A stretch of 28,645 bases of DNA from the IMG/VR virus record IMGVR_UViG_3300048857_000044, positions 1 through 28,645 of that record; one strand, given 5' to 3'. Source of the stretch: a virus. Its lineage: Duplodnaviria; Caudoviricetes. Below the pieces are notes generated by a model. It was not told the DNA's origin. It saw only the letters and a list, made by a program, of their open reading frames with translations, and searched no databases. Shown piece by piece: positions 1-28,645 of this stretch; position 1 is the first letter of the stretch, and each line of letters opens with the position of its first letter. The position numbers and the translations under genes are program-made.

Positions 1-611
1 ATGCGCCGAGCTAACCGGCCTTGGACCCTTGAGGAACGTCGCACAGTTCTAGAGGCAGCTCCTTGGCAGATTAAGGTTCCGCTGGCCCTTGCCATGTTCA
101 CTGGGCTGCGAAAACGCGATTGCCTTACTCTGCCAAAATCGGCCATTCGCGATGGCGCAATTCATCTGGAGACCTCTAAGACTGGGGAAGAGGTTCAGAT
201 CCCGATTCACCCCGGTCTCCAGCTGGTTCTCGAAGCAGCGCCGTCTCATGACGCTATAACTGTCGCTGCTACAACGAATAGTACCCCTTGGACGGAGAGC
301 GGCTTCAACTCGGTCTGGGATCGTTTTAACGATAAGCTACAGGAGGAAGGCCGGATCGGCGGTCATCTGACCATTCATGGCTTGCGGCACACTGTTGGAG
401 CTATGTTGGCCGAGTCAGAGGCCAGCCTTGACGACATCAGGCGGCACTTGGGCAGAAGACCCTTGCAATGGCACAGCATTATTCTGAGCGAGCCAAGAAG
501 CGACCGGCAATTCGAATGGCTGTAGAGAAGCTAGACCCTTTAGGCACACGAGTGTCTAACCCAGCCCCTGACGAAGCCACGCCACCAAAAGATCCTAATG
601 AAATCAAATAG
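1..611 (+). pseudogene. Tyrosine recombinase/phage integrase, C-terminal catalytic domain (probably 5'-truncated by the window), frameshifted near 452
   Basis: Motifs TGLR, TSKTG and HGLRH are in frame 1. The remaining tail QKTLAMAQHYSERAK, with the catalytic Tyr, lies in the -1 frame from 453 to TAG 609-611. Confidence 0.85.
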
Positions 612-726
612 AAGAGTGGTGCCCAGGGGCGGAACACACTTCTTCTATGATCTCAGGCACTTAGCTCAAAGTGGGACCCAAAACCATTCTCTGAAATCAT
701 TAGGCTTTTTGCGCCCTGAGTCCCAC
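594..726. repeat. Putative att-arm/accessory-factor binding repeats flanking the core
   Basis: CCTAATGAAATCA (594-606) and TGAAATCATTAGG (692-704) are imperfect inverted copies; GTGGGAC (671-677) and GTCCCAC (720-726) are an inverted pair. Confidence 0.5.
617..634 (-). other. att core: 3' end of a tRNA (Phe-like), TTCCGCCCCTGGGCACCA
   Basis: Minus strand reads T-arm 3' side, acceptor strand and CCA; the rest of the tRNA is absent; lies 5 bp from the integrase stop. Confidence 0.8.
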
Positions 727-829
727 CAATTTTGCCCCTCCCCCTGCCTCTCTGGAGGCGACATAGCGGACGTCGAGTAACGCTAAAGAGAGTTGTTGTG
801 TACGGGCGCAATCGGCTAAACGGGCCAGC

Positions 830-1174
830 ATGACACCCAAAATATTCTTCCGCTGGGTTGCTTGGCTGCTCGTCCTTGCCATTGCGGTCTTTACGGTTGC
901 GCCGATCGGCTTCCGCCCCATCACTGGGACACCGGCCAGCTTTGAGCGCTTCGTCGCCTTCGCCGTGATTGGATCAGCTTTCTGCCTGGGCTATCCGCGA
1001 CACCGCCTCCACATCCTTATTCTATTGATCGGGATCGTTGGCTTGCTTGAGGTCGCTCAGAACTTTGTTCCGGGCCGCCATGGTCGTGTCCCGGATGGGC
1101 TAGTAAAGGCATCAGGCGCTCTCATCGGTGCAGCCTTCGCCGTGCTCGTCACACGCCGGGGGCGAGCTCCCTAG
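830..1174 (+). CDS. VanZ-like membrane protein
   Basis: Four hydrophobic segments; ERFVAF and LEVAQ..VPGRHG..D motifs typical of VanZ-like proteins. Confidence 0.7.
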   Translation: MTPKIFFRWVAWLLVLAIAVFTVAPIGFRPITGTPASFERFVAFAVIGSAFCLGYPRHRLHILILLIGIVGLLEVAQNFVPGRHGRVPDGLVKASGALIGAAFAVLVTRRGRAP

Positions 1175-1254
1175 CCTGATCGGTTGCCTCCTGCTTCTCT
1201 TCCTAACCTGGGACAGGAGTGATATTGATCCTATGATCTTGAATGGGGTCGTGA

Positions 1255-1488
1255 GTGAGTGTCAACAGGATACCCTGCTACGCTGTAAAGGTTGAGATCC
1301 CTAACCAGCTCGGTGGATCGGATATTACCTACTATCTGGTTCGGACAGACTCAGAGGCTTTGGCGATCAGCGCTGTTCAAAAGATCCTCCCCGAGCTCTG
1401 GAAAGCCGTAAAGGCAAACCAGACGGCCCTTCGCACAGAAACTGCGGAGGCACTTGATCTACGTCCTGGCATCCCTCGCCCAATGTGA
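1255..1488 (+). CDS. Hypothetical protein
   Basis: 77-aa ORF with natural amino-acid composition, co-oriented with its neighbours. Confidence 0.55.
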   Translation: MSVNRIPCYAVKVEIPNQLGGSDITYYLVRTDSEALAISAVQKILPELWKAVKANQTALRTETAEALDLRPGIPRPM

Positions 1489-1566
1489 GCCTCTCCTCCC
1501 GCTTCTCTTCCAGAGGAGGATGAGTGGCGAGGCTTTTAAGGACTGCGGCCTAGCCGCTATGGTGTT

Positions 1567-2307
1567 ATGGGGAAAGAGAGATGGGGGCTTCTCTTGGGCT
1601 GGTTGTCTATTATTGGCGAGACGGAATTTATTGCAGCTATAGTTGGTTCGGTTGCGGGTGGTGGCATCGCCTATGCAATGCAAAGATCAGCTATCAACAA
1701 AGTGGACCGCAGAAGGGAGGCCGATCGGAGGGAGGCACAGCAGGCCCTCGGGCAATCCCTATTAATCAAGACGATACGCATTCAGAGTAATATTGCCGCT
1801 ATTCAGAAATATATTGCGTCCTCTTTCAACGAGGCTAAGAAAGCGGGCTACAATGGCAAGCCTTGGCAGATCGTAAAGCCGCTCGCAAGCATCCCGCCAC
1901 GCATTGATTTCACCACAGAAGAGCTTTCCTTGTTACTCTCATTAAGAGACAGTGAGCTATTCAACAGCTTATCTCAGCTAGACAACATCTATAACAATTT
2001 TATGGATATCTTATCTACGTTCAACGCTCGCAAGCATACACTAAATGATGGCCTCCCCGGGATCGTTGTAGAAGGGACCGTACTCACGAAACCGATACCT
2101 GAAGAGCAAGCACTGAAGCTCTTGCCGATAATGCATGACATCGATCAACTGATAGGATACCTCCAAGAGAGAGCTGAGGTTGATCGCGCGGAGGCAGACA
2201 AGGCTCTTGAGCGCTTGGCACTTTTGCTAAATGACCGGCTTGAACTCGGGATTTCGATTGAAGCAAAGGCGGCTGTTCCTGATGCTTTGATCCCACGGAC
2301 CTCATGA
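1567..2307 (+). CDS. Hypothetical membrane-anchored helical protein (AT-richer accessory gene)
   Basis: 246-aa ORF, N-terminal hydrophobic segment followed by charged helical sequence; visibly lower GC than the late genes. Confidence 0.75.
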   Translation: MGKERWGLLLGWLSIIGETEFIAAIVGSVAGGGIAYAMQRSAINKVDRRREADRREAQQALGQSLLIKTIRIQSNIAAIQKYIASSFNEAKKAGYNGKPWQIVKPLASIPPRIDFTTEELSLLLSLRDSELFNSLSQLDNIYNNFMDILSTFNARKHTLNDGLPGIVVEGTVLTKPIPEEQALKLLPIMHDIDQLIGYLQERAEVDRAEADKALERLALLLNDRLELGISIEAKAAVPDALIPRTS

Positions 2308-2443
2308 CCTACTCCCGCGACACCACTGCCGTCTCCAAACCTGCTGGCTAATCCGGAGGTGCGCGACTTTGTACGGGAACGATCATTCACCTTGGCTGTT
2401 GCTCATTTCCCGATCTAGGTTTGCCCCATAGTGTCGGTAACTC

Positions 2444-2474
2444 AGCGCCAGCCTTCGGGAGGCGCTTTCTTTTT
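2444..2474 (+). terminator. Rho-independent terminator
   Basis: AGCGCC...GGCGCT stem followed by TTCTTTTT. Confidence 0.65.
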
Positions 2475-2563
2475 GTCGAAGGGGCATGCCCCATCAGGAG
2501 CGGAAGACATCCTCGCGCCCGATTGTCTCCTTAGAAAAGGCTCCCCTTAGGAGGTGACTATGC

Positions 2564-2821
2564 GTGGACCTTCGACCGATAGAGCGTCGATCAAGTGAGG
2601 GGTTCCCCATGAGCCTCGAAGGATGGTTTGCAAGCGAGACAACGGGTGAACCGACGAAGTGTACTGTCTGGGACCTTTCGGAAACCGAAGTACGTCTCGT
2701 GATCCCTCCTCCGGCCGATGTGCCTCTTGAGTTCGAACTAAAGATCCCGAGCAAGGGTGCGACGGCCTGGGTCCGTCTCATCTGGAACAGCGGAAACCAC
2801 TATGGGGCGCGGTTCATCTGA
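2564..2821 (+). CDS. Stand-alone PilZ-domain protein with degenerate c-di-GMP motifs
   Basis: AGGAGGT RBS; ERR...CTVWDLSET.VRL...FEL...RLIW...YGARF PilZ pattern. Confidence 0.7.
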   Translation: MDLRPIERRSSEGFPMSLEGWFASETTGEPTKCTVWDLSETEVRLVIPPPADVPLEFELKIPSKGATAWVRLIWNSGNHYGARFI

Positions 2822-2876
2822 CAGCTGGCAACTGAGATCAACGCTTCACCCCATCATGCCACACCCTCAGCGTGAC

Positions 2877-3134
2877 CTAAGACGGCAACTCGTCGTCCAG
2901 AGTTCCTTCCTCGACGACTAGCGATAGGGCTAGCCGAATAACTGCTTGCCCGGTTTCATCTCGAATATTCACCACGAAGGAGCGAAAGTTACTGTTCGGG
3001 AGGGCATCTCTAACCATGTCTGGAAGGGCACGCTGAGCCTCTAGCTTGGCGGCATCGATGTCCGCTAGTTCGAGGCCGTTCTCGTCAGAGACAAAGTTCT
3101 CGCCATCGTAGGTGTCGAAGAAATAGCGGGGCAT
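2877..3134 (-). CDS. DUF6894-like small protein
   Basis: MPRYFFD..DG...DENGLEL.D..AA..EA..AL.DM signature common in Rhizobiales. Confidence 0.75.
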   Translation of the reverse strand: MPRYFFDTYDGENFVSDENGLELADIDAAKLEAQRALPDMVRDALPNSNFRSFVVNIRDETGQAVIRLALSLVVEEGTLDDELPS

Positions 3135-3337
3135 CGGCACTCCCAAGCTGTGGGTCTGAGTCTATCAACCGGGGAGTGCAGCCTTTGTTCAGCCCTTCAA
3201 GACCTCGGCATGACACACTGCCGCACCAACTTACCACTTTAGGGACATGGCTCCTCCATTCGAGGTCGCCTTACAACTGGAACCAGAGTGTACCTGTCAG
3301 GCTTTGCTGGAGACGTGCCATCTCTGGTGGGGCAGCA

Positions 3338-3517
3338 ATGGTTTATGGGCAGCATGAGATGGATGTGGCGCTAGATAAGAAGCGACACGAAGTGGAAGAG
3401 CGCTTAGCTCGGGAAACCCGAATTGGCTGGCCCACTCTGACGGCCATTGCCGTTCTCCTCGCCATGGGCGCAGCGATCGTTGGTTACCTATTCCTTCAAA
3501 CAGGTGCCGGTCACTGA
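3338..3517 (+). CDS. Small membrane protein
   Basis: MVYGQHEMD... 59 aa with one C-terminal TM helix; ATG 3338 is more plausible than the longer ORF call. Confidence 0.55.
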   Translation: MVYGQHEMDVALDKKRHEVEERLARETRIGWPTLTAIAVLLAMGAAIVGYLFLQTGAGH

Positions 3518-3600
3518 CACCTCCCTCACTGCCTACGCCCCTGTGGACTGTGGGGACACCACAACCGCCCCTATAGGCTTGGCGGTCTCCCTCAAGGCAT

Positions 3601-3615
3601 GTTCCCCCTTCGTTC
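3601..3615 (+). promoter_or_regulatory. Alphaproteobacterial LexA (SOS) box
   Basis: GTTC-CCCCTTC-GTTC (GTTC-N7-GTTC), 12 bp upstream of ATG 3628. Confidence 0.75.
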
Positions 3616-3627
3616 ACGGAGCGGAGC

Positions 3628-3978
3628 ATGCCCAAGACCTACGATCGGACCTTCCAGCTCAGGCACTACCCACTCCCGAAGCTTGTCGTGGAGTGCATCA
3701 AGTGCGGGCGCAAGAGCAGGTTCGACAAAGCACAGCTGATCGAGAAGCTGGGGGAGACCTACCCAGTGCACCAGGCGAAAGACCGCCTGACAGAGAACTG
3801 GGAGTGCACCAAATCAGACGCCATGCCGGCCTGTGCCCTGCACCCGAGAGCCATGTACTGCCTCCCCTATCTGCCGGAATGGCAGGATCGGGTGAACCAG
3901 TTCTTCCTTGATATGAAGTATGGCCGGAACCCAGAGGCACTTTATGCCGAGCCACAAGCAAAAGCCCCGCCGGCCTGA
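3628..3978 (+). CDS. Cys-rich (CxxC) hypothetical protein, predicted SOS-inducible
   Basis: GGAG RBS, VECIKCGR motif plus further Cys residues; LexA box upstream. Confidence 0.7.
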   Translation: MPKTYDRTFQLRHYPLPKLVVECIKCGRKSRFDKAQLIEKLGETYPVHQAKDRLTENWECTKSDAMPACALHPRAMYCLPYLPEWQDRVNQFFLDMKYGRNPEALYAEPQAKAPPA

Positions 3979-3990
3979 GCCAGCGGGGCT
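3960..3990 (-). terminator. Terminator of the late/lysis operon (possibly bidirectional)
   Basis: Minus strand AGCCCCGCTGGC-TCAG-GCCGGCGGGGCT followed by a short T run; lies between convergent genes. Confidence 0.6.
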
Positions 3991-4072
3991 ATCGCATGGC
4001 CAAGTGATGTGCCGCATCTCCTGGAACGGGACGACATAGAGTCGAGGTGCTTCGCGGCAAGGCTCGGCTTCA

Positions 4073-4507
4073 CTAAGATCGAGTGGCCAGTGTCTTGATA
4101 ATCGCATCCCCAATCGTCTCAAGGCGGGTGCTGATCTGCTCCAGCCGATCGACAATCCTATCCATGCCCTGGTTGGTGCGCCGCTCAAGCTCCTGCATCT
4201 CGTGCTTGGTGGCGTATTGCTTGGCAACCTCCTCCCGGAACTCAGCGTGGTGGCCTCGCATGGCGGTTACTCCTGCATTGATGGCGACCTGAAACGCTTC
4301 CCGCTCCTTGCGATCCAGTTCCCGTTCGGCCTCTCGGTTCTGTTTAAACGTATTCAGGCGCTCTTCGATACGCTTGATGTCACTAGCCGCGGACTTGATT
4401 TCCTGAGTTTTGCTGCCGAGGCTGAACACCCATCCAACAAACCCGACGATAGCCAGCGACCCGGTGATGAGGGTCGCCGGCGAGATAACAGGGCTCCATT
4501 CAAGCAT
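4073..4507 (-). CDS. Lysis-cassette membrane protein (N-terminal TM plus coiled coil)
   Basis: Directly after the holin; one TM helix then a charged helical region. Confidence 0.7.
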   Translation of the reverse strand: MLEWSPVISPATLITGSLAIVGFVGWVFSLGSKTQEIKSAASDIKRIEERLNTFKQNREAERELDRKEREAFQVAINAGVTAMRGHHAEFREEVAKQYATKHEMQELERRTNQGMDRIVDRLEQISTRLETIGDAIIKTLATRS

Positions 4508-4520
4508 TCGATCAGCCTCT

Positions 4521-4796
4521 CTAGAGCGACCGCGCGACGATCTTCTCGCTCGCTGTCTTCAAGGCTGTCTTGGGATCGGCAATGATCTGCTGAACGTTCG
4601 GAACGGCCGCCGCCGCCTCGACCAGGCCTGTATTGCGACGGGCCCAAAGCCCCCAGACCGTCACGCCGATGGTGAGGATGGCTGCGATTAGCGTCTCCAT
4701 CTGAGCGCCGGTCATGTAGCCGTTCGTCACGACGGAAGCGCCGACGATCTGAAGGAGCGTGCGGACAAGCGAAAGGATCTGCTCTTGATTGAACAT
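4521..4796 (-). CDS. Putative phage holin
   Basis: 91 aa, two TM helices, basic WARR after TM2, directly after the endolysin. Confidence 0.75.
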   Translation of the reverse strand: MFNQEQILSLVRTLLQIVGASVVTNGYMTGAQMETLIAAILTIGVTVWGLWARRNTGLVEAAAAVPNVQQIIADPKTALKTASEKIVARSL

Positions 4797-4828
4797 GGGG
4801 GTAGGCTTCGTTTGTAGCGGGTTAGTGT

Positions 4829-5368
4829 TCAGGCGGCTTTCTTGAGAGTGGCAGCCGCGGCCATCTTAAGGGCTTCCTTCTCGACGCCCTGGACGCGAGC
4901 CATCCAGCCTTTGCCGAAGGTCTTCCAAGTGCTGAGGCGGGTGAGAAAGGATAGCCGGTCGGTGCACAGGCGCTTGATCAGCACCTGAGGGTCAGTGTTG
5001 CGGACCGCCTTAAGGGTGATTGGACCGATCTTGCCGTCATCCGCCACACCCACGGCGCGCTGCAAGGCCATGACGGATCGCTGAACGCCAGAGTTCACGG
5101 CGAAATCGAACACGGCATAGTCGACGCCGGCCGGGAGGCTGTCGGCCCTACAGGCGTCCCAGTAGTTCTTGCGGTAGATCGAGGCCACAGTGGCAGGCTT
5201 CAGGGCCTTCACCTCTGCCTTGGTCGCCCTCCGGCCCAGCCAGCCGCTTAGGGTGCCAATGGTCACGCCCAGGTTCGTGGCACCGCCAGGATCCTTGGGG
5301 TGATCCACATAGCCGCCTTCGTGTTTGAGGACGAGCGATAAGGCTCTCCCGAACGTATCGGTAGACAT
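4829..5368 (-). CDS. Endolysin, glycoside hydrolase family 108 with PG-binding domain
   Basis: HEGGYVDHPKDPGGATNLGVT, FDFAVNSG and FGKGW motifs; GGAG RBS favours ATG at 5368 (MSTDTFG). Confidence 0.93.
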   Translation of the reverse strand: MSTDTFGRALSLVLKHEGGYVDHPKDPGGATNLGVTIGTLSGWLGRRATKAEVKALKPATVASIYRKNYWDACRADSLPAGVDYAVFDFAVNSGVQRSVMALQRAVGVADDGKIGPITLKAVRNTDPQVLIKRLCTDRLSFLTRLSTWKTFGKGWMARVQGVEKEALKMAAAATLKKAA

Positions 5369-5380
5369 TGATTTCTCCAT

Positions 5381-5406
5381 GAAAAAAGGCGCTCAGAAGA
5401 GCGCCC
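5381..5406 (-). terminator. Rho-independent terminator closing the TnpB cassette
   Basis: GGGCGCTC-TTCT-GAGCGCCT followed by a T run. Confidence 0.85.
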
Positions 5407-5437
5407 TTACGGTTATGGCCTTGCGTTTGACGACTGG

Positions 5438-5530
5438 CCCGAATGTCTCGGTGGTGGCTGCTCCCGGCCCTTTAGCGCTGGGCTCCTTCTGCAAGCGTGT
5501 CCAGCCCGACACGGAGAATGTTCTTCGCGG
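5438..5530 (-). ncRNA. Predicted TnpB omega/reRNA, 3' part (5' end uncertain), with 16-nt guide CACCGAGACATTCGGG at 5453-5438
   Basis: IS605-type right-end-like sequence CTTGCAGAAGGA...GGGAGCAGCCAC overlaps the tnpB 3' end; the guide is taken as the sequence just after it. Confidence 0.65.
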
Positions 5531-6515
5531 CATTCACGTCTCTGTCGTGGACAGTTCCGCAATCGTCGCAAGTCCAGTCCCTTACTCCAAGCCCTGCGAT
5601 ACCTCTCGGCCTCGACGGCGGAAGACATCCGCATGTCGAACAGGTTTGGGTACTCATAGCCTCAGAGGCTTCAACAACACGCCCACCATGCCTAACGGCC
5701 TTGTATGAGAGCATCTGCTTGAAGCCCGCCCATCCGGCGTCGTTCACCGACTTCGCCATTCGGGTCTTGGCCAGCCTTGACGGGCTCACATCGCCTACGA
5801 CGATAGTCCCGTATCCCTTAACCACCGCATTAGCGGACTTGTGCAGGAAATCCTTGCGACGGTTCCGAGCCTTCGCGTGGATCGTACGCACGCGCTTCGA
5901 CTTGCGGGCCCGCTGTGCTGTTGAGAGAGCCTCCTCACTCGCACGATAGAAACGCGGCATTTCAATCTTTTGGCCATTTGACAGCGTAGCGAGTGTCTTT
6001 AGGCCAAGATCAATCCCAACTGCGTTTGAATAGTTCGGCTCCTGCAGCTCGACCTCAACCGGGACGTTGATGTACCAGTGGCCCTTCGCGTCAGCGTTGA
6101 ACGATCCTGCACCAAATGTCATTCCTGGGGTCAGAACGTCCCGCAGGTGCATCGCCTCGTAGCGCACGCCCCGAAATACGAGCACCTCACCGTCGAAGCG
6201 TACATGCCCTGTGTTGAAGGGCACCCACCCAAGAGACTTCCGGCTGCGCCAGCGCAACCAAGGCTTTTTCTGTGTCTTGCGAGAGTCATCGTAGGCGCGG
6301 CACACGCGCTGGATGGTGTGAGCGTGGATATCGAGTTCCTTGCCCGCCCCTGCGGTGAGCCGCATGAGGTCGTAGACGCTCAACCACCTACGATGGGCCG
6401 AGGCGGCTTTCTTCTGGATCTCATTACAGTAGTTCCAGACAAAGTTGACCGCCCGCGCCTGCCTACTGAGTTCAGCTGCGTGCTTGTCGCGAAGGCGCAA
6501 CTTGACGGTGATCAT
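5472..6515 (-). CDS. tnpB: RNA-guided endonuclease TnpB (IS200/IS605 OrfB family), no tnpA; start may be GTG 6542
   Basis: VNFVWNYCN, RuvC-I VGIDLGLK, AKSVNDAGW, zinc finger CSTC...CDDC, RuvC-III HDRDVNAA. Confidence 0.93.
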   Translation of the reverse strand: MITVKLRLRDKHAAELSRQARAVNFVWNYCNEIQKKAASAHRRWLSVYDLMRLTAGAGKELDIHAHTIQRVCRAYDDSRKTQKKPWLRWRSRKSLGWVPFNTGHVRFDGEVLVFRGVRYEAMHLRDVLTPGMTFGAGSFNADAKGHWYINVPVEVELQEPNYSNAVGIDLGLKTLATLSNGQKIEMPRFYRASEEALSTAQRARKSKRVRTIHAKARNRRKDFLHKSANAVVKGYGTIVVGDVSPSRLAKTRMAKSVNDAGWAGFKQMLSYKAVRHGGRVVEASEAMSTQTCSTCGCLPPSRPRGIAGLGVRDWTCDDCGTVHDRDVNAAKNILRVGLDTLAEGAQR

Positions 6516-6611
6516 CTGCTTTGGGACAACAGCATCAGCCACTCGGCGCGGTTCCCTCGCGTCATTGGTTATGGCCGGATCCGGTGTTAGCAGCACTGCT
6601 CTGGCCCGCCG

Positions 6612-6639
6612 AGTATACGAACATCTCAAGAACATTCAA
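6612..6639 (-). promoter_or_regulatory. Sigma70-type promoter of tnpB with a LexA box in the spacer
   Basis: TTGAAT (6639-6634)-N16-TATACT (6617-6612); GTTC-TTGAGAT-GTTC at 6633-6619. Confidence 0.8.
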
Positions 6640-6648
6640 GCTGATCTG

Positions 6649-6672
6649 TGTCTCGGTGGTCATGATGTCCTC
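6649..6672 (-). pseudogene. Remnant of the original endolysin start (RBS plus MTTET)
   Basis: GAGGA-CATC-ATG ACC ACC GAG ACA, 26 bp after the preceding tail gene; parallels MSTDT of the resident endolysin. Confidence 0.7.
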
Positions 6673-6689
6673 GTGATGTGGGAATGATG

Positions 6690-7139
6690 TTAGGCGGGCA
6701 GCGTTGCAGCGTGCTCCATCAGGTCAGTTAGTTGCTCGTCGCTAATGCCAACGATGGCAGCCAGCATCGGCACGAACACTCCATCACGGTCAAAATCATC
6801 ACGGTCAAAATCCGTGCCACGCTCCAGAGCCTCTTCGGCAGATGCTCTCTTCAAGGGATCGCTCAGACTTGCGATCGCCGCTTGGACAGCCTGGAATAGC
6901 GTTCCCTCTTCCCACTGAGTCACCTTCATAATCGTGCGCGCTCGCCACATCGCAACAGTGCGCACTTGAGGCGGAGGCGGCGAAATGTAGGGTTCGGGTA
7001 TGTTCCCCTCTGAAACCCACGCGTCGTAGATTGCGCGGAGGCCCACGTCTATCGGCGGGATTGGCCCAAAGTAATGCGCGCTATCAATCGAGAGAACCCC
7101 TTGACCATCTGCTGAAGTAAGACAGGCCGAAACGTTCAT
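6690..7139 (-). CDS. Tail fibre-associated/assembly protein
   Basis: Follows the tail fibre; YDAWVSEGNIPEPY XkdW-like motif; contains a 15-bp tandem duplication. Confidence 0.65.
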   Translation of the reverse strand: MNVSACLTSADGQGVLSIDSAHYFGPIPPIDVGLRAIYDAWVSEGNIPEPYISPPPPQVRTVAMWRARTIMKVTQWEEGTLFQAVQAAIASLSDPLKRASAEEALERGTDFDRDDFDRDGVFVPMLAAIVGISDEQLTDLMEHAATLPA

Positions 7140-7142
7140 AGT

Positions 7143-8537
7143 TTACAGCTCCACAGTTGCTTCCCATGTCCCACGCCCAACAAGCAGGCCCGATGCTCCT
7201 GCGGTTGCCACATAGCGACAGCCCTCAAGAGTCACATCATCAATAGAGACAGCGGAAATGTTCGTGCTTTGCGATGCGGCAATGACAGCGACTTGAGGCG
7301 CTGCCCGCTTAGTGGCTTTGTAGGTAATCGTCTGGATGACATAGCCACCGGAGACAGGAGGGTACCCGAGCACGCTCAGCACCCCCCGTTCATAATAGCG
7401 CTGGCAAAGCCTCAGCTCATCCCGCTCAACGATCAGGGCCGGATTGCTGCCGCGCCCGGCGCGAGGCCATCTGAAAGTCACACCGCTTCCAGAGAAGGTC
7501 ACCCAAATGTTGCCTGTCGCCCCTGCACCGAGAAGGAGTGTGGCAGAGCGGATGCCGGGCCCAGCTGTGATCGTGCCGGATTGCCCCCCGGCCGTGACTG
7601 CCAGGTTGCCCCCGGTTAAATCATTGACAGCGACCGTGAGCGTGCCGTTGGCGAAAGTCTCTTTGGTGAGAAAGCCGATCTCGACGATCTGCTCGATAGA
7701 ACCAGACGTCAGCGTCCAAGTTCCGTTCGAGACACTGATGTTGGCTCCGCCTGCTCCGGCCTTCCAGCGGTCTCGGACAAACGCACCGGCGGCATTAGCG
7801 CCGTTGGCGGTATTGCGCTGGTTAATGTCGCCGAAGGAATTGATCAACAGGTTGCTGCCGAGTAGGCCTGTACCAGCCGTTAGGATTGAATAAACCTGTC
7901 CCGGCGTCAGATCTTCCGGATCGCCCGCCCCCGCCGAAATGCGCCCCTTGATCCTTGCAGCCGCCATATCGGCTAGTTTGGCGTTGGTGACGCCATTGTC
8001 GGGAAGGATGGCGGATGATGCAGCCTCTGCCCACTGCTGGGCGATGCCGGCCTGATGAGTGGCCGCCGTTGCGGCACCTTGTGCGGTCCCAGCCGCATTT
8101 TGCGCCACCTGTCGATCCGCATCTACCTCCGTCTGGATCTGGGCGAGCAGCGTCATGGCTGCCTCGACCGCCACTCGATCAGCGTGGATCTCGTCAGCCA
8201 CCTCATCGAGGTTTTCAGGGAGAGCCTTCAGCCGTGCCAGGTACTCCGATACGCGGACAGCATAGAAGCGGGGGTCGATGTGATTGGCGAACCGCAGCGC
8301 GAAATACGGGACATCGGTCAGCGTCGGCCCCGTCCAGGGCTTGGCAAGTCGGATCTGGTTGACCGTCAACACCTCCTTGATGACCGTCGCGCCTGCGGTT
8401 CCGTCGTTCGGGAACACGAAGTCGAAGGGCAACAGCGCCGGATCCCAGGCGACCATCTCACCCGTCGCAATGTCCGAGCCGTTGGTCAGAGTGATCGTGC
8501 CGTCTGAATAGAAGAAGTAGGAAGGATCAAGAGCCAT
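7143..8537 (-). CDS. Tail fibre/receptor-binding protein
   Basis: N-terminal GTITLTNGS anchor, Ala-rich coiled coil, VTNAKLA, INQR...DRW and ELRLCQRYYE fibre motifs. Confidence 0.85.
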   Translation of the reverse strand: MALDPSYFFYSDGTITLTNGSDIATGEMVAWDPALLPFDFVFPNDGTAGATVIKEVLTVNQIRLAKPWTGPTLTDVPYFALRFANHIDPRFYAVRVSEYLARLKALPENLDEVADEIHADRVAVEAAMTLLAQIQTEVDADRQVAQNAAGTAQGAATAATHQAGIAQQWAEAASSAILPDNGVTNAKLADMAAARIKGRISAGAGDPEDLTPGQVYSILTAGTGLLGSNLLINSFGDINQRNTANGANAAGAFVRDRWKAGAGGANISVSNGTWTLTSGSIEQIVEIGFLTKETFANGTLTVAVNDLTGGNLAVTAGGQSGTITAGPGIRSATLLLGAGATGNIWVTFSGSGVTFRWPRAGRGSNPALIVERDELRLCQRYYERGVLSVLGYPPVSGGYVIQTITYKATKRAAPQVAVIAASQSTNISAVSIDDVTLEGCRYVATAGASGLLVGRGTWEATVEL

Positions 8538-8547
8538 TGTTGTTCTC

Positions 8548-8895
8548 TCAGCGACTGAGCGTGATGCCGTTGTCGGCCAAAAGCTTGCGGATCTTCTGCG
8601 CGGTCAGGGCCTTGCGGACCTTCATCTTGAGCGCGATGCGATCGTCTTCGGCCTTCTCGTCCGCCTCAGCCAAGGCGATGACCTGCTGCGCAATCACCTC
8701 GGACCTGATGTGCTTGCGCTGCGCCTCGCGGTTGAGCATGTCGGAGGTCTCGCCGGCCAGGTGGCGGCGGGCCTCAAACACCTTGCGCGTGTAGAGCGCA
8801 GCCCGCAGGCGTGTCGGCTCATAGTGCTTGTCGATCGTGGCTTCCGCCATCTTGCGCAGTTGATCGAGGGTCGGGCCGAGCTCAAGCCGTGCCAT
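8548..8895 (-). CDS. Tail-region hypothetical protein
   Basis: In operon, overlaps the upstream gene. Confidence 0.7.
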   Translation of the reverse strand: MARLELGPTLDQLRKMAEATIDKHYEPTRLRAALYTRKVFEARRHLAGETSDMLNREAQRKHIRSEVIAQQVIALAEADEKAEDDRIALKMKVRKALTAQKIRKLLADNGITLSR

Positions 8896-9301
8896 GGGCC
8901 GCCTCCACCGTCACATCGAACTCCTGCGGTTGATACGGCATGGCCGAGACGATCACGCGGTAAGTGCCGGGTTCCTGAAACAGCAATTCGACTGCCTCAC
9001 CGTCCGCCTCGATCTCGCCGTTGTCGGGGCCGACGACGCGCACCGTCCCGCCAGCGGGGATGCCTTCGATGATGAAGAGACGCCCGCCTCCCTCGCTCTT
9101 CTCGCGGGTGGTAAGGTCTAGGCCGGGGCGGGTCTTGAGACCATCCTCGGATCGATACCAATAGCGCGGCTCAAATGGTGGCACGTCCTCGGCATAGGCG
9201 ACCCGCGCCCGCGCCAGATCAAGCGCCTCCGGTCTGGCCGGATAGCCCTCGGATGTGACCGAGCCTGTCAGGTTACCGTTCTCGTCAAAGAGCAGGATCA
9301 A
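8882..9301 (-). CDS. Tail-region hypothetical protein (beta-rich C-terminus)
   Basis: In operon; PGTYRVIV..PY Ig-like ending. Confidence 0.7.
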   Translation of the reverse strand: MILLFDENGNLTGSVTSEGYPARPEALDLARARVAYAEDVPPFEPRYWYRSEDGLKTRPGLDLTTREKSEGGGRLFIIEGIPAGGTVRVVGPDNGEIEADGEAVELLFQEPGTYRVIVSAMPYQPQEFDVTVEAAHGTA

Positions 9302-9841
9302 TTAGACCTCCAATGCCTGCCAGCGCAGCCAAAGGCCGTGCGCGGTGTTGTTCGTGACAGCGATGTTCGCTGCATCCCATGACAGCCAGTAGCCACCCCA
9401 ATAGACGTACCCGGCACCGTCATCGCCAGAGAACCGATGCGGGGTCACGTAGTGGCCTGTCATGAAGGGGTTGCCGAAGTTGTCGGAGATCACCCGGCGA
9501 TTGTTCGGGAAGCCCACGGCGAACGTGTTCCGCCAGCAGCGCCAATCAGGCGGCAGAGAGCCGTCCTCATAAATGGGTAGGCCAATGGCGACGATGAGGA
9601 ACGACACCCCAGAGGGGACACCATGAGCGAAAGTGGTTACTGCTGGCACTTGCGGCTGCGTGGCCTGAAACGGGTTCCAGGCGCAATAGAGTGCCCCTTC
9701 AGAGATGATCCGCCCCGGCACAGCGTCTGCGTCGAATAGGATCTGATCGAGCGGGGCCGTCTCAACGTTGTGGCCGGCCGCTGAGGCGCGGATCCTGAAC
9801 TGTCCGCTGCCATCGTTGCCGATGAGAATGCGCTTGGTCAT
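9302..9841 (-). CDS. Tail-tip accessory protein, paralog 3 (MTKRILIG...)
   Basis: N-terminus paralogous to the genes at 10213 and 10630; ATGA overlap at 9838-9841. Confidence 0.7.
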   Translation of the reverse strand: MTKRILIGNDGSGQFRIRASAAGHNVETAPLDQILFDADAVPGRIISEGALYCAWNPFQATQPQVPAVTTFAHGVPSGVSFLIVAIGLPIYEDGSLPPDWRCWRNTFAVGFPNNRRVISDNFGNPFMTGHYVTPHRFSGDDGAGYVYWGGYWLSWDAANIAVTNNTAHGLWLRWQALEV

Positions 9842-10213
9842 TGGCTCTTCAAAAACGCGTAATATGGCACAGGCGCCAGCCGCAGGATAAGCGCCCTGCC
9901 AATCAGGAGCGGGATAGGCCGTGAACCCTGCCGCATCGACATAAGCCACGACAGGCGCGGTCGTCGGGCGGGGATTGAAGACGCCGCACAGCACGAATGG
10001 CACCTGTCCGGGCAGGCGGACGAAGTTGACGCGCACGCCCACGCCGGCCCCGCCGAGTTGGATCGTGCCGGATTGCACAATTATGAAGTGCCGCCTCGTG
10101 GACGAGAATAGAAGTTGCGACTCGGGCGCTGTGTAGGCGTCCCAGCCCGGGCGCGAGACATAGATCCCGACCTGCCCCGCCGAATTGGCTCCGATGACAA
10201 CGCGACGAGCCAT
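9838..10213 (-). pseudogene. Tail-tip accessory protein, paralog 2 (MARRVVIG...), frameshifted near 9875 so that it fuses to paralog 3
   Basis: The natural C-terminus APVPYYAFLKSQ* is in another frame and ends in an ATGA overlap with the next gene. Confidence 0.6.
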
Positions 10214-10630
10214 TTATGCAATCGCCATGTAGATGAAGCCGTCGTTGCTGCCGATCGGAAGCGTGAAGGGCGCGGCCGTGGTGACAAGAACGCCGGTTAT
10301 TGAGACCACGGCGCAGTAGGGCGTTCCGTCCTGATAGCGCCCGCTGTTGCCCTGGAAGCGGCGATATTCGTCAATGTAGACGCCGCCGCCGCGCAGCGTG
10401 CCGAACAGCAACGGGGGTGGGGCTGGAAAGGCTTCGGAGAACGCCACCCATGAATTGAGCGCCTGAACTTTTCCAGCAGAGGCCACGCGCCCCATCACAT
10501 CCCGCGAGAGAGCAAAGCTGATCTGGGAGCGATCATTGACGTTCGCCGTCATGGCATCAAAGCCGGGGCGGGAGATGCGGAAATCCACAACCCCGCCGCC
10601 GAAATGCCCGAGAACCATACGCCTCGCCAT
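10214..10630 (-). CDS. Tail-tip accessory protein, paralog 1 (MARRMVLG...)
   Basis: FRISRPGFDA motif shared with paralog 2 (YVSRPGWDA); directly after the J-like gene. Confidence 0.75.
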   Translation of the reverse strand: MARRMVLGHFGGGVVDFRISRPGFDAMTANVNDRSQISFALSRDVMGRVASAGKVQALNSWVAFSEAFPAPPPLLFGTLRGGGVYIDEYRRFQGNSGRYQDGTPYCAVVSITGVLVTTAAPFTLPIGSNDGFIYMAIA

Positions 10631-13600
10631 CAGTCGTAGAACTCAATCCGGCCGGCCGCGCCGGTCATGGAAATTACGCCCGCTGTGAGCGTGCCCATAT
10701 TACCCGAGATGGCCGAGAGGTTCTGCACGTTGAGCTGGTTGGCGTTGACCGAACCGTCCGCAATGAAGTCGCCGCGCAGAACCATGCGGCCGACACCGTT
10801 GCGGGTCGCGATGCTGAAGACAGCCTCCTCCCCAAAGCCCGAGCCCGGGGCGCCCACCAAGAACTTATCGACGGCGATCTTGAACTCGCTCTGAAAGCCG
10901 CTCGGGCCATTGGCTCCGACAAGCTGGAAGCCGGTGAAGTAGCCGCCCGAGTTGATGGTCACATTGTAAGCGCCGATCAATTGCCCGGTGATCGTGGCGA
11001 CCGCCGTAAAGCGCTCGTTGACGCTGATCTCGTTCTCGTCAAACCGCGCCTCGACATTAGTCTGCAGGTCGGCAATCGCCTGCTCGGTATCGACCTTCAC
11101 CGTGGCAATCTGGGTAATGGCGGCTTCTGCGCGGTCGTTGGCCTCATGCGCCAGGACCGTCGTCTCCCCCGCCACATCCGCGATCTGCTCGAGGATGTCG
11201 AGGCTGTCGAGTTTACGGCTGAGTTCCGGCACGAGATCATCCGGCCGGATCTTCATGATGAAGAAGTCGTTATCGAGCATCAGGCGCGGGGCCGCGATCT
11301 CCACGACGCTGAAGGCGCCGGTCACGTTGCTTGATGTGATGCCAGCCACGCGCAGCATGATCGTCCGGGCGCCTGCGACAATGGCCTCAAAGGTTGTTAG
11401 GTCGCCCTCATAGGCACGAACCCATGTGGCACCTAGATCATAGGACACATCGGCCACATAGCGCACAGCGCCCTTGGCCGGCTGCCAGCCCGCTTGCAGG
11501 ACGAGGCTGAGACCACGCTGGTAGACCTGCGCGGCGAGTGTCGTGATGATCGGGATCGACGGCGCAAAGACGTTCGGAATATCCGGCAGCGGCGTGACGC
11601 CGGTCTCTACGATGTTGTAGACGGCCGGGTCATCAATGACGCCGGTCAGGGTGATGTGCTCGCCGTCCGTGTCAGGCGTGCCCTCGGTGATCAGCACGCG
11701 GAAGGAGCGCGGCTCACCGGGCGAGAACATCGCCGTGGGGCGGTCAGCCAGATCCGATCGGGCTATCGCATCCGCAAGGCTCATGCCCTGGCGTGTCGCC
11801 TCCGCGGCGAAGTCGGCCCCGTTGACGATGGCGATGCGGTCAGATGTGCCGCGGGTGACGCGCACTGGGCCCCAGGGCTGCCCGTCCCGGCGCCGGATCT
11901 CGACGTAATGGTTCAGCGCATTCGCATCCCATTCGAGCGGATGATCGAAGGTGATCGAGCGGGCCGCGTCATTATAGGACACGACCTCGGCCGACTGCCC
12001 CCAGGTTTCCGGCTCCTCACAGGACAGCACGACCAGATCGCCGCGCTTGAGCAGGCGACCTTCGGCGCGGGCGGTCCATGAGACGGTGACGCGGCGGTGC
12101 AGGTTCTCAGCCGCCATAAAGCGCACGAGGCCTGCCGCCTGCGAGCGCTTGGTGACGCCGGTCAACTGCACGCGGGCGGGCTTGGCGAGAGACACGCCAT
12201 CCGGAGAAGACAGCACCTCGGCCAGCTTCATCGTGCTTTCATCGACATACTCCCCGATGATGCCGTCCGCGATGTCGTCATCGGCCAGGGTGTAATCGAT
12301 GGTCAACGAGTCCTTCACGATGTCGTAGTCGGTGAACATCATGCGCGGGATGCCGCGGGGCTCATCCCTGACGATGGTCAGACGGTCGCCCACCGGGGCC
12401 GGCATGGCACGGCCGGCCTTGAGCACCGTCTCGAGCGCATCGTCCAGCGTCTGGGCTTCCTTGAAGACGTGATCGAAGCTGTGGCCCAGCGATGACCAGA
12501 GGTTCGCGTGAGCCACGAAGCTCTGGAAATCGACCTGCTCGAGCGAGAGGCCCGCGCCATAATCGGCATTGCGCCACATATCGAGGGCAGCCCAGGCAAT
12601 CGATCGCGTCGGCTGCTCCACGAACTCGGCGCCGTTCCACACCGGCAGGATGCGAGTGGCAATCACGCCCACCTGGCCGTTCATCATGCCTTGCAGAGAC
12701 TCGTTCGCCTCGGCCCGGATGGCAATCGTCGTGACACGCGGGAAGGTGTTCGGGCCGTCGATGTGAGCGCGCAAGGCCGACCAGACCACGTTATCGACGC
12801 CGGTCACCTTGCCGTTGTTGCGGGTCTCTCCGTCCACCTTCTCATTGGTACGGCGGACGCGGACCTCATAGCGGGCCGGGGGCACGTTGAGCCGTTCCGT
12901 CAGGCGGATTTGGCTGCTTTTGTTGAAGGTGTAATTTTTGGAGGAGATGAGGGACCATTCCCCGATAGGTGCGCCGCCATCGTTGACGAGACGGGCCTCA
13001 ATCTGGATCGTGACGGTTCTGGGGTAATTCTCACCCTTGTAGGTATCGTAGGCACCACCCGGCCAGACGAAATCAAACAGGAGCTGCCGCGCCTTGGTCG
13101 TGGCGGCATTGGCCGTGAACCCAGGCGTGAACGTGGGTGACAGCTCAAGGCTTGAGACTTCCGAAGCCGTGACCACGTTGACCGGGAACAGGGAGACCTG
13201 CTCGCCCGGTTCGCAGAACTGAAGCGTGATGCCGGGGAAGGAGGGGTTCGGGCCGCCTGTTCTCGTCCAGATGGTGGTGTCCGAGATCCGCAGTTCCTCG
13301 ATCTGCGCCCGCCCGCACGTCACGGCGAGCAGCGCATATTCGGTCATGGCGTCGCCATTGAACTCGGAATAGCGCGGTGCGGCGAAGTCGGGGAAGGACA
13401 GCGTGCGGCCATACAGGACCGGGATCGGCTGCAGCGGGCGGGCTTGGTTGCCGCCGAAGCCGAAGGAATAGAGGTCTTCGATGGCGTCAGTCTTGCCGCC
13501 TGCCTTGGGCTTGAGGAAATGGCTGATCGCCATCGCACCACCTGCGATGAGCAGGGAGGAGCCGATGCTCGCCGCCGTTCCTGTCAGGCCGATGGCGCCC

Positions 13601-13959
13601 ATGGCCCAAGGAGCAAGCGCGGTGAGCGCCACCATGGCGAGGATTGCGCCGATACTCTTGGCCGACGAGCCGCCCCAGCCACCCATGCCGCCGAGAGGAC
13701 GCGACACAAATTCAACGTTGTCGTTCGCGGCCAGCCGATGGGTCGCCCATTCGGTGCGCGAATAGTATGCCCCATTGACCTTGCACACGGTCGGGAGATC
13801 GAAGCGCCAGCCGGTCTCAGCGACCAGTTGCTCGATCGTCGGCTTGCGCTTGCGGGCCTTGTGCTCGGCAATCGGGAGCACGAGGCCAACCTCCGGCAGG
13901 CGAACGTCGTGGTGCTCCGGGTCGAAGACGAGGAGATTATGCTTGACAGCAAGGGCCAT
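10630..13959 (-). CDS. Tail tip/host-specificity protein (lambda J/TipJ-like, with N-terminal tail assembly I-like region)
   Basis: 1109 aa; NQARPLQPIPVLYG, FN3-like region, C-terminal SEFKIAVDKF...FIADGSV. Confidence 0.88.
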   Translation of the reverse strand: MALAVKHNLLVFDPEHHDVRLPEVGLVLPIAEHKARKRKPTIEQLVAETGWRFDLPTVCKVNGAYYSRTEWATHRLAANDNVEFVSRPLGGMGGWGGSSAKSIGAILAMVALTALAPWAMGAIGLTGTAASIGSSLLIAGGAMAISHFLKPKAGGKTDAIEDLYSFGFGGNQARPLQPIPVLYGRTLSFPDFAAPRYSEFNGDAMTEYALLAVTCGRAQIEELRISDTTIWTRTGGPNPSFPGITLQFCEPGEQVSLFPVNVVTASEVSSLELSPTFTPGFTANAATTKARQLLFDFVWPGGAYDTYKGENYPRTVTIQIEARLVNDGGAPIGEWSLISSKNYTFNKSSQIRLTERLNVPPARYEVRVRRTNEKVDGETRNNGKVTGVDNVVWSALRAHIDGPNTFPRVTTIAIRAEANESLQGMMNGQVGVIATRILPVWNGAEFVEQPTRSIAWAALDMWRNADYGAGLSLEQVDFQSFVAHANLWSSLGHSFDHVFKEAQTLDDALETVLKAGRAMPAPVGDRLTIVRDEPRGIPRMMFTDYDIVKDSLTIDYTLADDDIADGIIGEYVDESTMKLAEVLSSPDGVSLAKPARVQLTGVTKRSQAAGLVRFMAAENLHRRVTVSWTARAEGRLLKRGDLVVLSCEEPETWGQSAEVVSYNDAARSITFDHPLEWDANALNHYVEIRRRDGQPWGPVRVTRGTSDRIAIVNGADFAAEATRQGMSLADAIARSDLADRPTAMFSPGEPRSFRVLITEGTPDTDGEHITLTGVIDDPAVYNIVETGVTPLPDIPNVFAPSIPIITTLAAQVYQRGLSLVLQAGWQPAKGAVRYVADVSYDLGATWVRAYEGDLTTFEAIVAGARTIMLRVAGITSSNVTGAFSVVEIAAPRLMLDNDFFIMKIRPDDLVPELSRKLDSLDILEQIADVAGETTVLAHEANDRAEAAITQIATVKVDTEQAIADLQTNVEARFDENEISVNERFTAVATITGQLIGAYNVTINSGGYFTGFQLVGANGPSGFQSEFKIAVDKFLVGAPGSGFGEEAVFSIATRNGVGRMVLRGDFIADGSVNANQLNVQNLSAISGNMGTLTAGVISMTGAAGRIEFYD

Positions 13960-13961
13960 GA

Positions 13962-14384
13962 TTACGCTTTGCGGCGGTAGAATTTAAGGTAGTTGAACCC
14001 GGAAGCCTTGAGGGCCGGGATGTCATCGACCACGACGCCAGCATGCCGGTCGATGTGGATCACCGCGCCGGCCGTGGCCGGTACGATGTAGGTGCCGAGA
14101 TGGAAGTCCCGCTTGGCGACGTTGCCCATCAGGACAAGATCAAGCTCACGGGCCTCGGCCTCGGGGATCTCCTCCCAGGCCTGCCGCTCGGGGTGCGAGA
14201 GCATGGCCTCAGCCTGCGCCCTAGTTGTGGGCTCGGCAAAGGCGACATCCGGCATGGCGACGCCGGCAAGCTCGTTCTGAATGTGACGGGCGAGGCCGTA
14301 GCAATCATAAGCCTGGGGCCCCCGTTCCCCGATCTTGTAGGGCTTGCCGATCAGGCTCTCATAGAACGCGAGACGATCCATCAC
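13962..14384 (-). CDS. NlpC/P60-family tail protein
   Basis: IGKPY..GERGPQAYDCYGL...HLG...IH catalytic pattern. Confidence 0.88.
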   Translation of the reverse strand: MMDRLAFYESLIGKPYKIGERGPQAYDCYGLARHIQNELAGVAMPDVAFAEPTTRAQAEAMLSHPERQAWEEIPEAEARELDLVLMGNVAKRDFHLGTYIVPATAGAVIHIDRHAGVVVDDIPALKASGFNYLKFYRRKA

Positions 14385-14917
14385 GACACCTGAAGCAGGC
14401 TCGGGAACCGAACCATGTCATAGACCTCGCGCATCACGCGCATGTTCTGCGGACGGGCGATGGCGAGTTGTCCCTCAAGCTGCCGCGCCGTGCGCTTCAC
14501 GTTGCGCAGGATCAACTTGTACGGGCCTTGGCCGACCGTGTTGGGGGCGGAGGCCAGATAGCCGCGGAAGATCGCCTGAATGGGCGTGTTGAGCTTCACG
14601 GCCTCATGCAGGTAGCGGGAGGCCTCCCGGTTCACGTTGCCGAGCCGGATGGTGGCCTCGGCGCCGAGGTTGCCGATCCGAGGGTAGTCGATCTCGAAAG
14701 GAATGGCCTTGAAGGGCACGACGGTGCCGCCGCCGACCGGCGCGCCATCATCCAAACGGAAACTGACATCGACGGTGTTGCGGACGGCGCGGATCGGGGC
14801 AGGAGCGCCGTTCTCCACAAAGGTCGGATGGATCAGCTCAATCGTGATCAGCATGACCTCATCCTTGGGCGCGGAGGCGGCAGCCTCGGCCCAGGCTTGC
14901 GTAGCGGAGATGGGCAC
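14381..14917 (-). CDS. DUF1833-like minor tail protein
   Basis: LITIELIHPTF...IRAVRN...NVNRE...RFPSL; position between Dit and NlpC. Confidence 0.8.
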   Translation of the reverse strand: MPISATQAWAEAAASAPKDEVMLITIELIHPTFVENGAPAPIRAVRNTVDVSFRLDDGAPVGGGTVVPFKAIPFEIDYPRIGNLGAEATIRLGNVNREASRYLHEAVKLNTPIQAIFRGYLASAPNTVGQGPYKLILRNVKRTARQLEGQLAIARPQNMRVMREVYDMVRFPSLLQVS

Positions 14918-15286
14918 TTAGAGATCCCAAACGTCGAGGGAGAAGGAGACGTGAATTTTGTTGCCCATGCGGTTTGCCGTATATCGACCACCCTCACGAA
15001 GCTTGACCCGCCTCACAGGGCATGAGGTGAGATCCCAGACCGGCATTTCGAACTCGGCCGCCCCATGCGAGAGCGTGTCACGGACGAAGGCCTTGAATGT
15101 TTGGAACTGCGCGGTGTTCATGGGGATCGTGCGCGGCACAGTGCCGATGACGGTTGTGTACTGACGCCGGCTGCGGGTGTTGCCCGCCGTCATCTCGCTT
15201 TCCAGCACGCCACGGTGAGGCTCATCGATCCCGTTATCCGCCAGCGGCTTATGCGGGACGGTCCGGGGCCATACAGGAAGCGCCAT
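14918..15286 (-). CDS. Distal tail protein-like
   Basis: PVWP...ESEMTAG.TRSRRQYT...FKAFVRDTL.HGA..F.MP; follows the TMP. Confidence 0.8.
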   Translation of the reverse strand: MALPVWPRTVPHKPLADNGIDEPHRGVLESEMTAGNTRSRRQYTTVIGTVPRTIPMNTAQFQTFKAFVRDTLSHGAAEFEMPVWDLTSCPVRRVKLREGGRYTANRMGNKIHVSFSLDVWDL

Positions 15287-17244
15287 CAGCGGCCTCCCAT
15301 AGCGGAGACACCGAACCGACCCTTGAGCGACTTGTCGAGTTTCCCGCTTGAGATCATGCCGCTCAGAGCCTGCTCTAATTGCACCTCAAGGCGTGGTCCC
15401 TGCGGGCCGTTCGTCTGCCGCGTTTGCACCTGTGCGCCTGCATTGTTGATGATCTGAACCTGCATGCCGCCGCCAGAGCCGCCGCGAGGCAGCGCATGGT
15501 TCGGAATGATCGTCCCGTTCCGGCCGAAGGTAGCAAGCTCGGGGCCATTCTCGCCCACGAGATAGGTCTTGCCGGATTGGACAGAGCCGCCCGAAGCGCG
15601 CGCGCCGCCGAAGCCCTTCATAAGTTCGCTGAACAGGCCGCCGAGACCGCCGCCAGAGCCAGCCTTCGGGTCGAAGATGCTGTTGATCGCGATGTCAATC
15701 AGCCGGTCACCCACGCGGGCCAAGGCATTCTGAAGGGCATCAGCCGCGCTCACTCCTTTCATGAGGTCGGAGACGAAGCCCTTGAGCGTGGAGCTCGCCA
15801 GGTTCTGAAGCTCTTGCTGAGAGGCGTTGACCGCCTTCAGCTTGTCACTCATCTGGGCGTATGTCTCGGCCAGTTGTTCAACCTGGGCGCGCTCGTCCGT
15901 CGTGAGTGTGCGTTTCTCGCGGCGGAGGTTGTTCTCAACCTCCATGATCATGCGGGCCTTCTCGCGCTCCGCATTGCTCTTGCCGAGCATCTCAAACTCA
16001 AGTTCCAGCGCCCGGGTCGCCTCTTGGATGTCCCCGATTTCGCGAGCGAAGGGGTCTTCCTTCGGCTTGCGGCGAGATGCGCGTTCTGCTTCCCTGCGAG
16101 CCTTCTCGGCGGCTTCTTCCGCCTCGCGGTCCCTGATGCGCTGGGTTGCGTCTACAAAAGCAGCGTCCACCTGAGCCCGTTCGCCAGGCGTCCGCGCGTT
16201 GTCGATGGCCTTCTTATAGGCCTCCGACGCCTTGTCAGCATCCGACAGGGACGGCAGGGCAATCTTGGACAGTTCGGTCAGAGCATCCTTCAGCTCCTTG
16301 ACGGAGCCAACCTGGCCCGAGGCCACGTCACCAATCAGACCGATGGCGCGGCGAGCAGCGTCAAGAGCGTTCTCAACATCGTAGGCTTCTTTCGAGAGCG
16401 CCAGGATCTCAGAGGCAAGCTTCTGGATCTTCTCATCGCCGGCATTGGCGTTGGCAATAGCCGCGACCTCAGACTGAAAGGCCCGGATATTCGGGGCCCC
16501 GTTCTGGGCTTCCTCTTGCAGCCTGCGGATGGCAGACGCGAAAGCATCGTACTTCGCTTCGACCTGATCAATGGCGTCCGCATCGACCTCGATCGTGCCG
16601 ATGTTGGTCATCTGACCCGAAGGTGCAGCCGAGAGCGTCCGAGCGGTGGCCCGGGCGAGTTTCTCTAACTCATCCTGCAGTTTGACGATCGAAGCGCGGG
16701 TCTGTGCCTCGAGGACGACCGTGCTCTGCTTGGCGTAGTCCTCAAGCCCTTCCGCCGCCTCGCCGTAGGCGTCCTTGATCTGCTTGATGAGATCGGCATG
16801 GGTTTTCAGTTTGTCGTCCAGCGTCTCCGTGTCGCTGATCATGCCCGAGACATACTGGATCGCCGCGCCACCTAGCGCGATGATGCCGATCGTCGCGAGG
16901 CTGATCGGGCTCACGACCGAAGCGAACGCCGCGCCAAGCGACTTGACCGCGCCGGCCGCGCCGCCCTTGCTCTCGCCCAAGACAGCCGCGATCTGCGTGC
17001 CCTGCTGAAGGGCGACAGTGAGAGGCGAGGTGCCGCTCGCAAGCTGAACGCCGATGTCCTGAAACTGCGCCGCCAGGTTGGCTGTCTGACCTTGAAGATT
17101 GTCGTTCACCGCTTTGAAGCGGGTCTCGATCTTCTTGGTCTCCTTCTCGACCGATCCTGTAAGCTTCTGCAACTCCTTGTTGAATGTCGTAAACCTCGCC
17201 TCCATGGAGACGACAAGGCGTTGCATATCGACAGCTTCAGCCAT
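15286..17244 (-). CDS. Tail length tape measure protein
   Basis: NLAAQFQDIGVQL...LQQGTQI and C-terminal RASGGSV..GKTYLVGENGPE motifs. Confidence 0.93.
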   Translation of the reverse strand: MAEAVDMQRLVVSMEARFTTFNKELQKLTGSVEKETKKIETRFKAVNDNLQGQTANLAAQFQDIGVQLASGTSPLTVALQQGTQIAAVLGESKGGAAGAVKSLGAAFASVVSPISLATIGIIALGGAAIQYVSGMISDTETLDDKLKTHADLIKQIKDAYGEAAEGLEDYAKQSTVVLEAQTRASIVKLQDELEKLARATARTLSAAPSGQMTNIGTIEVDADAIDQVEAKYDAFASAIRRLQEEAQNGAPNIRAFQSEVAAIANANAGDEKIQKLASEILALSKEAYDVENALDAARRAIGLIGDVASGQVGSVKELKDALTELSKIALPSLSDADKASEAYKKAIDNARTPGERAQVDAAFVDATQRIRDREAEEAAEKARREAERASRRKPKEDPFAREIGDIQEATRALELEFEMLGKSNAEREKARMIMEVENNLRREKRTLTTDERAQVEQLAETYAQMSDKLKAVNASQQELQNLASSTLKGFVSDLMKGVSAADALQNALARVGDRLIDIAINSIFDPKAGSGGGLGGLFSELMKGFGGARASGGSVQSGKTYLVGENGPELATFGRNGTIIPNHALPRGGSGGGMQVQIINNAGAQVQTRQTNGPQGPRLEVQLEQALSGMISSGKLDKSLKGRFGVSAMGGR

Positions 17245-17473
17245 TGGATCCTAGCCTCTCCACGAGGTCGTAATATTCTTCAGCCGTTGGGGCTTCGATG
17301 GGCTCTTCAGCCCCTTGCGAGGTATTCCAGCCATCGACCGCAGCAGCGAACTCCCAGAGGGTCATCTCGCGGATCTGTGCGGGCGTGAACCCTACGACTG
17401 CGCCTGTTCCATAGAGGGCGGCGGCGGAGAGGCGTTCTGCCCCGGCGCTTCCGTCGCCGCGTCGTCTTTTCCC
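17237..17473 (-). CDS. Tail assembly chaperone -1 frameshift extension (lambda gpGT-like)
   Basis: Slippery G GGA AAA at 17473-17467; the -1 frame stays open through LYGTGAVVGFTPAQIREMTLWEF... to TGA 17237. Confidence 0.7.
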   Translation of the reverse strand, partial: GKRRRGDGSAGAERLSAAALYGTGAVVGFTPAQIREMTLWEFAAAVDGWNTSQGAEEPIEAPTAEEYYDLVERLGSNG

Positions 17474-17793
17474 ACTTGCTCGCGGGTGTCGCCCACAAGA
17501 GCCTTCAGGAGGATGGCTCGCGCCAGGATCGCCGCCTCAAGCAGCCGGCCGGGAACGACGTTCTCCTCGACAAGGCTCTTGGCCCGCTTGGCATCCGTGC
17601 CGCCGCCCATGAGGCCGAGGCGGATCGGTTCTTTCAGGTCGGCAATGCGCCATTCGCCGCTGCCGATACGGTTCAGGACCGCAGCACAGCCGCAGTCGAG
17701 TTTCTCTTCCAGGGCGAGCAGCTCGCCAATGCCCAGACGGAAGACGCGCTCGTCTCCCGCCCAGACCTGTTCAAACGATGCGTCAGAACTCAC
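17392..17793 (-). CDS. Tail assembly chaperone (GTA-gp10-like)
   Basis: FRLGIGELLALEEK...IRLGLMGGG motif; between tail tube and TMP. Confidence 0.85.
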   Translation of the reverse strand: MSSDASFEQVWAGDERVFRLGIGELLALEEKLDCGCAAVLNRIGSGEWRIADLKEPIRLGLMGGGTDAKRAKSLVEENVVPGRLLEAAILARAILLKALVGDTREQVGKDDAATEAPGQNASPPPPSMEQAQS

Positions 17794-18233
17794 GGAGTCA
17801 CCGGCGCGACGTTAACCGGGCCGTCCGAGGTGAGCTCGATCTCGTACTGGATCAAGCCGTCCTGATCGCCGGTGATGTTGAACGTGGTGAGGTGATACTT
17901 GCCCTCATAGGTGCGCGGGCCGACTGCGTAGTCGATCACCACGCGGACATTGCGCGAGTCCACGTCTTCGAAGAACTCTTCCCAGGTCGTGATGCTTTCC
18001 TGCGCCAGCGTGCCCGATCCGGTGATGCCGGAAGACAGGGCGCCCTTGGCTCTCTCCGTCCAGACCGGAGCATCCGGATCCGAGCAGTCGGCCACGTTGA
18101 AGTCGTTCGTGGAGGCCGAGCGATTGAAGGACTTGGTATTCAGAGCGCAGGGAGCGGCGAAGACTTCGGGATCGGCACCGTCACCGATCATGATAAGCAG
18201 CTTCGAGCCGCGCAGGGTAGTTGGGCGAGCCAT
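17790..18233 (-). CDS. Major tail tube protein
   Basis: GSKLLIMIGDGADPEVF..PC.L...DC.DPD.P.W...SDG. Confidence 0.9.
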   Translation of the reverse strand: MARPTTLRGSKLLIMIGDGADPEVFAAPCALNTKSFNRSASTNDFNVADCSDPDAPVWTERAKGALSSGITGSGTLAQESITTWEEFFEDVDSRNVRVVIDYAVGPRTYEGKYHLTTFNITGDQDGLIQYEIELTSDGPVNVAPVTP

Positions 18234-18256
18234 TACAGTTCTCCGATGTGAGAGGG

Positions 18257-18655
18257 TTAGTCTTTGGGCTGGGTTAGTGCCCGGAGCTGGATGCGAGCGC
18301 GGCTCGTCAATCCATCGCTGTCGCGCTCATACGCAATCGTCTCAATCTTCATGAGTTCAAGCGTATGACCGGAAAGGGTAAGGTCGCCATTGTGGAGGCG
18401 CGAACGGATGGCCGAGGCGATTTCCTTCACCTCTGGAAAGCCGACCTTGCGCGACCAAGCATCGATCTGGATCGTGCTCTCCGTGCCTTCGTAGCAGTCT
18501 TCGTCCACCGGGACCGATTGACCGCCGCCGACCGTAATGCGCGGGAAAGGATTGCTATCAGGCACTCGGTCGAAGACGTTGGCGCCGGCTGGCGTGCCAA
18601 GAGCCTTCAGGGCGGCCACGATAGCGCCCTGAAGGGCGAGCGACGGATCGCTCAT
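18257..18655 (-). CDS. Tail terminator (DUF3168-like)
   Basis: LALQGAIVAAL...VFDRVP...FP.I...IDAWSR..G..EVKEI. Confidence 0.88.
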   Translation of the reverse strand: MSDPSLALQGAIVAALKALGTPAGANVFDRVPDSNPFPRITVGGGQSVPVDEDCYEGTESTIQIDAWSRKVGFPEVKEIASAIRSRLHNGDLTLSGHTLELMKIETIAYERDSDGLTSRARIQLRALTQPKD

Positions 18656-19061
18656 GTTTTCCCTGCGATTGTCTTGGCGGCCTTGCGGGTGGCTCTGGTG
18701 AGACGGCCGCGCACACGACGGCGCGATAGGCGGGGAAGAAGAAGGGTCGGCCGACCATTTTCACAGTGCCGAATTCAACCCATCTGGCGTAGAACGCACG
18801 CTCGTTGCCCGCATAGACCGTCACCCGCAGGTCAGCCTCATCCGACTTGGCCTCGGCAAGAACCATTGAGCCTTTTGGCGCGGCACCGAATGTCCAACCG
18901 ATGGAGGCCCTCAGGTCGCCGTCATCAACAGGGACCAAGCGGCGGGCAAAATCGGCAATCTCTTCCGCATTCTGCTCAAGTGCCGCTCGGATCTCGTTCT
19001 TGGCGGCATCAGGCAGCGCCTTGAGCTTGGCCCGCAACTGCGCGATGCCCTCAACGGCCAT
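18652..19061 (-). pseudogene. HK97 gp10-like tail component, frameshifted near 18720
   Basis: VPVDDGDLRASI and YARWVEFGT...PFFFPA motifs; the basic C-terminus RRRVRGRLTRATRKAAK lies in another frame ending in an ATGA overlap at 18652-18655. Confidence 0.75.
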
Positions 19062-19064
19062 GGC

Positions 19065-19250
19065 TTAGGCCTTAGCCTTGCTCTCAGCCTTCGCCGGGGT
19101 CTCGGCCACGTCCTCGATCACGCCGGCAGCCTTGGCCGCCTCATAGTGTGCTTCGGGGATGCGGTAGTCCTTGCCGCCCGTGTAAGCGACCTGGCGCTGA
19201 CCGTCGATGCGGTAGGTGTAATCCTTGGTGAACTTCACTTTCTGGGCCAT
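19065..19250 (-). CDS. Small phage protein (MAQKVKFTKDY...)
   Basis: AGGAG RBS, 61 aa, in operon. Confidence 0.7.
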   Translation of the reverse strand: MAQKVKFTKDYTYRIDGQRQVAYTGGKDYRIPEAHYEAAKAAGVIEDVAETPAKAESKAKA

Positions 19251-19261
19251 GGGTGTTCTCC

Positions 19262-19612
19262 TTAACTCACACCGCCGAGGGTGCAGGACAGGAGGCGGAA
19301 CTGCCTCCGGTACTCTTCCGGGTCTGTGACACTGAGGATGGCGAAGACGCGCTTGGGATCTCTCGCGTCCACTGCCCGCCATTCGGTCTGGATGGTTGCG
19401 GTCTGAGAGGACCAGCGCACCCAAACATCGACAGGGTTGACGCCCTGCAAGCGCTGAGCGGTGACGGTCTCTCGGCCAGGCGAAGTCGTCACCCTGGCGG
19501 CAACCGTGAACTGATCAGCCCAAGGGCCGGAAATCTCATTGCCATAGCCGTCATTCACGACGCCTCTGGCTTGGAAAGTGACCCGGTCTCTAAGCTGGCC
19601 AGCTGAAAGCAT
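19262..19612 (-). CDS. Head closure/head-tail adaptor (SPP1 gp16-like)
   Basis: AGQLRDRVTFQ...DGYGN...W motif. Confidence 0.88.
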   Translation of the reverse strand: MLSAGQLRDRVTFQARGVVNDGYGNEISGPWADQFTVAARVTTSPGRETVTAQRLQGVNPVDVWVRWSSQTATIQTEWRAVDARDPKRVFAILSVTDPEEYRRQFRLLSCTLGGVS

Positions 19613-19658
19613 TGATTAACCCTGTCGAAGCGGCTCAATCGCGCGGTTTGTGGATAAG

Positions 19659-19819
19659 GATGGGGACAGAAAGCAGGCGCCCTTCGAGGTAAAATCGCCC
19701 GCAATAAGTTCCGTCAGAAGGCGCCGAAATTTTCGTTTCAGCAGAAAGGTTTGATTCAGGATCTGGGGCCCAAAACCCGCGCCTGTTTTCGCGTACCCAG
19801 GTGCTTCTGTGTCCCCATC
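19659..19819 (+). ncRNA. Putative structured RNA or inverted-repeat element
   Basis: GATGGGGACA/TGTCCCCATC outer stem; GAAAGCAGGCGC (19669-80) pairs with GCGCCTGTTTTC (19779-90). Confidence 0.35.
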
Positions 19820-19997
19820 AAAGCTTCATATTCTCTTCACTGTGGTTGCCCTGATCACGCTCGGGAAGGCACCCGTCGTAGCGCCTGTTAGAAACCCCGA
19901 TGCTCAGACAGCAATCAGGATGTCAGTCACGCGAGATCCAGATGCATAGGGCTGCGCGTCCATAAAATAGCCACGGTCGAACGGCTTAGATTGCCTA

Positions 19998-20516
19998 TGC
20001 GGTCTTGCCCCCAAGCCGCGAGCGCCTCGGCTGAGAGTCCCTGAACCCGATCTTCTCAGCCGAGGCGCATCTATTATGTAGCTACTCCCGATGCTGAGAG
20101 CAGCTCTTTTTGGCTCACATCTTTCACCTTTTGAGATGTTGAGACATGGCCAGAGTGGCTTATCCTCTTTCTCGTGGTTGTTGTGTACCCCTACGGGAAC
20201 CACAAGCGCCCTGGCTGAAGGTTTCTGAACCTTCCTTCAGGCAGGGCGCTCCAACTCAAAACACTGAATGTTTACCATCGTAGGACAGGATGATCTTGCC
20301 GGGCGAGTTGCGTATCAGCCCGAACAGACGCGGAGCCCTTACCTCCGCTTAGCGCCCTGGTTGAGGTGTCGACAAAGTCCTCAGCCGGGGCGTTTTCGTT
20401 CGTGAAGCAACTTTCTCTTCATTGCTCCCGCACTATGGTTGCCCTGCGGTGTTGCAACCGGCATCGCATGCGCCCTGGCTGAGATTTCCCAAGACAGCAC
20501 TCTTAGCTGGGGCGCA
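19998..20516 (+). repeat. Array of four two-hairpin units with conserved stem GCGCCYYGGYTGAR...YTYAGCYRRGGCGY (putative sRNAs)
   Basis: Stems at 20022-20068, 20205-20250, 20351-20394 and 20469-20516, with compensatory and G-U changes; no credible ORF. Confidence 0.75.
20139..20166 (+). promoter_or_regulatory. Candidate sigma70 promoter for the second hairpin unit
   Basis: TTGAGA-N16-TATCCT ending 7 bp before that unit's first hairpin. Confidence 0.45.
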
Positions 20517-20521
20517 CAGTC

Positions 20522-21097
20522 TCACATCCCCCACACGCGGAAGGCCTCGCGCATTTCCTTGATGATCGGATCCTCAACCAGGTCCGATCTCAGCAACTCG
20601 CCGCGCGCAGCGTAGAGACGAGCCACCATGAGGCAGACAAGGTGCTTCGCCTTAGCCGGCACGTCAGCGTCTGGGTACCCGGCTACGAACTCGACAGATA
20701 CCGCGTCGTCGCGGTCCGCGAGACCCACATAGTCAAAGCCAGAAGCGAACCTGATGTACGGGGTGCCGGCGCTGTCGGTGAGCAGGGTCGAATAACTCAC
20801 AGCGGGGACATCGCTCTCCGTGCCATCCGCGTGCACGTAACTAATCTTGGTGATGCTCTGGACCGGACGGAGCTTGAATTCAATCACCCCGCCACAGGGC
20901 CAGCAGCGGGAGTACTGCTTCCAGGTCTGCTGGCCAAAGGCTCGCCCGAGCCCTCCCTCCTTACCATCAAGGGTTTCCGTTGCCGTGGCGATCAATGCCT
21001 CGACATAGGTCTTCTCATCATCATGATCGAGACGAAGGTGAGCCTTCGCCTCTTCATAGGCGACGATAGGTGCAGGAGGGGTTACACGGACGAGCAT
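20522..21097 (-). CDS. Head-tail connector (HK97 gp6-like)
   Basis: EEAKAHLRLDHDDE..YVEALI..A...LGRA...QTW; V.F.AGY. Confidence 0.88.
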   Translation of the reverse strand: MLVRVTPPAPIVAYEEAKAHLRLDHDDEKTYVEALIATATETLDGKEGGLGRAFGQQTWKQYSRCWPCGGVIEFKLRPVQSITKISYVHADGTESDVPAVSYSTLLTDSAGTPYIRFASGFDYVGLADRDDAVSVEFVAGYPDADVPAKAKHLVCLMVARLYAARGELLRSDLVEDPIIKEMREAFRVWGM

Positions 21098-21100
21098 GGC

Positions 21101-21292
21101 TTAGTCCTGCTTCCCCTTGCCCTTCGGCTCGGGGGCTTTCTTCTCATCGTCCGAAGGCGCCCTGCCCTTCACTTCCTCGGCCAGACCGGCCTTCAGAAGA
21201 TCCTTGGCCTGGACATCGGACAGTTCGGCGGTCGAGCCACGGCGGATGTTGCCGCTGCCGACGCGGAACGTTCTCAACGCTTTGATCTGCAT
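21101..21292 (-). CDS. Small phage protein after the capsid gene
   Basis: AGGAG RBS; IKALRTF...L...GLAEE with Lys-rich tail. Confidence 0.75.
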   Translation of the reverse strand: MQIKALRTFRVGSGNIRRGSTAELSDVQAKDLLKAGLAEEVKGRAPSDDEKKAPEPKGKGKQD

Positions 21293-21347
21293 GATGCTCT
21301 CCTATGGATCGGGCCGCCTCGGGATGAAGCGACCCGTCATGCCAGGA

Positions 21348-22559
21348 TTAAGGGGTGACGGCGGTGCCGAAGGCGCCGGTGACGAACGCCTCGGGCCGCT
21401 TGACGGCAAGCGCCAGGCGCTCTTCGCAGCGGATCGAGATCATGTTCTTCTCGAAGTCGTCGACGTTCTCGGTGGAGATCACCACGTTGGCGTCCTCGCG
21501 GTCGAAGATCTGAGCGCCGGTCTGGAACGCACCAGCCAGGAACTCACCTTCGAACTCGGGGACTTCCGTCTCGACCACCGGACGGCCCCAGAGGGTCGGG
21601 CCGGCCAGGCGCAGCGGGTTGGCCAGGATGTAGCCGCCCGTCGTGTCCTTGGTGAGCTCAATCTTGGCCCATTCGATGTGATGGATCACGAACCCATCCA
21701 CCGGCAGACGAGCGAGCTGCGCCTGAAGGATCGCCAGACGCAGGTCATCGATGGCGGTCCGCGCAGCCGGCGCAAAGGCCGGAGCGAAGGCCGAGGCCTG
21801 AGGAACGATGCCCTCAAGGTGACCGCCCGTCCCTGAGCCGAACAGGATTTCCTGCTCCTCGACGTACTTCAGCCCGTAGCGCATCTCTGCATCCACGGTG
21901 GACTGGAGCTGAGCGAAGTCATCCATGATCTGCTTCGACGCCTTGAACATGTGCGCGATCGTGACGACCGGCGTGATCTTGGTATCGAAGGCGATGTCGC
22001 TGTACGGCTTGGCGGTGTTTTCCGCGACCACACGAGCTGCGTTCGTGAAGCCGGTCTGCTGCACCCAGAAGATCGCCGGGGATGTAGTACGGCCCGGAGC
22101 GATCAGATCGCGGATGAACAGGCGCTGCTTCGGCATCTGGTCAATGCCGGGCAGGCGCTGCGGGGGAACGACCCCTTCAGCCACCCCAGTGCTGATGAGC
22201 ACGTTCTTGACCGGGACGCTGACGCGGCGTCCGCCCTGAACGGACTTGGCGAAGTCCTTCATGGCGTCGCTTTCAACCGCCTGCTGGCCAATACTCTTGC
22301 GCTCTTCACCGCCCTGACCGCCGCGACGAGCCGCCTTCTGCTCGACATCGCCGAGACGAGCCGTCAGTTCTTCGACCTTGCCCGAAAGCGTGGTCTGCGC
22401 GGTGGCCATCTTGTCCACCTCGGCCTTGGTCTCTTCCGAGAGCTTGCCGGTGTTCTTCACCTCGGCCAAGCACTGCTCGGCCTTCTTGCTGAACTCATCG
22501 CTCACGCGCACGAGTTCGTTCGAGACCTGCTTGAGCAGGTCCTTGGTTTCATCAGCCAT
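21348..22559 (-). CDS. Major capsid protein, HK97 family
   Basis: Coiled-coil delta domain, LFIRDLI, ASKQIMDD and IRCEERLALAVKRPEAF; GGAGG RBS before ATG 22559. Confidence 0.96.
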   Translation of the reverse strand: MADETKDLLKQVSNELVRVSDEFSKKAEQCLAEVKNTGKLSEETKAEVDKMATAQTTLSGKVEELTARLGDVEQKAARRGGQGGEERKSIGQQAVESDAMKDFAKSVQGGRRVSVPVKNVLISTGVAEGVVPPQRLPGIDQMPKQRLFIRDLIAPGRTTSPAIFWVQQTGFTNAARVVAENTAKPYSDIAFDTKITPVVTIAHMFKASKQIMDDFAQLQSTVDAEMRYGLKYVEEQEILFGSGTGGHLEGIVPQASAFAPAFAPAARTAIDDLRLAILQAQLARLPVDGFVIHHIEWAKIELTKDTTGGYILANPLRLAGPTLWGRPVVETEVPEFEGEFLAGAFQTGAQIFDREDANVVISTENVDDFEKNMISIRCEERLALAVKRPEAFVTGAFGTAVTP

Positions 22560-22582
22560 TATAGCCTCCAAAATGCGGGGAG

Positions 22583-23440
22583 TTATGCTCTTGCGAGCTT
22601 GAGCCTCGCCAAGGCGAGGTTCAGGTGAGTGCTGCCATCCTCGGCAGCAGAGTCGCCAGCGCCCGGCATGGCGTGTCCGTTGGCAGCGCCCGGCATACCT
22701 TCGGAGATCTCTTTCATCAGCTTGCGCACCTCGGAACGGGGCACAGGCTTACCGGCCGTCAGAAGGGCTTCCATGCTATAGAGCGCCGGTGCCCGGTTCT
22801 GCGGCTTGTCTTCGGTGTCCATGTCGGTGACAGCGTCGGCAAAGCCCTTGTCGACTGCCTTCTGGCCGGCCATCCATGTCTCAGCGTCGAGCATGGCGCC
22901 GATATCCGCGACATCCTGACCGGTCCGCTTGGCGTACATGTCGGCGCTGGCCTGATCAAACACCTCCATGATGTCGTGGGTCTCTTTCATAACGTGCCGG
23001 TCGCCGGCTGCCACCCACTGTGTATTGTGGATCATCATGAAGCCGAGGCTGGCAATCTCGATACGATCCGCGGCCATGGCGATCACCGACGCTGCCGAAG
23101 CCGCGAGGCCAAGGATTTTGACAGTTACCTGGGCAGGATGCTCCCGGAGCATGTTGTAGATCGTCACGCCCTCAAAGAAGTCCCCGCCTGGGGAGTTGAT
23201 CAGGACCGTGACCGGCTTTTCACCGATCGAGCGAAGCGCCGCGCTGACCCGCTTGGCGGTGACGCCCTCTCCGGTCCACCAGTCAGTTCCGATCACGACG
23301 AGAACGCTGATGGTGTTCTCGGAAGCCGCGGCTTGAGGGGCTTCCAAGGGGCGGTAGAGTTTCACCGCCTTGTCGCTGAGCGAGAAAGAGCAATCCACCT
23401 TCTCAGGGCGGCGCATCTCAGGAAGCTTGCGGATGCTCAT
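22583..23440 (-). CDS. ClpP-like prohead protease
   Basis: INSPGGD, GLAASAASVIAMA, MMIHN and ETWM motifs. Confidence 0.95.
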   Translation of the reverse strand: MSIRKLPEMRRPEKVDCSFSLSDKAVKLYRPLEAPQAAASENTISVLVVIGTDWWTGEGVTAKRVSAALRSIGEKPVTVLINSPGGDFFEGVTIYNMLREHPAQVTVKILGLAASAASVIAMAADRIEIASLGFMMIHNTQWVAAGDRHVMKETHDIMEVFDQASADMYAKRTGQDVADIGAMLDAETWMAGQKAVDKGFADAVTDMDTEDKPQNRAPALYSMEALLTAGKPVPRSEVRKLMKEISEGMPGAANGHAMPGAGDSAAEDGSTHLNLALARLKLARA

Positions 23441-24660
23441 TCCTGGGTCTCCTTAGGCGCAGCTCCCTGCGCGATTTTGGTCCCTGCCATGGCGAGCGGG
23501 ATGAGGGTTGAATTAATCAGAAGCTGGTTGCCGCCCTCCATTGGGGGCAGGTTTTCCTTGCTGCGCATCTCGTTCGGCGTCATGCCGGCGCTCTGGACCA
23601 TCTTCGAATAGAACTCTGCGCGCCCCTGGCTGTTCGCCCGCAGTAGCCCCTCAACGTTGAACTCGGGGAAGTATCGGAGCTGCTCAGCGGGGGTAAGGAG
23701 CCGCTTGGAGATCGCCTGTTCAATCCGCTTCAGGTACGGACGCAGGCCCAGCGTCAGCCAGGACTGCATGATCTGCTCGACGCCAGAGCCCCACATGGTC
23801 TGCCCTTCGGCAGCGTGGCCGATCACGATCGGAGGCACACCGAGCCAGCGGCAGATCTCCTCGACGTTGAACTTCCGGGACAGGATCAGTTCGGCGTCAC
23901 GCGGCGAGATGTTAACCGCTTTGAAGTCAACGCCTGCCTCAAGGATGCCGACGCCCGGTGCGTCAGGGGCACTGTAGCGCTCCGCGAAGTTCTTCCGCGC
24001 CTGCTCCCGCTGCTCTTGGTCAAGCATGGTCGGGAAAGTGAAGAAGCCTTTCGCCCGCATTCCCTTGCTGAACGTCTGCCCTGCGGCCTTTTCCGTCGCG
24101 ACCGCGATCCCGAGCGTTTGACGGGCGTACTCGACCGGCGACATGCCCGTATCCCCATCGCCGAAGGCCTTGATGTGGAAGACCTTCTCCTCAGGAAGCT
24201 TCTCTTCCTTGCCCCGATCCACGAACCGGTACTCCAGGGCGCCACTCTCGAGACGGCGAACAACCGTGTCGGCGGGCATAGGGTTGAGAGCAACAAGACC
24301 GCTGCGACCTGAGACCTTTTCAGCATACCCATTCCCGGTAGTACAAAGCCCCAGAACCCGCCCCTCCCAGAATTCGACCGCTGTCTGGTCGGCATTCGGG
24401 CTATCATGGAGGAGCCTGTGAAGGATATGCGCCGGGGCTGGCTGTTTCTCGCCGGTTTCCTTCCGCTCGTAGACCGTCAAAGGCAGAGTCGCGATCGTCT
24501 GGGCTGTAATCCGGGCACATGCCCAGAAAGCCGACAGATTGAGCGCACCTTGGACCGACACCCGCTCGCCTGACCAGGTGTCGGACCCGCCAAGAACCTC
24601 ATAAAGGCCGTTGTCGCGGGCCGTCAGTTTCTTCCCGAACCAGCGGGTCCAAAAAGCCAT
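23437..24660 (-). CDS. Portal protein, HK97 family
   Basis: LHDSPN, GNGY, GMSPV, EEICRWLGVPP and TPNEMR..ENLPP motifs. Confidence 0.96.
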   Translation of the reverse strand: MAFWTRWFGKKLTARDNGLYEVLGGSDTWSGERVSVQGALNLSAFWACARITAQTIATLPLTVYERKETGEKQPAPAHILHRLLHDSPNADQTAVEFWEGRVLGLCTTGNGYAEKVSGRSGLVALNPMPADTVVRRLESGALEYRFVDRGKEEKLPEEKVFHIKAFGDGDTGMSPVEYARQTLGIAVATEKAAGQTFSKGMRAKGFFTFPTMLDQEQREQARKNFAERYSAPDAPGVGILEAGVDFKAVNISPRDAELILSRKFNVEEICRWLGVPPIVIGHAAEGQTMWGSGVEQIMQSWLTLGLRPYLKRIEQAISKRLLTPAEQLRYFPEFNVEGLLRANSQGRAEFYSKMVQSAGMTPNEMRSKENLPPMEGGNQLLINSTLIPLAMAGTKIAQGAAPKETQE

Positions 24661-26351
24661 CAGATAAACACCGCGTTCGAGAGAAAGTCGCCCATATCGA
24701 TCTTGCGGGCGGCCTCGGGGTTTCGGCTCATCAGCACAACAGCGTTGAAGCTGGCGACGAGCGGGTCGATTTTGGCCTTGCCGGCCGTTTGTTTCGTGAT
24801 CAGCACGGCATTCCCGCGCTGTTCGGCCTTCGCGTTACCCACGCACCAAGCCATCATGTCTTGCCCTGCGTGCCAGAGAGTGCCGTCCTTCAGTTTCCGC
24901 TCCATACCCCAGACCGCCGACGAGAGCCGGAAGCCCTGAGGGACACCGGTCATCTGATCATCCTCGATCCCGCGGGCTGCGAGCTCGTCCACCATGGCGG
25001 CGACACCTTGAGGGTCAAAACCGATGCCATGCTTCTCGGGCAAAAGGCCTGCATCCTTGATCCGCTCCACGATATCCGCGACATCCGTCACATCCTGCGT
25101 GGGCGTCTCGCACTTGGTCAGGGCCTTGGTCGCGATAAAGTCATTCAGGCGCGGCACGATCTCCTTGCGCTGCTCAAAAACGTCGTCATGGGCCCAGGCA
25201 TGGTTCCAGAGGAGCCAGTCCCGGGTCTTCTTGCACCGTCCTATGACCGCGAGGCCGAGAAGGTCATCCAGGCCACCGCCGTCGATACCGACCACAGCCA
25301 CCTCAGACCGTTCGAGTATCTCATCGAGGGTTAGGCTCTCATCGGCTGCATTCAGCCAGTAGCGAGCGCCAGCCCAGGCATCATTCCGGAGGGCGAGACC
25401 GACCTCCACGTTGAAGTGCTGCGAGGCCAGAAGTGCCAAGGCCTCAAGGCCTTCTTCTTCCGGCTTAAGCAGTTGGTTGGCGAGGAAGGTCTCATCGACC
25501 GACTTCCCGAGGTTCGGATTGACCAGCCCCCAGGTCTTGCGGTCCTTCCAGCCATTATTCTCGATCACCTTCTCGGGCAGCTCATAGAGGATCGGCAGGA
25601 GCGGTAGTTTCAGTTGCCCGTCCCTTACCTTGCGAGCCGTCGCCAGCTCCGACTTGAACACTCCCTGCGGCGGTTCCTTGCTCTGCGTCGTCACCTGAAT
25701 GAGGAACCCATCAGGCCGAGCCGCGAGAGCACCGCGGATCTCCACGAAGATATCAGCGGCATTCGATTTCTTGGCAAAGACATGGGTCTCGTCGATCGGG
25801 ATGCCGGTCGACTTGGAGCCGGTGATGACATCCGTATCGGCCGCCTTGACCTGCAGGGTCGCGCCCGTCCGCCGATGGGTGATTGTGCGGATATGCTGCT
25901 GTCCCTGGAAGAGCTTTGCCAGTTCGCTGTCAGCCTGGATGATGCCCCAAGCCTGCTTGAAGGCGATGTCTGCGATCTGCTTGGTGGGGGCGATCAGCAG
26001 AAACTCTGCCAAAGGCCTCCGGTTGACGATCAGGGCTACGACCATGATGGCCGCCGCCCCGCTGGACTTTGAGTTCTTTTTCGGCACGAGCCAGAAAAAC
26101 TCCTGGATCATGCGGCGATGCATGGCCGGGTCGTACGATCCGAAGATGGCCGAGACGATCGGGAGCAGCCACTCCGTTCCGGCTTGCTCCATGGTCGGCT
26201 GACCGATCACATCGGGTATCTTCAGCCGGTTGAAGATACGAACCGCCCTAGCCGCCTCGTCATCAAAGAGCGGGAGATCTGGAACGAGCGTTCGCCCACC
26301 CATGATCCGCTCTTCCCAATCGAGGCAGGCGGTCGACCAATCCCTTTCCAT
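24660..26351 (-). CDS. Terminase large subunit
   Basis: VPKKNSKS Walker A, IDETH Walker B, GIDGGGLDDL and KIDP nuclease motifs. Confidence 0.96.
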   Translation of the reverse strand: MERDWSTACLDWEERIMGGRTLVPDLPLFDDEAARAVRIFNRLKIPDVIGQPTMEQAGTEWLLPIVSAIFGSYDPAMHRRMIQEFFWLVPKKNSKSSGAAAIMVVALIVNRRPLAEFLLIAPTKQIADIAFKQAWGIIQADSELAKLFQGQQHIRTITHRRTGATLQVKAADTDVITGSKSTGIPIDETHVFAKKSNAADIFVEIRGALAARPDGFLIQVTTQSKEPPQGVFKSELATARKVRDGQLKLPLLPILYELPEKVIENNGWKDRKTWGLVNPNLGKSVDETFLANQLLKPEEEGLEALALLASQHFNVEVGLALRNDAWAGARYWLNAADESLTLDEILERSEVAVVGIDGGGLDDLLGLAVIGRCKKTRDWLLWNHAWAHDDVFEQRKEIVPRLNDFIATKALTKCETPTQDVTDVADIVERIKDAGLLPEKHGIGFDPQGVAAMVDELAARGIEDDQMTGVPQGFRLSSAVWGMERKLKDGTLWHAGQDMMAWCVGNAKAEQRGNAVLITKQTAGKAKIDPLVASFNAVVLMSRNPEAARKIDMGDFLSNAVFI

Positions 26352-26908
26352 CAGTTGAATACTGCGGGCCCGCCGAGATCATCACCCCAGCCGGTCCCCT
26401 CTCCTGCACTCTGCGCCTCTTCCTGTGCCTGGGCCTTCTTGCCCGCCGGCGCGGTTGCCTCAGACAACGTCTTGAAGGCAGTCGCCAGAGCCTTGATCGT
26501 GTTGGCGCGAGCCGGCAGCTCTACGGCTTTGAGCATGGCCTTCCGGCGGCGGTCGCTTTCGTCCTGCTCGGTCTCGTCGCAGATCATTTCCTCGAGGACA
26601 CCGGCATGGGTCGTCACAGCGTCGAGCTCATCAAGCAGCCGGAGGACAAGATTGCGGCCCCGGCCGACGATGGCCTTCGGATCGGCGTTCTCAGGCGTCA
26701 GAACCGTGCGGGTCGGAGGCAGAGCCTCTGCGATTTGCACCGGTTCGCGCTGCGAACCCTTCTTCTGCCAGCCTTCGGTCTTGATTTTCTTCCGGATGGC
26801 CGTGTCCGAGATCGAATACCAGCGCGCCAGTTCGCGCAAAGACATTGATCCGGTTTCGAAATCTGCTCGAATGGCCTCCCAGTCGTTAGGCGGTTTCTTG
26901 TCACTCAT
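26351..26908 (-). CDS. Terminase small subunit
   Basis: N-terminal HTH DWEAIRADF..G.MSLRELA...IRKK...GW; C-terminal GKK...W..DL; coupled to terL. Confidence 0.85.
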   Translation of the reverse strand: MSDKKPPNDWEAIRADFETGSMSLRELARWYSISDTAIRKKIKTEGWQKKGSQREPVQIAEALPPTRTVLTPENADPKAIVGRGRNLVLRLLDELDAVTTHAGVLEEMICDETEQDESDRRRKAMLKAVELPARANTIKALATAFKTLSEATAPAGKKAQAQEEAQSAGEGTGWGDDLGGPAVFN

Positions 26909-26954
26909 GATCTTGTTCGCGGGTCAGTTCGCACCCTGCAATTTCACCAGTCAG

Positions 26955-27031
26955 GAAAAATTCTGCGAATGAGGGGGACGCGGGTGCAGCGGGTTCGAGC
27001 CATCCTAAACTTTTGCCTACCCCCCACCCCT
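26955..27031 (-). other. Putative cos packaging region
   Basis: G-run-CAAAAGT...ACCCGCGTCCCCCTCATTCGCAGAATTTTT between HNH and terS, the usual position in cos phages. Confidence 0.55.
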
Positions 27032-27253
27032 TCAGCCGACAATGAAATGGCGTTTCACTTCATCGGGCAGGGCTTCGACCTCTCGGTCTGTATTGTATAT
27101 CCATGAGGCAGACGCAGCATTGATGAGCACAGGCATGGCTTGGGCTAGTTCATATGCTGTGATGTCGGACTGCGGGCACCAGCGGACGGGCTTGGGCTGA
27201 GAGATGATGAACTTATCAACGCTGATGGTGAAGATGTCAGGCGATTGGCTCAT
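27032..27253 (-). CDS. Hypothetical protein
   Basis: ATGA overlap with the HNH stop; 73 aa. Confidence 0.55.
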   Translation of the reverse strand: MSQSPDIFTISVDKFIISQPKPVRWCPQSDITAYELAQAMPVLINAASASWIYNTDREVEALPDEVKRHFIVG

Positions 27254-27558
27254 GTCTGACCCCTTGCCCTTCGTGCTCGTGCTAGTGCCGTCTTCTTCTG
27301 GTGATGAGCATGGCACAGAAGCTCAATATTATTCGGATCCAGATCAGGGCCGCCGTCCTTACGCTCTATGATGTGGTCTGCGATGATGCGGTCTGTTGAC
27401 CCGCAGCGTGCACAGAAGGCGCCTCGCTGTCTCTTGATCCTGGCGACCAGTGAGCGCCACTCAGGGGATGAGTAGAACTGCTCTACGATCTTGGGAGGAG
27501 GCTTGAGCCTGGAAGGAGCAGAGGAGAGCCGAGGCTTGATGTTCGTTAGCTTACCCAT
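27250..27558 (-). CDS. HNH endonuclease, terminase-associated (HK97 gp74-like)
   Basis: FYSSPEWR...CARC...ADHIIERKDGG...NIELLC..HH..KT. Confidence 0.92.
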   Translation of the reverse strand: MGKLTNIKPRLSSAPSRLKPPPKIVEQFYSSPEWRSLVARIKRQRGAFCARCGSTDRIIADHIIERKDGGPDLDPNNIELLCHAHHQKKTALARARRARGQT

Positions 27559-27710
27559 TGTGCTTGGCGTCGTGCTCTCTCTGCCTTGCTTTGTGGTCTA
27601 GCGGTTTGGGCATCGCCACCATGAACAAATCGTAATGTTTGGATTAACCAGCTGTTCACTCGCGGGGGTGTCTCTGCGCGCCGGGGCTCAACTAAGAACA
27701 AGGATCACCT

Positions 27711-27971
27711 ATGACTTTTGGAAAGCTCGCGCTCGCTACTGTTGCTCTGGCTGGGTTTGTCAGCCTGAGCGGACCTGCGACACGGGCGCAACCTCTCGTA
27801 CGTATTCCGGACATTTCGTCAAAGTCGGATATCACTTTTGCTCAGTATCGCCCTGGCGATCGGCGCTTTGGACGCCCTCATAGGGAGTGCAAGTGGGACA
27901 CCGTGACCAAGCGCGTTCGGGGCAGGATCGTAAGGGAACGTGTCCAGCGCTGCTGGACAGTCCGGCGCTAA
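27711..27971 (+). CDS. Small secreted Arg-rich protein
   Basis: AGGA RBS, signal-peptide-like N-terminus, two Cys, own terminator. Confidence 0.7.
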   Translation: MTFGKLALATVALAGFVSLSGPATRAQPLVRIPDISSKSDITFAQYRPGDRRFGRPHRECKWDTVTKRVRGRIVRERVQRCWTVRR

Positions 27972-27976
27972 ACGAT

Positions 27977-28002
27977 AAGGGCTCTTCGGAGCCCTTTCTT
28001 TT
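27977..28002 (+). terminator. Rho-independent terminator
   Basis: AAGGGCTC-TTCG-GAGCCCTT followed by TCTTTT. Confidence 0.8.
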
Positions 28003-28180
28003 GAGCGACAAGCCTAGGAGGAGCAAAGGAAGGCCGATGCTTGACGTTTGTCAGCCTACCAGATGGATCCCCGATCTAGGCGTTGGCATGACCAGAAAAC
28101 GGCTAGGAACACACCATTCGCATCTAGAAACGCCCAGTTCGCAGGAGTAATTTAGTTCCTGCACCAACTGGAGCAGAGCA

Positions 28181-28429
28181 ATGCGCGCAATTCTGATCGC
28201 TGCATTTGCCTTTATGGCTACGCTTTCTGTAGATGCATCCGCGCAGAGCAGGAACAGGCAATTCTCCCCGAAGCAGGAAGCAATCAGGGAGGCCTGTCGT
28301 CAGGAAGCGAGACGGGTTCACCGTATCAGTCGTCGCAATACGAGAGCAACCGAGGCCGATGAAGCCCGCATTCGAGAATTCCGCAGAGAATATCGCAGAG
28401 AATGCATGATGCGAGCGGGCGTTCGATAG
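28181..28429 (+). CDS. Small secreted Arg-rich protein
   Basis: GGAG RBS, signal peptide ending ASA-Q, two Cys in helical charged sequence. Confidence 0.7.
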   Translation: MRAILIAAFAFMATLSVDASAQSRNRQFSPKQEAIREACRQEARRVHRISRRNTRATEADEARIREFRREYRRECMMRAGVR

Positions 28430-28472
28430 CGAGTAACGGTTCCTTGTCCTTCTGACCGTTGCTCCCAGAATC

Positions 28473-28576
28473 CGCCAGTCAGGGGATGAGTAGAACTGCT
28501 CTACGACCTTGGGCGGGCTCTTCAGCCTGGGAGGCGCAGAGGAAAGCCTGGGCTCGATGTTGGTGAGCTTACCCAT
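28473..28576 (-). pseudogene. Truncated duplicate of the HNH 5' end
   Basis: 104-bp direct repeat of 27455-27558 (about 15 mismatches by eye); MGKLTNIEPRLSSAPPRLKSPPKVVEQFYSSPDWR then diverges. Confidence 0.85.
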
Positions 28577-28645
28577 CAGGCCAGCTTGAGATCCCGGCAC
28601 ATGGCCTGCTAGTTGTCGTACTGCATCATGTAGACCTGATTGCAC

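Follow-up and report, generated by a model that had tools for sequence, protein, structure and literature searches.

What keeps a transposon nuclease between the tail and lysis genes of a prophage that carries no transposase, and why does the DNA around it hold two starts of the same lysis gene? We examined this locus in a provirus record of 28.6 kb (64% complete), the whole of which we refer to as the window. On its minus strand, Pfam assigns terminase, portal, ClpP, capsid, tape measure, and tail genes, followed by tnpB, a GH108 endolysin, and a holin; the target search described below suggests Microvirga as the host genus. A preliminary description of the locus had proposed an RNA-guided homing element, and its coordinates, re-read from the sequence, are all correct on the minus strand. 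The features are as follows, in the direction of transcription.

6690..7139, minus strand: last tail-region gene (149 aa, ORF call), with its stop at 6690, 26 bp before the RBS-led orphan ATG; putative left homology arm
6649..6672, minus strand: orphan endolysin start, with the RBS GAGGA at 6672-6668 and MTTET at 6663-6649; it holds the TAM TGAC (6662-6659) and the first 10 nt of the protospacer (6658-6649)
6612..6639, minus strand: sigma-70-like promoter TTGAAT-16-TATACT, with a LexA-type box, GTTC-N7-GTTC, at 6633-6619 in the spacer
5472..6542, minus strand: tnpB (Pfam PF07282/PF01385), likely start GTG at 6542; the alternative ATG at 6515 gives 347 aa
5454..5640, minus strand: putative omegaRNA scaffold overlapping the 3' end of tnpB, from alignment with 7 relatives
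5462-5454, minus strand: right-end motif AGCAGCCAC, which has no TnpA hairpin and ends in CCAC
5453-5438, minus strand: 16-nt string CACCGAGACATTCGG, directly after the right-end motif
5437..5453, minus strand: predicted guide of 17 nt, equal to what follows TGAC in the empty endolysin start; the endolysin match ends there
5369..5436, minus strand: foreign spacer, terminator hairpin (5406-5382), and RBS (5378-5375) of the resident endolysin
4829..5368, minus strand: resident GH108 endolysin (Pfam PF05838/PF09374), start MSTDTFG at 5368-5348; its body is the putative right homology arm
4521..4796, minus strand: holin (Pfam PF23987)

The nuclease itself appears intact. The tnpB frame has neither a frameshift nor a stop, and dN/dS against four relatives is ~0.14-0.18, a figure that, with dS near saturation, describes past selection and would reflect purifying selection on the gene. 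The active site is rearranged: the canonical RuvC-II Glu is replaced by Gly (G241), and an alternative Glu (E285) lies 44 residues on, giving the layout D169-G241-E285-D326, which is invariant, together with the C4 zinc-finger cysteines, in 34/34 aligned homologs and is known as RIIr-5/TnpB2 (PMC10691335). By both sequence and fold, ISDra2 TnpB and Fanzor2 are among its best matches, and the AlphaFold model has a pLDDT of 76, with positions 243-260 poorly modeled. TvTnpB of Thermoplasma volcanium (PMC10530073, PMC10691335) has the same RuvC-II Gly, with an alternative Glu ~45 residues on; it is active, cuts at 21-22 nt, and has a measured TAM of NTGAC, compared with the TGAC that we propose here. 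The likeness is one of site layout and TAM; TvTnpB sits in a TnpA-bearing IS605 element with both LE and RE.

The Gly in place of the canonical Glu bears on one alternative, namely that the protein is a TldR-like repressor that binds the endolysin start of rival prophages, thereby blocking their lysis gene without cutting it. A target consisting of the first codons of a gene would suit such a role, and TldRs do occur in prophages. However, the alternative Glu and both Asp residues are invariant, and rearranged TnpBs of this type do cut (PMC10530073), which makes a bind-only protein very improbable.

As the preliminary description had stated, no tnpA accompanies the cassette: a Y1 transposase is found neither in the 28.6-kb record nor in the 18 records and genomes that hold close elements, three of which are whole genomes. 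As the majority of tnpB genes have no tnpA close by (10.1101/2023.03.14.532601), the missing transposase is ordinary by itself. For the RNA component, Rfam gives no match at E<=1 in the region 4500-7500, 5380-5640 folds no better than shuffled sequences do (z -0.84), and no RNA dataset is among the listed holders of the stretch.

The arrangement of guide and TAM is where the locus departs from an ordinary insertion. On the left, TGAC is followed by 10 nt of protospacer, so that the insertion point lies about 10 nt inside the protospacer, as had been noticed earlier, and not directly 3' of the TAM without duplication. The probability of finding 10 nt of the guide start repeated by chance in the 215 nt upstream of tnpB is ~2.5e-4. 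On the right, the perfect 16-nt guide match of the preliminary description is real, but in real empty alleles it extends to 17 nt (5453-5437). The guide is indeed internal to the cassette: the endolysin match stops after these 17 nt, and a foreign terminator and a second start follow, so that the guide is not the continuing native right flank. Thirty foreign bases separate it from the terminator hairpin (5406-5382), which with its U-run is an intrinsic terminator by fold that the terminator scan did not call. The choice of TGAC as the TAM agrees with the TGA[ACG] junction of IS-like relatives and with the NTGAC measured for TvTnpB (PMC10530073). Because the right end closes in CCAC rather than TGAC, the guide locus is itself no target. 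The TGAC+10-nt remnant at the left (6662-6649) is predicted to be a site that is bound and not cut. For ISDge10 TnpB, PMC13507860 reports that 10 nt of guide suffice for binding but not for cutting, which is lost from 14 nt down.

The guide matches real endolysin starts in related phages. Among 80 endolysin homolog loci, starts were read for the best 18, and in L003 (90% identical), L012, L016, and L017, we observe MTTETFG with TGAC and the exact 17-mer, while L014 has one mismatch. The orphan start of the window, including its RBS, is identical to the empty alleles L016/L017/L091/L095. Cassette-free alleles, which had been postulated by joining the two sides of the cassette, exist and co-occur with it, and the target lies in the homologous neighboring gene of related phages. 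Scanning a viral collection with a 19-nt string from the window returns 13 loci, with TGAC before the protospacer in 13/13; the pattern fixed the AC, leaving TG as the free part. The target string (<=1 mismatch) is also present in 10/76 genomes of the genus Microvirga (the genus of G001), with no hit for the reversed control, and in 0/146 genomes of the genus of G340. One of the 76, the unpublished G849, has no target match and is counted in the denominators and in the 215-locus total given below only. Pooling gives 31 rows from 22 distinct loci, with TGAC in 21/22 (AC being fixed by the pattern in 25 of the 31 rows) and a perfect TGAC plus 17-mer in 14; the exception, L396, has CCAC in place of TGAC and looks like a chance match. 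Eight of the 22 loci are intact GH108 starts (6 perfect); in another 13, the start is orphaned or fused to a different lysin. Among 120 endolysin homologs, MTTETFG is found in 8 and MATDTFG in 2, while MSTDTFG is seen in the window's own protein alone, so that the empty alleles do not already read as the resident start does.

The 13 orphan starts and fusions occur without a TnpB and are broken at +17 to +34 from TGAC, with L084 broken at +17, as in the window; no TnpB lies near any of 215 other lysin or target loci. Such starts, a common remnant of exchanges of lysis modules, are frequent in phages that have no TnpB nearby, and the element may thus have landed in a relic of this kind. This opens a second explanation for the locus, in which the element entered an existing orphan start in front of an already divergent endolysin, so that the match to relatives and the mismatch to self arose automatically, with little or no homing. 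We also considered whether orphan starts in general are scars of this nuclease and rejected the idea, as 9/13 breaks lie beyond +22 and all retain a near-full target.

How the resident start came to differ from the target bears directly on this second explanation. The differences listed in the preliminary description, at one TAM base (position -2) and guide positions 1, 7, and 10, are all present, and it had missed one at guide position 17; the resident start thus differs at 5/21 positions, with three mismatches within guide positions 1-10, and is predicted to resist cutting. The proposal that it was recoded for self-immunity finds no support here, since 5/21 fits the gene-wide divergence of 15.8% from L003 (p=0.23). 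Over the first 31 nt of the resident endolysin, there are 10/31 differences from L003 (p=0.018), an excess tempered by the low GC3 that is general at gene starts in this phage. The resident leader, comprising terminator and RBS, matches at 36/39 nt the sequence that precedes the L090 endolysin, itself targetable. The replacement piece is therefore foreign, while the native pieces left behind, the guide and the orphan start, are identical to relatives. Given the gene-wide divergence, the MATDTFG alleles elsewhere, and the many orphan starts at loci lacking TnpB, capture of a foreign allele accounts for the start equally well, and we consider a captured resistant start as likely as a recoded one. 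A candidate TnpB-free phage with the resident start was rejected, as the lone viral match, L356, is unrelated DNA, and the MATDTFG protein P0123, used as a query, led to no TnpB-free locus with a resident-type start.

To place the cassette among its relatives, we compared the 30 rows besides the window that share 50-74% identity among the matches listed. Once L336 (whose locus has no tnpB), two rows truncated at the 5' end, and eight duplicates are set aside, 19 elements plus the window remain, of which 18 were scored for a right end (L176 and L354 have no recognizable one), with an end pattern chosen after viewing the sequences. The IS-like members (L001, L180, L255, L342, L348, and L350) have end hairpins and join TGAA, TGAC, or TGAG to the guide, often in a start codon, which yields the TAM independently of the window. 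The RE hairpin is present in L001, L098, L180, L342, L348, and L350, whereas in the window both LE and RE hairpins are missing under the same pattern that detects them in the IS-like relatives. Scans by alignment, which covered 3, 11, and 2 of 64 parts of the genomes, viruses, and metagenomes, respectively, list mostly distant TnpBs; relatives of at least 60% identity are absent from annotated phages (11 records) and plasmids (16 records), and a close TnpB occurs in 1/401, 1/401, 0/76 (Microvirga genus), and 3/146 genomes of the sets examined.

Repeats of the guide start, 6-11 nt long and within 200 nt upstream of tnpB, are found in 10/18 close elements, compared with 1/51 distant canonical elements and 23/306 cross-locus pairs (p ~1e-6); by this comparison of sequences, the 10-nt left repeat of the window is a trait of its clade. 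The repeat of L180 is probably due to chance, and 6 of the 10 are not preceded by TGA[ACG]. None exceeds 11 nt; since 10 nt of guide support binding but no cutting (PMC13507860), any longer repeat would become a target of the element's own nuclease. TnpB cuts 15-21 nt from the TAM (PMC8612924), and one-sided repair after such a cut would leave left repeats of this kind. The detached guide followed by a second gene start is seen in the window alone among the 18 elements; in the other 17, the guide is the flank and continues into the native gene.

In a tree of 20 close rows and 8 outgroup rows (8/25 inner branches open), hairpin-less forms are interleaved with IS-like ones, which led us to reject a single origin of the hairpin-less forms, an origin that would have implied TnpA-free retargeting. 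The interleaving instead indicates that ends eroded repeatedly after insertion; TnpA in trans probably still picks new sites, with the ends eroding afterwards. This pattern, together with the general scarcity of tnpA near tnpB genes (10.1101/2023.03.14.532601), would suit an ordinary non-autonomous IS1341-type element that was moved by TnpA in trans and is now decaying, its repeats being incidental. However, the window has lost both TnpA hairpins while its tnpB shows no frameshift or stop and a dN/dS of ~0.15, and its 10-nt repeat, enriched in the clade, is unlike IS605 elements, which PMC13565253 describes as making no target duplications. We therefore hold simple decay to be quite improbable.

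If the enzyme is kept, when would it be made? A scan for sigma-70-like sites finds one, compared with 0.4 expected, and its spacer holds a GTTC-N7-GTTC sequence, which is the alphaproteobacterial LexA box (PMC8565304). Two such boxes occur in the whole window versus 0.85 expected, a number reached by 21/100 shuffles and hence within chance, and the position of the box between -35 and -10 is the sole argument for the LexA reading. A perfect box was found in none of the 29 other close-clade rows, and conservation was not found. A LexA-type box here would tie the production of TnpB to induction of the prophage. The TGAC+10 remnant stops 9 nt before the -35 and could be a self-repression site.

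The occupied and empty forms of the locus can be followed in soil. The stretch is present, near-identical, in four soil runs (X1-X4) of four studies, as contigs alone, and X1 is possibly its source. X2 covers 4810-5694 without a difference, along with the left junction, and also contains a short joined empty form. Besides pieces of the cassette, X3 has a contig of 1026 nt in which 6649 is followed directly by 5353, so that 1295 nt are absent; its tail arm shows 3 differences and one 15-nt gap, and its 124 nt of endolysin show 18 differences. This join would be the predicted empty sister allele behind the same tail gene, or possibly a chimera, since the 34-nt RBS-plus-start node is common to many phages and could have been assembled from unrelated pieces. 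In X1, X3, and X4, loose ends at 6649 run on into target-type sequence. In X4, the tnpB pieces show 0-1 differences, while the endolysin pieces, at similar depth, are ~94% identical; these contigs are unlinked, and the contrast is at most a weak hint of a crossover. Occupied and empty forms thus occur in the same run, on short contigs, with the cassette in one phage lineage.

With these observations, landing in a pre-existing orphan start can be weighed. The broken starts at 13/22 target loci, the absence of excess divergence in the resident start, the MATDTFG alleles elsewhere, the single lineage of the cassette, and the use of the flank as guide in the other 17 close elements all fit it. However, it accounts for the origin of the cassette and not for its upkeep, given an intact frame, intact catalytic residues, and the element's own promoter, and the X3 contig, if real, represents an intact, targetable endolysin behind the same tail gene. 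Moreover, with an intact enzyme and targets in the same samples, an active nuclease would still cut and home even after such a landing. We consider an origin by landing with little or no homing unlikely.

The reading that we favor, with a probability of about 0.6, is that the transposase-free TnpB cassette is an RNA-guided form of intronless homing that carries a captured, resistant endolysin allele; cutting and spread are its predictions. The components that cut-and-replace homing requires are in place: the locus has a nuclease, a guide that is fixed, a self allele mismatched to it, and a homology arm on either side, and real targets exist in related phages. In this scheme, an IS1341-type element would have inserted at an ATGAC start, lost its ends, and captured a foreign terminator, RBS, and endolysin start. 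Upon SOS induction, the LexA-box promoter would fire, and the omegaRNA would be trimmed to a guide of ~16-17 nt. In a phage that resides in the same cell or co-infects it, TnpB would then cut the MTTETFG-type start at 15-22 nt from TGAC. The donor would serve as the repair template through its tail and endolysin arms, so that the cassette is inserted with its resistant start, or else the cut rival would be lost. The TGAC+10-nt remnant would be bound but not cut, damping the promoter. Empty plasmids are known to be displaced by TnpB independently of TnpA (PMC11870625; PMC13565253, section 6.1). More tentatively, and with less than even odds in our estimation, the locus may represent a class of phage transposase-free RNA-guided homing endonucleases, that is, an SOS-fired cut-and-replace gene drive with a fossil start as fixed guide, a resistant spare start, and a 10-nt decoy as throttle, in which the 6-11-nt repeats of the clade would be TnpB repair scars capped by self-cleavage.

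When compared to known systems, the cassette most obviously recalls IS1341-group members of IS200/IS605, such as the elements of ISDra2 and ISGst TnpB (PMC8612924; 10.1101/2023.03.14.532601), with which it shares the TnpB fold, a right-end RNA (putative in the window) that overlaps the 3' end of the gene, a guide directly after the right end, a TAM at the left flank, an end motif that differs from the TAM, and a tnpB without tnpA. In contrast to these, the window has no LE or RE hairpins and has a 10-nt target repeat at the left, and its guide is detached from the flank after 17 nt and followed by a second, mismatched gene start, as a result of which target and self are set apart both by the insertion and by substitutions. 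It thereby departs from three defining features of an IS1341 element: hairpins, insertion at the TAM, and a guide taken from the flank.

Free-standing homing endonucleases of phages, such as T4 Seg and Mob (PMC13565253, sections 3.2 and 6.1), likewise lie next to a conserved phage gene and target the allele that relatives carry, distinguish self by substitutions, and carry flanking DNA along (intronless homing and marker exclusion), whereas recognition in the window would be by RNA. The table in PMC13565253 lists intronless homing apart from the plus/minus-transposon modes given for TnpB. Fungal mitochondrial mORFs with a foreign gene end (Allomyces atp6 and Glomus; PMC3630166, PMC10448857) also bring a foreign replacement for part of the gene and leave the native piece behind. 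In the window, which belongs to a phage, the replacement is instead the beginning of a gene and brings a terminator and an RBS of its own, and what remains of the native gene is itself the guide template; in addition, the mORF nuclease is a protein-only LAGLIDADG or GIY-YIG enzyme, neither of which Pfam finds in the window. By analogy, the cassette would work like a free-standing homing endonuclease or an mORF, yet it is a member of neither group. TldRs are TnpB derivatives with an internal guide, and IStrons are a way to spare the interrupted gene. Unlike the former, the window retains D169, E285, and D326, and its RuvC is not inactivated; unlike the latter, it has no group I intron (no Rfam match at E<=1 in 4500-7500). 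The literature that we covered describes no phage TnpB that combines a detached guide with a resistant spare allele.

TnpB restores or spreads a transposon at its empty site. If the favored reading is true, TnpB here acts as phage protein homing endonucleases do, cutting a rival's substituted allele and importing a resistant one, but guided by RNA and without a transposase, and the cassette is a compact 1.3-kb model with named natural targets. It would also show how a transposon nuclease gains a fixed, flank-independent guide, a step towards TldR and Cas12.

Several elements share a leader motif ahead of tnpB, consisting of GGTGC...AACACC...GGCCCTAACC-like hairpin, for which an Rfam search returned no match. 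At position 6572, within this motif, the consensus base is present in X2-X4, three soil metagenome runs with contigs near-identical to pieces of the window. The leader motif and the other window features considered here are as follows.

Features of the window and positions of the leader motif
3601-3615, plus strand: second LexA-type box (GTTC-N7-GTTC)
3628-3978: 116-aa ORF with Cys-rich motifs
5393-5533, minus strand: 46-codon frame across the right end
6611-6543: leader motif (also upstream of tnpB in L001 and L180, and after the guide in L347)
6782-6811: tandemly duplicated 15-nt unit of the tail gene, encoding DFDRD twice

The second LexA-type box lies directly ahead of the 116-aa ORF, which had no match in a Pfam search. 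The tail-gene duplication is missing from the X3 and X4 contigs and could serve as a haplotype marker.

Among the TnpB relatives, a distinct group with the rearranged RuvC residues D-G-E-D (42-48% identity; L123, L165, L212, L213, L215, L217, L218, L290, L292, L293, and L295) has a right end of another type, terminating in GGCGGCATGA(A/G)CACCG. L340 has two copies of the right-end motif directly after tnpB, spaced 50 nt apart and with a different putative guide behind each, a possible two-guide mini-array. In L096, from a Sphingomonas genome, tnpB is part of an open frame of 595 aa and is fused to a phage ORF that precedes it.

An ATG within the right ends of L002, L349, L351, L096, and L334 lies in frame and would restore the gene that the insertion interrupts. 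For tnpB itself, the target gene's own start is used in L002, L334, and L340. Such a right-end ATG or borrowed gene start would provide a splice-free route to harmless insertion. The 46-codon frame in the window runs in the old endolysin frame (GAATTETFG) and is perhaps a remnant from a time when the endolysin was rescued from the right end.

Finally, 13 of the 22 loci matching the predicted guide (L083-L087, L094, L095, L387, L389, L391, L394, L395, and L398), all 13 without TnpB, keep the RBS of the endolysin together with its first 6-13 codons, either as an orphan relic or joined to an unrelated lysin. Exchange of lysis modules has a hot spot at this endolysin start.
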